Part shown: positions 1 to 64,000 of the stretch, in pieces
How positions within the stretch are numbered: position 1 is the stretch's first letter
How the letters are laid out: every line of letters begins with the position of its first letter
Source: a virus
Direction: 5' to 3' (one strand)
Length of the DNA stretch: 64,000 nucleotides
Virus record (IMG/VR): IMGVR_UViG_3300008120_010803
Span: 16,162 to 80,161 of that record
Made by a program: the position numbers and the translations under genes
The notes under the pieces: model-generated
What the model was told of the DNA's origin: nothing
What the model saw: only the letters and a program-made list of their open reading frames with translations
Database searches by the model: none

Positions 1-890
1 TAATAATTGGTGATGATCAATTCTTTGCCAACTTTTTTGCCAACTTTCTCGTTGTTATCATCCATGTAAATATGGTTCTCTATGGATTTGGCACTTGAGG
101 TTCCACCATAGAACCATGATTCACGATAAAAATTGAATCTTTTATCTGAAAACAGTTCCCATATCTCTGGTCGGTCATCATAGCTGACACAGATTTTATG
201 GGGACTGTTTTTGCATACATCTGCAAATTTTGCATGATCTTCAAACTTGAAGTTATTGTCATACAGTTTTAACTTTTCAGGTAATTCAGAATTGACATAA
301 TAAGGTGGGTCACAATATATCCAACAGTTTTTATCTGATGGCTGCAACAAAAGCTCTTCATAATTTGTACTTGTTATTTTTACATTTTGTAGATGCACAG
401 CTGCTTTTTCTAATAAATCTTTTTTAATTATATTCCAACCCTCTGGCTTACTGTAATACATCTGGCATTTGACACCATATCTTACTCTGCCATACCAAAC
501 CGTTCTATTCACAAAAAAGTATCTCAATGCCTGATCACATGTTTCGTTTTCAGCAAAATATTCAAAAACTTCTTTAAGCCTTTTATTGTAAAGAGCTTTT
601 CCTCCCGGTTTCGTAGCGACTTTTTCTTCATCTGGTTTTTGTGGTTCTATTTGTCTGCATTTGTTTATGAAATCATCAGGTCTGTCTCTTAGTGCCAAAT
701 AAACGGTCATCAAATTTTTATCGATATCATTAATCCATCTGTTTTCAATTTTATCCATAGCAAAAAAAATTCCACCACCGCCAACAAAAGGCTCACGATA
801 TTCATTTATATCATTAGGTTTATATTTAAGAATTCTTTTTTGTACTGTGGAAACACTTTTTCCACCCGGATATCTAAAAATACTTTTCAT
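1..890 (-). CDS. dam: DNA adenine methyltransferase (Dam/D12 class); stop codon runs off the window edge
   Basis: Not in ORF track. Manual translation from ATG at 890: MKSIFRYPGGKS...YREPFVGGGGIFF...WINDID...WIYCDPPYY...ELIITNY, i.e. motifs X, I, II and IV (DPPY) of Dam-family MTases. Confidence 0.92.
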   Translation of the reverse strand, partial: MKSIFRYPGGKSVSTVQKRILKYKPNDINEYREPFVGGGGIFFAMDKIENRWINDIDKNLMTVYLALRDRPDDFINKCRQIEPQKPDEEKVATKPGGKALYNKRLKEVFEYFAENETCDQALRYFFVNRTVWYGRVRYGVKCQMYYSKPEGWNIIKKDLLEKAAVHLQNVKITSTNYEELLLQPSDKNCWIYCDPPYYVNSELPEKLKLYDNNFKFEDHAKFADVCKNSPHKICVSYDDRPEIWELFSDKRFNFYRESWFYGGTSSAKSIENHIYMDDNNEKVGKKVGKELIITNY

Positions 891-923
891 TATAATATAA
901 ATAAATAAAAGACAGGAATTTTT

Positions 924-1916
924 ATGAAGCCAATCGGACCAAATGTAAACAGTTATGGAAAATCTTTGAATGATATCAAAGAACAGTCCTTCCAATGGCG
1001 TTCAGAAAATATAGACCCACCTCCGGGATATACGAAGAAACCACCGGACAATCAAAATAACATGGGGATTCCAGTACCTGAAGACTGGACCACAGATGTA
1101 TTCACACAAAAAATAGGATTGGGAACAGAAAACAATTGCGACCCTATGCAAACCGGAGCAATTGTAAATGACTTGAATACACCTAATAGAAACACAATTT
1201 ATCGATATGCAAAATCTGTCCGTGCTTGTGATGAAGCAGTAATGGACCTTTTTAGAAATCTTGTGATATTGGATGAGGATGGTAAAGCGCATCCAGTCCC
1301 AATCATATGGGCAACTCAAGAAAGAGCGGTTGCTGCTGTTGTCCAAGAGAATGTTCGTAAAGATGAGACTTTGGTAGTTGACAGAATAAAGCTTCCTATG
1401 CTTGCAATCAGCAGCACCGGATATGCAATTGCACCTGCTAGGTACACATATCATCAGGCGATTAACTGGCTTAATGGTCCTGATGGAAAACCAAATTTTA
1501 CAGCTTCAGAAAAGTACGAAAGAGATACTGTTTTTGGTGTCGCTAGAGGAATTCCGTTAGACATCGAATACACCTTGCTTGCTTGGACCATGCACTTAGA
1601 AGATATGAATCAGATATTGGAACAAATTGTTACCAAATTCAGCCCTGTGGCATACATAAAAGTAAGAGGCGTTTTGTGGGAAGTTTCCGTAAAAATAAGT
1701 TCGATTGCGAACAACCTGCAAACAGAACCGGGAGATCAAGCTTTGAGAGTCGTAAAATTTCAATTTGGTTTGACAGCAGAAACATATGTTGCCCAACCGA
1801 TCAAGAGAGAAAAAGCGGTTCTCAAAACAAGGGTTGATATAGTAAATGCTTTGAATGAAGACCAAATCAGTCAAGTTTTACACAGGCTGGAAGATGCGGT
1901 TGAGGAACTGAAATGA
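924..1916 (+). CDS. T4 gp15-like tail terminator / sheath stabilizer
   Basis: Segments IKLPMLAISSTGY and PLDIEYTL...DMNQILEQIVTKFSP resemble gp15-family proteins; lies just upstream of the sheath gene. Confidence 0.7.
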   Translation: MKPIGPNVNSYGKSLNDIKEQSFQWRSENIDPPPGYTKKPPDNQNNMGIPVPEDWTTDVFTQKIGLGTENNCDPMQTGAIVNDLNTPNRNTIYRYAKSVRACDEAVMDLFRNLVILDEDGKAHPVPIIWATQERAVAAVVQENVRKDETLVVDRIKLPMLAISSTGYAIAPARYTYHQAINWLNGPDGKPNFTASEKYERDTVFGVARGIPLDIEYTLLAWTMHLEDMNQILEQIVTKFSPVAYIKVRGVLWEVSVKISSIANNLQTEPGDQALRVVKFQFGLTAETYVAQPIKREKAVLKTRVDIVNALNEDQISQVLHRLEDAVEELK

Positions 1917-2137
1917 TAGAAATAAAAAACAACAAAAGACATCCGATACAACTAATAATCAAGTCTCGACTTGCTCCAAAAAGCTTCACAGTTTTGAACA
2001 TTCCGGGGATAGGAAACGGAAAAAATATTTTTCATTTAGAAGAAGAGAGATCAACTGAATATATAGATAGAGCAGAAAAGGCTGGTCTTATATCAACCAG
2101 ACATTTAAGTATAGGAGACAAACATGGCAATACTTAA
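1913..2137 (+). CDS. hypothetical protein
   Basis: 74-aa ORF coupled (ATGA overlap) between the gp15-like and sheath genes. Confidence 0.65.
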   Translation: MIEIKNNKRHPIQLIIKSRLAPKSFTVLNIPGIGNGKNIFHLEEERSTEYIDRAEKAGLISTRHLSIGDKHGNT

Positions 2138-4490
2138 GGGATTTCCTCCCTCCAACACAATCAGTCCTTCGGTAAGAATTACCGAAAAAGATTTAAGCTT
2201 CGTGCCAACCACACCAAGTTTGAACCGTATAGGTTTAGTTGGGTTTGCCTCGAAGGGGCCAATCAATACACCAACAACCATTACCACACTAACACAACTC
2301 GCAAACATATTTGGCAACCCACACCCAGAGTCTGGCGATCCCTATCTTGTTTACGCTGCCCAACTTGCCTTGCAAGTAAGCAACGAGGTAGTGATTGTTC
2401 GTGTTGCTGATACCAATATTGCAAGTCCAACCTATGCCGAGACTGCCAGCGCTCCTATTCTGCCAGCAGGCCAAGTTATTAGCGTCTATTCCGCAACCTC
2501 TCCAGTTGGCAACTCAATCACTTTTGCTGACGATGCTTTCTTCCGCTGGAAGCTGAATGGTGTCCTAGCTGCAAAAACCTTGGTTGTTTTGGCTGGAACC
2601 TATTCAACAAGCACTTTGGTTGACGAACTTAATAGTCAGCTAGACTATGCTGTCGATGGAATCGAGTTCTTCGTACAAGGTACCGGATACCCAACTGTTG
2701 GAATTAAAACTACTTGGGCTTATGGTCCTAGCGCAGTTCTAGAGTTTGTCAGCGTACAAAACATGCTTGTTGGTCCCGGTAGTCCTGTCTACTTGGGTGA
2801 GGACATGGAGCCTGCCGTTCTTACCGGCACAGCCGTCCAATTCCCTGATGATGGTTCTTCCACATCCCCAGACACTTGGGACTTCAGCACACTTACCAGC
2901 TTGACACTACAGGTTGTTGTTCAAGGCACAGACAATGTGAACATCGATGATGTTGTTCAAGTTGTTGACCTAGCAACCCTCTTGTCAGGTGGCCCTTACA
3001 CCACCCAAGATGTAGTTGATGAAATTAACAACTACATCACAGCTGAACTCCCCGGAGGATTTGAAGCTGTTACAGAAGGTGGCTACAACATAATACTAAA
3101 AACTCTAACTTTCGGTAGAGATGCCAAGATTAGCGTTAAGCCTGCCAGCACCGGAGATGTAGTCTTTGGTATGTCAAATAACATTCAGTCTGGTGTTTCT
3201 CCCAGCACAAGTTCCGATGCAGTCGGCGCTTATACAGCTGGCATCTTCACCGGCCCAACAGCTGCCGGAACTACTCCAACATTCACAGTTCTAGCTGATT
3301 CCCCCGGTCAAGATGGCAACAGCACTAGCGTAGTCATCACCAACGAAACTGGTGGAACTTTCAATATTCAGGTCTACAACAACTCAAATCCTGTTGAGGC
3401 TTGGGGCAACCTAACTAAGAATGAGATGTCCCAATACTATGTTGGAACCTACTTGGCATTAGTGAGCGATTACATCAAAGTCACAGACAACACTACCATC
3501 TCTGCCCCTCCAGTAAACAGCCCAGCAACTGGTGTTGCTTTGTCTGGTGGAACCGATGGTATTCCAACTGATCCAGATGCTCAAGATGCTCTCTTGATAG
3601 GAAGCCCTGTTGCATACACAGGATTATATTCCTTGTCTGAGCCAGAGCAAATTGATATTGATCTAGTTGCAGTCCCCGGACACTCCTCAACAAGTGTTGT
3701 AGTGGCTCTACTGAATCTCTGCCAAAATCTCAGACAGGATTGCTTGGCAATCGTTGATCCTCCTCTTGGTCTCACACCACAGGAAATCATAGACTGGCAA
3801 AATGGTGTTCATCCACTTAACACCGTCCGATTTGACTCTGACTTTGGCGCACTTTACTGGCCTTGGGTCAAGATTCGTGACACTTACAACAATCTAGATG
3901 TTTGGGTTCCACCTAGTGGTGCCGTATTAGCAACAATCGCCAGAAGTGACAGCTTGTCATTCCCATGGTTTGCACCAGCCGGTGTAAACAGAGGTGTTGT
4001 TCCCGGCATCACAGATGTCTACTCTCAACCAACTCTAACAGAGAGAGACTTGATGTATGGCAACAGAAATGCAATCAACCCAATTATCACCTATCCCGAC
4101 ATCGATGGATTCTTAGTGTGGGGCCAAAAGACTCTACAACGCAGACCCACCGCTCTTGATAGAGTGAATGTAAGAAGATTGATGTTTTATCTTGAAAAGA
4201 ACATCAGAATTCAAAGTCGTTCCTTGCTGTTCGACCCACACACCGAGCAGTTGAGAGAGCGCTTTGTCGATCTTTGCAAGGGTATTCTTCAAAATGTAGT
4301 TACAAACCAAGGCATTTATGACTATGTCGTGAAATGTGATGCAGAATTGAATACTGCTGATGTAATCGACAGAAACGAAATGAGAGCCAGAATTGGCGTA
4401 CAGCCTGTAAAAGCAGCAGAGTTCATCTTCATCGAGTTCTCTTTGCACAGAACTGGCAGCTTTACTGAAAATACTGAGGTAGTTGTTTAA
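2124..4490 (+). CDS. contractile tail sheath protein (gp18-like)
   Basis: SPSVRITEKD N-terminus, GALYWPW, VPPSG, WFAPAGVNRG, WGQKTLQ, LDRVNVRRL, QPVKAAEFI; AGGAG SD. Confidence 0.97.
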   Translation: MAILKGFPPSNTISPSVRITEKDLSFVPTTPSLNRIGLVGFASKGPINTPTTITTLTQLANIFGNPHPESGDPYLVYAAQLALQVSNEVVIVRVADTNIASPTYAETASAPILPAGQVISVYSATSPVGNSITFADDAFFRWKLNGVLAAKTLVVLAGTYSTSTLVDELNSQLDYAVDGIEFFVQGTGYPTVGIKTTWAYGPSAVLEFVSVQNMLVGPGSPVYLGEDMEPAVLTGTAVQFPDDGSSTSPDTWDFSTLTSLTLQVVVQGTDNVNIDDVVQVVDLATLLSGGPYTTQDVVDEINNYITAELPGGFEAVTEGGYNIILKTLTFGRDAKISVKPASTGDVVFGMSNNIQSGVSPSTSSDAVGAYTAGIFTGPTAAGTTPTFTVLADSPGQDGNSTSVVITNETGGTFNIQVYNNSNPVEAWGNLTKNEMSQYYVGTYLALVSDYIKVTDNTTISAPPVNSPATGVALSGGTDGIPTDPDAQDALLIGSPVAYTGLYSLSEPEQIDIDLVAVPGHSSTSVVVALLNLCQNLRQDCLAIVDPPLGLTPQEIIDWQNGVHPLNTVRFDSDFGALYWPWVKIRDTYNNLDVWVPPSGAVLATIARSDSLSFPWFAPAGVNRGVVPGITDVYSQPTLTERDLMYGNRNAINPIITYPDIDGFLVWGQKTLQRRPTALDRVNVRRLMFYLEKNIRIQSRSLLFDPHTEQLRERFVDLCKGILQNVVTNQGIYDYVVKCDAELNTADVIDRNEMRARIGVQPVKAAEFIFIEFSLHRTGSFTENTEVVV

Positions 4491-4510
4491 TAACTAGATA
4501 GGAGATTTTT

Positions 4511-5092
4511 ATGGCCTACAATATGGGTATTGGCAAAATTGCCGATCAAAATGTTACATTCAAAAGGAAGTTTAGATGGGTTTTCAGAGTCGATGGCATC
4601 GGTGGCAACGCTAGTGCCTTCATTCCTGATCACTTTGTGAAAACCACAAAGAGGCCCAGCGTTGATATGCAGGAAGTTACCGTGCATCACTTGCATGGCT
4701 ATATGCCAATGCCGGGAAAACCAACCTTTGGTGATGCCGAAGTTGTTTACTATGATATCGTTGATAGCGATAACAGCATGTTATCTCTTTACAACTGGAT
4801 TGGTGGAGTCTATGACTTCTTATCCCCCAGCAGCAGCCCAATCAACCCAAGAATGGCAGTAAGGGCAACTGGTCCCGGTGGTTACACCGCAACAGCTAAG
4901 CTCGTCATGCTTGATGGTTGCGGTAATGGACTAGAGCAATTCACGATGTACCTATGCTGGCCCAAGAGTGTTGATTTTGGTGATTTGGGTTATGATCAAA
5001 ACGACCAATGCGATATCACCGTGAGCATGAAATACCAGTTCATGAACAGAACAAACTTGGCTGGAGCACAGCCAGTATTCAATGGTTGCTGA
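4511..5092 (+). CDS. tail tube protein (gp19-like)
   Basis: Directly after sheath; KRKFRW, PGKPTF, LYNWI, WPKSVDFGDLGY tube motifs; GGAG SD; followed by a terminator. Confidence 0.9.
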   Translation: MAYNMGIGKIADQNVTFKRKFRWVFRVDGIGGNASAFIPDHFVKTTKRPSVDMQEVTVHHLHGYMPMPGKPTFGDAEVVYYDIVDSDNSMLSLYNWIGGVYDFLSPSSSPINPRMAVRATGPGGYTATAKLVMLDGCGNGLEQFTMYLCWPKSVDFGDLGYDQNDQCDITVSMKYQFMNRTNLAGAQPVFNGC

Positions 5093-5115
5093 TTCTGAAT
5101 ATTAAACAATACCTC

Positions 5116-5145
5116 AAAGGCATCAGTTTTACTGATGCCTTTTTT
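5116..5145 (+). terminator. intrinsic terminator after tail tube gene
   Basis: AAAGGCATCAGT-ttt-ACTGATGCCTTT stem followed by T-run. Confidence 0.85.
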
Positions 5146-5179
5146 CATATCAAAACATAAATAATCTTGGAGGATTATA

Positions 5180-5665
5180 GTGGCGCAATTACTTGGAATA
5201 TCTTGGGCTTGGCAAACAGTTTTCAAGAGGAAATTTCGTTATTTATTTACGATTCCAGATGTTTGTGATGATGGCATATTTTCATGGCCGTCATTAACAG
5301 CTGGAAGACCGTCTATAAAATTTGACTCAATAACAGTACCACACTTGCAAGAAACCATTAGTTTTCCATCAAGGCCGAATTTTGATCCGATTAACATAAC
5401 TTTATATGACATTTCATCAAATAATCCGGTATGGAATTGGATATTACAGATTTACAACCCTAATTTTGGACTTTACACAAAGAGTAGCCCACATAAAAAG
5501 TTGTGTCGGATTTTTACCTTAGATGGTTGTGGAAATCCCTTAGATGTTTGGATTTTAGAAGGCGCTTATTGTGAAAGTGCCAATTTTGGCTCTCTAGATA
5601 TGTCTAATGGAGATGTTGTTACTGTAGACATATCAATTAAATATGACAGAGCATATAAAAACTAG
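5180..5665 (+). CDS. second tail tube-like paralog
   Basis: Shares FKRKFR, LDGCGN and FGxLxx motifs with 4511..5092; GTG start with GGAGG SD. Confidence 0.85.
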   Translation: MAQLLGISWAWQTVFKRKFRYLFTIPDVCDDGIFSWPSLTAGRPSIKFDSITVPHLQETISFPSRPNFDPINITLYDISSNNPVWNWILQIYNPNFGLYTKSSPHKKLCRIFTLDGCGNPLDVWILEGAYCESANFGSLDMSNGDVVTVDISIKYDRAYKN

Positions 5666-5898
5666 TCTAAAAACTGATCTGCCTTAATTGTTTCTCTGCA
5701 TTTACTCAAAAAATCTTCAAGCTCTTTAGGCTTCATTCCAAGAATCCGACATGCTCCGCTTTTATTAAGCCTGCCTTTTTTGGTATACACTTTGCTTTCA
5801 TTGAGAAGAAGAGCTTCAATCTTATCTTTGAAACCATTGTTTTCTAAAATTTGAAGAATTTCTTGTTTTTCGAGTACTTCTAAAAAATTTTTTCGCAT
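5662..5898 (-). CDS. small helix-turn-helix protein (sigma region-4-like)
   Basis: LNKSGACRILGMKPKELEDFLSKCRETI fits an HTH pattern; downstream of the sigma-like gene on the same strand. Confidence 0.55.
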   Translation of the reverse strand: MRKNFLEVLEKQEILQILENNGFKDKIEALLLNESKVYTKKGRLNKSGACRILGMKPKELEDFLSKCRETIKADQFLD

Positions 5899-5980
5899 GA
5901 TATTAAGACAGCATATAAGCAGTCATTCCTTTCCTTATAAAAGAAATACAAACTATTATATGAATCATTGAATGATAAAA

Positions 5981-6517
5981 CTATCTTCTTTCATAATACT
6001 TATCAAAATTTTTACTATTTATTTTGTCTTTTCTTTTATTCATCAAATCAATTCCAAGTCTTATTTGTTGTATGTCATTGTATCTCTTTTTCAATTCTTG
6101 GTAATTTCTAGCTGATCTCCATAACTGTCTAAAATGGTTTAGGATACATGTTGTCATGTAATTGAATGCTTTTCCTTTTGCCGGATCGAATTTTTCTGCT
6201 CTTTCAAAGCATATCAATACGCCTTCTTGTACAGCGTCATCTTCATCTATATGGCTAAACTTAGCATATCTAACTATGTTTTGTGACAGGGTGTAAAACG
6301 CAGTTGCCAAAATTCGTTGTGCTTCTGCATAGTCTAATTCGGCATTTCTTATTTCAGATTCATCAACTATCAAAGGCGATTTAAGATTTTTAGCTATTCG
6401 TTTTTGCATTTCCATATCTTTTTGCAAAAAGCTTAACCTCTGCTTGGCTCTTTGTGCTTTTTGATACTTTATTATTATTATCTCAAATGATTTATTGTTT
6501 AGATATTCAGTAGACAT
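5981..6517 (-). CDS. phage sigma factor (gp55-like late sigma, region 2 only)
   Basis: YLNNKSF N-terminus like gp55; DAVQEGVLICFERAEKFDPAKGKAFNYMTTCILNHF is sigma-70 region 2.2-2.4; AGGAG SD. Confidence 0.85.
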   Translation of the reverse strand: MSTEYLNNKSFEIIIIKYQKAQRAKQRLSFLQKDMEMQKRIAKNLKSPLIVDESEIRNAELDYAEAQRILATAFYTLSQNIVRYAKFSHIDEDDAVQEGVLICFERAEKFDPAKGKAFNYMTTCILNHFRQLWRSARNYQELKKRYNDIQQIRLGIDLMNKRKDKINSKNFDKYYERR

Positions 6518-6538
6518 TTTTCTCCTTTGGTAATATAA

Positions 6539-6706
6539 ATGAAAAACATACTTGAAATTTTTTACGACTATTTATGGAATCCGCAAAAAAAACATCTTTT
6601 AATTCACATTATAGAAATTTTAGATAATAATAAAACATTAGTCAAGAACAAAGATATATTTAAATCTATTTTTGAGGAAAAAATAAATGATAGCAATATT
6701 AATTGA
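6539..6706 (+). CDS. small hypothetical protein (55 aa)
   Basis: Manual ORF MKNILEIFYDYLWNPQKK..., fills the gap and overlaps the next gene start. Confidence 0.45.
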   Translation: MKNILEIFYDYLWNPQKKHLLIHIIEILDNNKTLVKNKDIFKSIFEEKINDSNIN

Positions 6707-7535
6707 TCATTTAAAAGACCCATCTCAAGAGGTTTATTTTAAAAAATTTTCTGATTTAATATTAACGACAAATCAAGACTTCAAATATTTCGATTCAAAG
6801 ATACTTAATGATAAAAATTCATTAGAAAAGTTTTGTTATCAAAATAAAATTGATGGCATACTTAAAGTAAATGCTAGTGAAAGTATCAAACATTTTAGTT
6901 TGGATGATTTCGAAGTTAAAACAAACTTTGTTTGTGTGAGTGATGGAAAATGGATTAAAAAACAAAAACGATTTTTTTCTAATAAATTATTATATAAAAA
7001 CCAATCTTCTCAACAAATAATTTTACAAGACACATCAGTAAAATTTAAAAGTCCTATATTAGATGACGATTGTAAGGATTTAGTTTCGATTTATGAAAAA
7101 AAAGACTACAAAAAATTCTTACTAGAGTCTGAAAAATGGATATTCCACAATTCTAAAGAAATTCAAAATCAAGTCATGATTCGTTATTACTGTGGTTTAG
7201 TTTATAACTTTAAGATGCAAAATTTAAAAAAATCATTGGAGCATTTAGGAGTAGCTATTTTTCTGGCTCCCTCTATGGTCGAATTGTGGTGTGCATGGGC
7301 AGATATTTTACTTGACAACAAATTTTATGAAAAGTCTTTAGCCATTTACAAGAACGCAATGATCGTTAAACAAAAAAGAGATATATTCGATACACAACCA
7401 ATATGGATTGACAGAAATGAAGACTATGCTAAGAAAATGTATGACTCAGTAAAAAAAACAATATCGAATATAAAAATTGTAATAAGCACAGATCAAAACA
7501 ATTCTTCAAGTTCATTTACAACTACAGTAACTTGA
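6687..7535 (+). CDS. hypothetical protein with TPR-like C-terminal region
   Basis: YYCGLVY...SLEHLGVAIFLAPSMVELWCAWADILL...YEKSLAIYKNAM helical repeat pattern. Confidence 0.6.
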   Translation: MIAILIDHLKDPSQEVYFKKFSDLILTTNQDFKYFDSKILNDKNSLEKFCYQNKIDGILKVNASESIKHFSLDDFEVKTNFVCVSDGKWIKKQKRFFSNKLLYKNQSSQQIILQDTSVKFKSPILDDDCKDLVSIYEKKDYKKFLLESEKWIFHNSKEIQNQVMIRYYCGLVYNFKMQNLKKSLEHLGVAIFLAPSMVELWCAWADILLDNKFYEKSLAIYKNAMIVKQKRDIFDTQPIWIDRNEDYAKKMYDSVKKTISNIKIVISTDQNNSSSSFTTTVT

Positions 7536-7876
7536 TCTTCGTATCGTGTAACTGCTATTTGTTTTCTACCGGGGCGTAGCGACTTTAGTTTAGATTCTAG
7601 CTCACCTATAGAACAATTTATAACCATCCAGTTATTTCTCGAAAGCTTTTCTATTTTTTCATCTAATGACTTATAGTTTTTATCTGGGAAATATTCTTCC
7701 AAAGCTTTTTTTGCTTCACGCATTATTTTTTCATAAATTGGAAAATTGCATGTGCAATTTGGATTATTAAGAAACTTTTGCACATCTGGATGAACAGATT
7801 CTGGTAGTTTTTCTCTGAATTTTTTATCTCTTAAAGCTGTTTTTATATCAAGTAGTGTTATATCACCGCTTTTCAT
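7493..7876 (-). CDS. hypothetical protein
   Basis: 127-aa ORF in a coupled minus-strand cluster. Confidence 0.7.
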   Translation of the reverse strand: MKSGDITLLDIKTALRDKKFREKLPESVHPDVQKFLNNPNCTCNFPIYEKIMREAKKALEEYFPDKNYKSLDEKIEKLSRNNWMVINCSIGELESKLKSLRPGRKQIAVTRYEDQVTVVVNELEELF

Positions 7877-8093
7877 TTTTGACTTCCTTCAACAAAAATC
7901 CACAAGTCATACATTTTTTAAAACTTTTTCTTTCTACATATTCCGCTTTAGTTTTTTTACTAGTTTCTGGCTCAATGTGAGGAATCTTCTTTTGCAAGTT
8001 TGCTCGTTGAATTTCAACTAAATGAGTTTCAGAAGTATCATAATAATACTTCTTTGCACACTTTTCACACCAAAATGTTGATTTATTATTCAT
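7863..8093 (-). CDS. zinc-ribbon protein
   Basis: CEKC...CMTCG pairs; likely start MNNKSTFW at 8093. Confidence 0.6.
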   Translation of the reverse strand: MNNKSTFWCEKCAKKYYYDTSETHLVEIQRANLQKKIPHIEPETSKKTKAEYVERKSFKKCMTCGFLLKEVKNEKR

Positions 8094-8412
8094 GAACTTT
8101 AATTTGTGTATTAGCCTCAATATACATAAGAAGCATAGCATAAAAATAAGAAAGACAAGAACCAGCACATCCTACAGCGAATACTTTACCGACATCAAAA
8201 AAAGATAATTGTGGTGGAAAAAAGAAAATTAGTCCCATGAAAATTCCTGACCAAAATCCAGAGCATTGATAACAATTAAGCATCTTCATCAAAAAAACCG
8301 GGACAATTTTTTCTATAAGAGATTTAAATTTGCTAGATATTTCACTTTCAACAATAATTTGTGTCATGCCTACTGTTCCTATGAGACACAACAAAAGACT
8401 CACTACTTCCAT
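8086..8412 (-). CDS. membrane protein, DUF1360-like
   Basis: Hydrophobic helices flanking MLNCYQCSGFW (CxxCxxxW motif). Confidence 0.6.
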   Translation of the reverse strand: MEVVSLLLCLIGTVGMTQIIVESEISSKFKSLIEKIVPVFLMKMLNCYQCSGFWSGIFMGLIFFFPPQLSFFDVGKVFAVGCAGSCLSYFYAMLLMYIEANTQIKVHE

Positions 8413-8771
8413 AATGTTACTCCTATAAAATTATTTTTACGATACAAGCAAAAGTCTATACAATTAAAGTCTTCTGGCATTTGAAATTCAAGATTTTCTA
8501 TAGTTTCGTCTACATTATGGACTAATGATGAATCGTCTCTAAGAAGAATAACATCATCTTGTAATATATATTTTAAGATATTAATGTCATCCGAATCTAT
8601 GTTTTTCAATAATTTTGAAATACTTTCTGATCTGATAAACTTCAAAGCTGGAATTACTTGAGACATATTCCAATTATCAAAAATATGTTTATGCCTTGTT
8701 AGTTTTGATGTTATTTTTTTGTTCTTAAATATAATATCTTCTATATTTTTCGAAGTTAAAATAATTGGCAT
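8403..8771 (-). CDS. hypothetical protein
   Basis: 122-aa ORF, first gene of the coupled cluster. Confidence 0.65.
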   Translation of the reverse strand: MPIILTSKNIEDIIFKNKKITSKLTRHKHIFDNWNMSQVIPALKFIRSESISKLLKNIDSDDINILKYILQDDVILLRDDSSLVHNVDETIENLEFQMPEDFNCIDFCLYRKNNFIGVTLWK

Positions 8772-8810
8772 AAACTATTATAATCTTAAATTGTGAAATT
8801 AGGAGAAAAA

Positions 8811-9905
8811 ATGACTGATGAGATTTATCGCCCACAAAGACCCAATCAAAACCCACAGCAATCTAATCCAATGCAGAACCTCCCGCATCAGCATCCGGCT
8901 TTTAACCCAGCCATGCAGCCCGAACCCGTTCCCCCACACATTGCCCAAAGAATGGAAGTTGAAGACGAATCAAAAGTAAAAATTTCTGGCAACATTCCCC
9001 CCAAGCTTTTAGAACGCCTACAAAAGACTGGTGGTGTTCCTGAACAACAAGCGCCTGTTTTTACTAATGCACCTTCAATAAATACATTTTCGCAAAACTT
9101 TAGTGGCAATTTACAAAGTATTCTCGAAAGCTTGAAATCACATTCGAGCCACTATGAGCAAGTTACTTTGCCATCTATGGGGCGCTTTTATGACGGCACA
9201 GATGGCCCTACTAATGGGGTGCTACATATTCGACCTATGACAGGGGAAGAAGAGCAAATCTTAGCCACACCACGATTTGTGAAAAAGGGTACTGCAATAA
9301 ATATGATTTTCTCAAGGTGCATTCAAGAAAACATAAAGCCGGAAAATCTTTTATCTGTTGATAGAACATTTATCTTGATTTACTTGCGTGGCATTTCTTA
9401 CGGTACAGAGTATGAAGTTGAAATCAAAGACCCAGAAAGTGATCGTAAGTTTACTACTGTTATTGACCTTGATACTTTAGAAGTCGAAAACTGCCCTGTT
9501 GATTATGGCCCTACTTTGATGGATGTTCTTCCGAAGAGCAACCTTTCAGTCACATATCGTTTGAGTAGAGGAAGAGATGAGATTGCGCTACAAGAATACA
9601 GAGAGAAGAAACTAAAAAACATCGGTGAAAATGGTTCTGATGATAGTTTGATTTACAGAACTGCTCAGCTTATCGAAGAAATTCAGGGAGTAACAGATAA
9701 ACATGAACTTCAGATATTGATCAAGAATCTACCGATTCAAGATGTTTCTTATTTGCGTAATTTGGTCACAGAACCTCCTTTTGGTATCGATACCAAAGTT
9801 ACAGTTATTTCTCCTCTCACATCTGATGAATTCACTATCGAACTACCACTTGAAGCAAATTTTTTCTTCCCAAGGGGCAAGAAGAAGGAGAAAACCCAAG
9901 CATAA
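8811..9905 (+). CDS. T4 gp26-like baseplate hub / tail assembly chaperone
   Basis: VTLPSMG...IRPMTGEEEQIL...DRTFILIYLRGISYG...ELPLEANFFFP; AGGAG SD before ATG 8811. Confidence 0.8.
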   Translation: MTDEIYRPQRPNQNPQQSNPMQNLPHQHPAFNPAMQPEPVPPHIAQRMEVEDESKVKISGNIPPKLLERLQKTGGVPEQQAPVFTNAPSINTFSQNFSGNLQSILESLKSHSSHYEQVTLPSMGRFYDGTDGPTNGVLHIRPMTGEEEQILATPRFVKKGTAINMIFSRCIQENIKPENLLSVDRTFILIYLRGISYGTEYEVEIKDPESDRKFTTVIDLDTLEVENCPVDYGPTLMDVLPKSNLSVTYRLSRGRDEIALQEYREKKLKNIGENGSDDSLIYRTAQLIEEIQGVTDKHELQILIKNLPIQDVSYLRNLVTEPPFGIDTKVTVISPLTSDEFTIELPLEANFFFPRGKKKEKTQA

Positions 9906-9922
9906 TTTTATGGAAAAACCTC

Positions 9923-10072
9923 ATGGAAGAAATATTTTTCTTTAGATATCATTTAAGTACGAGTCGTGAGGAATGGGGCAGAATGCAAGTTGCAGAAAGA
10001 CGATTCCTCATGGAAAGATTTATCGAACAGAAAAACATGGAACAAGAAGAGCTAGAAAAAAATAAAAAATGA
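9923..10072 (+). CDS. gp51-like / tail chaperone C-terminal extension ORF (probably also reached by -1 frameshift)
   Basis: Manual ORF MEEIFFFRYHLSTSREEWGRMQVAERRFLMERFIEQ...; MxxxERR pattern typical of the small ORF after gp26-like genes; frame open back to the slippery site at 9860. Confidence 0.7.
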   Translation: MEEIFFFRYHLSTSREEWGRMQVAERRFLMERFIEQKNMEQEELEKNKK

Positions 10073-10094
10073 TTTCCAATGAGGTAAATAAAGG

Positions 10095-10838
10095 ATGGCA
10101 GCAGTAAAAGAGAGATACCAAAATCCAGTCGTTGGTGACACAGTCATCCTTAGATTGTTTTTTTACAATAGCAATAATTTTGCAAATGTTGAAGGCATAG
10201 TAAAAATAGATATTTACAAATTGGCTGATGGAGCCGGGATTAACGACCCTGCTGCAAGAACACTTGTTCAAACAATTGAACCTGTTGATATATTACAAAC
10301 AGATACTGGTCAATACTATACCGAAATATTAGTTGAAGAAAACCAGTACACTATTGGTAATTATGTTGATGTTTGGACTGTAAATTTCAATAACAACTAC
10401 GAAGAAGTTTCTGAAGTTACAAACCCATTCACTATCTATCCTAATCTTTGGTATACAACTCCAATTCCAGTTGTTTACGATTTCAATTTTGCATTTAGAC
10501 CATCAAGACTAAGACAGGGTTCAAAGCGTTACATAATTATTGAAGTAACTCCTAATGTGCCAAAAGGAACAGATTTACAAAGATACTATGAAAATTTAGC
10601 AATCGTCGGACAGATGAAAGTATCTATCGAGCAAAGATCAGGTGCTTGCTTGCCACAAGAGCAAGATTTAAGGATGATCGTTGAGGGAGAGCCTGTAACT
10701 TTTAGAGAAAAACGATTTGGATATTATATGATAGATACTAGTGATATGGAAGTTGGAATTTATGATATATGGTTTGAACTTGATCTTGGAGATAACATTT
10801 ATATTTCTGAAAGAAACCAACTGCAAATTTTCAATTAG
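10095..10838 (+). CDS. hypothetical virion-type protein (beta-rich, two similar halves)
   Basis: Repeated G-x-Y...G-x-Y-x-x-x-W pattern; TAAATA box 4 nt upstream of ATG. Confidence 0.6.
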   Translation: MAAVKERYQNPVVGDTVILRLFFYNSNNFANVEGIVKIDIYKLADGAGINDPAARTLVQTIEPVDILQTDTGQYYTEILVEENQYTIGNYVDVWTVNFNNNYEEVSEVTNPFTIYPNLWYTTPIPVVYDFNFAFRPSRLRQGSKRYIIIEVTPNVPKGTDLQRYYENLAIVGQMKVSIEQRSGACLPQEQDLRMIVEGEPVTFREKRFGYYMIDTSDMEVGIYDIWFELDLGDNIYISERNQLQIFN

Positions 10839-10951
10839 TAGTCAAAAATAATTCAGCTTAGTAATATGTCATCAGTCTGGCGAAACTATTTTTGGTTTCT
10901 CCTAATGATGTTCTGAAAGATTCAATATCAATACTTATGGAGGATTTTTAA

Positions 10952-12436
10952 ATGGCTACTTTTACTGATGAGCGTCTGGATCATTGGTTCAATACAAATC
11001 AAAATGTTCTGCTTTCTGGCAAGCACGGCGTTGGTAAAACCGCTAGGATTCAGGCCTGCTTCGAGCGCCATGGTCTGGTACAAAACGATACCTATCTCTA
11101 CTTTAGTGCAAGCACACTTGACCCTTGGGTTGATCTCATCGGTGTGCCCAAGGAACAACTGGATCAGAATGGAGAGAAATATCTTGGCATCATCCGTCCG
11201 CAGAATCTGTATAAAGGCAATGTTGTTGCTATCTTTTTCGATGAGTATAATCGGTCTCCCAAAAAGGTTCGTAATGCCGTCATGGAGTTGATTCAAAAGA
11301 AATCAATCAACGGACTTGTTTTCCCTAACTTGAAGTGTGTTTGGGCTGCTGTAAACCCTGCTACTGAAGACGATGTCTATGATGTCGAAAAGATCGATCC
11401 CGCACAGGAAGATCGTTTTCAAGTTCAAGTAGCGCTTCCTTATGCTTGCGATCAAGATTTCTTCGTGAAGCGTTATGGAGATGCTGCTGCCTCTGCTGCT
11501 ATCGAGTGGTGGAACGAACTTCCTGAACCCGAAAAGAACAAGGTGTCGCCTCGTCGCCTTCAGTACGCTTTAGATGATTATGTGAATGGCGGGGATATGG
11601 AGTTCGTTCTACCTATCAGCGCAAATATAACCAAACTTAGGCTTTCACTTAAGAATGGTTCTGTTGAAAGTAAACTCAAGGAGTTTTTTTCCAAAAAAGA
11701 ACCAAAGTCAACCAAAGCTTGGTTTTCTCTCGAAAATAATTGCAATAGTGCGTTGAGATACATTCTCAACGATAAGGAGTATTTCAACTACTTTTTACCT
11801 TTTATCAACAAAGAAAAGCTGATGGCTTTGATGTCAACTAATGATAAAGTGCTTGAGTATATGGTTCGTAATCGTGAATCTCATGATTATCAAATCATTC
11901 TCCAGAATATCGTGACTGGCACAAATGCTGACCTGCAAGCGAAGGTGCGAAGGCTTATCAACAAGATCAAAGCTGAAATGCCTGATCTTCATCATGCGCC
12001 TTATCAACCATCACCAAAAGATGATGTTGAGCCTTTCAAACCGACTCGTAAGTCTAGCCATTCTAACAGCGCAGGTATTGCAGCTGGAATTTCAGTAATG
12101 AATACTTTTTCAATAGACACAATCGAAAAGAAAGTTGATCTTTATGAAAGAGTAGTAAATTACATTACAGAAGATATCAGCAGCGATACTGCTGTTGGTT
12201 TGCTCAAAATCATTCAGAAGATTGTTTGCTCATCCTCTGTTGCTACCTTGAAAAGCAGCGATTTTGCAAATTTGGCTTCAGTCGTGAAATTTCTTTTGAG
12301 CCGATGCGTAAACAATGATGTAGTCAGGATTGATTCTGACTTGGCTGAGATGGCGAAACTTTTGAAGCAGTACGCTATTTATGATGTCACTACCAATAAC
12401 CAAGGAGGATCAAATGTTACTCTCACAGCCTGCTAA
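10952..12436 (+). CDS. MoxR-like AAA+ ATPase
   Basis: Walker A GKHGVGKT, Walker B FFDEYNR, NAVMELI, AAVNP, DPAQEDRF; GGAGG SD. Confidence 0.9.
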   Translation: MATFTDERLDHWFNTNQNVLLSGKHGVGKTARIQACFERHGLVQNDTYLYFSASTLDPWVDLIGVPKEQLDQNGEKYLGIIRPQNLYKGNVVAIFFDEYNRSPKKVRNAVMELIQKKSINGLVFPNLKCVWAAVNPATEDDVYDVEKIDPAQEDRFQVQVALPYACDQDFFVKRYGDAAASAAIEWWNELPEPEKNKVSPRRLQYALDDYVNGGDMEFVLPISANITKLRLSLKNGSVESKLKEFFSKKEPKSTKAWFSLENNCNSALRYILNDKEYFNYFLPFINKEKLMALMSTNDKVLEYMVRNRESHDYQIILQNIVTGTNADLQAKVRRLINKIKAEMPDLHHAPYQPSPKDDVEPFKPTRKSSHSNSAGIAAGISVMNTFSIDTIEKKVDLYERVVNYITEDISSDTAVGLLKIIQKIVCSSSVATLKSSDFANLASVVKFLLSRCVNNDVVRIDSDLAEMAKLLKQYAIYDVTTNNQGGSNVTLTAC

Positions 12437-13817
12437 TCAAGTTGAACAAATGTCTAAAAAGGAATGGCTTGAGATTTGCGAAGGGCTTGAGCCGTATCAC
12501 GCTGTGTTCTATAAAATGTGGCATCTCGGCAAGCCGGTTTTTACCAACGAGATTCCGACTGCCTGTGTACAGTTTGATAAAGTTGGACAATGCATCACTT
12601 GGAAATTCAATCCAAATTTTTGGAATGACTGCTCTTTTTATAAGAAAATGTTTGTGATTTGCCATGAAGCTTTGCATATCTTGCTGAACCATGGGCAACG
12701 CTTCAATAAGCCAGAGCTTGCAGAAATTGCGAATGTAGCTATGGATGTTGCAGTCAACCACTCTTTGGTTTCTAGGTTTGGTTTTGTTCGTGAGCAGATT
12801 TCAGAACATGAGCAACTTTGCTGGGTTGATACCGTATTTCCTAATGAAAAATACAAGGGATTTCCTGTTCCAGATGATCAATGCTCTGAATTCTATTTGA
12901 ATTTACTCCGTAAGAAAAAACCGCAATCTAAAAACAACAACGGTACACCTTCAAACAACAACGGCACACCTTCTCCTAGTCAAGGAAAAGGAACCCCTAG
13001 TCCTGAATCGAGTCAGGGTTCCAAACAAAAAGGGAAGTCTCAACCATATAAAACTTTAGATAGCCATACATTCTCCGATCAAGGTGATGATTTCTCGAAT
13101 ATTATCAAGAAGCTTGATCAGGAGCTAAGCAATGATGAAAAAAAAGAATTGCGGAATTTTCTCGACAAGCAGGTTGACGATGAGTATGGCAGAAAAGCTG
13201 GCACCTCTCCTTCTAGCCTAATATATGTAATCCCAGACGAAATCTTAAAGACGAAGAAAAAAGAGAAGTGGGAGACTGTCATTAAAAAATGGACAGTCAA
13301 GGCTTTATCTAATCTTGATTATGAAACCGAGCAATGGGCTAGAATTCATCGCAGAAACAGCGAGTTGGATCGCAATCTATTTCTTCCTAGTGAACTGGAT
13401 GATGAAGATTGCAAGCTTGAAAAGAAAAAAATCAAGCTGCATTTCTATTTGGATGTTTCAGGAAGCTGCTATCATTTAAAAGATAGATTCTTCAAAGCAG
13501 CTATGAGTTTGAATCCTAAGTATTTTGACATTAATCTCAATGTCTTTAATACTGATGTATTCCATGTTGATATCAAAAATCCTGAAGCTTGTCCGGTTGG
13601 AGGAGGGACTGCTTTCGATATTATAGAGGATGATATTCAAAGGCATATGCGAGAGACAGAAAGCAAATATCCTGATGCCGTTTGGATTGTTACTGATGGG
13701 GGAGGAACAGATGTTAATCCCGAAAAGCCAGAAAGATGGTATTGGTTTCTATCGGAAGACTATACTCATCATATTCCAAAAAAATCTCCCAAGTTTATGC
13801 TTGAGGATTATGAGTAA
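12414..13817 (+). CDS. metallopeptidase-like + VWA domain protein (DUF2201-like), MoxR partner
   Basis: HEALH zincin motif, NVAMDVAVN, MIDAS DVSGS, GGGT, VTDG; AGGAGG SD before ATG 12414. Confidence 0.88.
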   Translation: MLLSQPANQVEQMSKKEWLEICEGLEPYHAVFYKMWHLGKPVFTNEIPTACVQFDKVGQCITWKFNPNFWNDCSFYKKMFVICHEALHILLNHGQRFNKPELAEIANVAMDVAVNHSLVSRFGFVREQISEHEQLCWVDTVFPNEKYKGFPVPDDQCSEFYLNLLRKKKPQSKNNNGTPSNNNGTPSPSQGKGTPSPESSQGSKQKGKSQPYKTLDSHTFSDQGDDFSNIIKKLDQELSNDEKKELRNFLDKQVDDEYGRKAGTSPSSLIYVIPDEILKTKKKEKWETVIKKWTVKALSNLDYETEQWARIHRRNSELDRNLFLPSELDDEDCKLEKKKIKLHFYLDVSGSCYHLKDRFFKAAMSLNPKYFDINLNVFNTDVFHVDIKNPEACPVGGGTAFDIIEDDIQRHMRETESKYPDAVWIVTDGGGTDVNPEKPERWYWFLSEDYTHHIPKKSPKFMLEDYE

Positions 13818-14352
13818 AAAAAAATTCGTCAGAGAGCTTTAAAAGTTCCTTGACTGGAACACAAGTCCACTCTCTATAGTTTATTTTATACTCATATTCA
13901 CCTTTGATATCTTCGGTGCGGAGAAATGCCAGCCAAGGTCTTCTATCTTTTTTCCAGAATAGAAGAGGCATTTTTCCGCATCTTTTGCTATCATCAGATA
14001 CTTGTTTTAAGAAATTATCTAGCTCTGTGTTTCCGCTTTCAAAAATCGAGTTTAAATCGATTTTGTTGTAACCGCCTTTAGACTCAATTACGAAATTAAA
14101 ACCCTCTGGGCAGCAAATATCGCCTGTTAGCGTGTCTTTGGCATGCTTGGGTAGGTTTTTGACTTGAGCCCATCTATTTCCTGAACCTACAGACCTACTG
14201 AATGTTTTTTCTTTTAAGTGTGAGAAACGATTATTCAAAATACCTACGATTTCTCTCTCGACCCTTTTTCCCTTTTTACCACCATCAACTTTTTTTGTTT
14301 TATTTTTTAGTTTTTCAACATGGTAAGCATCATCTAGATCATCAAAATTCAT
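13795..14352 (-). CDS. Holliday junction resolvase-like PD-(D/E)XK nuclease
   Basis: KKGKRVEREI...RSVGSG...GDI...VIESKGGY. Confidence 0.8.
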   Translation of the reverse strand: MNFDDLDDAYHVEKLKNKTKKVDGGKKGKRVEREIVGILNNRFSHLKEKTFSRSVGSGNRWAQVKNLPKHAKDTLTGDICCPEGFNFVIESKGGYNKIDLNSIFESGNTELDNFLKQVSDDSKRCGKMPLLFWKKDRRPWLAFLRTEDIKGEYEYKINYREWTCVPVKELLKLSDEFFFTHNPQA

Positions 14353-14361
14353 ATTTATTTC

Positions 14362-15411
14362 CTATAGTCTTAAATTAAGAGAGTTAAGTTTTTTATTTAT
14401 TTCTATTATTGTTGAAACAGCATCTTCATATTGTTTGCAATCTACATTTTTATAATGTATAAAAGATGCTATTTTAGTTAAAAGCTTAGTTTGTTGGTTT
14501 TGTAGTTCAAAAATACAGTCAATTAAATCTTCCTCAAGATTGTTTTGCTTATAATTGTTTTTATCAGATTCAAACTTTTTACTAACACTATCATTTATAA
14601 AATAATAATCTTTTGGAGTGTCTATGTATTTATTTTCTTGATTCAATACATGCATATATTTTTCTATGTTGCAATTTTTTTTATAAACGAATTCAAATAT
14701 CTCATATGGATTTATTTCTGTAATTTTAAATTGACCTAGGCTCAAACCTTTGTTTTTCAAATCATCAATTGAGCTTAGAAATATTTCTTCTGTGCTGAAA
14801 AAAAATATTTGTCCTAGTTCTTCCAACAAGTCTGCATAAAACAACGGTCTTTGTTTGTTTCTGAACAAGACAAGCTTTCGTTCATTCTGTCTGTTCTGTG
14901 TAAAAGCTACTGAGAAATGTGATTCGTGTGCATAATTCAAAAAAAATGATAAGTTATCAAGATAACTTTTGTCTTCTTGCTCTAAAATTCTAAGTATTAT
15001 TTCTGAATCACATGTAGATTTTGTCTGGTAAAAATTTTTAAGGAAACCAAGTTCATTTTTTATGACTATTCCATTATGGATTACTGCTTTGGATAAGTCT
15101 TCGCTAACAAATGGATGATTGTTTATGTTATCGGATGGAAGTCCCACACCAGTAGAAGCTGCTCGGCAATGAAATAAACCAAGATTAGTTCTTTTATCCC
15201 ATAGATTTTTGAATACCGTCTTTTTGATCAAATCAATAGATGGTCCGGGCTGCTTGTGGTAATAAATTTTGTTTTCTTCAAATTCTGAAACACAATAAAA
15301 TCCAGCTGCATCAATGCCTCTGGCTTGAGTTTTATCAAATAGCGTTGTAACTAGCTCTTCAGTTTTTTTTGGATTTTTGCTAGTTCCAATGTATCCTAAT
15401 AGCCCACACAT
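14362..15411 (-). CDS. class II glutamine amidotransferase
   Basis: N-terminal MCGLLG, RGIDAAG, HCRAAS, NNHPF, HNGIV, CDSE. Confidence 0.92.
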   Translation of the reverse strand: MCGLLGYIGTSKNPKKTEELVTTLFDKTQARGIDAAGFYCVSEFEENKIYYHKQPGPSIDLIKKTVFKNLWDKRTNLGLFHCRAASTGVGLPSDNINNHPFVSEDLSKAVIHNGIVIKNELGFLKNFYQTKSTCDSEIILRILEQEDKSYLDNLSFFLNYAHESHFSVAFTQNRQNERKLVLFRNKQRPLFYADLLEELGQIFFFSTEEIFLSSIDDLKNKGLSLGQFKITEINPYEIFEFVYKKNCNIEKYMHVLNQENKYIDTPKDYYFINDSVSKKFESDKNNYKQNNLEEDLIDCIFELQNQQTKLLTKIASFIHYKNVDCKQYEDAVSTIIEINKKLNSLNLRL

Positions 15412-15935
15412 TATTGTATAGGTGGTTCTCCTAGTGGTGCCTGTGGTTTTTGGGGAGGATTAGTTGTAAAGCCTGACATGCCTTCTGGACCTGTTTCTGG
15501 GGCTGCTGGAGGCAAAGTATTAGCTGGTTCTATTTGTGGTGATGGGCCTGCTTCTTTTGGAGTGACAGCCAAGTTGTTTACAGGAACATTCATTTTCTTC
15601 AAAGTAGCTTCTATTTCGGAAATACAGCTACCTATTGTTTGCTCCAAGTTATCATTTTCTTCGAGCGCTTTGGCAAGAGCAACTCCAACTTTTTGCATGG
15701 ATTTTAAAAACTTAATATCATCACCAGACCAATGACCACCAAGCAAGCTTCTAACTTGACAGACAATTTTATCGGTGAACCTAACTAAATTTTTTGTCCC
15801 TATTTTACTGGCTTCTTCTTGTATCTCTTGCAGAGATGTAAGAATATTGCCGATTTCTTTCCCAAGGAAAGCTCTATTTTCATTTAATACGAAAGACCTG
15901 AAATCTAGGTCATCGTGTTTATATTCGTTTATCAT
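15411..15935 (-). CDS. hypothetical protein, probable internal head protein
   Basis: DFRSFVLNE leader, Pro-rich tail, ATAAATA 4 nt upstream of ATG. Confidence 0.6.
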   Translation of the reverse strand: MINEYKHDDLDFRSFVLNENRAFLGKEIGNILTSLQEIQEEASKIGTKNLVRFTDKIVCQVRSLLGGHWSGDDIKFLKSMQKVGVALAKALEENDNLEQTIGSCISEIEATLKKMNVPVNNLAVTPKEAGPSPQIEPANTLPPAAPETGPEGMSGFTTNPPQKPQAPLGEPPIQ

Positions 15936-17569
15936 GCTGTATTTATGCTCTCAGCCTTTCTCTTTGCTGCACTTTCCATCAATCCAATAAATAATGGAGA
16001 GGCACTTTGAAGCCTTGATTTGAATTCAGGATGGGCTTGTGTTCCTATGAAAAATGGATGAATTTCCTGATTTAACTCCATGATTTCAATTAGATTAGTT
16101 TCTGGGTTTCTTCCCGTCACTTTCATGCCCTTTTTTTCAAAACCTTGAACATTGATAATTTCATCGTTAACTTCATAACGATGCCGATGTCTTTCGTGTA
16201 TTGTCTTCTTTTTATATAAATCATATGCCAATGAATCTTTTGATAGCTCACAGGCATATGAGCCAAGTCTCATAGTCCCTGACTTCTTCGTGATTTTTTC
16301 TTGTCCCGGAATGTAATGAACGACAGGATGCTTTGTGTTCGGATCAAATTCCTCACTAGTAGCTTCATCCAATCCTAAGTGCCTAGCAAACTCAATAACA
16401 GCACATTGAAGACCTAAACAGATTCCTAAAAATGGTATCTTCTTTTCCCGTACATATTTAATCCCTTTTATCTTTCCCTCTACGCCACGAACATCAAATC
16501 CACCGGGAACAATTAGTCCGTCTATGTTTTCGAATAGCTTATTTAAGCACTTGGCATCTTTGCATGCCTCTGCTTCATCGGCATTTATCCATACTATTTC
16601 AGCTTTAACATTTTTGGCTACTGCTGCATGAAAAATGGCCTCTTTAAGGCTTAAATATGCCTCATCACAGTTATCGTATTTGTTCAGAACGGCAATTCTG
16701 ACAGTCGTTAATTCTTCATTACCGATATACTTTTCTACCAAGTCACGATATTTATGAATTCTGACTCCGTTTCGGGTAAGATGAAACTTGTCTATAATTA
16801 GATCATCAACATGTCGATTATAAAATTCTATTGGAACTTGATAAACAGATTTGACATCAGGAGCCTCGAATACTGCGGACCTTGGAACATTAGTTAAGTT
16901 TGAAATCTTGTCCATAATAGACTTTGGTATTTCACGGTCTGTTCTACAGAATAATATTTCTGGCTGTAGGCCAGAGCTTTGCATTTGTTGAACCGCTTGT
17001 TGAAATGGTTTGGTCTTGAACTCTTTAATAGTTGGAACCCACAAAACTGGTGCCACTAAAGAAATGATTACATCATTCCAATTTCTTTGTTTAAATTGCC
17101 TAATTGCCTCAAGGAACGGATATGATTCCGAATCGCCCACAGTCCCACCAATTTCGATTAAAACAATATCTGCATCTTTACCTAAGTCTAGCAATCTATT
17201 AATAATTTTATCAGTAACATGTGGAACTATTTGAACTGTTTGACCCAAGTATTTACCATTATCTTGTTCGTCTAGTATCTCTTTATATACAGTACCAGAA
17301 GTAAGTATGTTTTTTGAACTTACTTGGCAATTGATAATTCTTTCGTAGGTTCCAAGATCAAGGTCTGTTTCAGACCCATCGTCGCACAGAAACACCTCTC
17401 CGTGCTCTCTTGGAGCCAAAACACCAGCATTCGTGTTTAGATAGGGGTCGAACTTAATAGGGACTATTTTAAGGCCTCTTAATGACAATAAAAGTCCAAG
17501 GCTAGCTATTGAAACTCCCTTGCCAGTACCGCTAATAACACCACCGCAAACAACAATGTACTTGGCCAT
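15932..17569 (-). CDS. pyrG: CTP synthase
   Basis: GGVISGTGKG, DPYLN, ETDLDLG, EIGGTVGD, KTKP, PGGF, GICLGLQ, RHRHRYEVN, QAHPEF. Confidence 0.98.
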   Translation of the reverse strand: MAKYIVVCGGVISGTGKGVSIASLGLLLSLRGLKIVPIKFDPYLNTNAGVLAPREHGEVFLCDDGSETDLDLGTYERIINCQVSSKNILTSGTVYKEILDEQDNGKYLGQTVQIVPHVTDKIINRLLDLGKDADIVLIEIGGTVGDSESYPFLEAIRQFKQRNWNDVIISLVAPVLWVPTIKEFKTKPFQQAVQQMQSSGLQPEILFCRTDREIPKSIMDKISNLTNVPRSAVFEAPDVKSVYQVPIEFYNRHVDDLIIDKFHLTRNGVRIHKYRDLVEKYIGNEELTTVRIAVLNKYDNCDEAYLSLKEAIFHAAVAKNVKAEIVWINADEAEACKDAKCLNKLFENIDGLIVPGGFDVRGVEGKIKGIKYVREKKIPFLGICLGLQCAVIEFARHLGLDEATSEEFDPNTKHPVVHYIPGQEKITKKSGTMRLGSYACELSKDSLAYDLYKKKTIHERHRHRYEVNDEIINVQGFEKKGMKVTGRNPETNLIEIMELNQEIHPFFIGTQAHPEFKSRLQSASPLFIGLMESAAKRKAESINTA

Positions 17570-17661
17570 ATTTTTTCCCTGTGACTGGTTTTTTCAATTG
17601 TACAGAAAGTACAAAGTGAATCAACATTTTTATTATTTCATTTAATTGAGTGTATTAAATT

Positions 17662-17892
17662 TTATTCTTCAAAAAAAGAACATCCCTGATGCTCAAAAGT
17701 CAAAAGTCCCTTTCTAGGACTTTTAGGATTGCAACAAACACCCCAATCCGATCCTAATTTTCCTTCTAATTTAATAAAGTTTTTGCATCCACAACTACAA
17801 TCTGGTCCCCAATCATCTGACCTAGACCTCGAACCATATGGCTCGAAGTCCGAGTCAAGATTGATTAGGACCATTTGTAGTTTATTGTGCAT
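17662..17892 (-). CDS. DUF3027-like small Cys-rich protein
   Basis: CSCGCKNFIKLEGKLGSDWGVCCNPKSPRKGLLTFEHQGC; start overlaps the nrdA stop. Confidence 0.7.
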   Translation of the reverse strand: MHNKLQMVLINLDSDFEPYGSRSRSDDWGPDCSCGCKNFIKLEGKLGSDWGVCCNPKSPRKGLLTFEHQGCSFFEE

Positions 17893-19538
17893 CAGCTTTC
17901 GCAAGAGGTACAGGTTAGAATTGATCTTGCAAAGTTTTGTGCTGCGTTGATTGATATTTGATAGTAAAAACCTTTTACACCCATCTTCCAAGCGTCAACT
18001 AATAAGGCATTTACATCCTTGGTAGGTATGGATGGATGAATCATAAGATTCAACGATTGTCCTTGGTCAATATATTTTTGGCGCTGTGCTGCTTGAATCA
18101 CAATTTCTTTCGGACTAATTTCTGCAAATGTTTTGAAAACATTTTTTTCATGTTCCGTCAAGAACTCAAGATGTTGAACGCTACCAGCATTCATAAGAAT
18201 GCTTTTCCAAACCTCATCAGTATTCTTGCCCTTTGATTCTAAAAGGCTTTCAAGCTCATGATTCTTTACCGTGAACTTACCCTTTTGCAAGTCCTTGATA
18301 TAGTAATTAGTTCTGTGAGGCTCAATACCTTCTGAAACTTGACCAAGTATGAAGGCTGATGATTTTGTTGGAGCAATAGCTAGAAGCGTGGTATTTCTTC
18401 TGCCATATCCTTGGCAAACTTCAGGCTCACCATATTCTTGAGCTAACTTAGCACTTGCCTTATATGCAGATTCTTTTATATTTTTGGCAATAGTGGTGTT
18501 ATGGAATTTGGCTTCCATGCTTTCCCAAGCAATCATTTTGCTTTGGAGGTAGCTGTGCCAGCCTAGCCAGCCGATGCCCAGCGCACGATGCCTTTCGGCA
18601 AACCGGACAGACCTCTCCATGAATTTTATTTTCTTAGCCTTGTCAATAAATTCTGTCATTACTGCATCAAGCAAATATACTAAAAGCTCTACAGCATCAG
18701 TATCTTTCCATTCATCATAATAAAGAATATTCATACTACTCAAATCACATACGAAAGACTCTTCTTCGTTGTCTGGAAGATATATTTCGTTACAAAGGTT
18801 TGAGTGAGTAATTTTCAAACCTTGTTGTTTGTAGCAATCAGCAGTATTATTGTTAGCATTATCAATAAAAGAAATATAAGGATATCCAAAGTTCGACCTC
18901 ATTTCGAGTACTTTGGCCCATACTTTTCGCTTTTCGGTATCTCCGTCGATCATTTCTTGCATCCAGTAGTCTGGAACACAGACTCCAAATGACAAATCCT
19001 GTATCGGAAAACCTTCAGTCCTTATTTGTAAAAACTCCATGATATCGCCATGATCTATGGGCAGGTAGGCTGCGAAATTACCTCTTCTGGTAGAGCCTTG
19101 GCTGACTATTTGAATCAGGTTTTCAAAAGCCTGCATAAAATGGACTGAACCAGAGCTAGTCCCATTTTTACGAATTGACGATCCTCTTGGTCTTAAATTA
19201 CCAAATGTGGCAGAAGTACCTCCACCATATTTGGTCATCATAGCGACTTCTGCCCATGTGAAAGCAATTGATTCCATGGAATCGCCTAGTGTCGATCCAA
19301 AGCAAGATATTGGAAGACCTCTGTCGTTTCCAAAATTAGTCCATATTGGGGTAGAAAGGCTGTACCAGCCTTTCTTGAAATTCTCCTTGAATCTTGCTGC
19401 AAATCCCGGTTTATTCAGTATTTTTTCTGCACAATTGCAGATTTCATCTACTCTGTTATCAACTGTTTGCCCGTCTACCAAATAGTCTCTTTCCAAGAAA
19501 ATACGGGAAAGTTCTGTGAGCCATCTGTAATCTGACAT
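17892..19538 (-). CDS. nrdA: ribonucleotide reductase class Ia alpha subunit (short form, no ATP cone)
   Basis: GLPISCF, GGGTS, SQGSTRRG, SNLCNEI, VCDL, APTKSS, IDQGQSLN, C-terminal CTSCES; start MSDYRW coupled to nrdB stop. Confidence 0.96.
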   Translation of the reverse strand: MSDYRWLTELSRIFLERDYLVDGQTVDNRVDEICNCAEKILNKPGFAARFKENFKKGWYSLSTPIWTNFGNDRGLPISCFGSTLGDSMESIAFTWAEVAMMTKYGGGTSATFGNLRPRGSSIRKNGTSSGSVHFMQAFENLIQIVSQGSTRRGNFAAYLPIDHGDIMEFLQIRTEGFPIQDLSFGVCVPDYWMQEMIDGDTEKRKVWAKVLEMRSNFGYPYISFIDNANNNTADCYKQQGLKITHSNLCNEIYLPDNEEESFVCDLSSMNILYYDEWKDTDAVELLVYLLDAVMTEFIDKAKKIKFMERSVRFAERHRALGIGWLGWHSYLQSKMIAWESMEAKFHNTTIAKNIKESAYKASAKLAQEYGEPEVCQGYGRRNTTLLAIAPTKSSAFILGQVSEGIEPHRTNYYIKDLQKGKFTVKNHELESLLESKGKNTDEVWKSILMNAGSVQHLEFLTEHEKNVFKTFAEISPKEIVIQAAQRQKYIDQGQSLNLMIHPSIPTKDVNALLVDAWKMGVKGFYYQISINAAQNFARSILTCTSCES

Positions 19539-20524
19539 TAGAATAAGTCCTCCGCTGTGCATGATTTTGAAAACTTGCTGTAAGTGACTGGTTTCTTGTG
19601 AAAGAAGTCTGTGTTGACTTCTGCATGAATTTCGTCTTCAAACCATTTTAGCTCTGCTACTGCCTTTGGGTCAGCATCAAATACTTTATTTCCACCAATC
19701 ATTTGAAGACTTTCATTGAACCTATGCTTGATATATTCTTTAACGACCGACTTTTTGAGAAATGAAAGTTCTCCCGCTTCAAAAATCCAATCGATAATTT
19801 TTGCCTCTGCCTCGTATGCTTTTTTACAAGCACGGTAGAGCTTTTCATAAAATTCTTCGTTGAACCACTCTGGGAATTCTTTTTGTATTTGTTTTATTAT
19901 ATAAACACCAAGAAGAGCATGTAATGTTTCTTCTTTTTGTGTTGCTTGCACAACATTATCAATATCTTTAAGACAGTTCATATATTTGTTGAAAGATTTT
20001 ATCACAACAAACTGTGAGAATAAACTAACATTTTCTATAAAGATAGAGAATAAAGTTAATGTCAAAGTATAGTTTTCGTCGCTGTTGTCTGAAGCGCCTT
20101 TCAAATATTTTGTTAAATAATCAACTCTTCCTTGAATTACTGGATTTTGTAACAACTGATCGAATTCATTATTCATGCCAAGGATTTCTAGTAAATGCGA
20201 ATACGCATCACTATGTCTTACTTCTGACTCCCCAAATGTCACACCAACTTGATCGAACTCTGCTTTTGGAAATCTTTCTCCAAGCTTCGTCCAAAACTTT
20301 TTGACAGATATTTCTATTTGTGAAATAGCAAGCATGGCATTCTTAAGAACGCTTTTTTCTATGTCAGAAAGCTTAACATTAAAATCTTGTATATCTCCTA
20401 TGAAATTCCATTCACTTACTAGCCAATAACTATGATTTATTGCGTTTTTATACTCGCTAACTTCCGGGTATTCAAATGGTTTAAATGCGACTCTTTTTTC
20501 AAAAATATTTCTTTTACTAGACAT
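19538..20524 (-). CDS. nrdB: ribonucleotide reductase class Ia beta subunit
   Basis: KPFEYP, ESEVRHSDAYS, ENVSLFSQF, KEETLH, TDFF. Confidence 0.96.
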   Translation of the reverse strand: MSSKRNIFEKRVAFKPFEYPEVSEYKNAINHSYWLVSEWNFIGDIQDFNVKLSDIEKSVLKNAMLAISQIEISVKKFWTKLGERFPKAEFDQVGVTFGESEVRHSDAYSHLLEILGMNNEFDQLLQNPVIQGRVDYLTKYLKGASDNSDENYTLTLTLFSIFIENVSLFSQFVVIKSFNKYMNCLKDIDNVVQATQKEETLHALLGVYIIKQIQKEFPEWFNEEFYEKLYRACKKAYEAEAKIIDWIFEAGELSFLKKSVVKEYIKHRFNESLQMIGGNKVFDADPKAVAELKWFEDEIHAEVNTDFFHKKPVTYSKFSKSCTAEDLF

Positions 20525-20592
20525 GCTGTTTGCCTCATTTAAATTGTTGGGAAGTTATTTATAACTTGGTTCGTTATTTTATTCAATTAAAT

Positions 20593-22608
20593 TTATTTTT
20601 CGATTTTTGTCAAACCTTTTTCCATAACCAAATCCAAAGTGTCACAACCATTGAGATAATCAATCAAATCATGATCATGAGTAGTGATGAAAACCTGTTT
20701 TTCTTTGTTCAATTCACAAATCATGTTGTAAATCCCACTTACTCCTTGAGGATCAACATTTGATGTAACTTCGTCAAGAAATACAATATTTGGAGTTTTA
20801 CCAGAATTCAAAGACATAACATGTGCAAAAGCCTGACTAACAGCTAAATTTATTCTTCTTCTTTGTCCATTGCTCATGGTTTCATAATTGTAAATTTTTT
20901 CATCGGTTGGATACTTTTCAATTGTCTCTTCAAATTCATTATTGAATTTGAGAGTTATTTTATTCTCTATCAAAAATTGCATCCAATAGTCTATGTTCGC
21001 ATTTAAAGCCGGAACGATCTCGTCAATAACATACTTGCGAATTCCCGAATCACCAAATGCTGTAATCCAATAGTCGAAGTATTTGGTAGTTTCAGAAAGA
21101 TTATTATATTCCCTATCTTTAATATCTTTGTTAGCTGAAATATCTTTTATATTGTTTTCAGAAACTTCGATTAGATTTGAATACGGACTCCCTGCCGAAG
21201 CTTCCTTAATTTTCTCAGTAATTTGCGATTTTATTATTTCTATCTTTTGCTCGATAGCTTTTACTTTTTGATTTTCTTCAGGTTTTTTTATCTTCAAAAG
21301 TTCGTTTAACTCTTTCGAAAAAGTAGATTTGTCTTGATTGCATTTTTTGATTGCATCTTTTATAGAATTTAACTTTTGATTACAAACTTTATAATTTTGA
21401 TCTATTTTATCTAATTTCTCTTTTTCTGATGCAAGCTTTTCAGTCTTTGATTGTTTTTCTTGTGTGTAATTTGCAGCTTCATTTTTATAGTTTTGCAAAA
21501 CTAAATCGTGGGATTCTTTGTTCACGACAGAAAGACAATGGGAGCATTGAACTCCATCTTCCAGATTTTCAATTTTTGTTATATTTGAATTAGCTTTAAA
21601 TATGCTTGAATCTAAATCCCTGATTTCAGTACGAATGTCCGAACAAACTATTGTTTGTGAATCAAATGCAGACTTCATTTTAGAAGCTAATTCAGAAAAA
21701 GTTGTTTCGTTTTTTTCATGAGATTGTAGACTATCATCCAAATCAGCTATATTTTTTTCCAGTATCGTAATTTTTTCTACTACTTGTTCATACTTTTTAT
21801 GTTCAGAATCGTCAGCTAATGCTTTTTCTTTTTCATCAGATAAAATTTCGATAGCTAGTTTTAACTTTTGTAGCTCTGATTTTTTATTTTCTTTCCAATC
21901 TTCTTGTGACTTCTTCAATCTAGTCAAATTCAATTCTTCGTCAGAAAGACTTTTTTGACAGAATGAAATATCTTTTTCTAAATTTTTTATAGTTTCCTTA
22001 TGTGCTTTTTGCAAAACCTTGGCATTTTCATGATACTTTCTGTATTTCTCTAACGAAAGCAAATTTTCAACTATTTCTCTTTTGTCCGCTGCATCACATT
22101 CTAGAAACGAACTTGATGAATCATCTGTAAACACAGCGACATTTATAAATGTTTCATAAGACATACCGATAATATCTTCAATAAATGCTTGTGTAGCAGG
22201 CATGCCACCAAGTGTTATTTCTGAGGATTCGTCCCACTTGTCTTCAGAACTTTTCCAAAGACGAAGGCTGTCTGGCTTTCTGGTTCTTTGTAACTTGTAG
22301 TCATCCCAATAAATTTCAACTTTAAGCTTCTTGCCAACTGATTGATTGATTATGTCTTTGTGGTTGATTTTATTGGGTTTCCGAATAGTTTTACCATATA
22401 ACCCGTAGACAAGAATCGCTGGAATAGATGATTTTCCAGCACCATTACTTGAATGCTTTTCAGTAATTGATGTGTTTTCAACTGTGTCTAGATTTTTTCC
22501 ACGAATCAAAACTATGTTGTTGAAATTTGAAAAGTCTATAGAAACTCCATCGGAGCCAAAACACATAAAATTTTCAGCATACATCTTTTTGAAGTTGATC
22601 TTTTTCAT
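20593..22608 (-). CDS. gp46/SbcC/Rad50-like recombination ATPase
   Basis: NGAGKS, coiled coil with CSHC hook, MSNGQ signature, FLDE, TTHD. Confidence 0.93.
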   Translation of the reverse strand: MKKINFKKMYAENFMCFGSDGVSIDFSNFNNIVLIRGKNLDTVENTSITEKHSSNGAGKSSIPAILVYGLYGKTIRKPNKINHKDIINQSVGKKLKVEIYWDDYKLQRTRKPDSLRLWKSSEDKWDESSEITLGGMPATQAFIEDIIGMSYETFINVAVFTDDSSSSFLECDAADKREIVENLLSLEKYRKYHENAKVLQKAHKETIKNLEKDISFCQKSLSDEELNLTRLKKSQEDWKENKKSELQKLKLAIEILSDEKEKALADDSEHKKYEQVVEKITILEKNIADLDDSLQSHEKNETTFSELASKMKSAFDSQTIVCSDIRTEIRDLDSSIFKANSNITKIENLEDGVQCSHCLSVVNKESHDLVLQNYKNEAANYTQEKQSKTEKLASEKEKLDKIDQNYKVCNQKLNSIKDAIKKCNQDKSTFSKELNELLKIKKPEENQKVKAIEQKIEIIKSQITEKIKEASAGSPYSNLIEVSENNIKDISANKDIKDREYNNLSETTKYFDYWITAFGDSGIRKYVIDEIVPALNANIDYWMQFLIENKITLKFNNEFEETIEKYPTDEKIYNYETMSNGQRRRINLAVSQAFAHVMSLNSGKTPNIVFLDEVTSNVDPQGVSGIYNMICELNKEKQVFITTHDHDLIDYLNGCDTLDLVMEKGLTKIEK

Positions 22609-22610
22609 GG

Positions 22611-23687
22611 TTATTCTCCGTCTTTATCTTGGTGATGAATGATGCTCATGCCAATTTTTACCAGAAGCTCTTCTTCTAGTTTATTGGGGTTCACCTGCAT
22701 CACATATTTTTCAACCAATTTGTTTTCATCAGCAAGAATGCTTTTTGCATCATGCAAAACATGTTCTTCAAGCTTTTTCGCATTTTGTCGAATTTGCACA
22801 GATGCAAGATTCAAACTCTCTATTTTTTTTTCGATTTGTTTTTTTGCCTTACTGTCAATCGTTTCATCGGAAATAATTGTGACAAACGATTGGTTTAACA
22901 CATCTTTATCATAATTGTCTATCTGGTCTTCTCTGATATAAAAGTGCTTAGGGCTAAAATTATTATCAATATACTTCATCTTATTTGTTTTAGTATCCAA
23001 CAAGATTATGTGTTTAGACTCATGCGCCTCACCGAAAGAAAGTTGCAGAGGACTACCTATGTACTCTATTGTTTTAGATAGCTTTTGTGCGCTATGGTAG
23101 TGTCCTAAGTAAACATGGACATAATTGGAAAAAATCTTCCTGTCTACCTTGGTCATGTCTCCATCATGCTCGATGACAACATCAGAAACTGATCCAGCTG
23201 AATTCAACTTTGAGCCATCAACAGCTATATGAGCAAGTAAATAACTTGATGATACTTCATTCGAAGGTAATTTCTCTAGTTCTTTGATTGGATCATGAGT
23301 GTAAGGTATGAAGTGCCAATTCGCATCCATGATTTTTATACTTTTGGTTTCACAAACAGTCTCAAAATTTTTAAGTGCGCCAAAAGGGTAAATGCTATTC
23401 ACATTCCAATTACTTGAAAACCACATATCGTGATTGCCAAGCAACAAATATGTTTTAAAATTGTAATTTTGATATTTTTCAAGTATTTTAAAAACTTCTG
23501 TAAAAGTCAAAGAGTCAATTTTCTGTCGTTCATGCAATAGGTCACCACCAAACAATACTGCATCAACATTATTTTCAACAGCTTGCTCAAAACACCAATT
23601 CAAACACTTAAGACAATCGTTTAAACGATTGTGACTCTTTTTATGTGGGTGAACATGAATGTCAGAGAAAAGAAGTATTTTTGCCAT
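22611..23687 (-). CDS. gp47/SbcD/Mre11-like nuclease
   Basis: SDIH, GGDLLH, LGNHD, GHYH, YIGSP. Confidence 0.93.
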   Translation of the reverse strand: MAKILLFSDIHVHPHKKSHNRLNDCLKCLNWCFEQAVENNVDAVLFGGDLLHERQKIDSLTFTEVFKILEKYQNYNFKTYLLLGNHDMWFSSNWNVNSIYPFGALKNFETVCETKSIKIMDANWHFIPYTHDPIKELEKLPSNEVSSSYLLAHIAVDGSKLNSAGSVSDVVIEHDGDMTKVDRKIFSNYVHVYLGHYHSAQKLSKTIEYIGSPLQLSFGEAHESKHIILLDTKTNKMKYIDNNFSPKHFYIREDQIDNYDKDVLNQSFVTIISDETIDSKAKKQIEKKIESLNLASVQIRQNAKKLEEHVLHDAKSILADENKLVEKYVMQVNPNKLEEELLVKIGMSIIHHQDKDGE

Positions 23688-23728
23688 GAAGGCATCATAC
23701 CAACAATCCGAATAAATTCAAATACAAA

Positions 23729-24007
23729 TCACTTCGACTTATTAGTGTCTTGTGGAAATTTTTCTTTGATATAGTCAGATAAATCTTTCCAAACTTCGTA
23801 CACATCCATTTTAGTTTTGGGTGCTCCCCCAGCCGGTGCTGCACCTCCACCCATATCTGGTGGTGGTCCTCCCGGTGGCAGTCCTCCTCCCATGTCAGGA
23901 GGCCCTCCAGCCGGTGGCCCTCCGGGGGGTGGTGCTGCCCCTAAATCTGGAGGCGGTGCATCTTCTTCTTTGAAAAGATACTGTATATATTCCCTGAAAG
24001 TTTTCAT
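23729..24007 (-). CDS. Pro/Gly-rich small protein with capsid-targeting-like leader
   Basis: MKTFREYIQYLFKEE then PPPGGPP repeats; ATAAATA 6 nt upstream. Confidence 0.7.
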   Translation of the reverse strand: MKTFREYIQYLFKEEDAPPPDLGAAPPPGGPPAGGPPDMGGGLPPGGPPPDMGGGAAPAGGAPKTKMDVYEVWKDLSDYIKEKFPQDTNKSK

Positions 24008-24062
24008 CGATAGTATTTATAGCAAATCAAATCAAATTTGATCCATAAACAATAAATATAAT

Positions 24063-24488
24063 ATGATCAAATTTGACAGATGGAGAGGTTTGAACGAGGA
24101 TGTTGAAAATCCCGTGCCCCAACCTAGACCAGCACCTGCTGCTACTACGGTTGCTCCTGCGACACCTGCTGTAAAAATAAAGCCTTGGAAAGCGGGTAAA
24201 GATGAGATTATGAATTTTTGGAAGGGTGTACAAACCAATATGCCTTTTGCTTTGAAGCCCATTTCATATGACCATAAAGGATCAACAATTCAGGAAGATG
24301 GTTTGCGTATTACAGGCTCTAAAGAATTTATTCAAAGTGTTTTATCTAGATTGAAAGATTTCATGATTTATGAAAATCCTGATACCAAGCTAATGGTTTC
24401 TTATAGGCAATCTCCAAAAAGCCTAACACCGGGGAATAGAAATAGCTATACATTTTATTTGCAAGTAAAACAAAGAGGAAAGAAATAA
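24063..24488 (+). CDS. hypothetical protein with capsid-targeting-like leader
   Basis: MIKFDRWRGLNE; ATAAATA 4 nt upstream. Confidence 0.7.
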   Translation: MIKFDRWRGLNEDVENPVPQPRPAPAATTVAPATPAVKIKPWKAGKDEIMNFWKGVQTNMPFALKPISYDHKGSTIQEDGLRITGSKEFIQSVLSRLKDFMIYENPDTKLMVSYRQSPKSLTPGNRNSYTFYLQVKQRGKK

Positions 24489-24492
24489 ATTA

Positions 24493-24672
24493 TTATTTGT
24501 GGCTTTTCTTTTTTTTATGTTTCTTTACCGTCATTTTGTCTAAAAAGTTTTGCGAATTTTTAATTGATCCGTCTACCTTCTTGCCAAGGTTTGCTTGATT
24601 TTCAACCATTCTTTCCGCTTTTTTTTCTAAGCTATTGAAAATTCGGACAACATTATCTAATTCTTCATACAT
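24493..24672 (-). CDS. small hypothetical protein (59 aa)
   Basis: Manual ORF MYEELDNVVRIFNSLEKKAE... with AAAGGG upstream. Confidence 0.45.
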   Translation of the reverse strand: MYEELDNVVRIFNSLEKKAERMVENQANLGKKVDGSIKNSQNFLDKMTVKKHKKKKSHK

Positions 24673-24747
24673 TTGAGTGCCCTTTCATTCGGTAGCTTAT
24701 TTACACTCTTTAAATTAAATATAAAAGTACATTTGGTTTTAATGTAA

Positions 24748-25509
24748 TCAATAATTGAAACTTGCAATCCATTCAACATCCTCCCTTACATTCCGTATTT
24801 CATCTCTTTGAAATAAGATCAATCTCCAATACAATTCATCCCAATCGACATTGTTTGGATGATTGACTGTTTTTTCTTTTTCTTGGTTAGACATCTTGTT
24901 TTGAATCTGTAGTTTTCTCATTTGCATTTCTGGACCCATAGAACAAAATCCGTAATAAAATATCCATAAATCATAAAATGAGGGCTGATTAGGATAATGC
25001 CTTCCACCTTCAATCGGATATTCTATATTTTTATTGTGTATGCTTCTGCTAGAACGAAAGCACATACTCAACATGTTGGTTCTATCCATCCAGTCTTTAT
25101 ATCCTGTGAAACATTGCTCATGTAAAGGCTTATTCTTGTCCAGTACAAAATTTCCGTTTACATCTATGAACACATAATTTCCTAGGTACTTTTGTTCTGG
25201 ATCGGTTATGTTTAAAAGCTGTTTTGTATTGCCATACAGGAACTCAGTTGTATTCAAAGCCAGTTTCCATCCAGACACAGTTCTTTCATAGTACTCGACC
25301 TCTCTGTCTACTGATGCTGCATCAAAGTGCTTGTTTGTAGTTTTTACGATAGTCCATTCAGGGCATATTTCTTTTATGACTTCAACACTTCGATCTGTGC
25401 TGCCGTAATCTATTAGTATGGCATCGTCACAAATTCGCTTATGATGTTTACACCACCACGGGAGCAAATACTCTTCGTTGTAGAAATGACTTATTATTGT
25501 GAGTCCCAT
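24748..25509 (-). CDS. glycosyltransferase family 2-like
   Basis: HFYNEEYLLPWW, LIDYGSTDRS; the usual DxD position reads NTTEF. Confidence 0.78.
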   Translation of the reverse strand: MGLTIISHFYNEEYLLPWWCKHHKRICDDAILIDYGSTDRSVEVIKEICPEWTIVKTTNKHFDAASVDREVEYYERTVSGWKLALNTTEFLYGNTKQLLNITDPEQKYLGNYVFIDVNGNFVLDKNKPLHEQCFTGYKDWMDRTNMLSMCFRSSRSIHNKNIEYPIEGGRHYPNQPSFYDLWIFYYGFCSMGPEMQMRKLQIQNKMSNQEKEKTVNHPNNVDWDELYWRLILFQRDEIRNVREDVEWIASFNY

Positions 25510-25571
25510 GATTGCCTCTTGAAATCCTCAAGAATTAAATTATTATTGGATTTTTACCACAGGAAAAAAAC

Positions 25572-26618
25572 ATGTACAACTTCACGGATGAACAAAAAAA
25601 TCTTATAGACTTTGTTTTAAAGGAATATAAACAACAACCATATTTGACGCTTGGAGGCGTTGCTGGTTCGGGTAAATCAACTTGCCTTGCACACCTTCAT
25701 AATAAACTTGCAAACTTTAAGGTGTGCGCTTACACCGGCAAAGCTGCAAATGTACTTAGAAAGAAAGGAATAGCAAACGCTGCCACAATACATTCCACTA
25801 TATATGAGTATTACGATAATGAGGGAGAACTTGAATTTAGAAGAAAATTTAAAAATGAAATTGATTTTTCAGGACTGTTTGTTGATGAAGCCAGTATGGT
25901 AAGTGAAGATATATTTGATGATCTTTTAAGTTTTGGTGTTCCTATTATTTTTTTTGGTGATCATGGGCAGCTAGAGCCTGTGCAATCTAAATTTAATTTG
26001 ATGAAAAGTCCCCAAGTTGTTCTTGAAACAATTCACCGTAATGCAAACACGATTGCTAAATTTGCTGATTTCCTTAGAAAAGGAAACGATGCCAAATCTT
26101 TTAAGGAATTTGATGACACCGTACAGTTATTGCCAAAGAGACTTGTAAAAACAGAAGATTTTACAAAAACTGATCAGGTCATATGTGCTTTTAATAAAAC
26201 AAGAAATCTGATTAATAGAAAAGTCAGGGAGTTTCTCGGATATGAAAAGACTGTGGTTAAGAATGAAAAGATTATATGCTTGAAAAATAATAAAAAACTT
26301 GGTATATTTAACGGGATGCAAGGAACAGTATTAAATACGGCTAGAAACATAATTACATTCAAGGATGATACCAACAATATCATATCTGTAAAAGCATTTA
26401 TGCCTCAATTTGGGGTAGATAAGTTGCATGAATCTGCTAATAACGAAAAGGATAAAGGTTATTTTGATTATGGATATTGTATCACTTGTCATAAGGCACA
26501 AGGTGATGAATGGAATAGAATCATCGTGATTGAGGAAAAGTGTGATCTTTGGGATCACAGAAGATGGGCATACACAGCTGCTTCAAGAGCTAAAACAAAC
26601 ATCGTATGGGCAATTTAA
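25572..26618 (+). CDS. Dda/RecD-like SF1 helicase
   Basis: GVAGSGKS, AYTGKAA, TIHS, VDEASM, GDHGQL, TCHKAQG, YTAASRA. Confidence 0.93.
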   Translation: MYNFTDEQKNLIDFVLKEYKQQPYLTLGGVAGSGKSTCLAHLHNKLANFKVCAYTGKAANVLRKKGIANAATIHSTIYEYYDNEGELEFRRKFKNEIDFSGLFVDEASMVSEDIFDDLLSFGVPIIFFGDHGQLEPVQSKFNLMKSPQVVLETIHRNANTIAKFADFLRKGNDAKSFKEFDDTVQLLPKRLVKTEDFTKTDQVICAFNKTRNLINRKVREFLGYEKTVVKNEKIICLKNNKKLGIFNGMQGTVLNTARNIITFKDDTNNIISVKAFMPQFGVDKLHESANNEKDKGYFDYGYCITCHKAQGDEWNRIIVIEEKCDLWDHRRWAYTAASRAKTNIVWAI

Positions 26619-26625
26619 GGAAAAC

Positions 26626-28044
26626 ATGAGCACTAAAATAATAGTCAACAACGACATTAGCGTATTGTCATCAAACAATAACGAATTACTCAAATTTCTA
26701 TTTGATAATTTGAGATTTAGAGATAGATCATATTTTCACAATGCTAGATTCAGACAGCGCCTGTGGGATGGGTATACTAATTTTTTTAATCAAACTAATG
26801 GTAAATTCCTTACTGGACTGCTTCCAGAAGTTTATGGTGCATGTAAACACTTTAATGAAAAAGTAGAATTTGTTGATAATAGGACAAAATGTGATTTTGC
26901 AATTAGTAAAATTACACCTGATTTCATGAATCAATGGCTTCCTGAAGGTATGAGTCCAATCACTCTCGAAGATTATCAATGTGAATTAGCAAATCAAGCT
27001 ATAAAAAATAAGCGTGGTATTATATTTGCTCCAACTAGCGCTGGCAAGTCATTAATTATGTTATCTATTTTAAAGTCTTTGCCTCCTGAAACCAATACTC
27101 TTATTTTGCAAAATAGAAAGACCCTTGCTGCCCAAAACTACGATGAGTATGTAAAGTGGGGCCTACCCAATGTAGGTAGAATCTGGCAAGGATATAACGA
27201 GCCGAATACATTTACTGTAGCAACAGTTCAATCCATGGAAAAAGCTTTGGATATATTACCAAAAACTCAAGTTTTACTTGTTGACGAAATACATGACATG
27301 ATGTCAGCTGCACCTAAAAAGGTTTATAGGTTACTCAAAAATTGCTCTGTAAGAATAGCGGTTAGTGCAACACCATTTAAATATGGAGAAAAAGATAAGA
27401 TACAGAAATATTATGTTAAAGGATTTTTTGGCCCATTATTTAAAATTCAATCTACTGAAACAGGTTTAATCACTACAAAAGAATTACAGGAACGAGGAAG
27501 GCTATCAAAAAGCAAATGCACATTTTATAAGATTAAAGAACCTCAATTAGATTATGAAATTTATATAGACGCTGTTACAAAAGGCCTAGTGGAAAATACT
27601 GCTTTTCATCAAAAAGTCGTTGGCCTTACCATGGATATGAAAGGTCGAACCCTCATTCTTGTTGAAAGACTTGCCCATGGGGATGCCCTGAAACAATTAA
27701 TTCCGCATGCCTTGTGGGTACAAGGAAAAGATGATAATGAAACCAGACAGGAAGTTATAAAAAAGCTACAAAAATCTAAAAATTGCATTGCTATTGCTAC
27801 ACAAGGAATCTTTAATACTGGAATTAATGTTTTTGTGCATAACCTTGTAAATGCTGCTGGGGGTCAGGCAGATCACTTGATTATCCAAAGAATGGGCAGA
27901 GGATTAAGAACAGCCAAGGATAAAGACGACTTAAATTATATTGATTTTGTTTTTGATATTAATCCATATTTGCACAAGCATAGCATGAAAAGAATTAAGA
28001 TACTAAAAGAACAAGGGCATGAGGTACAAGTATTAGATTTTTAA
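26626..28044 (+). CDS. uvsW: UvsW-like SF2 helicase
   Basis: WDG N-domain motif, APTSAGKS, VDEIH, SATP, QRMGRGLR; start MSTKII with AAGGA SD. Confidence 0.88.
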   Translation: MSTKIIVNNDISVLSSNNNELLKFLFDNLRFRDRSYFHNARFRQRLWDGYTNFFNQTNGKFLTGLLPEVYGACKHFNEKVEFVDNRTKCDFAISKITPDFMNQWLPEGMSPITLEDYQCELANQAIKNKRGIIFAPTSAGKSLIMLSILKSLPPETNTLILQNRKTLAAQNYDEYVKWGLPNVGRIWQGYNEPNTFTVATVQSMEKALDILPKTQVLLVDEIHDMMSAAPKKVYRLLKNCSVRIAVSATPFKYGEKDKIQKYYVKGFFGPLFKIQSTETGLITTKELQERGRLSKSKCTFYKIKEPQLDYEIYIDAVTKGLVENTAFHQKVVGLTMDMKGRTLILVERLAHGDALKQLIPHALWVQGKDDNETRQEVIKKLQKSKNCIAIATQGIFNTGINVFVHNLVNAAGGQADHLIIQRMGRGLRTAKDKDDLNYIDFVFDINPYLHKHSMKRIKILKEQGHEVQVLDF

Positions 28045-28331
28045 TCTCCAAGAATTGTTTTAACCAATTCTGCTAAAGTTGCGTTTCCAGTTTCTACCAT
28101 TTTAAGTATTTCTTGTTTGGTAAAGTCGGATAAATCTTCAAACATCTTCCAATTCATTATTTTTGCTTTCAACAAATCAAGATCGTACTCTTTCATTCGC
28201 TTTTGATTAAGCTCTTTGTTGTCTTTAACTTTTATAGGATGTATTTGAATAAGAAGTGCGTCTTTGATATTATCAAATGTATTTCTTGATTCAGATTCTA
28301 TCCAAATTTTAAAATTTGAAAAAGTATTCAT
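28041..28331 (-). CDS. hypothetical protein with capsid-targeting-like leader
   Basis: MNTFSNFKIWIESE; ATAAATA 4 nt upstream. Confidence 0.65.
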   Translation of the reverse strand: MNTFSNFKIWIESESRNTFDNIKDALLIQIHPIKVKDNKELNQKRMKEYDLDLLKAKIMNWKMFEDLSDFTKQEILKMVETGNATLAELVKTILGD

Positions 28332-28351
28332 GTTTTATTTATACATAATAT

Positions 28352-29176
28352 ATGCAAGAAAATATGACATTTATGGAATGGCTTGGTGTCCCCCCGGAAC
28401 AAATGTTCGGTTTTGTGGGAAATTTCGGACCAAAAGCAACTGAAAAAACAAAAGTTTATTCCGAAGAGCCTTTGGAACCGCTACAAGTGTCTCTCATTTT
28501 AGACGAATTAGGATGGCTCGGATCAATTAATAATAAAAAGCCTCAAAGATTGTTCGAAAATGTTATGAGCTACGGAGATGTTGCAGACAGAATGCAAGTT
28601 GTTGTATCTCCATATGGCTCTCTTAAAATTATATTAAGAAAAGTCGCAACCACTTTGGAGGGAAGCTACATACCACTTTGTTATTCAATATATCCACTTA
28701 TTAATGATTATAATCATAATGGAGAAAATGATGATCATATTGAAAATATGATAGCAAATAAAATTGCAGATAAGCTTAATGAAATGGATAAAAGAATGAT
28801 GTTAGGTGGAGAACGAAATTTTGAAGGCACCAGAGAATTGGTTTTAGAAATGGCTCAACATGTGAGAGCAAATCATCCTAGGTGTATGCACTTTGAGGGT
28901 GTAATTCAAAATGGAGAAAATGATTACACAATATACTTGCAATATAATGGACAAGGTGTTGAGGCCCCATCTGCCAAAAGAGTTGAGCAGTTTGATATAC
29001 ATCTGAATTACGATAAGGATACTGGATTGATTCGTTGCTGGGCTAATGAAATTACTAGTCCTACAAGACAACATCTTTGGCAAGTCCAACCTAGTGAATG
29101 GGATGAATACTTTTCTCCTAAACAAAAAAATAGTGAGATTGTTGAGTGTATAATGAACGCTCTATATACCTATTAA
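28352..29176 (+). CDS. hypothetical protein, possible internal head protein
   Basis: MTFMEWL leader; ATACATA 4 nt upstream of ATG. Confidence 0.65.
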   Translation: MQENMTFMEWLGVPPEQMFGFVGNFGPKATEKTKVYSEEPLEPLQVSLILDELGWLGSINNKKPQRLFENVMSYGDVADRMQVVVSPYGSLKIILRKVATTLEGSYIPLCYSIYPLINDYNHNGENDDHIENMIANKIADKLNEMDKRMMLGGERNFEGTRELVLEMAQHVRANHPRCMHFEGVIQNGENDYTIYLQYNGQGVEAPSAKRVEQFDIHLNYDKDTGLIRCWANEITSPTRQHLWQVQPSEWDEYFSPKQKNSEIVECIMNALYTY

Positions 29177-29856
29177 AATTCAAAACCAAAATACTTATTG
29201 TACATATCTGATAATTCTTTGATGTCAAAGTCTTTTAGGTTTTCTATGTTCGATAGGTCTATTATATCAGTTCTTATTTGATCAGGTAATTTCTGAATCC
29301 ATTTCGAGCAAAAAACATATAATGGACTTATTTTTTTAAGTATGACAAACCTCAAAATATTTGGAGATTCTTTAATATAATTTTCTAAAGAAACATCTTC
29401 TTTTAATAAATCTTTTATTGTACGCAGAGTAAGTTCAAATTCACTAACCACATTGGCTTCGAGATGAGCATAAGCTACTTTTGTAGTTTGCCTTTTTTCC
29501 TTAATTAATTTTTTCCACACAGCCCATCGGGCCTTTGCTTTATCTCCATGCAACAATGAGGGATCAACAAGTATACGATGGCCTTCTTTTTGGAGTTTGT
29601 GTGCTATTTCTAGTTGTGCTCTCATATACAGAACAAATTGAAAACCACTCAATGTTTCTTTGTTTGCTTTGACAAACTTCAACATATGTTTGAAAACAAT
29701 ACTTTTTCGAATATCTCCTTTTTTTGCTACCCTTGGGTGGCAATAATTTGGTAAAATCTTTCTTGTTAATTCAATCCATTGACAACAAAGTTGGTAGGCA
29801 AGAATCTCATCTTGATTGAGTCCTAGTTCCAGAGCCATATGTGGGTCGTATTTCAT
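29173..29856 (-). CDS. hypothetical protein (weakly gp59 helicase-loader-like)
   Basis: 227 aa, basic and helical; PNILRFVILKKISPLY loosely recalls the gp59 C-domain; divergent from the polA-dnaB operon. ORF is solid, function speculative. Confidence 0.5.
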   Translation of the reverse strand: MKYDPHMALELGLNQDEILAYQLCCQWIELTRKILPNYCHPRVAKKGDIRKSIVFKHMLKFVKANKETLSGFQFVLYMRAQLEIAHKLQKEGHRILVDPSLLHGDKAKARWAVWKKLIKEKRQTTKVAYAHLEANVVSEFELTLRTIKDLLKEDVSLENYIKESPNILRFVILKKISPLYVFCSKWIQKLPDQIRTDIIDLSNIENLKDFDIKELSDMYNKYFGFEF

Positions 29857-29872
29857 ACTTCCAAGTTTACAC

Positions 29873-29902
29873 TTTACAAAATGTTTGGCAATAGACTATA
29901 AT
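29873..29902 (+). promoter_or_regulatory. sigma70-type promoter driving the structured RNA / polA operon
   Basis: TTTACA (29873-78), 18-nt spacer, TATAAT (29897-902). Confidence 0.6.
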
Positions 29903-29909
29903 GCATTTG

Positions 29910-30310
29910 TGATTCAAGTAGGGTGAAGTGTCAACCCAAACGATGATCATTTTAAAAATTGAAAGAAGTGAATTTGTTAAAAATTCTATTCAATTGATTT
30001 TTAAAATCAAAACCTGTCGGAGCGGTACTCCCTGCTAAGCCCATTAGGTAATACGGGAACCTAATGACCGACTTGAAGACAAGGTGAGCCTGTGCTTCGC
30101 CAAAAACGGCAGGCAGTAATTAGTCTAACTAATTACAGGGGTGCAGGTTAAGCGTCTTAAAATCGACACATTAAACCAAGACTAAGTTTATATACTTAGC
30201 AATAAGGTTTAAGTAGCTGTGAGAAAACTTATTTAAGTTTTTTTTCTCACACCTCCTTAAGCCTGCCCCCCGGTTTGGTTTTATTTTTAAATGATTTATA
30301 ATAAGCCAAA
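29910..30310 (+). ncRNA. candidate large structured non-coding RNA (or RNA-primed origin) upstream of polA-like gene
   Basis: ORF-free 520-bp gap with at least eight stems, including nested multibranch junctions: GTCGG/CCGAC, CATTAGGT/ACCTAATG, GTAATTAG/CTAATTAC, GGGGTGCAGGTTAAG/CTTAAGCCTGCCCCC, TTAAACC/GGTTTAA, CTAAGT/ACTTAG, TGTGAGAAAA/TTTTCTCACA. Confidence 0.65.
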
Positions 30311-30376
30311 TTTTAGTTTGTTTTATTGTGCCGTTTTTGTATGCTTATTGGATTCCCTTCTTTATAGGAATATTCC

Positions 30377-31705
30377 ATGATTGACTTGGAAGCCTTATGC
30401 GCTGAGTTTTTAAGTGTTGGTTCCAAAGAGCCTATTTTATTTTTAGACTGGTCCCCTTCTGATCCTGATTCAACTACCTTGGTTAATTTGGCCCTTAAAA
30501 TTCGTTTACAGAGCATTTCTGGCTATAGTCGTACTCTGGACCTGAATTCGGAAAATTCCTTTTCTATTCTGCGTTTAATCGAGTCTGTTTTTTCTTCTAA
30601 GAAAATTTTTATACTTGGATATAATTTTAAATCTTTATTTTCTTATTATCGTCGTGTCTGTCGATCTGAACTGGTTTTGACTAATGTAATTGATCTTTTT
30701 TGGTACGAGTCTTATAGGTCAATTGAATCTAGTAAGGGTAATATGAATTTGGGCTTATCTAATTTTAAATCTCTGATAAAAGATGCAGAAACATACAAGC
30801 TATATTCAAGTTACTATCGTGATTTAATAAGCAAAGTTGTTCCATTCATGGAATCTTTTCCTATATTGAATGATGATACTGGAACTATAGTCTATAGTAA
30901 TTATAACATTGAGGGGCAAGAGAATGGGAGGCTCTCATGTTCTTGCAATAAGAAGAATGTTTTCAATCCACATTCTTTAGGAGAAGAGAAGAAAAATCTT
31001 TTATTTTATAGTTCGAATTACAAGTATTTTATGCAATTCGACTATCGGAACATGGAAGTTGCGGTTTTGGCTGAATTGTCTGAAGACTCCGAGCTTCTTG
31101 ATATTGTAAAGTCTCCTGATAATAATGTATATTCAAAGATATTTGAAAAGGTTACTGGGGTAAAGAATCACGAAGATGCAAAAAATTTGGGTAAAAAAAT
31201 ATTTCTCCCGCTTATATATGGGCAGACCAAGAATGGCCTATCTAAGTCATTAGACATATCAATAGATCAGGCAGAAATATATTTTAATAACGCCAAAAAA
31301 TACTTCAAGAAAAGTTTTGATTATGTTGAAGCTGCACAAAATGAGGCTTCTTCTAAGGGTTATCTTGAAGACTGTTTCAGGAGAAAAAGATATTTCATAG
31401 ATGGGGAATCATATAAGGCAAGGAATTTTATAATACAATCTCCTTCTGCTTTAATTTGTTTGGAATCGTTGTTAAAATTGTATAGAGAAGCTCAAGATAT
31501 TTTCGCTGTTGCGTTTCATGTGCATGACGGATATTTCTTGGCAATTAAGAAAGACAGCATACAAGAAGCTTTTTATAGTGCAAAAAAGGCTCTTGAAGGT
31601 AAGTTGAACCTGATGCCAAATTTACAGTTAAAAACAACTGCAAAGTTGGGAAAAACGCTGGATAAAATGGTTTTACTTGAGAAAAGAAAAGAAGGTGTAA
31701 TTTGA
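30377..31705 (+). CDS. family A DNA polymerase-like protein, compact and divergent
   Basis: NGRLSCS, motif A FDYRNME, motif B GKKIFLPLIYG, ARNFIIQS, motif C HVHDG; only 442 aa. Confidence 0.85.
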   Translation: MIDLEALCAEFLSVGSKEPILFLDWSPSDPDSTTLVNLALKIRLQSISGYSRTLDLNSENSFSILRLIESVFSSKKIFILGYNFKSLFSYYRRVCRSELVLTNVIDLFWYESYRSIESSKGNMNLGLSNFKSLIKDAETYKLYSSYYRDLISKVVPFMESFPILNDDTGTIVYSNYNIEGQENGRLSCSCNKKNVFNPHSLGEEKKNLLFYSSNYKYFMQFDYRNMEVAVLAELSEDSELLDIVKSPDNNVYSKIFEKVTGVKNHEDAKNLGKKIFLPLIYGQTKNGLSKSLDISIDQAEIYFNNAKKYFKKSFDYVEAAQNEASSKGYLEDCFRRKRYFIDGESYKARNFIIQSPSALICLESLLKLYREAQDIFAVAFHVHDGYFLAIKKDSIQEAFYSAKKALEGKLNLMPNLQLKTTAKLGKTLDKMVLLEKRKEGVI

Positions 31706-32259
31706 GTTCAATATATTTAAATTTTCCGATCACATCTGAAGAGTATAAAAGTCTCGAAAAGAAATTTGGCCAGTTGTGTTATTATGCTGCATGGCAGTTA
31801 ACCCGCAAGAACTCCAATAATAATCATCAATGTGATCTGGATGATTTTCAACAGGAACTAATGCTTGCGGTACTTCGTGCTGGTTCATATTACAAGAGAC
31901 AAGTTTATATTGATAGTAGTTTTTCTGCTTTATTTGATAGCAAGATGGATAAAATTGCCAGAATGGTTTTGGAAGAATTGTTTGATTTATGGAAGAATCG
32001 TACTCGTCACGGCGCTAATCGGCAAAAATTTGGAGATCATCAAGAGAAAATTTTGGACAATTTGTGCGAATGCTATTTACGAGACTTCAGAATTCCTGAT
32101 AAAAAAAGAGAATTGATTTTTGATGCCAAGTTTTTTACCTATTGCAAACAAATAGTATGGAATGCACAGAGAAACCTTGGTAAAAAGATTACTAGGGAAA
32201 AGCCGATCCGAAGTGGTCAAGTAAGTTTGTCCGATCATGATTATCTTGTTTATGGGTGA
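31702..32259 (+). CDS. sigma-70 region-2-like protein with internal insertion
   Basis: DDFQQELMLAVLRA...AKFFTYCKQIVWN...VSLS; TTG start coupled to the polA-like stop. Confidence 0.55.
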   Translation: MSSIYLNFPITSEEYKSLEKKFGQLCYYAAWQLTRKNSNNNHQCDLDDFQQELMLAVLRAGSYYKRQVYIDSSFSALFDSKMDKIARMVLEELFDLWKNRTRHGANRQKFGDHQEKILDNLCECYLRDFRIPDKKRELIFDAKFFTYCKQIVWNAQRNLGKKITREKPIRSGQVSLSDHDYLVYG

Positions 32260-33770
32260 GTATGAGTGATTTAAGTGAATCTGAAAAACAAACTCTTACT
32301 TCACTTATAGCAAGTGCTCCTAAACCATCTAAATTCAAATGGGACGATAATTTTCAGCGAAGAATATTAGGTCTGATTCTCACAGATAGTTTTTTTCTGG
32401 TTCAAAGTAAATCATTGATTCAGGCAGAATATTTTACAAATGAAGCGCATGTTCAAATTTGCAGTACAATTTATGATTACCATGAAAAATACAAGTCCAT
32501 GCCTGAGAAGTTTGTTGTCAAACAACTTTTGTTGGAAAAAATAAAACAAAAACAAGAATCTGTAATACTTTACTATCAAAACGAATTAGAAAATATATAT
32601 GAAGCTTTTGTTCCCTCGACAGCATCTAGGGAAATACTGCTTGACAAGATATTGGTATTTGCGAAAACCCAAGCTCTGCGAATAGCCATGGATGTTTCGC
32701 AAAAGGATTTGAAGAAAGACCCAGAAAGCGAAGAAGTATGGACTAAAATATACGAGCGTTTTAGAGACGCTATGAATATAAATAAGAATTTTGAAATAGG
32801 ATTTGAATATTTCAAGGATATAGAATTATTCTTTGCTGATTTAGGTAAAGATACATGTGTCGAAGATACATTTACAAGTGGTTTTTCGAAGATAGACACC
32901 GCTCTTGCTGGCGGGGGCTGTAAGCGTGGAGAGATATTTGCGTGGATTGGTATGCCCGGAAAGGGCAAATCGTTGAGTCTTGTTAAGGCTGCTGTAGACA
33001 ATGTGAAGCGTGGCAAGAAGGTTATGTATCTGTCTGTAGAAATGGATTGTTATAGTATCGCCAAACGATTCACAAGTCAGTTCACATTCTTGCCCCATGT
33101 CAATCTTCTCAAGCATCGTGAAGAGATTGTCAATCTTTTGTCGATGGAAACAAGGAATTATACAGACAAGAATCGATTTCTAATCAAGCAGTTCCCATCT
33201 GGTCAGATAGATGTTAACGATATTGTTGCCTACTTGAATCAATTAGAGCTTTATGGATTCAGGCCAGACCTTCTCATAGTGGATTACCCCGGTGAAATGA
33301 AAGATGCTCCGGGTATTCCACAATGGGAAAGCAAATACAGAATCATGCGTGATTTGCGTGGCCTTGCAATTCAAAATAAAATGTGTGTTTTCACCGCAAT
33401 GCAGCCAAATAAAAATGCTGCAAATTTAGCAGAATCAGAGTTTATTGATGAAGGTACGATTGGTGGAAGCTTTGATCAATTCAAGCCTTTGGATGGTTTG
33501 TGGTCAATTAATCAGACGAATGATGAAACTTCTGCTGGATTCGGAAGAGTGTTTGTGGTAAAACACAGGAATGGAAGAAGTAGGTTTAGCTTTACTGTCA
33601 AATACAACAAAGAGAACTTGGATATATCAGAGTGCTCCGAAGGTTTGTATCGCATTGGAATGCACAATTACCAACAGGCTAAGTCTGGTGAAGTTAATTT
33701 AGACGGTGCGGTTGAAAACAAAAATTACGAACCCAAGAGTGAAGAAGAGGAGATAGATTATGCCGAGTGA
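32256..33770 (+). CDS. dnaB: replicative helicase (DnaB/gp41 family)
   Basis: TSGFSKID, GMPGKGKS, YLSVEM, IVDY, TAMQPN, VVKHRNG. Confidence 0.93.
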   Translation: MSMSDLSESEKQTLTSLIASAPKPSKFKWDDNFQRRILGLILTDSFFLVQSKSLIQAEYFTNEAHVQICSTIYDYHEKYKSMPEKFVVKQLLLEKIKQKQESVILYYQNELENIYEAFVPSTASREILLDKILVFAKTQALRIAMDVSQKDLKKDPESEEVWTKIYERFRDAMNINKNFEIGFEYFKDIELFFADLGKDTCVEDTFTSGFSKIDTALAGGGCKRGEIFAWIGMPGKGKSLSLVKAAVDNVKRGKKVMYLSVEMDCYSIAKRFTSQFTFLPHVNLLKHREEIVNLLSMETRNYTDKNRFLIKQFPSGQIDVNDIVAYLNQLELYGFRPDLLIVDYPGEMKDAPGIPQWESKYRIMRDLRGLAIQNKMCVFTAMQPNKNAANLAESEFIDEGTIGGSFDQFKPLDGLWSINQTNDETSAGFGRVFVVKHRNGRSRFSFTVKYNKENLDISECSEGLYRIGMHNYQQAKSGEVNLDGAVENKNYEPKSEEEEIDYAE

Positions 33771-34200
33771 AAATTTCAGAATTGGTGAGCAAACTTTTGA
33801 AATTAATGCTGAAAACCTCAAGTTTTCAGATGCGACCCTGAATACTTTTTTTGAAAAGATTTCAGGAATTACTGATTATGTTGGTGCTGCTTTGTCTGAA
33901 GCCACAAGACAGCACTCTTTGCTGGAAGCAAAATATAAACAAGATTACATAGGCAAGTTCAAGTTTTACAAGGAAGAGGGCAAGAGCGATAAAACCTCTG
34001 AGTTATATGCAGAGGGAGACCCTGATGTAGCTTTGGTAAAAGAAGCAGTCATAAATGCAAAATATATCAAAGATCGTCTGTATGCTCATTTAAATGCTCT
34101 TAACAATGCCAGAGATGATGCTCATAATCGTGGTCATATGTTGAGAAAAGAAATGGATAAATTGGATATGGACATAAAGATGGGTGTCGCTGGACTTTAA
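33760..34200 (+). CDS. UvsY-like recombination mediator
   Basis: 146-aa helical protein with SDK...YAEGDPDV pattern, in the replication cluster. Confidence 0.55.
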   Translation: MPSENFRIGEQTFEINAENLKFSDATLNTFFEKISGITDYVGAALSEATRQHSLLEAKYKQDYIGKFKFYKEEGKSDKTSELYAEGDPDVALVKEAVINAKYIKDRLYAHLNALNNARDDAHNRGHMLRKEMDKLDMDIKMGVAGL

Positions 34201-34209
34201 AAGGATTTA

Positions 34210-35010
34210 GTGATGCAAATTAAAAGGAAAACTGTAAGACAAGATGGAAAAATGTTTTGGGCTTACAGGTATAAACAAGGTCAGAAAAAGGAAGTATGGT
34301 TATCCCCAGATGTTTTTAAAAAATGGGATGAGACCAGAAGAAAATATGCAAGGAAGCAATACGATGAGTTCTTGAAAAAATATAAAAATGGTTCTCAAGA
34401 TAAAAAATATTGTAGAGGAGAACATGATCCAGAAACGGGATTGTATTTTATCCGTGTTTCAACTTGTGGCAAACCTGTATGGGGGTCCATTGAAGAGCTT
34501 CAAAAATACATAGGTCAAAATAGAAAAGCTAAAAGAAAATATTATTCACGATGCTCTAGTTTAAATCCTCCTTCCGTCTGCGTTGGTGATCCCCACCCAA
34601 CAACAGCAGGGCTTGTTGTTAAAAGAATTTATGGACATAAAGTTTATTATGGAACGATTGAAGAGGCAAAAAAGCATACAGATAGCAGAAAAGAAAGTTA
34701 TAAGAAATACAAGCAAAAAAATAAAGAGGCTATAAAACAAAGAAGTAAAAATATAAGAAATGCTAGAATGGAAAAAATTAAAATGAACCCTATTTTAAAA
34801 AGAAGGCGTGGAGATATCGATCCGGTCTTAGGAAAAATTTTTTGGGAATATAACTATCTCGGTAACGAAATTTGGCTACATAAAGATGATTTTGAAAAAA
34901 AACATGCCAAGATTAAACAAGATAGAAAAAAATATCATTTGAAGAGAAAAGAGGCAGGCAATGACAGAGGGAGCGTTTCAAACAAAAATAATCAGACCAT
35001 CATTTGTTGA
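34210..35010 (+). CDS. basic four-repeat putative DNA-binding protein
   Basis: Four ~55-65-aa repeats starting RKTVRQDGKMF / RGEHDPETGLYF / VGDPHPTTAGLV / RGDIDPVLGKIF. Confidence 0.6.
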   Translation: MMQIKRKTVRQDGKMFWAYRYKQGQKKEVWLSPDVFKKWDETRRKYARKQYDEFLKKYKNGSQDKKYCRGEHDPETGLYFIRVSTCGKPVWGSIEELQKYIGQNRKAKRKYYSRCSSLNPPSVCVGDPHPTTAGLVVKRIYGHKVYYGTIEEAKKHTDSRKESYKKYKQKNKEAIKQRSKNIRNARMEKIKMNPILKRRRGDIDPVLGKIFWEYNYLGNEIWLHKDDFEKKHAKIKQDRKKYHLKRKEAGNDRGSVSNKNNQTIIC

Positions 35011-35464
35011 TTACTTTATGGCTATTGCAACGATTGCCAGCAAAAGAAGTCATGATATGCAGACGCAGCATGGATGTGTCATAACCGATGATAAAAACAG
35101 AATTTTGAGCATCGGTTATAATGGATTTGCAAGGGGTATGAAGGACGATGAGTTGCCAAACTTAAGGCCAAAAAAGTACACATGGATGCTTCATGCAGAA
35201 AGAAATGCTTTAGCAAATTGTATGGTTAGGCCTGATGGTGGTATTGCATATGTTACTGGACAATGCTGCCTTGATTGTGGAATGGCTCTCTGGGAACATG
35301 GTATAAAAAAAATTTATATGATAGATGGGCATGGCACAGTTTTGTATGATGATGAAATGAAAGCTAATTGGAATACATTTATAGAACACACAGGTATTGA
35401 TGTACACAAAATCAAGCCAGATTTAGATTGGGCAAAATCAGTTTTTGATAAGTTTTGTAATTAG
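34961..35464 (+). CDS. dCMP deaminase
   Basis: RSHD...GCVI...GYNG...HAERNA...QCCLDC. Confidence 0.93.
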   Translation: MTEGAFQTKIIRPSFVDYFMAIATIASKRSHDMQTQHGCVITDDKNRILSIGYNGFARGMKDDELPNLRPKKYTWMLHAERNALANCMVRPDGGIAYVTGQCCLDCGMALWEHGIKKIYMIDGHGTVLYDDEMKANWNTFIEHTGIDVHKIKPDLDWAKSVFDKFCN

Positions 35465-35526
35465 TTTGTATTCTCTATTTGGATTTTTTCCAGCAATAGA
35501 ATAGAATTATTGGAGCGGAGCAAAAG

Positions 35527-36303
35527 ATGGGTTACGAAATACATTTTAAATATTACAATAAAAAGGAAAACTCCTTTGACTATGACTGTGATAATCCACA
35601 AATACTCAAAAAAGTATATGGGAAAATTGATGAGGATTATCCTATAGAAAAATTGATGTCTCATGTAAATACGCAATATGCAAGAAGAGACATTTTAGTT
35701 TTTGATGCTGATATCTACGAATTTGTAAGAAAAAAGATTACTTTCAAACAAACAAAAAATGGTTTTAACTTAAAGAACAAAAAATTTACGATTAAAAATG
35801 ACCCAATTTTTGATTACGAAGATGAAGATACAGATGCAGCGCCTGATGTTCCAGAATTAGGGCACAAACATTTACCAGAGCACCATCCTGTCGCACCGCC
35901 ACAGCCTGACTTGGTTCCAAGGCCTGCGCCTGTTGTGCAACAAACCAACATCAATCTAGCATCTGCACCGCCTCCTCCAAAACAAAAAAGAGTTATAAAA
36001 ACAGTTGTTTTTGCCCCGCTGACAGCAGAGGCAAGACAAAAGTTTCCTTATAAGTTCACTATTGACAAAAGGTATCCGGTATTTTCAGAAAAACTAATTA
36101 TGAATGGAGTTGGATTAATTATCGAGACTGTTGATGATCTTGGAAATACAGTACATGTAAATGATGAACTTTTTGTATCAGATGATATTAATTTAATTGG
36201 AGATAGTGAAGTTGATTTTTCGTCAAGATCAAAATCTAGTGTTGACAATAGATTGAACTGGAGTGGTGTTGTTAAAGACGGTAGTGTTCCAAAATTGAGG
36301 TGA
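35527..36303 (+). CDS. hypothetical protein
   Basis: 258 aa, Pro-rich linker, GGAG SD. Confidence 0.7.
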   Translation: MGYEIHFKYYNKKENSFDYDCDNPQILKKVYGKIDEDYPIEKLMSHVNTQYARRDILVFDADIYEFVRKKITFKQTKNGFNLKNKKFTIKNDPIFDYEDEDTDAAPDVPELGHKHLPEHHPVAPPQPDLVPRPAPVVQQTNINLASAPPPPKQKRVIKTVVFAPLTAEARQKFPYKFTIDKRYPVFSEKLIMNGVGLIIETVDDLGNTVHVNDELFVSDDINLIGDSEVDFSSRSKSSVDNRLNWSGVVKDGSVPKLR

Positions 36304-36307
36304 TGCC

Positions 36308-36670
36308 ATGAGCAAAGAAAGAAAAAAGTTACAGAAGAAGAAGGCTCGTCAAAAAGCTGTTAAGAAAAAAATTATTGAGAAGAGGCTCGAAGCCCGAAGA
36401 GAGGCAAAGCTCGTCCGTGAAAGAGATGAAGCTTATGAAAGAGCTTTTGCAAAAAAACAAAATTTGAATCTTTCCGCTGAAGAGATAAAGGAAAGACTTG
36501 AAAATAACATGAAAATTCTTGAAGCTTTGGAAGAAGAATATTTGAAAGAAAACCCAGACAACAAGAAGAATGTTGAAAGCGTAAAAGAACAACTTGAACT
36601 TCAAAAGGAAATGCTTGCTGCTGTAAAGGAAAAAGAAGAATCTTTACAAAATCAGAAAAATTCTGATTGA
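36308..36670 (+). CDS. charged coiled-coil hypothetical protein
   Basis: 120 aa K/E-rich; GAGGTG SD. Confidence 0.7.
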   Translation: MSKERKKLQKKKARQKAVKKKIIEKRLEARREAKLVRERDEAYERAFAKKQNLNLSAEEIKERLENNMKILEALEEEYLKENPDNKKNVESVKEQLELQKEMLAAVKEKEESLQNQKNSD

Positions 36671-36785
36671 AAATTGGCGTGATAATAATACAATAATTTA
36701 AGTTGTTTGTTTTAATGCATTCGTTGAATGCAGGCAATCAACTTGACAAATTTTACTTTTTTTACTTTTTTTACGAGGTTTACAC

Positions 36786-37763
36786 ATGAGTTACGAAATT
36801 GAAGATATTAACATGGAGCAAATGGGCCTAGAGGCTGCTGCCCTTAACAAAGAAACCACAGCGATGGATAACTTTGTTAAGATGCCCGAAAAAGAAGGAT
36901 ATGTCCTTCTTCGGTTGCTCCCAGCCCTAAAAGGCAAGTGGCATTTCTGCGCCACAAGAATTCACCGTCTTGGTGAATACCCCAATTCAAAAACTTTTCA
37001 TTGCCTTCGCCAAAGAGTCAAGACTCCAAAAGGTTTTATGTGGTTGAATCCCACAAACAACCCGAAGGATGACTGCCCAATTTGCCAAAAATATGGTGAA
37101 TTGTGGAAGATTGCCAACAACCAACATGGTGATGAGCAAATCCGTACCCAGAATACCGCCCGTGGCATCAAGCCAATCGAGCGATTTTACTGGAACACGA
37201 TTGTGCGCCAACAGCTGAATCCAAAAACCAATTCCATGGACACCAATGTTGGCCCCAAGGTATTTTCTTGCGGGAAGACCTTGCAGACCATCATAATTGA
37301 TTCCATCAATGGAAATCAAATAACCGGCTTGAAGAAGCTTGGCAATGTTCTCCATCCATCTGAAGGCAGAGACTTCCGATTGGTGAAGAAAATCAAGAAA
37401 GGCAACGGTGGGTTTGAATACCCTGACTATGCTCAAAGTAGCTTTGAGGACATTTCTCCTCTTGGCACAGATTCCGAAATCAAATCATGGCTTGCAAATC
37501 TCCATGATCTTGACAGTTTCAGGGTGTTGTTGCCTAGGGAAGAAATCATTGCTGCAATGGCTGAATTCTTCAACGGTGGCAATGAAAAGGCTGACTGGGA
37601 AGATGATTCCCCCAAGTCAGCTAAACCACAACCCGCAGCTGTAAAAGCAGCAACGCCAGCAGCTAAACCTGTTGCCAAAGCTGCTCCCAAGTCCGAGATC
37701 GAGGATTTAATCAATCTTGGAATGGATGACGAACTGCAAGCTGCCCTCGATAAGCTAGGCTGA
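36786..37763 (+). CDS. gp32-like single-stranded DNA-binding protein
   Basis: LRLLPA, H..C..CPIC Zn site, GPKVFSCGK, GRDFRLVK, YPDYAQSSF, acidic C-terminus. Confidence 0.9.
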   Translation: MSYEIEDINMEQMGLEAAALNKETTAMDNFVKMPEKEGYVLLRLLPALKGKWHFCATRIHRLGEYPNSKTFHCLRQRVKTPKGFMWLNPTNNPKDDCPICQKYGELWKIANNQHGDEQIRTQNTARGIKPIERFYWNTIVRQQLNPKTNSMDTNVGPKVFSCGKTLQTIIIDSINGNQITGLKKLGNVLHPSEGRDFRLVKKIKKGNGGFEYPDYAQSSFEDISPLGTDSEIKSWLANLHDLDSFRVLLPREEIIAAMAEFFNGGNEKADWEDDSPKSAKPQPAAVKAATPAAKPVAKAAPKSEIEDLINLGMDDELQAALDKLG

Positions 37764-37775
37764 TATTAATTTACC

Positions 37776-37807
37776 CGCACCAAGGAGTTGTTTGGCTCCT
37801 TGGTGCG
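37776..37807 (+). terminator. hairpin / terminator after ssb
   Basis: CGCACCAAGGAG-8 nt-CTCCTTGGTGCG, 12-bp stem. Confidence 0.7.
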
Positions 37808-37848
37808 TCCTTTCGTATTCTTTTTTTTAAAAATTTAGGAGATTTGAG

Positions 37849-39072
37849 ATGGCAAGAGCAAAAAAAGCTGATGCTGGCGATGACGATATTTTTGCAAGCC
37901 TCGCAAGCAATACTGGCGGTGAGGTAGTAGGGGAATCTGAAAAAGCCTCCAACTATTATATCGATACTGGCAATTTAGCAATTAATTATTGTTGTTCAGG
38001 AAGGTTTATCAAAGGTGGCGTTCCCGGTGGTCGTTTAACAGAGATATTCGGCCCCAGCGCTTCATCAAAGTCGTTATTGGGGACTAATTTACTCTTCGGT
38101 TGTCAGAAGCTTGGTGGCATACCGATATTGATTGATAGTGAAAACGCCATAAACAAGGATTTCATTAAGAAGGCCTCTCACGCTGACCTTAATAGAATTG
38201 TTAGATACACACCAGAAACGCTAGAAAAGTGTTTCCATGTCATGTATCTTGCAATTGAGCATATTCGTAGCAACAAGAAATATGCTGATAAGCCTATTGT
38301 AATAGTTTATGACTCTATTTCTGTTAGCCCTTGTGCCAGAGAATTCAGGGAGACTGATCTGCCTGAAGGATATACACAGGCTGATTTTAAACGCATAGTT
38401 GGCGGTAATGAGCAGCCGGGAGAACGGGCAAAGATTTGTAGCAAGGAGCTTAGAAAACTCAATACTATCATGGAAGAAAACAATGTTAGTGTTGTGATTA
38501 TGAATCAGATTAGAGATAAAATTGGAGTTCTATACGGAAATCCTGAAACAACCGCAGGCGGGGGCAACTCTTTGCCTTTTTATGCATCTTTGAGATTTCG
38601 CACTCAAACGCAGAAAAAGATTGAAGAAAAAGTGCCGGGACTTGCGAAGAAAAAAAGTATCGGCATCAACATCAAAATTAGCAACAAGAAAAACAGGAGT
38701 GTTAGACCTTTTATTGAGGTTGAGAACATTCCTCTATTCTTCGAAAAAGGAATTAATCCTATTGGCGGGCTTCTGGGAGCCCTGCTAGATGCGGATAGAA
38801 TAGTAGCTGGAGGTGCTGGCAACTTTACAGTCAGGCCGGAATATGCAAACGGAAAAGAAGGTTTTAAATTTAAATCAAGTATGGAAAGAAATGATGTTCC
38901 TATTGAAGTGCTAACAGAATGTCCGTCCTTGATCGATGCTAGCTCATCTGAGGAGGTTTTGGAATATCTTGAGCCATTCAAAGAGGCAATCAATGCTACT
39001 GACAATCCTGATGTTGAAGCATTTGATGCTGGCGATGGGGATGACGAAGAGATTGATAACATTCTAGGCTGA
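37849..39072 (+). CDS. recA: RecA/UvsX recombinase
   Basis: IDTGN, GRLTEIFGPSASSKS, IDSENA, VYDSI, NQIRDKIG..YGNPETTAGG..LPFYAS. Confidence 0.95.
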   Translation: MARAKKADAGDDDIFASLASNTGGEVVGESEKASNYYIDTGNLAINYCCSGRFIKGGVPGGRLTEIFGPSASSKSLLGTNLLFGCQKLGGIPILIDSENAINKDFIKKASHADLNRIVRYTPETLEKCFHVMYLAIEHIRSNKKYADKPIVIVYDSISVSPCAREFRETDLPEGYTQADFKRIVGGNEQPGERAKICSKELRKLNTIMEENNVSVVIMNQIRDKIGVLYGNPETTAGGGNSLPFYASLRFRTQTQKKIEEKVPGLAKKKSIGINIKISNKKNRSVRPFIEVENIPLFFEKGINPIGGLLGALLDADRIVAGGAGNFTVRPEYANGKEGFKFKSSMERNDVPIEVLTECPSLIDASSSEEVLEYLEPFKEAINATDNPDVEAFDAGDGDDEEIDNILG

Positions 39073-39086
39073 ACCTTGATTGTTGC

Positions 39087-39132
39087 AAAAAACAAGGACT
39101 TCCGGTACAATGCCGGGAGTCCTTGTTTTTTT
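39087..39132 (+). terminator. intrinsic terminator after recA
   Basis: AACAAGGACTTCCGGTA-caa-TGCCGGGAGTCCTTGTT plus T-run. Confidence 0.85.
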
Positions 39133-39143
39133 GGGGGAAAGGT

Positions 39144-39386
39144 ATGCAAGCCCAGACTACTGTTCAAGACGGCATCAAAGAAGTTTATTTCGAAATATTC
39201 AACGAAAAATTGTGCCCTGAAGATTTCGACATCTGCTTATCCAGCAAAGGAGTTGATAGTTTGGATATTGTTGATTTGATATATAATCTTGAAGATAAGT
39301 TCAATATTAAACTTGATATGAATAAAAAAGATTCTGCTAATTTAACATTATCAAATGTTGCAGACATGATCAAGGAGAGGATTTGA
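39144..39386 (+). CDS. acyl carrier protein-like
   Basis: 80 aa, acidic, GVDSLDIVDLIYNLEDKFNIKL phosphopantetheine-attachment motif. Confidence 0.85.
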   Translation: MQAQTTVQDGIKEVYFEIFNEKLCPEDFDICLSSKGVDSLDIVDLIYNLEDKFNIKLDMNKKDSANLTLSNVADMIKERI

Positions 39387-39837
39387 TCATATAAGTGCCT
39401 TTTTTGACCATTTCAATTTGAATTCCACGAATGCTCAATTTTTTTCGCACTTCAGAAAAGTGTGTTGATAGGCTACTTGTAGAAATATTTTCTGCAAAAA
39501 AAAGTTTCTTGATTTCTTCAAGGCTAGTTTTTTGATTTTGCATGAATGTTTTTTCGATTGTATCTCTTATCTTTTTTGCTTTAGTATTTTGTCTTTTTTT
39601 TAATTGTAGATTTTTTTTCATAATTACATAACTTGAGTTATTATCCGTATAGTTTTGATTGCAAAGTAATTTTATGAAATCTTGAATTGTCTTGATGTTT
39701 TTTGTATCAGTTTTGACAATAGAAATATTGCATCCAAAATTTTCCGAAAAATCAATTAGTTGTTTGAGGTATTTTCTTGATATGAAAAATTTTCTATTTT
39801 CTTTCGTTGTGAGCATCAAACAAATTTTCTGTGACAT
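39370..39837 (-). CDS. hypothetical protein, C-terminal winged-helix-like
   Basis: SLEEIKKLF...STSSLSTHFSEVRKKL...KGTYMI. Confidence 0.55.
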   Translation of the reverse strand: MSQKICLMLTTKENRKFFISRKYLKQLIDFSENFGCNISIVKTDTKNIKTIQDFIKLLCNQNYTDNNSSYVIMKKNLQLKKRQNTKAKKIRDTIEKTFMQNQKTSLEEIKKLFFAENISTSSLSTHFSEVRKKLSIRGIQIEMVKKGTYMIKSSP

Positions 39838-39894
39838 TATATTGCCTTTCTTTATGGTTATAATATTATAAGTACAAATCTATAAGGTTTGCAA

Positions 39895-40818
39895 ATGTTT
39901 AGTTTTTGTTCTAGAAGGATGGGAGTTGAATTAGAATACAACTCATTTGATCGGCTCAGTCGTTCAAGCTCGGAAAATAATCTGCCTAATGGTATTTATG
40001 TTTTTGGAGACATAATCAAAAATACACTTGGAAAAAGTGTTGATATTAATAAATGGCATCAAACAAATAATAATGATCATTGGATTGTCAAACCAGACTC
40101 TAGTTGTGGTCTTGAAGTATGCAGCCCGCCGGATCAGCCTTACCATGCCTTGTTAGAAATTCGTAAAGTAATTGAGGGCTTGTTAAGCCACAAGTCTATT
40201 GCTGCCGACGATAGATGTAGCTTGCACTTACATGTAGAGGTTGAGGACTTTGATGAAAAAGATTTGTGCGCTTTAGTTGCGAGATGGATTCAATTTGAGC
40301 ATTTTTTCTTTTTCTTGACTAAGAAAAACAGGTGGTTGAACAGATACTGCAAACCGCTAGGATTTTACTATGAGTTTGATGGCTCATGTAGAGTCACAAT
40401 AAAAAAATGCATGGAGATATTAAGTGAAAATAAATATTTTGCTATAAATTTTTTCCATTATAAAAAGGAAAAGAGGAAGACAGTTGAATTTAGGATTATG
40501 GGAAATGATGCTTGCATGGATGTAGATGATGCCATAAATTGGTGTAAGTTAATTCTATGTTTTGTTGAAAGATGTAAAAAATTGAATTACGAATCAACAT
40601 TTATAGGTGATATTAGTTATGCAAATATTGATCAAGTAAACAAATTCCTCAACATTCATGATTTTTTTGATGAAGATGATGTTATTCTATGGGTAATATC
40701 TAGACTGAATGAAACATTGAATGAGCATTTACATGATGGGAATATTTGGAAGCAAATAATTCAATATTGTAAACCAAGTATCAGAAACCTCATAGAAGAG
40801 TTGCAAGGAAAAATATAA
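39895..40818 (+). CDS. putative amidoligase (COOH-NH2 ligase family)
   Basis: GVELE, WIVKPDSS, LEVCSP, CSLHLHV, KYFAIN, TVEFR. Confidence 0.85.
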   Translation: MFSFCSRRMGVELEYNSFDRLSRSSSENNLPNGIYVFGDIIKNTLGKSVDINKWHQTNNNDHWIVKPDSSCGLEVCSPPDQPYHALLEIRKVIEGLLSHKSIAADDRCSLHLHVEVEDFDEKDLCALVARWIQFEHFFFFLTKKNRWLNRYCKPLGFYYEFDGSCRVTIKKCMEILSENKYFAINFFHYKKEKRKTVEFRIMGNDACMDVDDAINWCKLILCFVERCKKLNYESTFIGDISYANIDQVNKFLNIHDFFDEDDVILWVISRLNETLNEHLHDGNIWKQIIQYCKPSIRNLIEELQGKI

Positions 40819-41264
40819 TGTTGAAATCAAAAAATTTTATAGAGATGGTCGATCTTTGCAAACTCTGGGCTAAGGTCATGCGACCTTTTTCATCTTTTAA
40901 AATGAGCTATGAAGTAGAAAAAAGGTTCAATGCTTACAGATTATGGAATGTTGATTTAGACGGATATAACATATGTGTGTTTTACACAGAGACAGAAATT
41001 GAGAAAAGTATAGTCAGAAGCATTCAGATTTTTAGTAAGAATCTTTTTACCTTGCCATTTCATATTGTGTTCAAGGTTGGAATATCTATTTTAGGGAATC
41101 AAGATTCAAATATCTTTTTTTCATTTGTAAGAGAAGGCACTACAGTTTTTTGTTGGACCAAGGTAGAGGATGAAAATGGTGAGCCGTTGCCACTAGTTGA
41201 GGAGGAAGTTGAGTATAAATATTATATGGGAAGAAAATTTGCTTATATAAGTGATCAGCATTAA
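40818..41264 (+). CDS. hypothetical protein
   Basis: 148-aa ORF coupled to the amidoligase gene. Confidence 0.65.
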   Translation: MLKSKNFIEMVDLCKLWAKVMRPFSSFKMSYEVEKRFNAYRLWNVDLDGYNICVFYTETEIEKSIVRSIQIFSKNLFTLPFHIVFKVGISILGNQDSNIFFSFVREGTTVFCWTKVEDENGEPLPLVEEEVEYKYYMGRKFAYISDQH

Positions 41265-41322
41265 TTTAGTTTTATGTCTGTATAGCATAAATATAGTAGT
41301 CTTTTTTATAAAGGACACTTCA

Positions 41323-41625
41323 ATGAAAAAAACAGACAAGATTCAGGCCTTGCTCATCAACCATCTTTTAAAACATGGGCACATTCAGTTAAGGCTACCA
41401 GATGGAGTTCTTCTAGAGATAGGGATCACGGAAGAAAGTGAAAACGGAAAAATTCTGAAGTCAGATGATTACTGTTGGGTTATTGCTAAAAAAGAGAACA
41501 GAGCAGCTGTTATCGATAGCTACAATCTTGGTATTCGATTTGAAGACGAAGACAAAGCGATAGTTCTAGATGAAACATTTGTTGATTCTGATGGTATATC
41601 CATAAGACAAGTGAATGTAGTCTAA
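41323..41625 (+). CDS. hypothetical protein
   Basis: Start MKKTDKIQ with AAGGA SD and upstream ATAAATA. Confidence 0.65.
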   Translation: MKKTDKIQALLINHLLKHGHIQLRLPDGVLLEIGITEESENGKILKSDDYCWVIAKKENRAAVIDSYNLGIRFEDEDKAIVLDETFVDSDGISIRQVNVV

Positions 41626-41951
41626 GGACTATAAAATAAATTACCAACTATTTGTTCTATACGGTAATTACCAGATAATTCTTGGCAGAATTGAATAGTG
41701 CCAATAGCTACTTTGTTTTCTATTGGCACTTCAAAGTCTACCCAGAAAACTAAACCATGTTTTTCTATTATGGTTTTGCTGATCATTATTTTATTTCCTT
41801 GAATTTTTTTGTCATATTCTAACATCGACCAATTATTTGCATATAATTTTACAGAGTTTATTGCAAGGCTCATAAGGGTTCTGTAATCAATAAACTTTGT
41901 CCAATTGGCTGTTAGCAAATCTGCTAATTTTTCTTTTTTTAAAATTGACAT
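41622..41951 (-). CDS. hypothetical protein
   Basis: 109-aa ORF filling the gap. Confidence 0.55.
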   Translation of the reverse strand: MSILKKEKLADLLTANWTKFIDYRTLMSLAINSVKLYANNWSMLEYDKKIQGNKIMISKTIIEKHGLVFWVDFEVPIENKVAIGTIQFCQELSGNYRIEQIVGNLFYSP

Positions 41952-41962
41952 GGAGAAATCTC

Positions 41963-42253
41963 ATGGCAAGTAAGAAACCAGAGTCTGTATTCAAAACTTT
42001 TGCACATACTCTGGGTGATGGTGATCTTAATTTCCTGTGTAGCAGACTACACTATAGGTATCAAGATGATTTTGCAGAAGCTTTGAATTATCTAGATACT
42101 TTGAAGCTTGATGAAAATGAACTTAACCCTGCATCCTACTGCTTATCAAATGCAAAAAACAATGAGGAATTTGATAAGTTGACAGATATGCTTACATACT
42201 TCTTGCTGAAAGAGTATGATAAAAGAGGATTCAGGTCCGAACAACTCGTATAA
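41963..42253 (+). CDS. hypothetical protein
   Basis: Start MASKKPE with GGAG SD. Confidence 0.65.
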   Translation: MASKKPESVFKTFAHTLGDGDLNFLCSRLHYRYQDDFAEALNYLDTLKLDENELNPASYCLSNAKNNEEFDKLTDMLTYFLLKEYDKRGFRSEQLV

Positions 42254-42302
42254 TTGAGTCGTTTCCCTTGAAAGGTGGTGATTTCCAACCCTGACTCAAT
42301 TT

Positions 42303-42330
42303 GCCGGATTCCTTCGGGAATCCGGCTTTT
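42303..42330 (+). terminator. intrinsic terminator with cUUCGg tetraloop
   Basis: GCCGGATTCC-TTCG-GGAATCCGGC-TTTT. Confidence 0.9.
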
Positions 42331-42333
42331 CTA

Positions 42334-42361
42334 TTGACATTTTGCTGATTTGTTCGATAAT
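42334..42361 (+). promoter_or_regulatory. sigma70-type promoter, probably leaderless transcript of the helicase gene
   Basis: TTGACA-16 nt-GATAAT, with ATG 6 nt later and no SD. Confidence 0.55.
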
Positions 42362-42367
42362 TAATTC

Positions 42368-44374
42368 ATGAGCCAAACAATTGAACTAATAGAAGTAAAC
42401 AATCTAGTTGCAACCTCAAATCATAAGTTTGCGAAATGGCCTTTTGAAAATTTCAATATAGTTCAATCTTCAATATTTGAAACTATTGAAAAAGACTGTA
42501 ATTGTTTGATTGCAGCGTCTACAAGTGCTGGTAAGACAGTAATATCAGAAATGTATGGGTCTTATGAAATAAGAAAAAATAGAAAAAAGTTTTTATTTTT
42601 GTGTCCTCTTAGAGCCTTGGCTAATGAAAAATATTATGACTGGACGCATGCTTCACATCATTTTTCAGACTTGAAAATCGGCATATTTACAGGTGATTAT
42701 AAGAAAGATAACAAATTAAACGATTTTGATAGCTTTGATGTCATAATAATGACTTCGGAAATGTTAAACCACAAGTTAAGGACTAGTAAGAAAAATCAAG
42801 ATTGGGTTAAAAACATAGGGGTATGCGTTGTAGATGAATCTCACCTGCTAACAGTAGAGGGTCGTGGAGATCATCTAGAAGCAGCGCTAATGAATTTTTC
42901 TACAATAAACCCACAATGTCGAATGGTATTCCTGTCAGCAACTTTGCCTAATGTGCATGAAATAGCTGAATGGATGTCAGTATCCTTGAATCAAAAACCA
43001 ACATACATTATCAAAAGCAAGTATAGGCCTTGCGTTTTGAATATTCACACAAAAACATACGACGATCAATCAGGTGTCAGATCATCAATTTACGAAATGA
43101 TTGATGAAGCCTGTGAATTAGTACTTAGGCATTTCAGCGACAAGTTTCTTATTTTTGTTCATGCCAAGAAAATTGGAGAGACATTCGTTGAAGAACTCAA
43201 AAGAAAAAATATCAAGGCTGAATTTCATAACGCAAATTTAGATAAAGATCAGAGAGAAAAGCTGGAAACAAAATTCAAATCAGACAAAGAATTTAGAGTT
43301 TTGGTAGCAACTAGTACATTAGCGTGGGGCGTTAATTTACCAGCAAGAAGAGTGATTATTGCAGGAGTTACTAGAGGAAATGAAGTAGTTCCGTCATATG
43401 ATGTTTTGCAAATGATTGGAAGAGCAGGCCGCCCAGCATTTGATCCCCAAGGGGACGCATATATTTTATTCCCTGCTAATAGAAGAACAGAGCTAGAAAA
43501 GGTTGTTTTGACACCACAAAATATAGAATCTCGTATGCTTGCGATAAGTGCTTTAACGACCTATGACACATTAGCATTTCATATAGTCTATGAAATTCAT
43601 GTGGAAAATGTTAAAAATATTGACGATATAAAAACATGGTTTTCCAAGACTTTAGCATCATTTCAGAATAAAAAACTAAGTGACAGCATTTTAGAGAAAA
43701 CAGTATCTCGTTTGGTTATGCTTGGAATAATAGGCATAGATGATGCAACACAAAGTTTTTTCATTAAAGGACTCGGTAAGGTCTCCGCTTTGTTTTATGC
43801 TAACCCATATGATGTTGCAAACTGGTCTTCAAACTTCAACAAACTATTTCAAAATCAACAAATTTATGATATTGATCTGTCTTTAGCTTTGGCAAATACA
43901 TCATCAAATCTAGTTGGAAATTTATCTAAAGAAGATAAAAACGAAATGGAAAAATTTCTTAGTGCGATAAGCAAGAGGTCAACAAAACAATATCCAGAGA
44001 ATGTTTTGAAAATTGCCTTTCTGTATTACAAAATTATGAACGGTAGATATGAGGCCAGACATATTTCAGTATACAAAAACTTACAAAACGATTTCCCAAG
44101 AGTATCTGAAATTCTTAAGGGGATAGATTCAATAGCAAAAGGATGGAATCAAAAACAGTTTTTTGATGTTCTGCAAAAACGCATGCAACATGGCGTTCCA
44201 GCTAAGTTAGTTGATCTGATAGAAGTTAAGGGAATTGGTAAAATCAAAGCAGAAAAACTATATGAAAAGGGTTTCAAGAATAAAAAAGATGTATTACAAA
44301 AATTAGAAGAAGCATCTAAAGTATGTGGATTGAAGCCAGATACACTAAAAAAGTATTTAGAAGGAAGTATTTAA
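42368..44374 (+). CDS. Ski2/Hel308-like SF2 helicase
   Basis: STSAGKT, PLRALA, VDESH, LSATL, FHNA, ATSTLAWGVNLPA, QMIGRAGRP, C-terminal HhH (VKGIG). Confidence 0.92.
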   Translation: MSQTIELIEVNNLVATSNHKFAKWPFENFNIVQSSIFETIEKDCNCLIAASTSAGKTVISEMYGSYEIRKNRKKFLFLCPLRALANEKYYDWTHASHHFSDLKIGIFTGDYKKDNKLNDFDSFDVIIMTSEMLNHKLRTSKKNQDWVKNIGVCVVDESHLLTVEGRGDHLEAALMNFSTINPQCRMVFLSATLPNVHEIAEWMSVSLNQKPTYIIKSKYRPCVLNIHTKTYDDQSGVRSSIYEMIDEACELVLRHFSDKFLIFVHAKKIGETFVEELKRKNIKAEFHNANLDKDQREKLETKFKSDKEFRVLVATSTLAWGVNLPARRVIIAGVTRGNEVVPSYDVLQMIGRAGRPAFDPQGDAYILFPANRRTELEKVVLTPQNIESRMLAISALTTYDTLAFHIVYEIHVENVKNIDDIKTWFSKTLASFQNKKLSDSILEKTVSRLVMLGIIGIDDATQSFFIKGLGKVSALFYANPYDVANWSSNFNKLFQNQQIYDIDLSLALANTSSNLVGNLSKEDKNEMEKFLSAISKRSTKQYPENVLKIAFLYYKIMNGRYEARHISVYKNLQNDFPRVSEILKGIDSIAKGWNQKQFFDVLQKRMQHGVPAKLVDLIEVKGIGKIKAEKLYEKGFKNKKDVLQKLEEASKVCGLKPDTLKKYLEGSI

Positions 44375-44376
44375 AA

Positions 44377-44658
44377 TTACTTTGTGACCATATCTTCAGG
44401 TCCAAAAAAATCATTTGGATATTCAATTTTCACTTTTCCATCACCATCAGTTGGATTTCCGTTTTCATCTTCTACCCACCACCTTACTTGTTTGATTTCG
44501 ATTCCAAGTTCGTCCATATGGCAACTATCTCCCGGATCAACTGGAAGGTGGTATTCATCACCTTCGATCAATACTGCAACTTTACATGTTGAATTTGCTC
44601 TATTGTAAAGCAAACAGTTATTGCATATTTTTTTTACTTTATTTGAAATCGAATCCAT
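44377..44658 (-). CDS. hypothetical Cys-containing protein
   Basis: CNNC...C...CH; coupled to the upstream ORF. Confidence 0.6.
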   Translation of the reverse strand: MDSISNKVKKICNNCLLYNRANSTCKVAVLIEGDEYHLPVDPGDSCHMDELGIEIKQVRWWVEDENGNPTDGDGKVKIEYPNDFFGPEDMVTK

Positions 44659-44929
44659 TATGTACAACCTCAAGAATTTTTGGCTCTTTGCCTATAAAGT
44701 TATTATAGGTTTCCAAAGCTTCAAATTCATGGAGGGTAAATGTATCCCCATATTTTAAAGGTCTAGGAACATAAGGTATCCATACAGTTTGAGCTTTAAG
44801 CTGTAATAAAATGTTTTCCATGTTGCCGTCTGGAGAAGATTGAGAAAGTATTTTAGGAAAATCTATGTTTGATACTTTGAATGTGATTGATGGGAGACCA
44901 AATGTTTGATTGCTTATTTTTATTGACAC
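44639..44929 (-). CDS. hypothetical protein
   Basis: 96-aa ORF, GTG start with GAGGA SD. Confidence 0.6.
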   Translation of the reverse strand: MSIKISNQTFGLPSITFKVSNIDFPKILSQSSPDGNMENILLQLKAQTVWIPYVPRPLKYGDTFTLHEFEALETYNNFIGKEPKILEVVHNGFDFK

Positions 44930-44986
44930 GACATTCCTCTCTATGTTAAAATTTCAATATAGTTATTTTAATTAAGAGAGAAAAAA

Positions 44987-45610
44987 ATGAAATTAATTGC
45001 TGTCTACGGTCAACTGGCAAACGGAAAAGATGCTTTATGTGATGATTTGGCATTAGCCTTGAATGAAAAATCCGAAAATAAATGGGAGCGTGGAGCATTT
45101 GCTAACGCCGTAAAAGATACTTTTTGCCGTTCCTTTGATGTAGATCGTGAATTTATTGAAAAATGGAAAAGAATCGATGAGCCACCTCCGGGGTTTTTAT
45201 TACCAATTCGGAAAGGTCTTCAAAATATAGGAGATGGCTTCAGGCAAATTGTCCCAGACATTTGGATAAAAATTGCTCTTAGAGAAGCGAGAAATAAGAA
45301 TACTATTATTTCTGACGGAAGATATATTAATGAGGCAAAAAGTGTAAGAGAAAATAAAGGAATAAATGTTTTAATTTACAGAGATGGATTTTTGAATAAC
45401 GATCCTAACCCTTCAGAGGCACAGTTAAAACCATTGATCATTTATGCAAAGGATCATTTAATTGACGGTGTTATCAACAAGAATAATCTCATGGATGCCC
45501 CTGCTGGACTTGAGTATTTCGATGTTTTTATACGAAATGAATCAGATAAACTGACATTTCTCAAGAAGTCTAGAAGTATTTTGGTTCCTATTGCAAACAA
45601 TCTTGCTTAG
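44987..45610 (+). CDS. deoxynucleoside monophosphate kinase
   Basis: GQLANGKD, AFANAVK, RKGLQNIGDGFR, ISDGRYINE. Confidence 0.85.
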   Translation: MKLIAVYGQLANGKDALCDDLALALNEKSENKWERGAFANAVKDTFCRSFDVDREFIEKWKRIDEPPPGFLLPIRKGLQNIGDGFRQIVPDIWIKIALREARNKNTIISDGRYINEAKSVRENKGINVLIYRDGFLNNDPNPSEAQLKPLIIYAKDHLIDGVINKNNLMDAPAGLEYFDVFIRNESDKLTFLKKSRSILVPIANNLA

Positions 45611-46233
45611 ACCGGATTTCTTCCTTTTTTGAACAGTCTCAGTCCTCGTTCGGTGAGGACGATAAATTCCCAGTTTCTGCGTTTGCAGTATTCGTTTGCT
45701 GCTTTCCATTTAGCTTGGTTTTTTGGCAGCTTTCTTTGATGGAATGGTTTAATTTCCCACAATTGTTTTTTCCCATCGCTGTATTCAACTAGTATGTCTG
45801 GGATATATCGATGGGATGATCCTTCAAATATGTAGTCGATTTCAATTGGCTCTACATTATATTTTGATACATCGGTTTTATCTTCTAGTATTTTATAAAA
45901 TTCTAGTTCCATGCCTGATCTGAAAAATAAATCCTTGTTGTTTTTTTTACTAAAATAATTGCCTTGTTTGTAAGCTGGTTTTTTCTTTTTTTGCTTTTTA
46001 ATATCACGAAGTATAATTGGCTTAGTTGGATAGTCTTTTGGTATTTGAAGTTCTGGGTGTTTCAAAGCCAGATGAGTTTTAAGCTCTCTTAGTGGAAATT
46101 TGCAATGTGGGCAGAATATAAAATCTGTGCCTTCTTCATGGTTTGTGATTATATGATCTCTGAATGAATCGATATCCTCAAATCCTTCGAAGCAGACAAA
46201 GCAAACATAGTCTCTTGTGTTTTTGATGCTCAT
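45607..46233 (-). CDS. C2H2 zinc fingers + TnsA-N/gp4-like head-completion endonuclease
   Basis: CFVC..H...H, CPHC..H...H, FRSGME, YIPD, WEIKP, NQAKWKAA, FIVLTE. Confidence 0.8.
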   Translation of the reverse strand: MSIKNTRDYVCFVCFEGFEDIDSFRDHIITNHEEGTDFIFCPHCKFPLRELKTHLALKHPELQIPKDYPTKPIILRDIKKQKKKKPAYKQGNYFSKKNNKDLFFRSGMELEFYKILEDKTDVSKYNVEPIEIDYIFEGSSHRYIPDILVEYSDGKKQLWEIKPFHQRKLPKNQAKWKAANEYCKRRNWEFIVLTERGLRLFKKGRNPV

Positions 46234-46670
46234 AATCTGTCAGTAAGTGATGATCCGCTGTCCTCATAAGGAATATAAGTTTTAGCATCTTTTATCTTGG
46301 CAAGCTCTTTTGCCACATCTTTTTTATCCTCTATTATTGTGATGCTTGGAATATCACCTTTTGTAAAAGGTCTTTGTTGCATATTAGAAGGGTCTTTGAC
46401 AGCAGCTTCTAAATCAACTCCACCAAAGTATTCGTATTTATCAACAGGGTCTTCTTTGCGTGGGTTTTTCATGATTGAATACGCAATTCTGTCATCTTCG
46501 TTAGAGCCATATAAATGCTGCTTGCCTGTATTTTTATCTTTGAATTTGAAGAACATGGATAGGCCTTTGCCTGCCAAAAATCCAAGAATATCGTTTTCAG
46601 TTGCTTCTTTTTGTGATATTGCATCGAAAAAAGCTTTGAATCCTATAGTGTTGCTATTTACTGTATTCAT
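46230..46670 (-). CDS. hypothetical protein
   Basis: Likely start MNTVNSNTIGFKAFF, 5 nt after an ATATATA box. Confidence 0.6.
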   Translation of the reverse strand: MNTVNSNTIGFKAFFDAISQKEATENDILGFLAGKGLSMFFKFKDKNTGKQHLYGSNEDDRIAYSIMKNPRKEDPVDKYEYFGGVDLEAAVKDPSNMQQRPFTKGDIPSITIIEDKKDVAKELAKIKDAKTYIPYEDSGSSLTDRL

Positions 46671-46686
46671 AAGCATATATATTAAC

Positions 46687-47121
46687 ATGACAGTCTTAAA
46701 TTTTAAGTCTTTTCTGGAAGCTGATGAAAACGACCCCAACAAAGACAAAGGGCCTCCTTTTCAAGCATTGACAACAGTTGTTGGTATCGATCAAAAAGAT
46801 ATACCTGATGCTGTTAATACTGGCAGTTATTTGCTAGGGAAAGTGATTGGTAAAAATCAGTATTCCGCTGCTGTCGCTAAAATGAACCCTAAGCTTAAAG
46901 GAAAGCGTGTAGTTGGGGCTTCTTTTGAGGTTGATCCAAACATACTGCAAAATAAAAATACAGCAGCGTATTATAAAAATTCACAAAACCCAAATGCTTT
47001 AAAAAAGAAGACTGGATGGATTGACACCGATACAGCAGCAGACTTAATGACTCTAGGATTTCCATCCACGGGTGCAGGTGGAGCAGGTGCAATGCCGGGA
47101 ATTGGAGGGGCACCAGCATGA
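46687..47121 (+). CDS. hypothetical protein with capsid-targeting-like leader
   Basis: Real start likely MTVLNFKSFLEADE; the upstream part of the tracked ORF is antisense to 46230..46670. Confidence 0.65.
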   Translation: MTVLNFKSFLEADENDPNKDKGPPFQALTTVVGIDQKDIPDAVNTGSYLLGKVIGKNQYSAAVAKMNPKLKGKRVVGASFEVDPNILQNKNTAAYYKNSQNPNALKKKTGWIDTDTAADLMTLGFPSTGAGGAGAMPGIGGAPA

Positions 47122-47303
47122 AATTTTCGGAATGGCTTAAATTGAAAGAAGTTGGTACGAGTACAGCTAATGTCGCTCATGTTCCTATGAAACTTTTTGG
47201 TGGCGGTCAAATTTTTAGAAGAATATTTGCAAATATCAAAAAATTTGGATTGGCTGGACCAATACATACCATGCGGTTTAGTGAAAAAAAACAAAGAGGG
47301 TAA
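47118..47303 (+). CDS. small basic protein with capsid-targeting-like leader
   Basis: MKFSEWLKLKE; GGAGG SD; ATGA coupling. Confidence 0.65.
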   Translation: MKFSEWLKLKEVGTSTANVAHVPMKLFGGGQIFRRIFANIKKFGLAGPIHTMRFSEKKQRG

Positions 47304-47473
47304 CTATGTTATCTTCGGCCCCTTTTAATAGTTTTTTGTAATTATTATTATTGACTTTAACTGTTCGGTTTGATAATTTTTAATATAGGAAAATCAAGGG
47401 GTCAACACATATGTGTTAAAGGTTTGCGGGATTTCCTTAAAATCCCGTTTTTTTATTTCATAGGGAAAAACAA

Positions 47474-48358
47474 ATGGATGCGCTCGATCTTCTGAAAACT
47501 AGAAGAATTGATTGTTTAGATAAGGGTTTTGTTGAGATTGTTGATGTTATGCCGAGGATTATTCCAGACGGGCAAACATGTGATTATGCAATAGCGCAGA
47601 TGGCAAGAGTTTCTTATGGTGATGGTACAAAGAGTATTAACGAGGACAGGGGATTAATACGATTCTTATTGAGACATGCTCATACAAGCCCGTTTGAAGG
47701 CATAGAATTTAAACTACACATGAAGATGCCTATATTCATTGCTAGACAAGCAATTAGGCATAGAACAGTATCTTTGAATGAAATAAGTGGTCGTTACTCT
47801 GTCATGAAGGATGAATTCTATTTTCCCAAGGCAGAGGAACTTAGAATGCAATCCAAAACAAATAAACAGGGATCGGATGGTTTTGTTGATATTACTGAAG
47901 CTCAAAAGTATGTTCAGGCTATAGCTGATCAATGTTCAGAATCATATAAGTGGTATATGGACATGCTTGATTGTGGTATTTCAAGGGAACAGGCAAGAAT
48001 GATTCTTCCCTTGAATCTTTATACAGAATGGTATTGGAAACAGGACTTGCATAACTTATTGCATTTTCTTGCTTTAAGGGCTGACAGTCATGCTCAATAT
48101 GAAATTCAGGTTTATGCCAATGCAATACTTGATTTGATTCGTCCTCTTGTACCTCACACTATTGAAGCATGGGAAGACTACCACATAATGCGTGGAGCCA
48201 TGAAATTAACTAAGTTGGAGGTTGATGCTCTGAAGAACTACAATCGATCTAATAATGAAAAAGGAATCGTTTCTTTGGTTGGTTCAATAAGTACTGAAAA
48301 CAAAAGAGAGCAAAATGAATGGCAAGATAAAGCAAAGCAGCTTGGCTACGAAGTCTAA
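47474..48358 (+). CDS. thyX: flavin-dependent thymidylate synthase
   Basis: ARVSY, HTSPFE, RHRTVSLNEISGRY, REQARMILP, NLLHFLALR, HAQYEI. Confidence 0.97.
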   Translation: MDALDLLKTRRIDCLDKGFVEIVDVMPRIIPDGQTCDYAIAQMARVSYGDGTKSINEDRGLIRFLLRHAHTSPFEGIEFKLHMKMPIFIARQAIRHRTVSLNEISGRYSVMKDEFYFPKAEELRMQSKTNKQGSDGFVDITEAQKYVQAIADQCSESYKWYMDMLDCGISREQARMILPLNLYTEWYWKQDLHNLLHFLALRADSHAQYEIQVYANAILDLIRPLVPHTIEAWEDYHIMRGAMKLTKLEVDALKNYNRSNNEKGIVSLVGSISTENKREQNEWQDKAKQLGYEV

Positions 48359-48367
48359 TTGTTAAAT

Positions 48368-48404
48368 AAAAAAGCCCCCATAGAAATTCTATGGGGGCTT
48401 TTTT
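48368..48404. terminator. bidirectional intrinsic terminator
   Basis: AAAAAAGCCCCCATAGAA-a-TTCTATGGGGGCTTTTTT between convergent genes. Confidence 0.9.
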
Positions 48405-48417
48405 ATTTGTACTTGTA

Positions 48418-49338
48418 TCACCAACGAATTTTACGAAGCGGAAACCCTTCGACAGCAGAGAAAGCGAAGCTATCTTTTTCTGCCAGCATATTATCTACAA
48501 CGCTAGCAGCTGCATAAAATCCTTCTGGACCGGGATCACCGGGGCCAGTAGGTCCGGTGTGGGCATTAGCCCCCCAGCTATTATCTATTCTAAAGTAAAT
48601 TTTACCATCTATCGTTGTCCATCCGCACAGACACATACAATGTGCCCATGATCCGCTAGCACGGCATATACCGTTACTATCACGGCGCATAGTGAATCCT
48701 TGGCCACTACAAATTGCAATGCCCCACCCCTGATATAGAGCTTTCATCGCTTGATCTGTGTTTGTGACAAGAACCGTCTCCTTTACAGGATGTTTTTTTA
48801 CTTCAGGTTCGATATCATTAGGCACACCATACTTACCATATTCTCTGCATCGTGTTTCACTATACTTGGTGAAATCATATTTTCCATGAACTTTACGATC
48901 TATAATGCCATATTTTTTCACAAAAGAAGCTGCCCAAGCACCTATGCTTCCATCGCCATATCCTAATCTTCCTCCACCTATTTCAACTCTTGATCCTCCA
49001 TATATAACTTCTTCAACAAGTTTAGCAAATTCTTCATTTTGGCCATTAACTATTTCGGCACATATGCTATATTCTATAGCTCTTGCTGTTCCAAAAGCTA
49101 CACAACTGCCAACTTGCCCTTGGTTTGCTGGAGGCAGTAACTTTCCAGTTATTTGTCTAGCAAAGTCCCAAAGATAGCAACGATCAGGAAGCTCATCTGC
49201 AAATAATTTATATGCTGGAGTTTCATCAAATGATTTGTATGGAAGTGTTTGGACTACTTCGGAAACTGCAACTGGATCATTTACCCAGCCAAATGCAACA
49301 CCTTCTGGTGGGAGGTCGTTATCTATATCATCAGCCAT
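48418..49338 (-). CDS. papain-like (C1) cysteine peptidase
   Basis: NQGQVGSCVAF (catalytic Cys), WAHCM (His), NSWG (Asn). Confidence 0.9.
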   Translation of the reverse strand: MADDIDNDLPPEGVAFGWVNDPVAVSEVVQTLPYKSFDETPAYKLFADELPDRCYLWDFARQITGKLLPPANQGQVGSCVAFGTARAIEYSICAEIVNGQNEEFAKLVEEVIYGGSRVEIGGGRLGYGDGSIGAWAASFVKKYGIIDRKVHGKYDFTKYSETRCREYGKYGVPNDIEPEVKKHPVKETVLVTNTDQAMKALYQGWGIAICSGQGFTMRRDSNGICRASGSWAHCMCLCGWTTIDGKIYFRIDNSWGANAHTGPTGPGDPGPEGFYAAASVVDNMLAEKDSFAFSAVEGFPLRKIRW

Positions 49339-50113
49339 TTAATCCTCCAAGAGTATTAGATATCAATAAAAAGTATTGTTTCATTTTCTTGCGAGTTTGA
49401 TCGTCAAGATTTGTATTGATTAGATTTGGGTCTGTGCCTAGCTTGGAATCCAAATAGTCACTAATCGAATCTCTGATTGGCTGAATTCTTCCCGGAGGCA
49501 TAGTTTTGAAAAGTATAGATTTATAAGCTCCAAGTAGATCGCCAACAGTCTTATGGTTTTTATTGTCGGCTTCAGTTGCCGAAAGAGAATAAACTGTAGC
49601 TAGTTTTTTAACATTCGAAACCTTATCAGATTCTTGCAGGCCTCCAAAAATACTTTTGATTGAACTCGAAAATCCCTCATCAACTAAATTGTCGTTATTG
49701 TTATTATTATTATTATTGTTATTATTGTTGTTATTGTTATTATTGTTGTTATTGTTATTATTATTGTTATTGTTATTATTGTTGTTATTGTTGTTGTTAT
49801 TATTTTCGTCTGGATTTCCAACTATTACCAATGTATAAGCTGGCAATGATGGTTTATTTTCTATGCTTGTGTATGCTAACACACGATATTTTCCGGGTTT
49901 AGCGCTGACAACGACTGTGGTTTTCTTATCAACCAATAAATTAGCTGGAAATATCGATAGTCCGGGATCAATTGCTACAAATTGAACAATTTCTCCTTTT
50001 GTGGTTGCTGTGATTGGAACAAAAACACCAACTTCGGCTTTAGTGCTTGGTGGCAAAGTAATATCTGCTTGCCCCAAACATAAAAAACACGATAATACTA
50101 ATGATGCAAACAT
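49331..50113 (-). CDS. exported protein with poly-Asn linker
   Basis: N-terminal signal-like peptide, beta domain (ITLPPS...PGKYRVLAY), 37 Asn, helical domain. Confidence 0.75.
   Translation of the reverse strand: MFASLVLSCFLCLGQADITLPPSTKAEVGVFVPITATTKGEIVQFVAIDPGLSIFPANLLVDKKTTVVVSAKPGKYRVLAYTSIENKPSLPAYTLVIVGNPDENNNNNNNNNNNNNNNNNNNNNNNNNNNNNNNNNNNNNDNLVDEGFSSSIKSIFGGLQESDKVSNVKKLATVYSLSATEADNKNHKTVGDLLGAYKSILFKTMPPGRIQPIRDSISDYLDSKLGTDPNLINTNLDDQTRKKMKQYFLLISNTLGGLNG
49694..49804 (-). repeat. (AAY)37 trinucleotide tract encoding poly-Asn
   Basis: 111 nt of mixed AAT/AAC codons. Confidence 0.95.
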
Positions 50114-50138
50114 AAAAATCTCCTATTCTATTATTCTA

Positions 50139-50573
50139 CTAGTCTTCTTTTGTATACTTATCAATAGCAGTTATGACGGCAGCAAGCATATCTGGGCCAT
50201 ACTTCTTGATTACATATGGCAGCAGTTTGGTGAAAAGAACTTTTACTAGCTCTTCGGGTAACCCTTGTACGGGGCTTCCCTTAAGAAGTTTTTCTAATTC
50301 CACTTCTTCATCAGATTCAGTCATGCCCATCTTTTTCTTTTCAGTAAATAAAGAAATAGCAAAGTCCAAAAATAGTGGTCCAAAAAGACGGAATAACTCA
50401 AGAATGAAAGGGACGCTGAATCCGCTCTTTAGACCTTCTACCATGGTGGACATAACATCTGGGCCATATTTTGAAATGATGTCGGCTACATCAGTTGGTG
50501 CCATGCCCATAGCAACTGCATCGCTTTGGACTTGGGTTTGTTCAGCCATCGACATTTGTGTTTTTGTTTCCAT
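50139..50573 (-). CDS. hypothetical protein with internal repeat (KYGPD x2)
   Basis: IISKYGPDVM / VIKKYGPDML amphipathic repeats; GGAG SD. Confidence 0.7.
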   Translation of the reverse strand: METKTQMSMAEQTQVQSDAVAMGMAPTDVADIISKYGPDVMSTMVEGLKSGFSVPFILELFRLFGPLFLDFAISLFTEKKKMGMTESDEEVELEKLLKGSPVQGLPEELVKVLFTKLLPYVIKKYGPDMLAAVITAIDKYTKED

Positions 50574-50602
50574 AGATTCTCCAAGGTAAGTGTGTTAGCT
50601 TA

Positions 50603-51226
50603 TTAATAGTATCTCTTTACTATTTCTAAAAGTTCTTGGTCGTTGCTAGGAACTGTTTGTGACAAAATAATTTTTCCAGAATCGTCTTCAACCACAAGCA
50701 ATGAATTTCCAGATACTTCTTGATATAATTCTCTAAATTTTGGTTGAGTTAATAATGGTGAAGATAAATCGTTGCAAACAAAATTAATTTTTTTATTTTG
50801 GTATATTGTATCAAAAAGATTTAATTTTTTATCTGATAGTGTTTTAAAATCAACAAATGCGTAAATTGTGGGTGGCTTTTTTTCAACTAATGGGAGTTTT
50901 TTGTCTTCGCCTTTGACTCTAATTTTAGTTGTTGCAAACTCTGTTGGCTTGCCTTCAATTATGCCGATAGCAATCACATCAACTGACCCGGATGATGGTA
51001 GTTGAATTGTAATTGTGTTTTTATTTTCTTCTATTGTATATTTTGTTTTGATATCGCTAGCAACAAGCCATTTTATAACACCTTGGCATTTTCCTTCGAT
51101 TGTGTGTGTTTTTTTGCTTGCGTCAAGTTCTACACTTGGAGGTAATTCTAAATCTTTTACCTTATTTTGTGCTGCAACTAGATTTACCCAAAGCAGGAAT
51201 GTCATTAATAAAAAAAATATTCTCAT
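50603..51226 (-). CDS. exported protein, paralogous N-domain to 49331..50113
   Basis: Signal peptide (..VAA/Q); LELPPS...IEGKPTEFATTKIRV parallels ITLPPS...IENKPSLPAYTLVIV. Confidence 0.7.
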   Translation of the reverse strand: MRIFFLLMTFLLWVNLVAAQNKVKDLELPPSVELDASKKTHTIEGKCQGVIKWLVASDIKTKYTIEENKNTITIQLPSSGSVDVIAIGIIEGKPTEFATTKIRVKGEDKKLPLVEKKPPTIYAFVDFKTLSDKKLNLFDTIYQNKKINFVCNDLSSPLLTQPKFRELYQEVSGNSLLVVEDDSGKIILSQTVPSNDQELLEIVKRYY

Positions 51227-51422
51227 GTTCGCTCCTGTCTCATGTTTATATATGGTATTGTTTCGAAACAGTTGTAAAAAATAAAATAAAAATTATTATT
51301 TCGAAGTTTGCACTATATTAATGCGCTGGGTGAGCCAGCATCTGTTCATTAAGTAATTTGTCTCCTTATTTCTGGTTGAAGTGTGGCCTATAATTTTTGT
51401 AGGCCACACTTTTTTTAATTAT

Positions 51423-52796
51423 ATGAACATCATCAAAAAATTTCTAGAACACGATGCTAAAAGTAAGATAACTATTAATGTTATCGGTGATCCGTTAATT
51501 GATGAGTACTACGATGTCGCTGTAAACAGAATTAGTCCAGAGTTTCCAATTCCTGTCTATAAAAGCGTTGATGAAAGTCCCATATCTGGAATGATACCGG
51601 GAGGGGCAGCAAATGTTGCGTTTCAGTTTAAGTATTTCAATGTGAATTTTGAATTGATTTGTTTGCTTTCTAATTTGGCACAAATAATTTATGATTCTAG
51701 GGGCATAAAAACAAATTATAGCAAAGTTGTCGGAAGCATTTCTATACCAAGCAAAAAGAGATTGTATTCGCAAAACATTCCAATTTGCCGGTGGGATTTT
51801 GAAAAAGAAAATTTTGGATTAGATGATATTAAAAAGCACTTGCTTGATTTGAACATTCCAGATAGCGACTTGAATGTTTTTTCTGATTACAACAAAGGAA
51901 TGTTTTCTTATCCTTGGTTTAGAAAATTTTTTAAAAAATCAAAATCTGTTGTTGATCCAAAAAACAGCAACATTGACTTATGGCAAGATTGTACAGTTTT
52001 CAAACCGAATTCTATTGAAGCAAAACAGTTAAGCGATAGAAAGAATTGGCATGATCAAATTGATTATTTTATGAATTCTCTCCGATGTGATTCAGTTGTA
52101 ATTACACAAGGTGGACAAGGTGTAGTTGGCAAAGAGGCTGATTATTTTGAATATAGATCGAAAAATTCTTTTTCTGATCCAAAAAGTGTTATAGGCGCTG
52201 GAGATTGTTTTTGTTGTTTTCTATCTATGGCATTAGCTAGAGGCTTTAGCATGAAAGATGCTTGCGAGATAGCCTTCGAAGCTGGTGCTATTTATGTTAA
52301 AAGAGAATTGAATAGACCGTTGAGCCCAGCGGAGTTGTGGCAAGCTACAGGTAGTAAAATTGTCACATGTCCTGATGTTTTGTTCAATCGCAATTTCAAA
52401 TTAGCTTTCACGAATGGATGTTTTGATTTGTTGCACGGGGGCCATCTATCGAGTTTGAAATATGCCTCTCAGCAGGGAGATAAACTTTGTGTTGCTATAA
52501 ATTCTGATGAAAGTGTTAGAAAGATAAAAGGGGAAAACAGACCAATTATGCAGTTGGCAGACAGGTTGGCTTTGCTAGAAAATTTGGAATTTGTTGATTA
52601 TATTATTGTGTTTGATGACGAAACACCAATTGAAATAATAAAATCAATAGAGCCGGATGTAATAGTAAAAGGTGCAGAATATGAGAATAAAGTTGTCATA
52701 GGCAGAGAGTTTTGCAAAGAAGTTCGTTTTGCGCCAACTTATGGCAACATGTCTACAACAAACATCATCACCAAGATAAAATCTCAGCAGGTATAG
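51423..52796 (+). CDS. hldE: bifunctional ADP-heptose synthase (kinase + adenylyltransferase)
   Basis: VIGD..IDEY, RISPEFP, GGAANVA, SDYNKG, VDPK, KPN, IGAGD, FTNGCFDLLHGGH, NSDESV, VKGAEY, STTNII. Confidence 0.95.
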   Translation: MNIIKKFLEHDAKSKITINVIGDPLIDEYYDVAVNRISPEFPIPVYKSVDESPISGMIPGGAANVAFQFKYFNVNFELICLLSNLAQIIYDSRGIKTNYSKVVGSISIPSKKRLYSQNIPICRWDFEKENFGLDDIKKHLLDLNIPDSDLNVFSDYNKGMFSYPWFRKFFKKSKSVVDPKNSNIDLWQDCTVFKPNSIEAKQLSDRKNWHDQIDYFMNSLRCDSVVITQGGQGVVGKEADYFEYRSKNSFSDPKSVIGAGDCFCCFLSMALARGFSMKDACEIAFEAGAIYVKRELNRPLSPAELWQATGSKIVTCPDVLFNRNFKLAFTNGCFDLLHGGHLSSLKYASQQGDKLCVAINSDESVRKIKGENRPIMQLADRLALLENLEFVDYIIVFDDETPIEIIKSIEPDVIVKGAEYENKVVIGREFCKEVRFAPTYGNMSTTNIITKIKSQQV

Positions 52797-53442
52797 GTTT
52801 TGATGGAGGTGTGATGCCAAGCCTGACAAGCTGACGGTTGACTTGTTTTACGATTTCTGCCCATGGAACTGAGTGTCCACCATCAAATGAAATAAGTTCA
52901 AGACCATATTTTTCTGCCAATTCTACAGAATCATCATATGGTACAGTCCAGTCCTTTTTGCCAGCTATGACAATAGTATCGTGAGGTAGTCTGCTTGGAT
53001 CAGCATGGAAGATTTTCCAAGCAGGGTTGCCTAAAACAACTTTGGCATTTGGATGCTGATCAATAATTTCCATAACCACAGCACCGCCTTGGCTAGTTCC
53101 AACAATTACATCCGGTTCAAATTCGTCAATTTCTTTATTGTGTTTTTCAACATTTGCAGCCATATGAGCCTTGCCAAGTTTTTCGGCCTTTTTTTGCAAG
53201 AACATTTTTGCCCAAGCATAGCGCTCAAATCTTCCTATGTACGCAGCTTTTCTACTTGTGAGGGTGCTTATCGCTTTACAGTCGTAGCCCATGTTGTTGA
53301 GAAATTTTGGTCCATCACCTGTGCTTGCCATGCCTGTGATCCATAAAACCTTGGGAGGCAATGATACTACTTCTGTGTCTTCAATAATATAATTTTCATT
53401 TAGTATTTTATGGTAGGAAACCCATTCTCTAAAGTTTAACAT
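52768..53442 (-). CDS. alpha/beta hydrolase with capsid-targeting-like leader
   Basis: GTSQGG nucleophile elbow, GKKDWTVP (Asp), GGHS (His); leader MLNFREW...ILNE. Confidence 0.85.
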   Translation of the reverse strand: MLNFREWVSYHKILNENYIIEDTEVVSLPPKVLWITGMASTGDGPKFLNNMGYDCKAISTLTSRKAAYIGRFERYAWAKMFLQKKAEKLGKAHMAANVEKHNKEIDEFEPDVIVGTSQGGAVVMEIIDQHPNAKVVLGNPAWKIFHADPSRLPHDTIVIAGKKDWTVPYDDSVELAEKYGLELISFDGGHSVPWAEIVKQVNRQLVRLGITPPSKPIPAEILSW

Positions 53443-53469
53443 TTTTACCTCAAAATATATAGATATAGT

Positions 53470-53868
53470 ATGTTTAATTTTTCAACTATGCGTTACGGCA
53501 ACTTCTGTGGTCCCGGACCATATGATGAGAAGGGATTTGCCAAGTCCCCAATCAACCCTGTGGATGCAGCATGTAAAACTCACGATATAGGCTATAGAGA
53601 CTGCGGTTTGATAGGACTCGATGCTGTCAAAGCAGCCTTACCCGGAAGCAAAAACCCATGTGCAATGCCTTATGATGTCACGCTAATCAAGGATTTAGAT
53701 GATGTTATCGAAGACCCTAAGACACCTATGGGACAAAAACAAGTCGCAAAAATAATTCGTGGATACTTTGGATTAAAAACCAAGATAGCGTTGCCATCCA
53801 AAAAATTAGATTTTGCTAATTGGTTAGTAAATAAAGAAACAGATGCAAAAAGTGAAGGGAATTCTTAA
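53470..53868 (+). CDS. phospholipase A2-like protein
   Basis: YGNFCGPG Ca-loop, PINPVDAACKTHDIGY catalytic HD, later D. Confidence 0.82.
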   Translation: MFNFSTMRYGNFCGPGPYDEKGFAKSPINPVDAACKTHDIGYRDCGLIGLDAVKAALPGSKNPCAMPYDVTLIKDLDDVIEDPKTPMGQKQVAKIIRGYFGLKTKIALPSKKLDFANWLVNKETDAKSEGNS

Positions 53869-54102
53869 ATGAAAAACTTTAAAGATTGGGTTCAAGAACA
53901 ATACCATGAAGATGCATCATTTTTTGATTTACAGGGCATGGCAAAAGCTTTGGGAGATATCGCAAAAAATCAAGCAGCCAAGGCAAATGCTCCAAAGCCA
54001 CCAGCGAAGCTTGATCCTAAAAATCAGCTTGCTATTGACAAATATGTTAGAGACCCAAGGCAAAAAAAGGTTCTTCAAAATCTTGTCATGGGAGCACAAT
54101 GA
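53869..54102 (+). CDS. small protein with capsid-targeting-like leader
   Basis: MKNFKDWVQEQYHE. Confidence 0.65.
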   Translation: MKNFKDWVQEQYHEDASFFDLQGMAKALGDIAKNQAAKANAPKPPAKLDPKNQLAIDKYVRDPRQKKVLQNLVMGAQ

Positions 54103-54260
54103 CATTTAAAGAATTTTTAGTTTTAAGTGAAAAGAATTTCAATAATCATGGTGGGGATAGAAGTACGCATCGTGCTTTGATTACTAGATCAAAGACTAAA
54201 CATGTGAGTCCACACTTCGGTCCTCTGTATAAAAAAAGAAAAAGCCTGTTTAAAATATAA
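54099..54260 (+). CDS. small basic protein (53 aa) with capsid-targeting-like leader
   Basis: Manual ORF MTFKEFLVLSE-KNFNNHGG...KKRKSLFKI; GGAG SD; ATGA coupling. Confidence 0.65.
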   Translation: MTFKEFLVLSEKNFNNHGGDRSTHRALITRSKTKHVSPHFGPLYKKRKSLFKI

Positions 54261-54409
54261 AATACGATATCAATTAATACCGATTGTAACATCTTGTTAC
54301 AATCTGTGTTCGTTGTTTTAATAAATACTTTTGGCACTCAGCAAGATTGGGCGAATGAAAAGATAGAAAAAATGAATTGATTGTTTTTAGCTCATGAGGG
54401 AGGCCGATT

Positions 54410-54685
54410 ATGGGAAATAGATTTGATTTTCCTTTTGATGATAGTTTTGATGATGATTCTGGCAAGAAAAAGAAAAAGGACATGCCTATAGAGGATCAAA
54501 TAATCATGGCACAGCAAGAGCAGACAGATATTCTCAGAAGCGATGTTGATGAGAAAATTTTACATGATGCAATATCTGTTGCTAGTAAAGATTGGCTATG
54601 GTCGTTTCGTACTACGAAAAACAAACTGACAATCATTAAGAAAATTTATTCGAATCTGAAAAAAATGGTAAACGAATTGTTTTAA
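54410..54685 (+). CDS. hypothetical protein
   Basis: 91 aa; GGAGG SD. Confidence 0.7.
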   Translation: MGNRFDFPFDDSFDDDSGKKKKKDMPIEDQIIMAQQEQTDILRSDVDEKILHDAISVASKDWLWSFRTTKNKLTIIKKIYSNLKKMVNELF

Positions 54686-54714
54686 TTAGTAACAATTATT
54701 TTTGTGTTTACTTT

Positions 54715-54749
54715 ATTAACCGAAGGCCGATGCCTTCGGTTAATTTTTT
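54715..54749 (+). terminator. hairpin / terminator
   Basis: ATTAACCGAAGGC-cgat-GCCTTCGGTTAAT plus T-run. Confidence 0.75.
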
Positions 54750-54758
54750 GGAGTAATT

Positions 54759-55088
54759 ATGCCAACATATAGTTTTGCCTGTTTGAAATGTAAAAAAGAA
54801 TACGACTCATTGACAAACTTTGATTCTTCTGGAAAATATAAAGATGTTGTTTGCCCATCCTGTGGGTCAAAGAGGAAGAAGCAACAAGTGACTTTCATTT
54901 CCAACATAAAATTTACTAATCCGAAAGATACAAGTAAATTTGATAACTTTGGTTATCGTGCTGGATATAATTTAGAACAAGCGCAAGACCTTCGCCGTAA
55001 AGCGGAGGAAGCGTCACATGTGGGTGGCCAACCATATCGTGAGATTGATGACATTCAAAGTGGTCAGTTCTTTGGAGAAGTTGAGTAA
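54759..55088 (+). CDS. FmdB-family zinc-ribbon protein
   Basis: MPTYSFACLKC...CPSCGS. Confidence 0.85.
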   Translation: MPTYSFACLKCKKEYDSLTNFDSSGKYKDVVCPSCGSKRKKQQVTFISNIKFTNPKDTSKFDNFGYRAGYNLEQAQDLRRKAEEASHVGGQPYREIDDIQSGQFFGEVE

Positions 55089-55112
55089 TTTTGCACATTT
55101 GAGGATTAAGAC

Positions 55113-56435
55113 ATGAGCAAACTCGAACAAGTAGCACAAAAATTTAACAAAACAGAATATGCAGCAATCAATGAAGAGATGTCTTTTCAAGAGTATCTCG
55201 AAAAGTGTTATGAAAATCCCAAGCTGATAAGAACTGCATATCAAAGACTTTATGATATGGTTGTCGCAAAAGGCACCAGAGAAGTCGAAAGATATCGCAA
55301 CATACTTACACATTACAACTTTTTTGACGATCTGGATATTCCTATTTTTGGTTTGGAGGAAACTCTAGACCGTTTTATGAAACATATTAAAGGTGCTGCT
55401 GGGTTTTACGGTACAGAAAAAAGAATTCTCTTGCTACATGGTCCTGTTGGTTCATCCAAGAGTACCATTTGCAGATTGCTTAAAAAAGGGTTAGAAAAAT
55501 ATAGTCGTACAAATGAGGGAGCTTGGTATTCTTTCAAGTGGGTCAATTTACCAACTGGACAAGATGGTATTTACACTTCCGATACTGACTGCTGCCCTAT
55601 GCATGAAGAGCCTTTGCGCTTGATGCCAGAGGATATGCGACAAGAGGTGCTAGCTGATCTCAACAAAATACACAGAGATCAAGCAGACCAAAAAGATTTG
55701 GCTACTTTGTATTCTTTGAATGTCGATGGAGAGCTTGACCCAAGGTGCAAGCTATTCATGCAAAGGCTTTTAAAGAAGTATGATGGTGATTGGCTTAAAG
55801 TCGTTACTAATCACATTCGTGTGATTCGCTTGACACATTCCGAAAGTGATAGAGTGGGAATTGCTACTTTCCAGCCGAAAGATGAAAAGAATCAAGATTC
55901 AACTGAACTGACTGGTGACATTAACTTCGCAAAAATCCCACATTTTGGAAGCGACTCCGATCCCAGAGCTTTCAGCTTTGATGGAGAGTTATGCGTTGGT
56001 AACCGTGGCGTTGTTGAATTTATTGAAATGCTCAAATTAGAGCAAGCTTTCCTATATGACCTTTTGGGTGCATCGCAAGAAAGACAAATCAAACCCAAAA
56101 AGTTTTCGCAGATTAGAGTTGATATGGCAATTCTTGGCCATACTAATCAACCTGAATTTGAAAAACTCAAAAACAATCCATTTATGGAAGCTTTGCGAGA
56201 CAGAACTGTTAAGATTGATGTCCCATATTTATTGAAGTGGGATGACGAAATTAAAGTTTTAGAACAAGACTACTCAAACGGCAAAGTTCGTCAGCATGTA
56301 GCACCTCATACTTTGGAGGTTGCTGCGCTGTGGGCAATTCTTACTCGACTTCAAGACGATAAGGACGGTAAGCTAAGTCTTGTAGAAAAAGCCGAGCTAT
56401 ACAATGATAAGATGCTCTTTGATGGATGGTCTTGA
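55113..56435 (+). CDS. prkA: PrkA/YeaG AAA+ serine kinase, N-terminal fragment
   Basis: LLHGPVGSSKST, CPMHEEPL, FQPKDEKNQD, SDPRAF, NRGVVEFIEMLK, EALRDR, APHTLE; stops prematurely. Confidence 0.92.
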   Translation: MSKLEQVAQKFNKTEYAAINEEMSFQEYLEKCYENPKLIRTAYQRLYDMVVAKGTREVERYRNILTHYNFFDDLDIPIFGLEETLDRFMKHIKGAAGFYGTEKRILLLHGPVGSSKSTICRLLKKGLEKYSRTNEGAWYSFKWVNLPTGQDGIYTSDTDCCPMHEEPLRLMPEDMRQEVLADLNKIHRDQADQKDLATLYSLNVDGELDPRCKLFMQRLLKKYDGDWLKVVTNHIRVIRLTHSESDRVGIATFQPKDEKNQDSTELTGDINFAKIPHFGSDSDPRAFSFDGELCVGNRGVVEFIEMLKLEQAFLYDLLGASQERQIKPKKFSQIRVDMAILGHTNQPEFEKLKNNPFMEALRDRTVKIDVPYLLKWDDEIKVLEQDYSNGKVRQHVAPHTLEVAALWAILTRLQDDKDGKLSLVEKAELYNDKMLFDGWS

Positions 56436-57027
56436 AAACCATAGTTTGATTACAAACAAAGACCAGATTAAACAGTATACTAACTGTATTACTTTGGCCA
56501 AGAATAAGCTTGATGAGATTCTGAAAGCGGAGGTTCAAAAAGCACTTGTGGGTGATGAGGAAGCAGTTGTTAGACTTTGTTCAAACTATATAGACAACTT
56601 GATGGCTTATATCAACAAGTCTAAAGTAAAGAATCCATATACTGGCCGTGAGGAGCAGCCTGATGAGCGACTGATGCGTAACATTGAAACAAAAATTGAT
56701 GTTGCTGAAAACGCAGTCGATGATTTCAGAAGAATGATTGCTGCTTTCATCGGTGAATTGAGCCACAAGAAGAAAACTTTTGCTTGGGACTCTTCTCCTT
56801 TACTGAAAAAAGCTTTCGAGATGAAGTTGTTTGAAGATACTAAAGATCATATTAAGTTATCTGCTTTGCATGTTTCTGGAAGTTCTGTTGTTGATCCGAA
56901 GATTCAGGAAAAGATTGATGCTATAATTGAGAGGATGAAAGAATATGGATACAACGAACAATCCGCAAGGGATGTTCTAGATTATGTTGGGTCCATATTT
57001 GCCCGTGGTGACTTAGCAGAAGAATAA
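56404..57027 (+). pseudogene. prkA: PrkA/YeaG C-terminal fragment in a different frame
   Basis: GLENHSLI, EVQKAL, NYIDNLMAY, PDERLMRNIE, GYNEQSARDVLDYVGSIFAR match the PrkA C-domain. Confidence 0.8.
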
Positions 57028-57036
57028 GGAGCAAAC

Positions 57037-57264
57037 ATGAGTGCAGCTAATTTGAAGAATCCTTGGTTGAATTCTGCCAAATCTAGGCAGTTGCTTGAAG
57101 ACCTCGATGAGCATATCATGAACGGATGGGCCTCTGATGCAACCTTGGGTGAGCTAATCAATAGCCTGCCCAACGAGCTACGAGACTTTTTCTTGAACAT
57201 GAAGTTCTCATCCCCGCTTGAGACAGATAAAGGCTTTGATCTGTCTTTTAACTCTGGAGAGTAA
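57037..57264 (+). CDS. hypothetical protein
   Basis: 75 aa; AAGGAG SD. Confidence 0.65.
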   Translation: MSAANLKNPWLNSAKSRQLLEDLDEHIMNGWASDATLGELINSLPNELRDFFLNMKFSSPLETDKGFDLSFNSGE

Positions 57265-57269
57265 TCAAA

Positions 57270-57623
57270 ATGTGGGCGTTTTTGTTGCTGACCTGTTTTA
57301 TTAATACAGCAGATTTACAAAAACGCCCACTTGATATTTTTAGTCAATTCGATTCAGAAAATTATCCAACTAAAACTTTTTCTGGCTATGTTGAATATGA
57401 CAAGAACATTTTAACACTTAGTCATATGCCAGTCGGAAAATTTCCGAATGCCGTCATGTATAAACATCAGTTAATTGTTACAAATCCACAACAAAAAGTT
57501 TTGCTAGATCGAGCAGAAAAACAAGAAAAAGCAGTAAAAGTAGTTGGTCAAATAACTAATATTCTTGGAAAGCAAGTCATAGTTGTTGATTCTGTCATAA
57601 TTTTAGAATTTAATTCAAATTAG
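57270..57623 (+). CDS. exported OB-fold-like hypothetical protein
   Basis: Signal-like N-terminus; KAVKVVGQI...VIVVDSV. Confidence 0.55.
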   Translation: MWAFLLLTCFINTADLQKRPLDIFSQFDSENYPTKTFSGYVEYDKNILTLSHMPVGKFPNAVMYKHQLIVTNPQQKVLLDRAEKQEKAVKVVGQITNILGKQVIVVDSVIILEFNSN

Positions 57624-57642
57624 AAGCGAAAGGGTAAAAATA

Positions 57643-58455
57643 ATGAATCCTAAATTTTCTGTAGGCCAAAAAGTACGGTTTTCTAAACAAGATTGTACAG
57701 TTGAAAAGATTGGCCAAGGCCTAGATGGTTTGCCTAAGTATTATGTCAGGCCAGTAGATGTCGATCTTCCTATGTGGGTCTTGGAAAAAGATTTAAATTT
57801 TTCTAGTTCATTTTCGGTAAATCATAATATTTTCAACAAAAGAAATCCACATTTGCTTGTAGTTGACAATTTTTACAAAAATCCTGATGATATTAGAGGG
57901 ATGGCTCTTGAACAAGAGTTTCACGAAGACCTTCGTTGGTATAAGGGTAAAAGGACCACAGAAAGGTTTTTGTGGCCTTATTTAAAGGAAGAGTTTGAAA
58001 GACTTCTGGGTACACAAATTGAGGGCTGGCTGTTCCAGATTGCTAATGGCTGTTTCCAAATCACAGGTTTTCAAGACCCCTTGGTATACCATAGTGATGC
58101 TCAAAACTATGCAGCTGCAATATACTTAACACCTGATGCCCCTATAACTGCTGGCACAAGTTTCTGGAAAAGCAAGAAACATGGATGCCGTAGACCTCCA
58201 GCTAATCCACTAGAGTCGCACAAGTTTGCCAACCAAGAAGCGATTCAAAAAGCAGATTCAGAAATATACAATCAATATAATTTTGTACATCCAGATAATT
58301 GGGAGCTATGTGATAAGGTCGGCGCTGTTTATAATAGGTTAGCAATTTGGGATGCAAAGCTGATACATTCTGCCAGCACTTATGAGGGCTTATCTGTCGA
58401 AGATGCAAGTAAGGCCAGATTGGTTCAGCTTTTCTTTTTTAATATTGTTCAATGA
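57643..58455 (+). CDS. 2OG-Fe(II) oxygenase-like protein (DUF6445-like)
   Basis: VVDNFYKNPD, YKGKRT, HSD, IYLTP, GTSFW, YNRL, HSA, RLVQLFFF. Confidence 0.8.
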   Translation: MNPKFSVGQKVRFSKQDCTVEKIGQGLDGLPKYYVRPVDVDLPMWVLEKDLNFSSSFSVNHNIFNKRNPHLLVVDNFYKNPDDIRGMALEQEFHEDLRWYKGKRTTERFLWPYLKEEFERLLGTQIEGWLFQIANGCFQITGFQDPLVYHSDAQNYAAAIYLTPDAPITAGTSFWKSKKHGCRRPPANPLESHKFANQEAIQKADSEIYNQYNFVHPDNWELCDKVGAVYNRLAIWDAKLIHSASTYEGLSVEDASKARLVQLFFFNIVQ

Positions 58456-58472
58456 GTGCATTTTTAGGACAG

Positions 58473-58512
58473 AGCCAGAACCGTTAGATTTGTCTAATGG
58501 TTCTGGTTTTTT
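58473..58512 (+). terminator. intrinsic terminator
   Basis: AGCCAGAACCGTTAGA-tttg-TCTAATGGTTCTGGTT plus T-run. Confidence 0.85.
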
Positions 58513-58594
58513 CGTATATATTTTGATGAAAATTAATTTGCAAAACATGGTTGCATAGAAGTATACTTAAAGGAAACTGAAAGAGAGGTGACTT

Positions 58595-59776
58595 ATTCCT
58601 CGTAGAATAAATGAAGACCATAAAGAATTTCGAGATGTTGTTTCTGGTAAAATTCGTAAGGAGCTTAAAAAATTTATAAAATCGGGAAATATTTTTAGAA
58701 GCAGAGGGAAGAATGGGAAAATTTCAATTTCCATTCCAAAAATTGACATTCCACATATTGTTTTCGGTAACAACGGCACAGGTGTTGGACGAGGAGATGG
58801 AAAGCCGGGAGATGTTATCGGAAGAGATGATCCAAAGGGAAAAGGCAAAGGTAATAAAGCTGGCTCGGAAGAGGCAGAAGGCATCACAATCAGTTTAGAT
58901 TTGGAAGAAATTCTTAAATTCTTACAAGATGAATTGGAACTTCCTGATTTAAATCCGAAAGAAGATAATACTTTTGAAGATATAAAAATTAAATACAATA
59001 ATATTTCTTTAGTTGGCCCAGAGTCGCTTAGGCATACTAGAAGAACCATGCTTACTGCGTTGAAAAGAATGTGTAGCACGGGGGAAATCAATCAGTTGCA
59101 TCAAGTGCCGGGGTATAAAGACCCAGTTCGTTTGATTCTGCCAATTAATAGTGACAAGAGGTATAGACAATACAAAGAGATCAAAAACCCATCTACTAAT
59201 GCATTGATAATTTATGCAAGAGATGGAAGCGCCAGCATGGATACTGCAAAATGCGAAATAGTTTCAGATATGGCTTGGTGGATTGATGTATGGATAAAGA
59301 GATTTTATAAGCGTGTTGAAAGAATGTTTGTATGGCACGATACACAAGCACAAGAAGTTGACGAACAAAAATTTTACAAATATAGATTTGGTGGTGGAAC
59401 AGTTTGCAGTTCCTCACTAAAATTAATTGCCAAACAATTTGAAAATAGGTTCCCGCCAAATAAATGGAATATTTATGTGTTTTACTTTACCGATGGTGAA
59501 AATCAAATAAATGACAACGAAGTTTTTATTCAGACTTTGAAAAAAGAATTCCCTGAAAAAGTCGTCAATTTTGTTGGAATTACGCAGATTTTTGCATACG
59601 ACTATCGTGGATCAGTTTTGGAGGCAGTCAGAGATGCTAAAGAGGATGATACACTTGGTGAAAATATAAAGACGGCTGAAATAGAAAATTCTTCCTCCAA
59701 CCTAAGTGGTGAGGCAAGAAACGAGGCCGTTTTAAAAGCTATTAAAGACTTGCTTGGTAAAACAAAGATATCTTGA
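58595..59776 (+). CDS. yeaH: YeaH/YhbH (DUF444) VWA-like protein, ATT start
   Basis: Frame reads (M)PRRINEDHKEFRDVVSGKIR...IDIPHIVFG..GVGRGDG..GDVI continuously into the tracked ORF (ELELP, RDGSASM, GGTVCSS, YFTDGEN). Confidence 0.9.
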   Translation: MPRRINEDHKEFRDVVSGKIRKELKKFIKSGNIFRSRGKNGKISISIPKIDIPHIVFGNNGTGVGRGDGKPGDVIGRDDPKGKGKGNKAGSEEAEGITISLDLEEILKFLQDELELPDLNPKEDNTFEDIKIKYNNISLVGPESLRHTRRTMLTALKRMCSTGEINQLHQVPGYKDPVRLILPINSDKRYRQYKEIKNPSTNALIIYARDGSASMDTAKCEIVSDMAWWIDVWIKRFYKRVERMFVWHDTQAQEVDEQKFYKYRFGGGTVCSSSLKLIAKQFENRFPPNKWNIYVFYFTDGENQINDNEVFIQTLKKEFPEKVVNFVGITQIFAYDYRGSVLEAVRDAKEDDTLGENIKTAEIENSSSNLSGEARNEAVLKAIKDLLGKTKIS

Positions 59777-59783
59777 GGTTGCG

Positions 59784-61394
59784 ATGACTGACAAATTCAT
59801 GTATGGCTCTTCAATTCTGCAAGGGAGTGCTACCACTCCCGGTGTTTCTATACCACATGAATTGAAGGTTTTAATTCCAGATATTTTAAAGGCATGCACA
59901 GACTTCGGATTGGATTTCTATCCCACCGTGGTTCAAATGCTTACCTATGACGAAATTTCCGAAGTTGCAGCTTATGGAGGGTTTCCAGTAAGATATCCCC
60001 ATTGGCGTTGGGGTATGGAGTACGAAGAACTGCAACGAGGTTACATGTATGGAATGCATCGCATTTATGAAATGGTTCTCAATACAAATCCTTGCTACAT
60101 TTATTGCCTTAATAGCAATACCCTTCTTGATAATGTTACTGTTATTGCTCATGCTACTGGGCACAACCACTTTTTCAAGAATAACCACTATTTCAAACAC
60201 ACATCCCAGAATATGATTAATGAGCTAGCTAACCATGGCAGCAGAATCAGAAAGTATATGGCAAGGTGGGGGAAAGAAAAAGTAACTGAATTTATTGATA
60301 ATTTATTAAGAATCGAAACTTTGATTGATCCATCCAAAGCTTGGGAAACTAGACAAGTAAAAAATCCTATTGTTAGAGATGAAAGAAAATATCGTTATCC
60401 AAAAAGGATTAAAATAGACAAAGATAGAAATTATATGGAAGATTGGATCAATACAAAAGAATATATTAAGTCAGAGAAGTATCGTATTGAAAGAGAAGAA
60501 AAAATTGAAGATTTGGGAATACCCCGGTCTCCAGAAAGAGATATTTATGGATGGATAAAAGATAACTGCAATCTCAAGCCTTGGCAATCAGACATCATGA
60601 GTATGCTTTATGACGAAGCACACTATTTTGCTCCACAAGGCATGACAAAAATGGCGAATGAAGGATTTGCCAGCTATGTTGACTACCATTTGATAGCCAA
60701 ACAAGGGCTTTGTGCTTTGGGTCAAAAGAGTCATGATGAAGGAATTGTAGAGTATTCGATTCATAAGGCTGGTGTTCTTGGTGGTAAGTACAGTATGAAC
60801 CCATATAAGCTTGGGTTTAATTTGTTGATAGATATTGAGGAAAGATGGGATAAAGGAAGGTTTGGTTCTGATTACGACAATTGTGCTAGTTTCAAAGAAA
60901 AAGAAAACTGGGATTTGAAGCTTGGCGAGGGTAAAAATAAAGTTTTTGAAGTTGTAAAGATATATGATGATGTCAATTTGATCAATGAATTCTTTACTCA
61001 GGATTTTTGCGAAAAGTATCAGTTCTTTGAATGGAAAAAGTATCCTAATGGTGAAGTAGTAATTGAATCAAAGGATGCCAAGAAAATTAAGAAAAAGCTC
61101 ATTCAAAGATATTCCAACAGAGGTTTACCAGATATTAGGATGACCGACCACAATCATCTTGGTAGGAACATAATGCTTTTAGAGCATCAATGGGAAGGCA
61201 GAACTTTGTATATGCCGTACCTTGATGAAACTTTGAAATCATTAAATGCTGTTTCTGGCAAATCAGTTCTTCTGGTCACCAAAGATGAAAACCAAGAAGA
61301 ACTCATGTTTTATTGCGATGAGAATGACGGGTCAAATGTAATTCAATTGACAAGAGAACAGTATAAAAGGGAATTCGGTTTGACAAGAAGTTGA
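59784..61394 (+). CDS. spoVR: SpoVR/YcgB family protein
   Basis: GFPVRYPHWRWG, IYEMVLN.NPC, AHATGHNHFFKNN, YFAPQ..TKMANEGFAS, NPYKLG. Confidence 0.95.
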   Translation: MTDKFMYGSSILQGSATTPGVSIPHELKVLIPDILKACTDFGLDFYPTVVQMLTYDEISEVAAYGGFPVRYPHWRWGMEYEELQRGYMYGMHRIYEMVLNTNPCYIYCLNSNTLLDNVTVIAHATGHNHFFKNNHYFKHTSQNMINELANHGSRIRKYMARWGKEKVTEFIDNLLRIETLIDPSKAWETRQVKNPIVRDERKYRYPKRIKIDKDRNYMEDWINTKEYIKSEKYRIEREEKIEDLGIPRSPERDIYGWIKDNCNLKPWQSDIMSMLYDEAHYFAPQGMTKMANEGFASYVDYHLIAKQGLCALGQKSHDEGIVEYSIHKAGVLGGKYSMNPYKLGFNLLIDIEERWDKGRFGSDYDNCASFKEKENWDLKLGEGKNKVFEVVKIYDDVNLINEFFTQDFCEKYQFFEWKKYPNGEVVIESKDAKKIKKKLIQRYSNRGLPDIRMTDHNHLGRNIMLLEHQWEGRTLYMPYLDETLKSLNAVSGKSVLLVTKDENQEELMFYCDENDGSNVIQLTREQYKREFGLTRS

Positions 61395-61459
61395 TAAATT
61401 AAAATTTTACTACTGCTCACTAGATAGATTATGAAAAGCTAATCTATTTGAGGTGGGTT

Positions 61460-62455
61460 GTGGCGCAAGGTAAAAAATATGATCAAGATTTTGTTGTCAA
61501 AGTTTTTGAAGATGCTGGGTGCAAATTATTGGACAGGTATTGTAATGCAAAAAATAAATTAAAATATATTTGTGTTTGCAGAAATATTTCTTATATAAAA
61601 CTAAGTAATTTTATGCAAGGAGGCAGATGTAAAAATTGTTTAAAAAATAAATTCAAACTTAAATATGACTATGTCAAAAAATTTTTTGAAGATAGGAACT
61701 GTTATCTTCTAAGTGAAAATTACATAAATGCCAGAGCTAAATTAGATTATATTTGTGAGTGTGGCAATAAATCTAAAATAGTATTTGATAGTTTTAGAAA
61801 AGGTAATAGATGCAAAAAATGTGGTAACATAAAAAATTCAAAGAAGCAAACTTTATCACAAGATCAAGTTGCAAAATTTTTCAAAGATCAAGGATGCAAA
61901 TTAATTGGCTTATATAAAAAAGCAAGACTGCCAGTAGAATTTATTTGTAAATGCGGACAGAATCATAAAAAAACTTTAAATAATTTCCAAAAAGTTCCTA
62001 GGTGTCCTGCTTGTTCTTTGTTAGGAAGAAGTGGTTCTCATCATTATGAATGGATATCTGATCGTGAAAAGAAAAGGACTAATGATTTGTTTAGACAGAA
62101 ATGCAGATCGATGATTAACATTTGCATAAGATATTTAAAAATAAATAAAAACAAAAAAACAAAAGAATTGTTGGGCTATACCGCTGTGCAACTACGGGAA
62201 CACATATTTAATCACAAAAACTGGCATAAATTAATAGGAAAAAAATGGCACCTTGATCATATTTTTCCTATTAAAGCATTTTTAGACTATGGCATTAGAG
62301 ACATTAAATTAATTAATTGTTTGGAAAATTTACAGCCATTGACAGTTGTTGAGAACTGTGTTAAAAATGACAACTATGATGCCTGTGCTTTTGAAAACTG
62401 GCTTCAATCAAAAGGTTTTAAGGTAAAATCATGTCCAACCAAGGGTCAAGTGTGA
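61460..62455 (+). CDS. free-standing HNH homing endonuclease with three Cys-rich DNA-binding repeats
   Basis: 3x (F...GC.L....Y......L.YIC.CG......F..G.RC..C) then WHLDHIFP...NCLENLQPL...EN..K; GTG start with GAGGTG SD. Confidence 0.88.
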   Translation: MAQGKKYDQDFVVKVFEDAGCKLLDRYCNAKNKLKYICVCRNISYIKLSNFMQGGRCKNCLKNKFKLKYDYVKKFFEDRNCYLLSENYINARAKLDYICECGNKSKIVFDSFRKGNRCKKCGNIKNSKKQTLSQDQVAKFFKDQGCKLIGLYKKARLPVEFICKCGQNHKKTLNNFQKVPRCPACSLLGRSGSHHYEWISDREKKRTNDLFRQKCRSMINICIRYLKINKNKKTKELLGYTAVQLREHIFNHKNWHKLIGKKWHLDHIFPIKAFLDYGIRDIKLINCLENLQPLTVVENCVKNDNYDACAFENWLQSKGFKVKSCPTKGQV

Positions 62456-63852
62456 AGATAGTAGGTTTTGAACACCTACATCTTCACACAGACATACTGC
62501 CCCCGGCATAATTTAATGCCGGGGGCGCAAAAAACTATAGTCTTTTAGATGGATTTGGCCAAGTTGAAGAATACGCAGAGCATTGGCACCACCATGGTCA
62601 GTTTCTCTGCATAAGTGATCATGGCATGCTCGGTGCTGTTCCCAGACAAGTAAAAGCTTGTGAACAAATTTGTGAACAACACGGAAAAAATAAGCTTAGT
62701 GCAATTTTTGCCTGTGAGTTATATGTCAACCGCATGCACTCCGAGCCTACTCCTGATGAAGAGAGTAGAAAGAAATTCATGGACCAACTTGGTCCTGAAG
62801 AGCTTGAAGAATTCAAAGTAAAAGGCAGTCACTTACTTGCGATTGCCACATCTAAACAAGGTTATTCCAATCTTGTTCAATTATCATCTTATGGTTTTCT
62901 GAAGGGTTTCTATGCGAAACCCCGTGTAAACTATGAGATGCTTCAAAAACATAAAGAAGGATTGATTTTTACATCTTGCTGTTATGCAAGTGAAATAGGC
63001 AGAACATTCGATAAAAAAGGGGAGGAAGCAGCTGAAGAAGTTTTAGTAAGATATATCAACATGTTCAAAGGTCAGTTTTACTTAGAAATTATGATGTTGG
63101 ATTTCAAAAAGCAAAAACCATATGATGTTTTCATTTTGAAAATGAAAGATAAGTATAATCTTCCAATTATTCTTACTAACGACTGCCATTATTGCAAACA
63201 GGAAGATAGTCATTATCAAAGATTGATGCTGATGATTCAGACAAAAAGAACTTTGCCAGAAATACAAAAGATGATTGAAGAAAATGAAAATCAAGATTTT
63301 TTTGAACTCCAAGACAGTAATTTGTGGATGAAAACAGAAGAAGAGCTTAATGAGATGTGGCAAAAAAAATATAGTGATGTCATACCACTCGAAATATTTG
63401 AAGAAGCCAAGGCCACTACAGTTGCTATTTGTCAAAAAGCCAAGGGCGTTGAACTAGACAGAAGCATAAAATTTCCACTACAAGAGGAAGAAAAGAAAGC
63501 TCTAGCGCAGGCTGTCGCAGATGGATTGCGGTTTAGAAACATCAAGCCACAAGGGGAATACGGCAAACGAGTTGCGGAAGAATTTGATATAATCACACGA
63601 AAGGGGTTTGCTAGTTACTTTCTAGTCCAGAAGATGATGACCGATGAGGCCAGAAGAGTTTGTCCTGAGCTTTTGGGTTGGGGAGATGGAAGGGAGGCTG
63701 TTGGCCCCGGAAGAGGTTCTGGTGGTGGGTCTTTGATTCTTTATTTATTGGGTGTCACCGATGTTGATCCGATACGACATGGTTTGCTTTTCTCAAGATT
63801 TTTGAGCGAGGCTAGAGGTGGAAAACAAATTAAGTTAAAATTTTCAAATTAG
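62431..63852 (+). CDS. dnaE: DNA polymerase III alpha (DnaE) N-terminal part, interrupted by a 42-nt stop-containing insert
   Basis: FEHLHLHTD-[insert]-YSLLDG, SDHG, CELYV, HLLAIA, GFYAKPRV, TNDCHY, GFASYFL, GPGRGSGGGSL..YLLGVTDVDP, LLFSRFL; all one frame from ATG 62431. Confidence 0.93.
62494..62535 (+). other. 42-nt hairpin insertion with in-frame TAA (candidate translational bypass element)
   Basis: GCCCCCGGCAT-aattta-ATGCCGGGGGC 11-bp stem; TAA at 62509-62511. Confidence 0.85.
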
Positions 63853-63890
63853 GATAAAAATATACTATAATAGTTTAAAAGTAGGCTATT

Positions 63891-64000
63891 ATGTATATTT
63901 TCTTTGAAAAGCTTTTAAATCAAAAACAATGCGATGAATTGAATCAAGCTGCTCTCCGTATGATGATGGAGAATAGATTGAGTCATGAGGTCGATAACTC
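63891..64000 (+). CDS. partial ORF, not a DnaE continuation (possibly 2OG-Fe(II) oxygenase-like)
   Basis: MYIFFEKLLNQKQCDELN..., runs off the window; own TATAAT at 63866. Confidence 0.45.
   Translation, partial: MYIFFEKLLNQKQCDELNQAALRMMMENRLSHEVDN

What the first reader, a model, noticed from the sequence alone, without database searches (positions are those of the whole stretch)
29857..33770. Large structured RNA + thumb-less PolA + sigma-like protein + DnaB: candidate RNA-dependent priming/initiation system
Seen: the only large ORF-free gap in the window (29857-30376) has a sigma70-like promoter (29873-29902) followed by ~400 nt of dense nested complementarity. One domain is a three-way junction closed by GTCGG(30016)/CCGAC(30068), whose two loop regions carry complementary TCCC and GGGA (possible kissing pseudoknot). 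An 8-bp hairpin follows at 30116-30136. A second multibranch domain is closed by GGGGTGCAGGTTAAG(30138-52)/CTTAAGCCTGCCCCC(30256-70) and encloses three hairpins. Directly downstream is a translationally coupled run: an atypical family-A polymerase, a sigma-region-2-like ORF and DnaB. The phage also encodes DnaE, and no primase is visible in this replication cluster. Known: ColE1 RNA II/Pol I and T4 R-loop origins use a transcript as primer, and retrons pair an upstream ncRNA with a polymerase. Inference: the RNA is a dedicated partner (primer, template or scaffold) of the minimal PolA, or an RNA-primed origin that loads DnaB. I do not recognise this arrangement as a described system.
Basis: partly seen in the sequence, partly recalled or inferred. 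Interest (0 to 1): 0.88.

Follow-up and report, generated by a model that had tools for sequence, protein, structure and literature searches.

The report
New pseudoknotted RNA before phage polymerase
The gap holds a real, previously undescribed RNA of about 370 bases with three pseudoknots; it sits just upstream of a stripped-down DNA polymerase gene in many huge freshwater phages, and its job is not yet known.

Summary
The core observation holds. Window 29857-30376 encodes a + strand structured RNA of about 370 nt (about 29909-30276) behind a near-consensus promoter. No Rfam 15 family matches it, here or in 19 related loci.

Homologues lie directly upstream of the same ~440-aa family-A polymerase in many IMG/VR huge-phage contigs. 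Of 71 distinct polA loci, 65 have at least 345 ORF-free bases upstream. Covariation is strong:
- 16 of 22 pairs in the 5' domain.
- 11 of 20 pairs in a second clade, on an unfitted alignment.
- 13 of 34 long-range or pseudoknot pairs.

The three-way junction is right. The UCCC/GGGA kissing contact is not supported, because that loop pairs with the 3' tail. The long closing helix is really three helices (P3, P4, P6), and P3 and P4 cross.

On the proteins:
- PolA has a vestigial exonuclease domain and a thumb reduced to a stub.
- The 185-aa ORF resembles sigma domain 2 only at modest Z, and it follows polA in 80 of 80 loci.
- DnaB and DnaE are confirmed.
- Complete relatives do carry a primase elsewhere in the genome.

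Function is unproven. My best guess (0.35) is a partner RNA of the polymerase module. A cis-regulatory leader is nearly as likely.

The parts
29873..29902 (+). sigma70-like promoter of the RNA (TTTACA, 18-nt spacer, TATAAT)
   Evidence: 11 of 12 matches. A -10-like box is kept at the same distance before the first hairpin in relatives (alignment A3).
29909..30276 (+). The structured RNA as a whole, about 370 nt. The ends are inferred from the promoter and from the last conserved pairing.
   Evidence: G-U pairs are frequent, and they would be A-C mismatches on the other strand.
29921..29937 (+). Hairpin H1. The stem is 29921-24 / 29934-37. Loop bases AAGUGUC (29926-32) are the 5' strand of pseudoknot PK1.
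   Evidence: H1 is 100% paired and 2 of 4 pairs are compensatory.
29938..30009 (+). Variable AT-rich hairpin region. Its length and sequence are not conserved.
   Evidence: this stretch is gapped or divergent in relatives.
30010..30072 (+). Junction AAACCUG followed by the three-way junction: P2 30016-20 / 30068-72; P2a 30021-25 / 30032-36; P2b 30042-49 / 30059-66, whose loop is UAAUACGGGAA.
   Evidence: 89-97% of cells paired, against 30-47% in slid controls.
30054..30057 (+). PK2 5' strand: CGGG in the P2b loop
   Evidence: It pairs with 30269-72. Compensated variants are CGAG/CUCG, UGGG/CCCA and AGGG/CCCU.
30089..30095 (+). P3 5' strand: CCUGUGC, directly after the conserved AGGUGAG
   Evidence: It pairs with 30141-47. 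One search gives 4 of 5 inner pairs compensatory. One search shows the same helix in both clades.
30108..30114 (+). P4 5' strand: GGCAGGC. It lies inside the P3 loop, so P4 crosses P3.
   Evidence: It pairs with 30261-67. Variants are GGCGGG/CCCGCC, GGCUGGUU/AACCAGCC, GGCUGA/UCAGCC, GCCGAC/GUCGGC and AUGCUGAC/GUCAGCAU.
30116..30136 (+). P5 hairpin: 9-bp stem with a 3-nt loop
   Evidence: A hairpin is kept at this place in relatives but its sequence is not.
30141..30152 (+). P3 3' strand GUGCAGG (30141-47), followed directly by the P6 5' strand UUAAG (30148-52)
30165..30172 (+). PK1 3' strand: GACAC(A)UU
   Evidence: It pairs with the H1 loop. One search gives 95% paired and 3 of 7 pairs compensatory. 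Variants are UUGUC/GACAA, UUAAC/GUUAA, GUACU/AGUAC, GUGCU/AGCAC, CGUACU/AGUACG and CGCACU/AGUGCG.
30219..30250 (+). P8 hairpin with an A-tract and a U-tract. A hairpin is kept at this place in all nine cluster-1 relatives, but its sequence varies. The U-run is invariant in cluster 1 and absent in cluster 2.
30256..30276 (+). 3' strands: P6 CUUAA (30256-60), P4 GCCUGCC (30261-67), PK2 CCCG (30269-72), then GUUU
30277..30376 (+). Non-conserved T-rich spacer that ends in the polA ribosome-binding site
   Evidence: The spacer is 40-165 nt in relatives. Promoter-like boxes are not consistently enriched in it.
30377..31705 (+). Family-A DNA polymerase, 442 aa. It has a vestigial N-terminal exonuclease-like domain without carboxylates, a thumb reduced to two helices, and motif C reading HDG.
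31702..32259 (+). 185-aa helical protein that resembles sigma domain 2 with an inserted three-helix unit. It follows polA in every locus examined.
32256..33770 (+). DnaB-like replicative helicase, 504 aa
   Evidence: PF03796; phrog_19, E 1e-52.
29173..29856 (-). Divergent 227-aa ORF of unknown function. In 53 of 71 distinct loci the nearest upstream ORF of 140 aa or more is on the minus strand, but it is not always this gene.

Best explanation
Shown:
- The gap encodes a discrete, compactly folded RNA of about 370 nt that belongs to a family not in Rfam.
- It is read on the + strand from its own near-consensus promoter.
- Its fold comprises a 5' hairpin, a three-way junction, at least six further helices and three crossing interactions: the H1 loop with 30165-72, P3 against P4, and the P2b loop with the 3' tail.
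- This fold is kept by compensatory changes across phages whose polymerases are only 32-60% identical.
- The RNA always lies immediately 5' of, and co-oriented with, a degenerate family-A polymerase. That polymerase is always followed by a 185-aa sigma2-like protein, and in the loci I examined by DnaB.

Inferred, my best guess: the RNA is a dedicated partner of that polymerase module. It would be made from the same promoter-proximal transcript and bound by PolA and/or the 185-aa protein. This is the pattern seen with other large RNAs encoded just upstream of nucleic-acid enzymes (retron ncRNA, omega/HEARO RNA, IS110 bridge RNA). It would supply or position what the crippled polymerase lacks, most plausibly a primer end or a targeting scaffold for starting leading-strand synthesis. 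DnaB and the phage DnaE would then take over.

Confidence in the descriptive part is about 0.95. The figure given below is for the mechanism.
For: - Existence and structure. Paired cells are 89-97%, against 23-50% for slid partners, and 0 of 500 shuffles reach the observed covariation score.
- Novelty: searches give no Rfam match here or in 19 relatives.
- Linkage: the covariance models hit only upstream of polA, on the + strand, with one credible match per record (the only other hit, in G002, is 11 bits at E 0.9).
- Of 71 distinct polA loci, 65 have at least 345 ORF-free bases upstream. A strict loop/tail/P4 signature is found in 26 of 76 upstream regions, against 2.6 in shuffles.
- The RNA core is better conserved than PolA: about 69% mean column identity where the protein is 47-60% identical.
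- Size and knottedness exceed those of known riboswitch aptamers (my own knowledge).
- The 3' border is sharp and is followed by a non-conserved 40-165 nt spacer with no expression-platform helix.
- PolA has lost its exonuclease carboxylates and most of its thumb, so a cofactor is plausible.
- There is no consistent sigma70-like promoter between the RNA and polA, so the two are probably co-transcribed.
Against: - No transcript data exist for this phage, so neither the RNA's ends nor its abundance are known.
- Nothing tests RNA-protein binding.
- 3-4 of 71 polA loci, including a complete 527-kb genome, have no room for the RNA upstream. An obligatory subunit would have to be encoded elsewhere in those genomes, which I did not test.
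- Replication modules are syntenic anyway, so adjacency is weaker evidence in phages.
- Two complete and one 69%-complete relative encode a Toprim primase, so replication does not need an RNA primer.
- The GC skew of a complete relative gives no origin signal at the locus.
Confidence: 0.35

Rival explanations
1. Cis-regulatory leader. The RNA is the 5' untranslated part of the polA, sigma2-like and dnaB operon mRNA. It senses a metabolite (for example a nucleotide) or a replication protein and sets expression of the operon. It could work as a riboswitch, or as a glmS-like ribozyme that needs no expression platform.
For: - It is always directly upstream of polA and co-oriented with it.
- No terminator follows its 3' tail, and no consistent promoter lies in the spacer, so read-through into polA is likely.
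- Alternative pairing is possible: GGTTTAAG 30206-13 with CTTAAGCC 30256-63 competes with P6 and P4.
- A few polA genes lack the RNA, as happens with regulatory leaders.
Against: - The conserved core is about 250-300 nt with three crossing helices, larger and more knotted than known aptamers (my own knowledge).
- The spacer to the start codon is 40-165 nt and not conserved, and no conserved terminator or RBS-sequestering helix was found.
- The anti-SD-like CACCUCCUUA and the U-run are conserved in one clade only.
Confidence: 0.3
2. RNA-primed origin of the ColE1 RNA II or T4 oriF/oriG type. The transcript stays hybridised to the template downstream of its structured part, is extended by PolA, and the displaced strand loads DnaB.
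For: - A strong promoter points into the replication operon.
- The locus encodes a Pol I-like enzyme without proofreading next to DnaB, with DnaE encoded separately.
- Within the window the cumulative GC skew turns 4-6 kb away, at about 24-26 kb.
Against: - Deep conservation of three pseudoknots is far more than R-loop formation needs.
- The downstream DNA would give a U-rich RNA and therefore weak rU:dA hybrids.
- The skew extrema of a complete relative lie at about 55 and 517 kb, while its polA is at 287 kb.
- The skew in the window follows gene orientation.
- Relatives encode a primase.
Confidence: 0.12
3. A trans-acting RNA with a function unrelated to PolA. Examples would be an RNA that modulates RNA polymerase or the sigma2-like protein, an RNA-processing ribozyme, or an anti-defence decoy. 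On this reading it merely resides in the conserved early/replication module.
For: - It has its own promoter.
- Its fold has sharp borders.
- Other large phage-associated RNAs such as GOLLD and ROOL have no link to neighbouring genes (my own knowledge).
- The 185-aa neighbour has a sigma domain 2-like fold.
Against: - The position relative to polA is kept across all clades sampled, while other neighbours vary. The upstream gene is on either strand and is not always the same gene.
- There is only one credible copy per record, at this locus.
Confidence: 0.18
4. Not an RNA. On this reading the conservation reflects DNA-level signals in a divergent control region, such as origin iterons, protein-binding sites or cruciforms.
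For: - Both strands fold equally well in silico.
- The region lies between divergent genes.
Against: - Compensatory changes keep long-range and crossing helices that duplex DNA would not form.
- G-U pairs are frequent on the + strand only, for example GU in 8 of 10 sequences at one pair and UG in 4-5 of 9 at others.
- A promoter lies at a fixed distance upstream.
Confidence: 0.03

Closest known systems
Partner RNAs encoded just 5' of a nucleic-acid enzyme: retron msr-msd with its RT, HEARO/omega RNA with IscB, IS110 bridge RNA
   Same: It is a large, pseudoknotted RNA directly upstream of, and co-oriented with, the gene of an enzyme that acts on DNA. It is probably made from the same transcript and is better conserved than the protein.
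   Different: - The enzyme is a family-A DNA polymerase inside a phage replication module, not an RT, an RNA-guided nuclease or a recombinase.
- No Rfam model of those RNAs matches.
- No flanking inverted repeats or guide-like variable segment were seen.
- Partnership is inferred here, not shown.
ColE1 RNA II with Pol I, and T4 oriF/oriG R-loop origins
   Same: A promoter-driven transcript next to a Pol I-type enzyme and a helicase. A proofreading-free PolA sits alongside a separate DnaE replicase.
   Different: - The RNA has three deeply conserved crossing helices.
- The downstream region is U-rich.
- No antisense regulator was identified.
- GC skew in a complete relative does not point to the locus.
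Large cis-acting leaders: cobalamin riboswitch, T-box, glmS ribozyme
   Same: The position is in front of the regulated genes, the structure covaries and includes pseudoknots, and, as with glmS, the spacer to the start codon is variable.
   Different: - The core is larger.
- No conserved expression platform was found.
- No match to any of these families appears at E up to 10.
- A replication operon controlled this way would be without precedent, as far as I know.
GOLLD and ROOL, large ornate RNAs of phages and prophages
   Same: It is a phage-borne RNA several hundred nucleotides long, with many helices and unknown function.
   Different: - There is no sequence or structure match.
- Those RNAs are not tied to one neighbouring gene. 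This one is.
T4 gp55, the late sigma factor with a region 2-like core only (my own knowledge). This comparison is for the 185-aa ORF.
   Same: It is a small helical protein of similar size that resembles sigma domain 2, lacks domain 4, and is encoded among replication genes.
   Different: - No PHROG or Pfam match was found.
- The structural match is modest: Z 6-7 over about 78 residues, with a 65-residue insertion.
- It is invariably coupled to polA, so it might instead be a polymerase accessory subunit.

Membership tests
Any Rfam 15 family (RNase P, tmRNA, 6S, group I/II introns, riboswitches, T-box, glmS, GOLLD, ROOL, HEARO, OLE, retron msr) | A covariance-model match at or near the family's gathering score | tested here: not met
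   - no match in the whole window at gathering score.
- on 29800-30450 at E up to 10, only sub-threshold miRNA-type hairpin hits at 30203-30266.
- 19 related loci gave only tRNAs elsewhere.
Structured functional RNA (generic) | Helices kept by compensatory changes beyond what controls give | tested here: met
   - 16 of 22 pairs compensatory.
- 11 of 20 pairs, on an unfitted alignment.
- 13 of 34 long-range or pseudoknot pairs, on an unfitted alignment.
- Slid controls reach 23-50% paired, and 0 of 500 shuffles reach the observed score.
Riboswitch or cis-regulatory leader | A conserved expression platform next to the aptamer: a terminator/antiterminator or a helix that sequesters the RBS | tested here: inconclusive
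   - No terminator follows the tail.
- The spacer is 40-165 nt and not conserved.
- The internal hairpin plus U-run (30219-50) and the anti-SD-like box occur in one clade only.
- One competing local helix exists.
Riboswitch or cis-regulatory leader | Ligand- or protein-dependent control of the downstream gene | not testable with these tools
   This needs reporter or in-line probing experiments.
ColE1 RNA II-type primer or R-loop origin | The locus coincides with the replication origin | tested here: inconclusive
   - The window's skew turns at about 24-26 kb, which tracks gene orientation.
- In the complete relative G004 the extrema lie at about 55 and 517 kb, with polA at 287 kb.
- That relative also lacks the upstream gap.
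ColE1 RNA II-type primer or R-loop origin | A persistent RNA-DNA hybrid, RNase H processing and extension by Pol I | not testable with these tools
   The only indirect clue is that the downstream segment is T-rich on the + strand.
Retron | A reverse transcriptase (RVT_1) encoded next to the ncRNA | tested here: not met
   The adjacent polymerase is family A, PF00476. Its model superposes on Klenow, Bst and Pol nu.
Family-A DNA polymerase (for 30377-31705) | A palm and fingers domain carrying motifs A, B and C | tested here: met
   - PF00476 at E 8e-32.
- The family profile aligns residues 170-425 to Bst Pol I.
- D222, K273, Y281 and H383-D384 are invariant or nearly so.
- Foldseek TM-score 0.7-0.79 to Klenow.
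Family-A DNA polymerase (for 30377-31705) | Active 3'-5' exonuclease (DxE and other carboxylates) and a full thumb | tested here: not met
   - Residues 1-115 form a small alpha/beta domain whose first strand reads LFLDWSP, with no conserved DxE.
- Only two helices (123-159) stand between that domain and the palm.
- No residue-level superposition was available.
Sigma-70 family, domain 2 (for 31702-32259) | The sigma domain 2 fold | tested here: inconclusive
   - No Pfam or PHROG hit, and no Foldseek hit.
- In VIA-align, sigma domain 2 chains dominate the top rows, at Z 5.3-7.2 with about 78 residues aligned across model residues 5-165.
- That is below the level at which helical bundles are safe to call.
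DnaB helicase (for 32256-33770) | A DnaB C-terminal ATPase domain and a full-length match to a phage DnaB family | tested here: met
   PF03796 at E 5e-9. phrog_19 at E 1e-52 over residues 21-473.

The most novel reading that the evidence does not exclude
The RNA is an obligate RNA subunit of a family-A polymerase ribonucleoprotein. The exonuclease-dead, thumb-reduced PolA (with the 185-aa protein) would bind this pseudoknotted RNA and use it as a built-in primer, template or origin-targeting guide to start phage DNA replication. As far as I know, no polymerase of this family has been reported to depend on an RNA subunit.
Probability: 0.15. Interest if true: 0.95.

Novelty: categorically new. 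Interest (0 to 1): 0.8.

Why it matters
Large RNAs with several conserved pseudoknots are rare. Those that have been solved turned out to be machines or guides: RNase P, tmRNA, omega RNA, bridge RNA.

This one is well supported by covariation and matches no curated family. It is fixed next to an unusual, stripped-down DNA polymerase in the replication module of a broad group of huge freshwater phages.

- If it partners the polymerase, it would be a new way to start or steer DNA synthesis, and a possible tool.
- If it is a leader, it would be, as far as I know, the first structured RNA known to control a replication operon, and one of the largest.

Either way it is a defined, testable object. 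Its coordinates, fold and dozens of homologues are now in hand.

Tried and rejected
- RNA-seq: no RNA holder was listed for window 28500-33800. Three small lake metatranscriptomes laid on 29500-31000 gave no reads. This says nothing about expression.
Homologues known only from Logan or ENA contigs could not be fetched.
- Collection scans with the core motif: IMG/VR returned only contigs already found. JGI metagenomes added L093 and L094 plus two GC-rich false positives, L090 and L092. The genome collection added L206, and L205 was false.
- The rebuilt covariance model R2 found no members beyond those of R1. More distant members were recognised only by motif and covariation.
- Local hairpin GGUGAG/CUUCGCC, used as 'P3' in models R1 and R2: rejected in favour of the long-range P3, which holds in both clades.
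- A helix AAAC (30010-13) with GUUU (30273-76): only 2 bp are kept in relatives, so I do not claim it.
- The C-run as a telomerase-like template: rejected. Relatives read GCAUCCCG or GCACUCGG at that place.
- Internal hairpin plus U-run as an attenuator, and CACCUCCUUA as an anti-SD element: each is conserved in one clade only.
- A separate sigma70-like polA promoter in the spacer: it is clearly above shuffles in only 3 of 17 members.
- Predicted PolA/ORF185 complex: no verdict.
- The 185-aa ORF by Foldseek against the PDB: nothing.
- The 227-aa divergent ORF: no family by Pfam, PHROGs, the protein atlas or a PDB profile search.
- Phage GenBank collection, blastn of 29800-31800: no match.
- Five literature searches and one preprint check found no description of such an RNA.

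Full report
**Setting.** The window is part of an 80-kb IMG/VR virus record that CheckV rates 15% complete, so the phage genome is about 500 kb. The sample is lake water.

Around the finding lie these genes:
- a RecD/Dda-like helicase and a UvsW-like helicase;
- a divergent 227-aa ORF of unknown function;
- the gap itself;
- polA, a 185-aa ORF and dnaB, joined by 4-nt overlaps;
- then dCMP deaminase and an SSB.

A DnaE (PF07733) sits at the window's end. With ORFs of 60 aa or more, 29857-30312 is the only internal ORF-free stretch above 260 nt.

**Is the element real?**
- The gap has a TTTACA-18-TATAAT promoter at 29873-29902, matching 11 of 12 positions.
- It folds with z about -6 on either strand.
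- Rfam 15 gives nothing at gathering score in the window.
- At E up to 10, Rfam gives only sub-threshold miRNA-type hairpin hits on one hairpin.
- ARAGORN finds no tRNA or tmRNA.

**Relatives.**
- The polymerase has 84 homologues of about 440 aa in the 5.8-billion-protein set.
- A profile scan of IMG/VR returned 80 loci.
- nhmmer found the gap sequence upstream of polA in five of them.
- Motif scans added L093, L094 and L206.
- Covariance model R1, built on 30003-30126, hit 13 loci. All hits are on the + strand, 250-450 nt before polA.
- Each record has one credible copy.
- blastn clustering of the upstream 750 nt gave further groups. By eye and by a loop/tail/P4 signature, cluster 2 (L035, L037, L042, L049, L054, L058, L068, L075, L081) has the same architecture. 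So do L016, L020, L023, L027, L076, L144, L167 and L168.
- The strict signature occurs in 26 of 76 distinct upstream regions, against 2.6 in shuffles.
- Of 71 distinct polA loci, 65 have at least 345 ORF-free bases upstream, with a median near 620. Only 3-4 have fewer than 250.
- None of 19 related loci matches an Rfam family at the element.

**Structure, in window coordinates.**
- H1 is 29921-24 / 29934-37. Its loop AAGUGUC pairs with GACAC(A)UU at 30165-72 (PK1).
- A variable AT-rich hairpin follows, then the junction AAACCUG.
- P2 is 30016-20 / 30068-72. It encloses P2a (30021-25 / 30032-36) and P2b (30042-49 / 30059-66).
- CGGG in the P2b loop (30054-57) pairs with CCCG at 30269-72 (PK2).
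- After the conserved AGGUGAG come P3 (30089-95 / 30141-47), an A-rich linker, and the P4 5' strand (30108-14). The P4 5' strand lies inside the P3 loop and pairs with 30261-67, so P4 crosses P3.
- P5 is the hairpin at 30116-36.
- P6 is 30148-52 / 30256-60.
- P8 is a hairpin with an A-tract and a U-tract at 30219-50.

**Formal counts.**

| Alignment | Part of the fold | Cells paired | Pairs with compensatory change | Slid controls (paired) | Shuffles reaching the score |
|---|---|---|---|---|---|
| R1-fitted, 12 sequences | 5' domain | 89% | 16 of 22 | 30-47% | 0 of 500 |
| Unfitted MAFFT, cluster 2 | 5' domain | 96.7% | 11 of 20 | 33-47% | 0 of 500 |
| Unfitted MAFFT, nine cluster-1 sequences | H1, PK1, PK2, P3, P4, P6 | 91.5% | 13 of 34 | 23-50% | 0 of 500 |

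One of the four helices counted in the first row is the local 'P3' hairpin that I later rejected. Its five pairs account for 4 of the 16 compensatory pairs in that row.

**Examples of covariation.**
- PK2: CGGG/CCCG, CGAG/CUCG (L012, L035, L042, L058, L068, L081), UGGG/CCCA (L010, L206) and AGGG/CCCU (L076).
- PK1: GUGUC/GACAC, UUGUC/GACAA, UUAAC/GUUAA, GUACU/AGUAC, GUGCU/AGCAC, CGUACU/AGUACG and CGCACU/AGUGCG.
- P4: GGCAGGC, GGCGGG, GGCUGGUU, GGCUGA, GCCGAC and AUGCUGAC, each with its complement.

Frequent G-U pairs fix the strand as +.

- The junction and the hairpin at 30116-36 stand.
- The UCCC/GGGA kissing contact is not supported. Where GGG becomes GAG, the compensating change is in the 3' tail. 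Relatives without UCCC in P2a still keep the contact.
- Of the 15-bp closing helix only UUAAG/CUUAA is conserved. Its other halves belong to P3 and P4.

**Proteins.**
- PolA. PF00476 matches at E 8e-32. The family profile aligns residues 170-425 to the palm and fingers of Bst Pol I. The AlphaFold model (pLDDT 94) superposes on Klenow, Pol nu, apPOL and Bst at TM 0.7-0.79. Residues 1-115 form a small alpha/beta domain without the exonuclease DxE. Only two helices (123-159) stand where the thumb should be. Motif C reads HDG. 'Thumb-less and exonuclease-dead' is therefore essentially right, although I had no residue-level superposition.
- The 185-aa ORF. It has 771 homologues at 55-88% identity and no Pfam or PHROG family. 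Foldseek finds nothing. With VIA-align, sigma domain 2 chains dominate the top rows at Z 5.3-7.2 across residues 5-165, with an inserted three-helix unit. That is suggestive but below the safe level for helical bundles. It is preceded by polA in 80 of 80 loci found through it, so a role as a polymerase accessory subunit is an open alternative. The complex prediction gave no verdict.
- DnaB is confirmed.
- No primase family is detected in this 80-kb record. However, two complete relatives of about 530 kb and one 69%-complete relative each have a Toprim_2 ORF of 342-382 aa elsewhere.

**Function.** Nothing I could run addresses it directly. No RNA run holds the sequence, so function is inferred from context only.

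For a partner RNA of the polymerase module:
- its size, its three crossing helices and a core conserved above protein level;
- a sharp 3' border followed by a non-conserved spacer;
- strict 5' adjacency to a crippled nucleic-acid enzyme, as with retron, omega and bridge RNAs (my own knowledge);
- no consistent promoter between the RNA and polA.

For a cis-regulatory leader:
- the same position, and the lack of a terminator after the tail;
- a competing local helix, 30206-13 with 30256-63;
- occasional loss of the RNA.

Against a ColE1-like origin:
- the U-rich downstream RNA;
- the primase in relatives;
- no skew signal at polA in a complete relative, which moreover lacks the gap.

My estimates are: partner RNA 0.35, leader 0.30, unrelated trans-acting RNA 0.18, R-loop origin 0.12, DNA-level element 0.03.

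**Novelty.** No Rfam 15 family matches. Five literature searches and one preprint check found no description. Earlier notes of this scan on this stretch are first-reader notes on this same genome only. I class the RNA as a new class. The mechanism remains open.

Noticed in passing
L206:4957-5082 (minus strand) and its polA downstream: A true member of the RNA family (model R2, 96 bits) lies upstream of polA on a 271-kb contig of 33% GC. The contig is filed in a MAG labelled 'uncultured Acidimicrobiaceae bacterium'. This is either a hint to the host or a phage contig binned by mistake.
   Followed up: partly
L012:4948-5021 and L014:5340-5492 (minus strand): tRNA genes on the opposite strand sit inside the polA/185-aa ORF/dnaB module of two relatives. 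The window has no tRNA at all.
   Followed up: no
window 30206-30213 with 30256-30263: GGTTTAAG can pair with CTTAAGCC. This is the minimum-free-energy fold, and it competes with the conserved P6 and P4 helices. The competitor is kept in the window, L093, L007 and L008. It may be a structural switch.
   Followed up: partly
window 30250-30259: CACCTCCTTA is identical to the 3' end of 16S rRNA (the anti-Shine-Dalgarno sequence). CCUCCUU is kept in the window's own clade but not in the second clade.
   Followed up: partly
L056 (= G004:C1:283854-290897), upstream of polA: A complete 527-kb relative has only about 58 nt between polA and the upstream minus-strand gene. The RNA is therefore missing there or encoded elsewhere. 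L072, L129 and L143 are similar.
   Followed up: partly
window 31702-32259 and loci L098-L177: The 185-aa sigma2-like ORF is much better conserved than PolA (55-88% against 32-60% identity). It is preceded by polA in 80 of 80 loci, which suggests the two proteins work together.
   Followed up: partly
window 62626-63852: A DnaE-type (Pol III alpha) gene runs off the end of the window. The phage therefore carries two polymerase families.
   Followed up: partly
window 23688-24062 and 24489-24747: The cumulative GC skew and the gene orientation of the window both turn at about 24-26 kb, next to two smaller non-coding gaps. I did not examine these gaps.
   Followed up: no
G004:C1 (whole 527-kb record): GC skew is positive only from about 517 kb, through the record's ends, to about 55 kb. 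It is negative over the other roughly 460 kb. This strongly asymmetric pattern probably follows transcription direction.
   Followed up: no

Follow-up and report, generated by a model that had tools for sequence, protein, structure and literature searches.

How a functional DnaE could be made from an interrupted gene is the question raised by this locus of an uncultured freshwater jumbo phage, whose dnaE N-terminal gene has 42 nt interposed behind its first 21 codons. The gene lies in a 64,000-nt stretch (the window) of an 80-kb IMG/VR record and was compared with its counterparts in a set of about 65 related phages. From ATG 62431 the frame encodes MSNQGSSVKIVGFEHLHLHTD and then continues through ATA CTG CCC CCG GCA TAA TTT AAT GCC GGG GGC GCA AAA AAC into YSLLDG without a change of frame, as stated in the original prediction. 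Since uninterrupted relatives read HLHLHTD[YF]SLLDG, excising exactly the 42 nt (62494-62535) restores the family motif, and this part of the prediction also holds. The second coding piece completes the PHP domain and runs on through the first 98 positions of the Pol III alpha core (Pfam PF02811, 1e-26; PF07733, 8e-22); its C-terminal end coincides with that of every relative, dnaE being divided between two genes in these phages. The features of the locus are collected in Table 1.

Table 1. Features of the interrupted dnaE locus (positions in the window)
Feature	Position	Strand	Basis or remarks
Free-standing HNH-type homing-endonuclease gene, 335 aa	61448..62455	+	PHROG 559, phrog_681
Shine-Dalgarno-like AAGG	62420..62423	+	7 nt upstream of ATG 62431; sequence
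dnaE first coding piece	62431..62493	+	21 codons, MSNQGSSVKIVGFEHLHLHTD; HxH metal ligands of PHP domain
5' stem-loop, ~19 pairs	62445..62493	+	3' arm ends on last base of GAC 62491-93
GAC, candidate take-off of exact 42-nt hop	62491..62493	+	5' stem-loop end, canonical-motif junction
Coding gap, 42 nt	62494..62535	+	Sequence; homologous gaps in relatives
Gap hairpin, 12-pair GC-rich stem, loop AATTTA	62498..62527	+	Fold, covariation
GCA TAA, alternative take-off codon and in-frame stop	62506..62511	+	Sequence
Variable tail GCAAAAAAC	62527..62535	+	Candidate landing triplets GCA 62527-29, AAC 62533-35
dnaE second coding piece	62536..63852	+	438 codons plus TAG

The 42-nt insert is real DNA. 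All sampled 31-mers of 62250-62850 are present in 14 public metagenome runs and 98% of them in 2 more, so that reads from 16 runs support it, and a 17,750-nt contig is identical to the locus with 0 differences. These 16 runs are from freshwater or lakes or are labelled 'fungus metagenome', and are dated 2017-2025; each could be the sample from which the record itself derives. The flanks had been described as intact, and the comparison bears this out: two of the nine PHP metal ligands sit in the 21-codon first piece, and all nine are conserved in 18 interrupted genes, in which D, H, E, H, C, D and H are invariant. The HLHLH codons of gapped relatives show synonymous differences only, while the partner stem arm changes between K and E. 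Invariant ligands and purely synonymous change suggest that the joined product is under purifying selection. The Shine-Dalgarno-like sequence and ATG also precede the first pieces in relatives. A second PHP domain or an intact second dnaE N-terminus, which would have offered another source of the protein, was found neither in the 80-kb record nor in the contigs of five relatives (69-225 kb), all genomes examined being fragments that are 14-52% complete.

Gaps in the PHP motif of related jumbo phages fall into three classes: i) 5-8 nt, ii) 6 nt of the form CTT TAA CTT, and iii) 40-42 nt with a hairpin. Variable hairpin inserts at related dnaE 5' ends had been anticipated, and lengths of 40 nt (L060, L088, L019 and L021), 41 nt (L010) and, besides the window, 42 nt (L097 and the RNA contigs of X18/X19) were found. 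The 5-8-nt gaps always have TAG or TGA immediately after the take-off codon, and gaps of 5, 6, 7 and 8 nt occur among near-identical sister genes; the CTT TAA CTT/CTA form lies inside the same motif in L040, L044 and L045. On a tree, the gap types are interspersed among close relatives, and at least 7 separate clades retain gapped dnaE genes. As the gap lengths are 5-8, 40, 41 and 42 nt, skipping alone restores the frame in all of them. The stem-loop contains the gap stop codon in the window, and likewise in 5 of 7 further hairpin variants. L010 and L019 have no in-frame stop within the gap (L010 has GAA behind GCA) and contain a run AAAAAA at which slippage by +1 or -1 would bring back the frame, whereas L060, L088 and L021 have an in-frame stop and no A-run. 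L019 has GTA at the stem top and L021 has CAG TAG, both genes being otherwise intact. From these comparisons we consider it fairly likely that the 42 nt form a non-coding gap which is skipped by translating ribosomes, i.e. a programmed translational bypass. Bypass, readthrough and a micro-intron had all been put forward; the comparative data favour the first, the frame shifts of the 40- and 41-nt gaps speak against the second, and the 5-8-nt gaps and RNA contigs against the third.

Two RNA structures are associated with the gap. The 5' stem-loop was found in all 20 distinct genes with 5-8-nt or 40-42-nt gaps (-19.6 to -29.1 kcal/mol) and in 0 of 20 distinct uninterrupted genes, in which the same peptide is encoded (-4.6 to -14.0 kcal/mol; Mann-Whitney p 7e-8 for gapped versus uninterrupted), and 7 of 7 sister contrasts agree in direction. 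Paired changes retaining pairing numbered 3/15 in the short-gap alignment and 7/32 in the hairpin-gap alignment. The register of the stem shifts by 6 nt together with the junction, ending at the His codon in short-gap genes versus the Asp codon in hairpin-gap genes. At its 5' foot lies a Shine-Dalgarno-like AAGGG (62441-62445), the equivalent place being occupied by AAAGGAG in short-gap relatives, and the stop codon of the HNH gene falls within it.

The second structure, within the gap, had been described as a perfect 11-bp stem containing TAA. This proved correct, with a closing U.G pair in addition to the 11 Watson-Crick pairs (arms 62498-62509 and 62516-62527). Its energy is -30.8 kcal/mol (z -5.1), and 0 of 200 shuffles were as good. 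The hairpin begins 5 nt past GAC and encloses GCA TAA (stop at 62509-62511). Its stem top covaries across variants (CAU/AUG, UA/UA and CAG/CUG) and contains G.U pairs in L010; such compensatory changes and G.U pairs point to a structure acting at the RNA level. The tail behind the stem is GCAAGAA, GCAAAAGAA, GCAATCGAA or GCAATTTTT in relatives. The 11-mer stem arm is unique within the window (expected 0.16), the 80-kb record holds one further copy with 1 mismatch, and the hairpin element itself occurs once in this record. Pattern scans of IMG/VR and JGI metagenomes detected the gap hairpin in no gene besides dnaE; the IMG/VR scan yielded 25 loci, of which 3 are dnaE gaps and the others were discarded as unrelated GC-rich terminator hairpins of other phages. 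With a broader junction pattern applied to IMG/VR and the JGI metagenomes, one new variant (L097) was obtained, L094 and L096 repeating L021 and L010, respectively, and L095 being a chance match. A blastn search of the region against GenBank phages gave no match. The hairpin is not an intrinsic terminator, as GCAAAAAAC comes after the stem on the + strand and AGTATGT on the - strand, with no U-tract, and the terminator scan was silent. Nor is it a multi-copy byp- or MITE-like mobile element, with one copy in the 80-kb record and confinement to dnaE.

In the bypass that we favour, the ribosome would translate 21 codons, melting the 5' stem-loop as it goes, and would be slowed by the GC hairpin and the rare CTG CCC CCG codons. 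The peptidyl-tRNA would then release the mRNA, the 5' stem-loop would refold behind the ribosome and help the mRNA slide forward, and the gap hairpin would be passed over while folded. Decoding would restart at TAT 62536 to give the canonical HLHLHTD-YSLLDG. Two hop paths had been proposed, and the codons of both are as claimed: GAC and AAC at the gap boundaries, and GCA in frame at 62506-08 and 62527-29. The exact path from GAC to AAC fits 8/8 known hairpin variants; that from GCA to GCA (or GCG) fits 6/8 and fails in L019 and L021. We are somewhat inclined to the exact path. Its codons are near-cognate, GAY being paired with AAC, GAA or TTT (TTT in L097), and 7 of the 8 landing triplets of hairpin gaps match GAY at 2/3 positions; of the 12 distinct short gaps, 9 end in xAY, the take-off there being CAY (p 6e-5).

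In gene 60 homologues (bioRxiv 10.1101/2022.08.31.505936), take-off and landing codons are paired in all, and a stop or hungry codon follows the take-off in nearly all. The exact path breaks both rules, because GAC and AAC are non-cognate and AUA, its A-site codon, is common in the phage (23.5 per 1000). A hungry-codon trigger on this path was rejected for the latter reason. Stop-codon reassignment was also rejected, as TAA, TGA and TAG all terminate long ORFs (TAA in 22 of 54). A search of the window for tRNA genes was negative. A mini-Shine-Dalgarno sequence is absent 5-7 nt before either landing triplet, the tail GCAAAAAAC having none, and among the variants only L021 has GGAG, which overlaps its landing triplet. 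Full-text searches of a paper library yielded no published account of bypass in dnaE.

It is possible, though we doubt it, that the same bypass takes the other path: the ribosome would read as far as GCA 62506-08 and stall at TAA, and peptidyl-tRNA-Ala would re-pair at GCA 62527-29, a 21-nt hop whose product is HLHLHTD-ILPPA-KN-YSLLDG, with seven extra residues and the junction peptide ...HTDILPPAKNYSLLDG. Matched codons and a stop right behind the take-off are what T4 gene 60 and its homologues have (10.1101/2022.08.31.505936), and the match survives frame changes, with GCA/GCA in the 42-nt forms and the 41-nt L010 and GCA to GCG, read by the same tRNA-Ala, in the 40-nt L060 and L088. Judging from the positions, a ribosome with GCA in its P site would have only just cleared the 5' stem-loop, whose 3' end is at 62493. 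However, L019 has neither a stop nor a Val landing codon, L021 has no Gln landing codon, and the GAA behind GCA in L010 is not a stop. The seven residues would enter a metal-binding loop whose length no relative varies. Moreover, it is GAC and not GCA that marks the end of the 5' stem-loop, and the folded gap hairpin would be left without a role.

It is unlikely that the two pieces are not joined at all. In that reading, a 26-residue peptide would terminate, and either DnaE would restart downstream (e.g. at ATG 62626) and lack its first strand, or the N-terminal gene would be a pseudogene in decay; the hairpins would then serve only the regulation of the nuclease gene or the recombination of a cassette. 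With the HNH stop codon inside it, the 5' stem-loop could indeed regulate the nuclease gene; support for the joined protein is comparative only, and a need for DNA homology in homing could explain part of the first-piece conservation. However, in short-gap relatives no start codon is available from the stop to the coding piece that follows, and a start at ATG 62626 would remove three PHP ligands, although all nine are invariant in the 18 diverged gapped genes. The synonymous evolution of the HLHLH codons, while their pairing partners change amino acid, also argues against this reading, as do the persistence of gapped genes in separate clades and the second PHP domain not seen on any of the six contigs.

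Removal of the gap from the RNA before translation, as a micro-intron or by a nuclease-plus-ligase event, is very improbable. Strong structures lie beside and within the gap, and a nuclease could recognise them; L047 and L059 carry group I introns in the same dnaE motif (91-102 bits), so RNA splicing does occur here in relatives. However, an Rfam search of 58000-64000 returned no family even at an E of 1 or less, leaving a micro-intron or known riboswitch unsupported. We know of no self-splicing intron approaching a size as small as 42 nt, and the 5-8-nt gaps of sister genes cannot be introns. In RNA-library contigs from two studies (X17; X18 and X19), the first piece, hairpin and second piece are contiguous, and no joined, insert-less form was found among them at a depth of 2-3; these contigs could be DNA carry-over, and the two complete ones are from relatives. 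The contigs of the RNA runs span 62424-62576 only, small shares of the stretch. Retention of the insert in these metatranscriptome contigs argues against splicing.

Less probable still is translation of the insert, which is in frame within the window, by TAA readthrough adding 14 residues in the 42-nt form and by frameshifting on the A-run in the 40- and 41-nt forms: the lack of an in-frame gap stop in L019 and L010 and their slippery AAAAAA would allow it, but L060, L088 and L021 would need both readthrough and a frameshift because they have an in-frame stop and no A-run, the homologous 40- and 41-nt gaps shift the frame so that readthrough cannot be a general solution, TAA terminates long ORFs of the phage, the tail varies among relatives (GCAAGAA, GCAATTTTT and GCAATCGAA), 13-14 residues would be placed within the metal-binding motif, and the 5' stem-loop and 5-8-nt gaps would be left unexplained.

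The HNH gene has a SpoVR-like gene as one neighbour and dnaE as the other, and runs out of frame into the dnaE start with its final 25 nt. It matches PHROG 559 'HNH endonuclease' (E 6e-24) and phrog_681 (E 1e-18); a Pfam search of the ORF gave no match. Homologues are located directly upstream of dnaE in L088, L060, L097, the L022 group, L050, L040, L059 and L004, and remnants are present in L054, L044, L045 and L046. An HNH gene or remnant accompanies 11/24 gapped versus 1/20 ungapped lineages (Fisher p 0.003, a test that ignores phylogeny). The upstream ORFs of ten gapped loci without an HNH homologue encode no recognisable nuclease; therefore, an endonuclease neighbour is not visible for about half of the gapped genes. 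The first piece plus gap is 88-97% identical to those of L060, L088 and L097, versus 66-79% for both flanks. These sequence relationships are best explained by a mobile cassette in which the HNH gene travels together with the gap and with a replacement for the 5' end of dnaE. The gap probably breaks the target site of the nuclease, which would protect the carrier genome. Some of the high nucleotide conservation in the first piece could be due to recent horizontal transfer instead of constraint.

To our knowledge, very few natural cases of efficient programmed bypass exist, these being T4 gene 60 and its homologues, the yeast mitochondrial byps and the phiHau3 candidate. The gene 60 bypass and its MobA element are reportedly the subject of work by Huang in 1988 and Bonocora in 2011. 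In T4 gene 60, a 50-nt bypass lies within a MobA HNH homing-endonuclease element (Manning and Atkins, bioRxiv 10.1101/2022.08.31.505936). The dnaE locus resembles it in i) a non-coding gap of tens of bases with a co-varying stem-loop in an essential replication gene, ii) a stop codon in the stem-loop (the window and 5/7 other variants), iii) an upstream HNH gene that overlaps, out of frame, a cassette-borne N-terminal piece duplicating host-gene sequence, iv) high conservation that stops at the landing end of the gap, and v) patchy gain and loss among close relatives ('hit and run'). It differs in that the host motif is the PHP motif of dnaE instead of a topoisomerase, the gap sequences share no similarity, the gap follows 21 instead of 46 codons, no mini-Shine-Dalgarno sequence lies 5-7 nt before the landing site, take-off and landing codons are non-cognate on the path fitting all variants, and short 5-8-nt versions coexist in sister phages. 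The 5' stem-loop is strong, obligatory and ends at the take-off here, whereas it is poorly conserved in gene 60 homologues. The gene 60 cassette was found only in topoisomerase genes in a survey (bioRxiv 10.1101/2022.08.31.505936). Since the host gene here is dnaE, the present element would work like gene 60 but is not a member of its element family.

The mitochondrial 'byp' elements of Magnusiomyces capitatus are present in dozens of copies per genome, whereas this element has one copy in 80 kb and none in other IMG/VR genes, is tied to an HNH gene and operates in a bacterial, not a mitochondrial, translation system. Byps are similar in being GC-rich hairpin inserts of comparable size in conserved protein genes of an AT-rich genome, presumed to be mobile and bypassed by ribosomes (cited in Antonov et al., RNA Biol 2023, PMC10732093). 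The same account describes two 10-nt UUA-led gaps in the terminase gene of the Streptomyces phage phiHau3, likewise short phage gaps with a 5' stem-loop and flanking internal Shine-Dalgarno sequence proposed as stimulators. There, unlike here, a rare UUA codon linked to host physiology acts as the trigger and the 10-nt gap has no internal hairpin; in the part of that account on which we draw, no homing-endonuclease cassette is reported (PMC10732093). The same part cites the short E. coli stop-hop CUU UAG CUA (Weiss et al. 1987), a low-efficiency laboratory event. The gaps of L040, L044 and L045 (CTT TAA CTT/CTA) have this form; unlike the E. coli stop-hops, the hop here would be needed for the phage's only visible replicative polymerase.

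More tentatively, dnaE might be host to an evolving family of bypass cassettes, ranging from 5-8 nt to 40 nt and more, that dispense with cognate codons and are driven by a 5' stem-loop ending at the take-off, the ribosome passing a folded hairpin in the long form. In that case, efficient bypass in bacteria would have a second natural class that differs in mechanism from the first and offers dozens of variants from nature. If the polymerase is made only by hopping, homing-endonuclease cassettes would have recruited bypass more than once, and the gaps would provide a natural mutational series for the drivers of take-off, sliding and landing, spanning 5 to 42 nt, with co-varying stem-loops and with and without stops or matched codons. 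Gapped dnaE genes are split or discarded by gene callers, so that the replication modules of such phages are mis-annotated.

All elements of the interrupted dnaE gene described in the original prediction are present in the window (see table). The source IMG/VR virus record (80,161 bp) is rated only 15% complete (CheckV), and the window, its final 64 kb, is therefore a jumbo-phage fragment; public runs with the window sequence are labelled mainly freshwater or lake water. Reads support the insert, with 98–100% of the sampled words of 62250–62850 found in 16 metagenome runs, any of which may be the window's source sample, and a contig of 17.7 kb from a single lake run has 0 differences from the window. 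The insert is genuine DNA, not an assembly artefact. Its hairpin has a local fold of -30.8 kcal/mol (z -5.1), and the stem arm sequence occurs once within the window. Metatranscriptome contigs from two studies (set X17; sets X18 and X19), with a depth of 2–3, contain the first piece, the entire hairpin and the second piece, with no gap or joint across the insert. X17 carries a 40-nt form like that of the related locus L060, and X18 and X19 a 42-nt form with the tail GCAAAAGAA. These contigs argue weakly against splicing, DNA carry-over into RNA libraries being possible.

Features of the interrupted dnaE in the window (+ strand) and states of the PHP motif among related dnaE loci
Feature	Position	Strand	Description
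HNH endonuclease ORF	61448-62455	+	PHROG 559 'HNH endonuclease', 6e-24
dnaE first piece	62431-62493	+	starts ATG 62431; 21 codons, final residues HLHLHTD
5' stem-loop	62445-62493	+	from folding
Insert (gap)	62494-62535	+	42 nt
Insert stem	62498-62509 / 62516-62527	+	12 pairs (11 Watson-Crick + closing U.G); loop AATTTA
In-frame stop TAA	62509-62511	+	straddles stem top and loop
dnaE second piece	62536-63852	+	YSLLDG onward in first-piece frame; 438 codons, TAG 63850-63852
State A			GFEHLHLH[TS]D[FY]S[LV]LDG, no interruption; 20 distinct sequences
State B			stop (TAG, TGA once) straight after third His codon + 2-5 bases; gaps of 5, 6, 7 or 8 nt
State C			hairpin gap after Asp codon; window 42, L097 42, L060 40, L088 40, L019 40, L010 41, L021 40 nt
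State D	~2990-3000 per locus (L040, L044, L045)		CTT TAA CTT, CTT TAA CTA or CTC TAA CTT within S-V-L|L-D-G
Group I introns (L047-49, L059)	L047:2767-2992; L059:2769-2996		Rfam RF00028, 91 and 102 bits

A protein-guided scan of IMG/VR yielded 63 related dnaE loci (49–90% amino-acid identity), whose 5' ends showed five states at the PHP motif: A to D and a group I intron. State B comprises 14 distinct sequences with 12 distinct gaps; two more 42-nt tail variants of state C came from read contigs, and the L021 hairpin is unrelated in sequence to the other state C hairpins. State D, with its matched Leu codons, is a candidate for a textbook six-base hop. On a maximum-likelihood tree built from the 438-residue part, even very close relatives differ in state: L018 (A) neighbours L020 (B), the window (C) neighbours L004 (A), L043 (A) neighbours L039, L041, L042 and L046 (B) and L045 (D), and L019 (C) is nested in the L008 (B) clade. 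Other loci contain intein-like inserts further into dnaE (L053 and L063, with …VHNC and …VSNC junctions) or an N-part ORF of 843 aa, probably with another insert inside (L050), and the related jumbo-phage contig L047 carries a full-length tmRNA gene a few kb from dnaE (L047:6703-7061; RF00023, 112 bits).

The seven PHP ligands encoded downstream of the gap (D, H, E, H, C, D and H) show no variation across 18 distinct gapped genes, nor do they vary in ungapped ones. Two His ligands sit in the first piece, and the differences on the HLHLH side among gapped genes are synonymous. Judged from these patterns, the gapped dnaE genes appear to be selected as joined genes. No second PHP domain was found in the record or in the contigs of five relatives (69–225 kb), all from incomplete genomes. 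Throughout the family dnaE is also divided into two genes (window 63800–63852; loci L099–L108). The N-part ends ~10–30 residues past SEARGG(K/R), at PF07733 position 98, and the C-part is a separate ORF 1.6–13 kb downstream with its own ~80-aa leader, covering positions 100–259, PDVDVDY among them. At this split, neither the window nor L099–L108 shows visible intein halves; the window contig stops 148 nt past the N-part.

When the 60 nt ending two codons past HLHLH were folded, each of the 20 distinct sequences of states B and C gave -19.6 to -29.1 kcal/mol, versus -4.6 to -14.0 kcal/mol for all 20 distinct A sequences, which encode the identical peptide (Mann-Whitney p 7e-8; sister contrasts on the tree, 7/7 in the same direction). 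State D genes and intron carriers, folded likewise, lack this 5' stem-loop. In its stem the HLHLH(TD) codons pair with codons of an N-terminal extension (..QVKI, ..KVEI, ..SVKI). The arm formed by the extension swaps amino acid (K/E), tracking synonymous Leu changes in the HLHLH arm, and by RNAalifold 3 of the 15 pairs in the B alignment and 7 of the 32 in the C alignment are altered on both sides yet kept. The last codon of the 3' arm is, for B, the His codon preceding the stop and, for C, the Asp codon, so the stem register shifts by 6 nt together with the junction. The 5' stem-loop and gap hairpin together (62425–62560) fold at -56.6 kcal/mol (z -8.7). Covariation at the top of the gap hairpin (CAU/AUG, UA/UA, CAG/CUG) and G.U pairs in L010 point to an RNA role for it. 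Short-gap loci, including L008, L015 and L037, have an in-frame AAAGGAG immediately 5' of the stem-loop, ~36–40 nt ahead of the stop and 5–10 nt ahead of an in-frame ATG or GTG buried in the stem; it could act either as an SD that stimulates bypass or as an internal start. Its counterpart in the window is AAGGG (62441–62445).

The gap lengths span all three frames, and exact skipping is the one reading by which the motif is restored in all of the gapped genes. Enumeration of hop paths over 8 hairpin-gap variants left two candidates, both raised in the original prediction. In the exact path the ribosome would take off at GAY and restart decoding at the Y/F codon (GAC to AAC in the window). This path fits all 8 variants and is consistent with where the 5' stem-loop ends, as well as with state B: of the 12 distinct gaps there, 9 end xAY with CAY as take-off (p 6e-5). 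Its landing triplets AAC, GAA and, once, TTT are only near-cognate, and its A-site codon, AUA, is common in the window phage. Alternatively, the ribosome could hop from GCA, with TAA behind it, to GCA or GCG, which complies with the gene 60 rules and holds across the 40-, 41- and 42-nt frame changes, but does not work in L019 and L021 and adds seven residues to a loop of invariant length. We lean modestly toward the exact path. Readthrough or A-run frameshifting is less likely, as either might account for an individual variant but not for the whole family, and TAA is an ordinary stop in the window phage. Restart downstream of the gap is unlikely: no start codon is available for it in short-gap relatives, and a start at ATG 62626 would remove three PHP ligands. 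A terminator was rejected, the dnaE hairpin having no T-run; perfect A-run/GC-stem/T-run palindromes with the look of bidirectional terminators occur at 48364–48408 and 39087–39131.

The HNH endonuclease ORF is flanked by a SpoVR-like gene and by dnaE, with whose start it shares 25 nt in another reading frame; its stop is inside the 5' arm of the stem-loop. In ungapped relatives the neighbour of dnaE on this side is a ~520–530-aa ORF, putatively SpoVR-like by its size. Among distinct lineages, 11 of 24 gapped and 1 of 20 ungapped have an HNH homologue or remnant at this place (Fisher p 0.003, lineages counted without phylogeny correction). The ungapped exception, L004 (homologue at L004:344-1300), is the window's closest relative (90% aa) and reads HLHCHSH-YSLLDG, with His in place of Asp; the changed motif may be an alternative escape from the nuclease and may cost a metal ligand. 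Compared with L060, L088 and L097, the window's first piece plus gap has 88–97% identity and its flanks (nuclease gene upstream, dnaE downstream) only 66–79%; for L019 and L010 the values are 82–83% and 57–68%. The high identity breaks off at the gap 3' end. Just upstream of the nuclease gene (57643–61391) are DUF6445, DUF444 (YeaH-like) and SpoVR-like genes, the last two forming a phage-borne pair of the PrkA-operon type.

Full-text searching found no report of bypass in dnaE. Like yeast mitochondrial byps, the gap is a GC hairpin within an AT-rich genome; byps, unlike it, are multi-copy. The idea of a 5' stem-loop plus a flanking SD is shared with the terminase gaps of the Streptomyces phage phiHau3 (PMC10732093). 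The layout of the window cassette matches the description of the gene 60/MobA element, a T4 bypass and HNH homing element, by Manning and Atkins, whose survey found it in topoisomerase genes only (10.1101/2022.08.31.505936). The dnaE cassette would resemble it in function, but lies outside that element family: it sits in a different gene, its gap is non-homologous, it has no mini-SD and its 5' stem-loop is obligatory. The group I introns in L047 and L059 lie a few codons from the gap site, and L059 has an HNH homologue upstream besides its intron. By this comparison of relatives, the dnaE PHP motif appears to be a homing hot spot.
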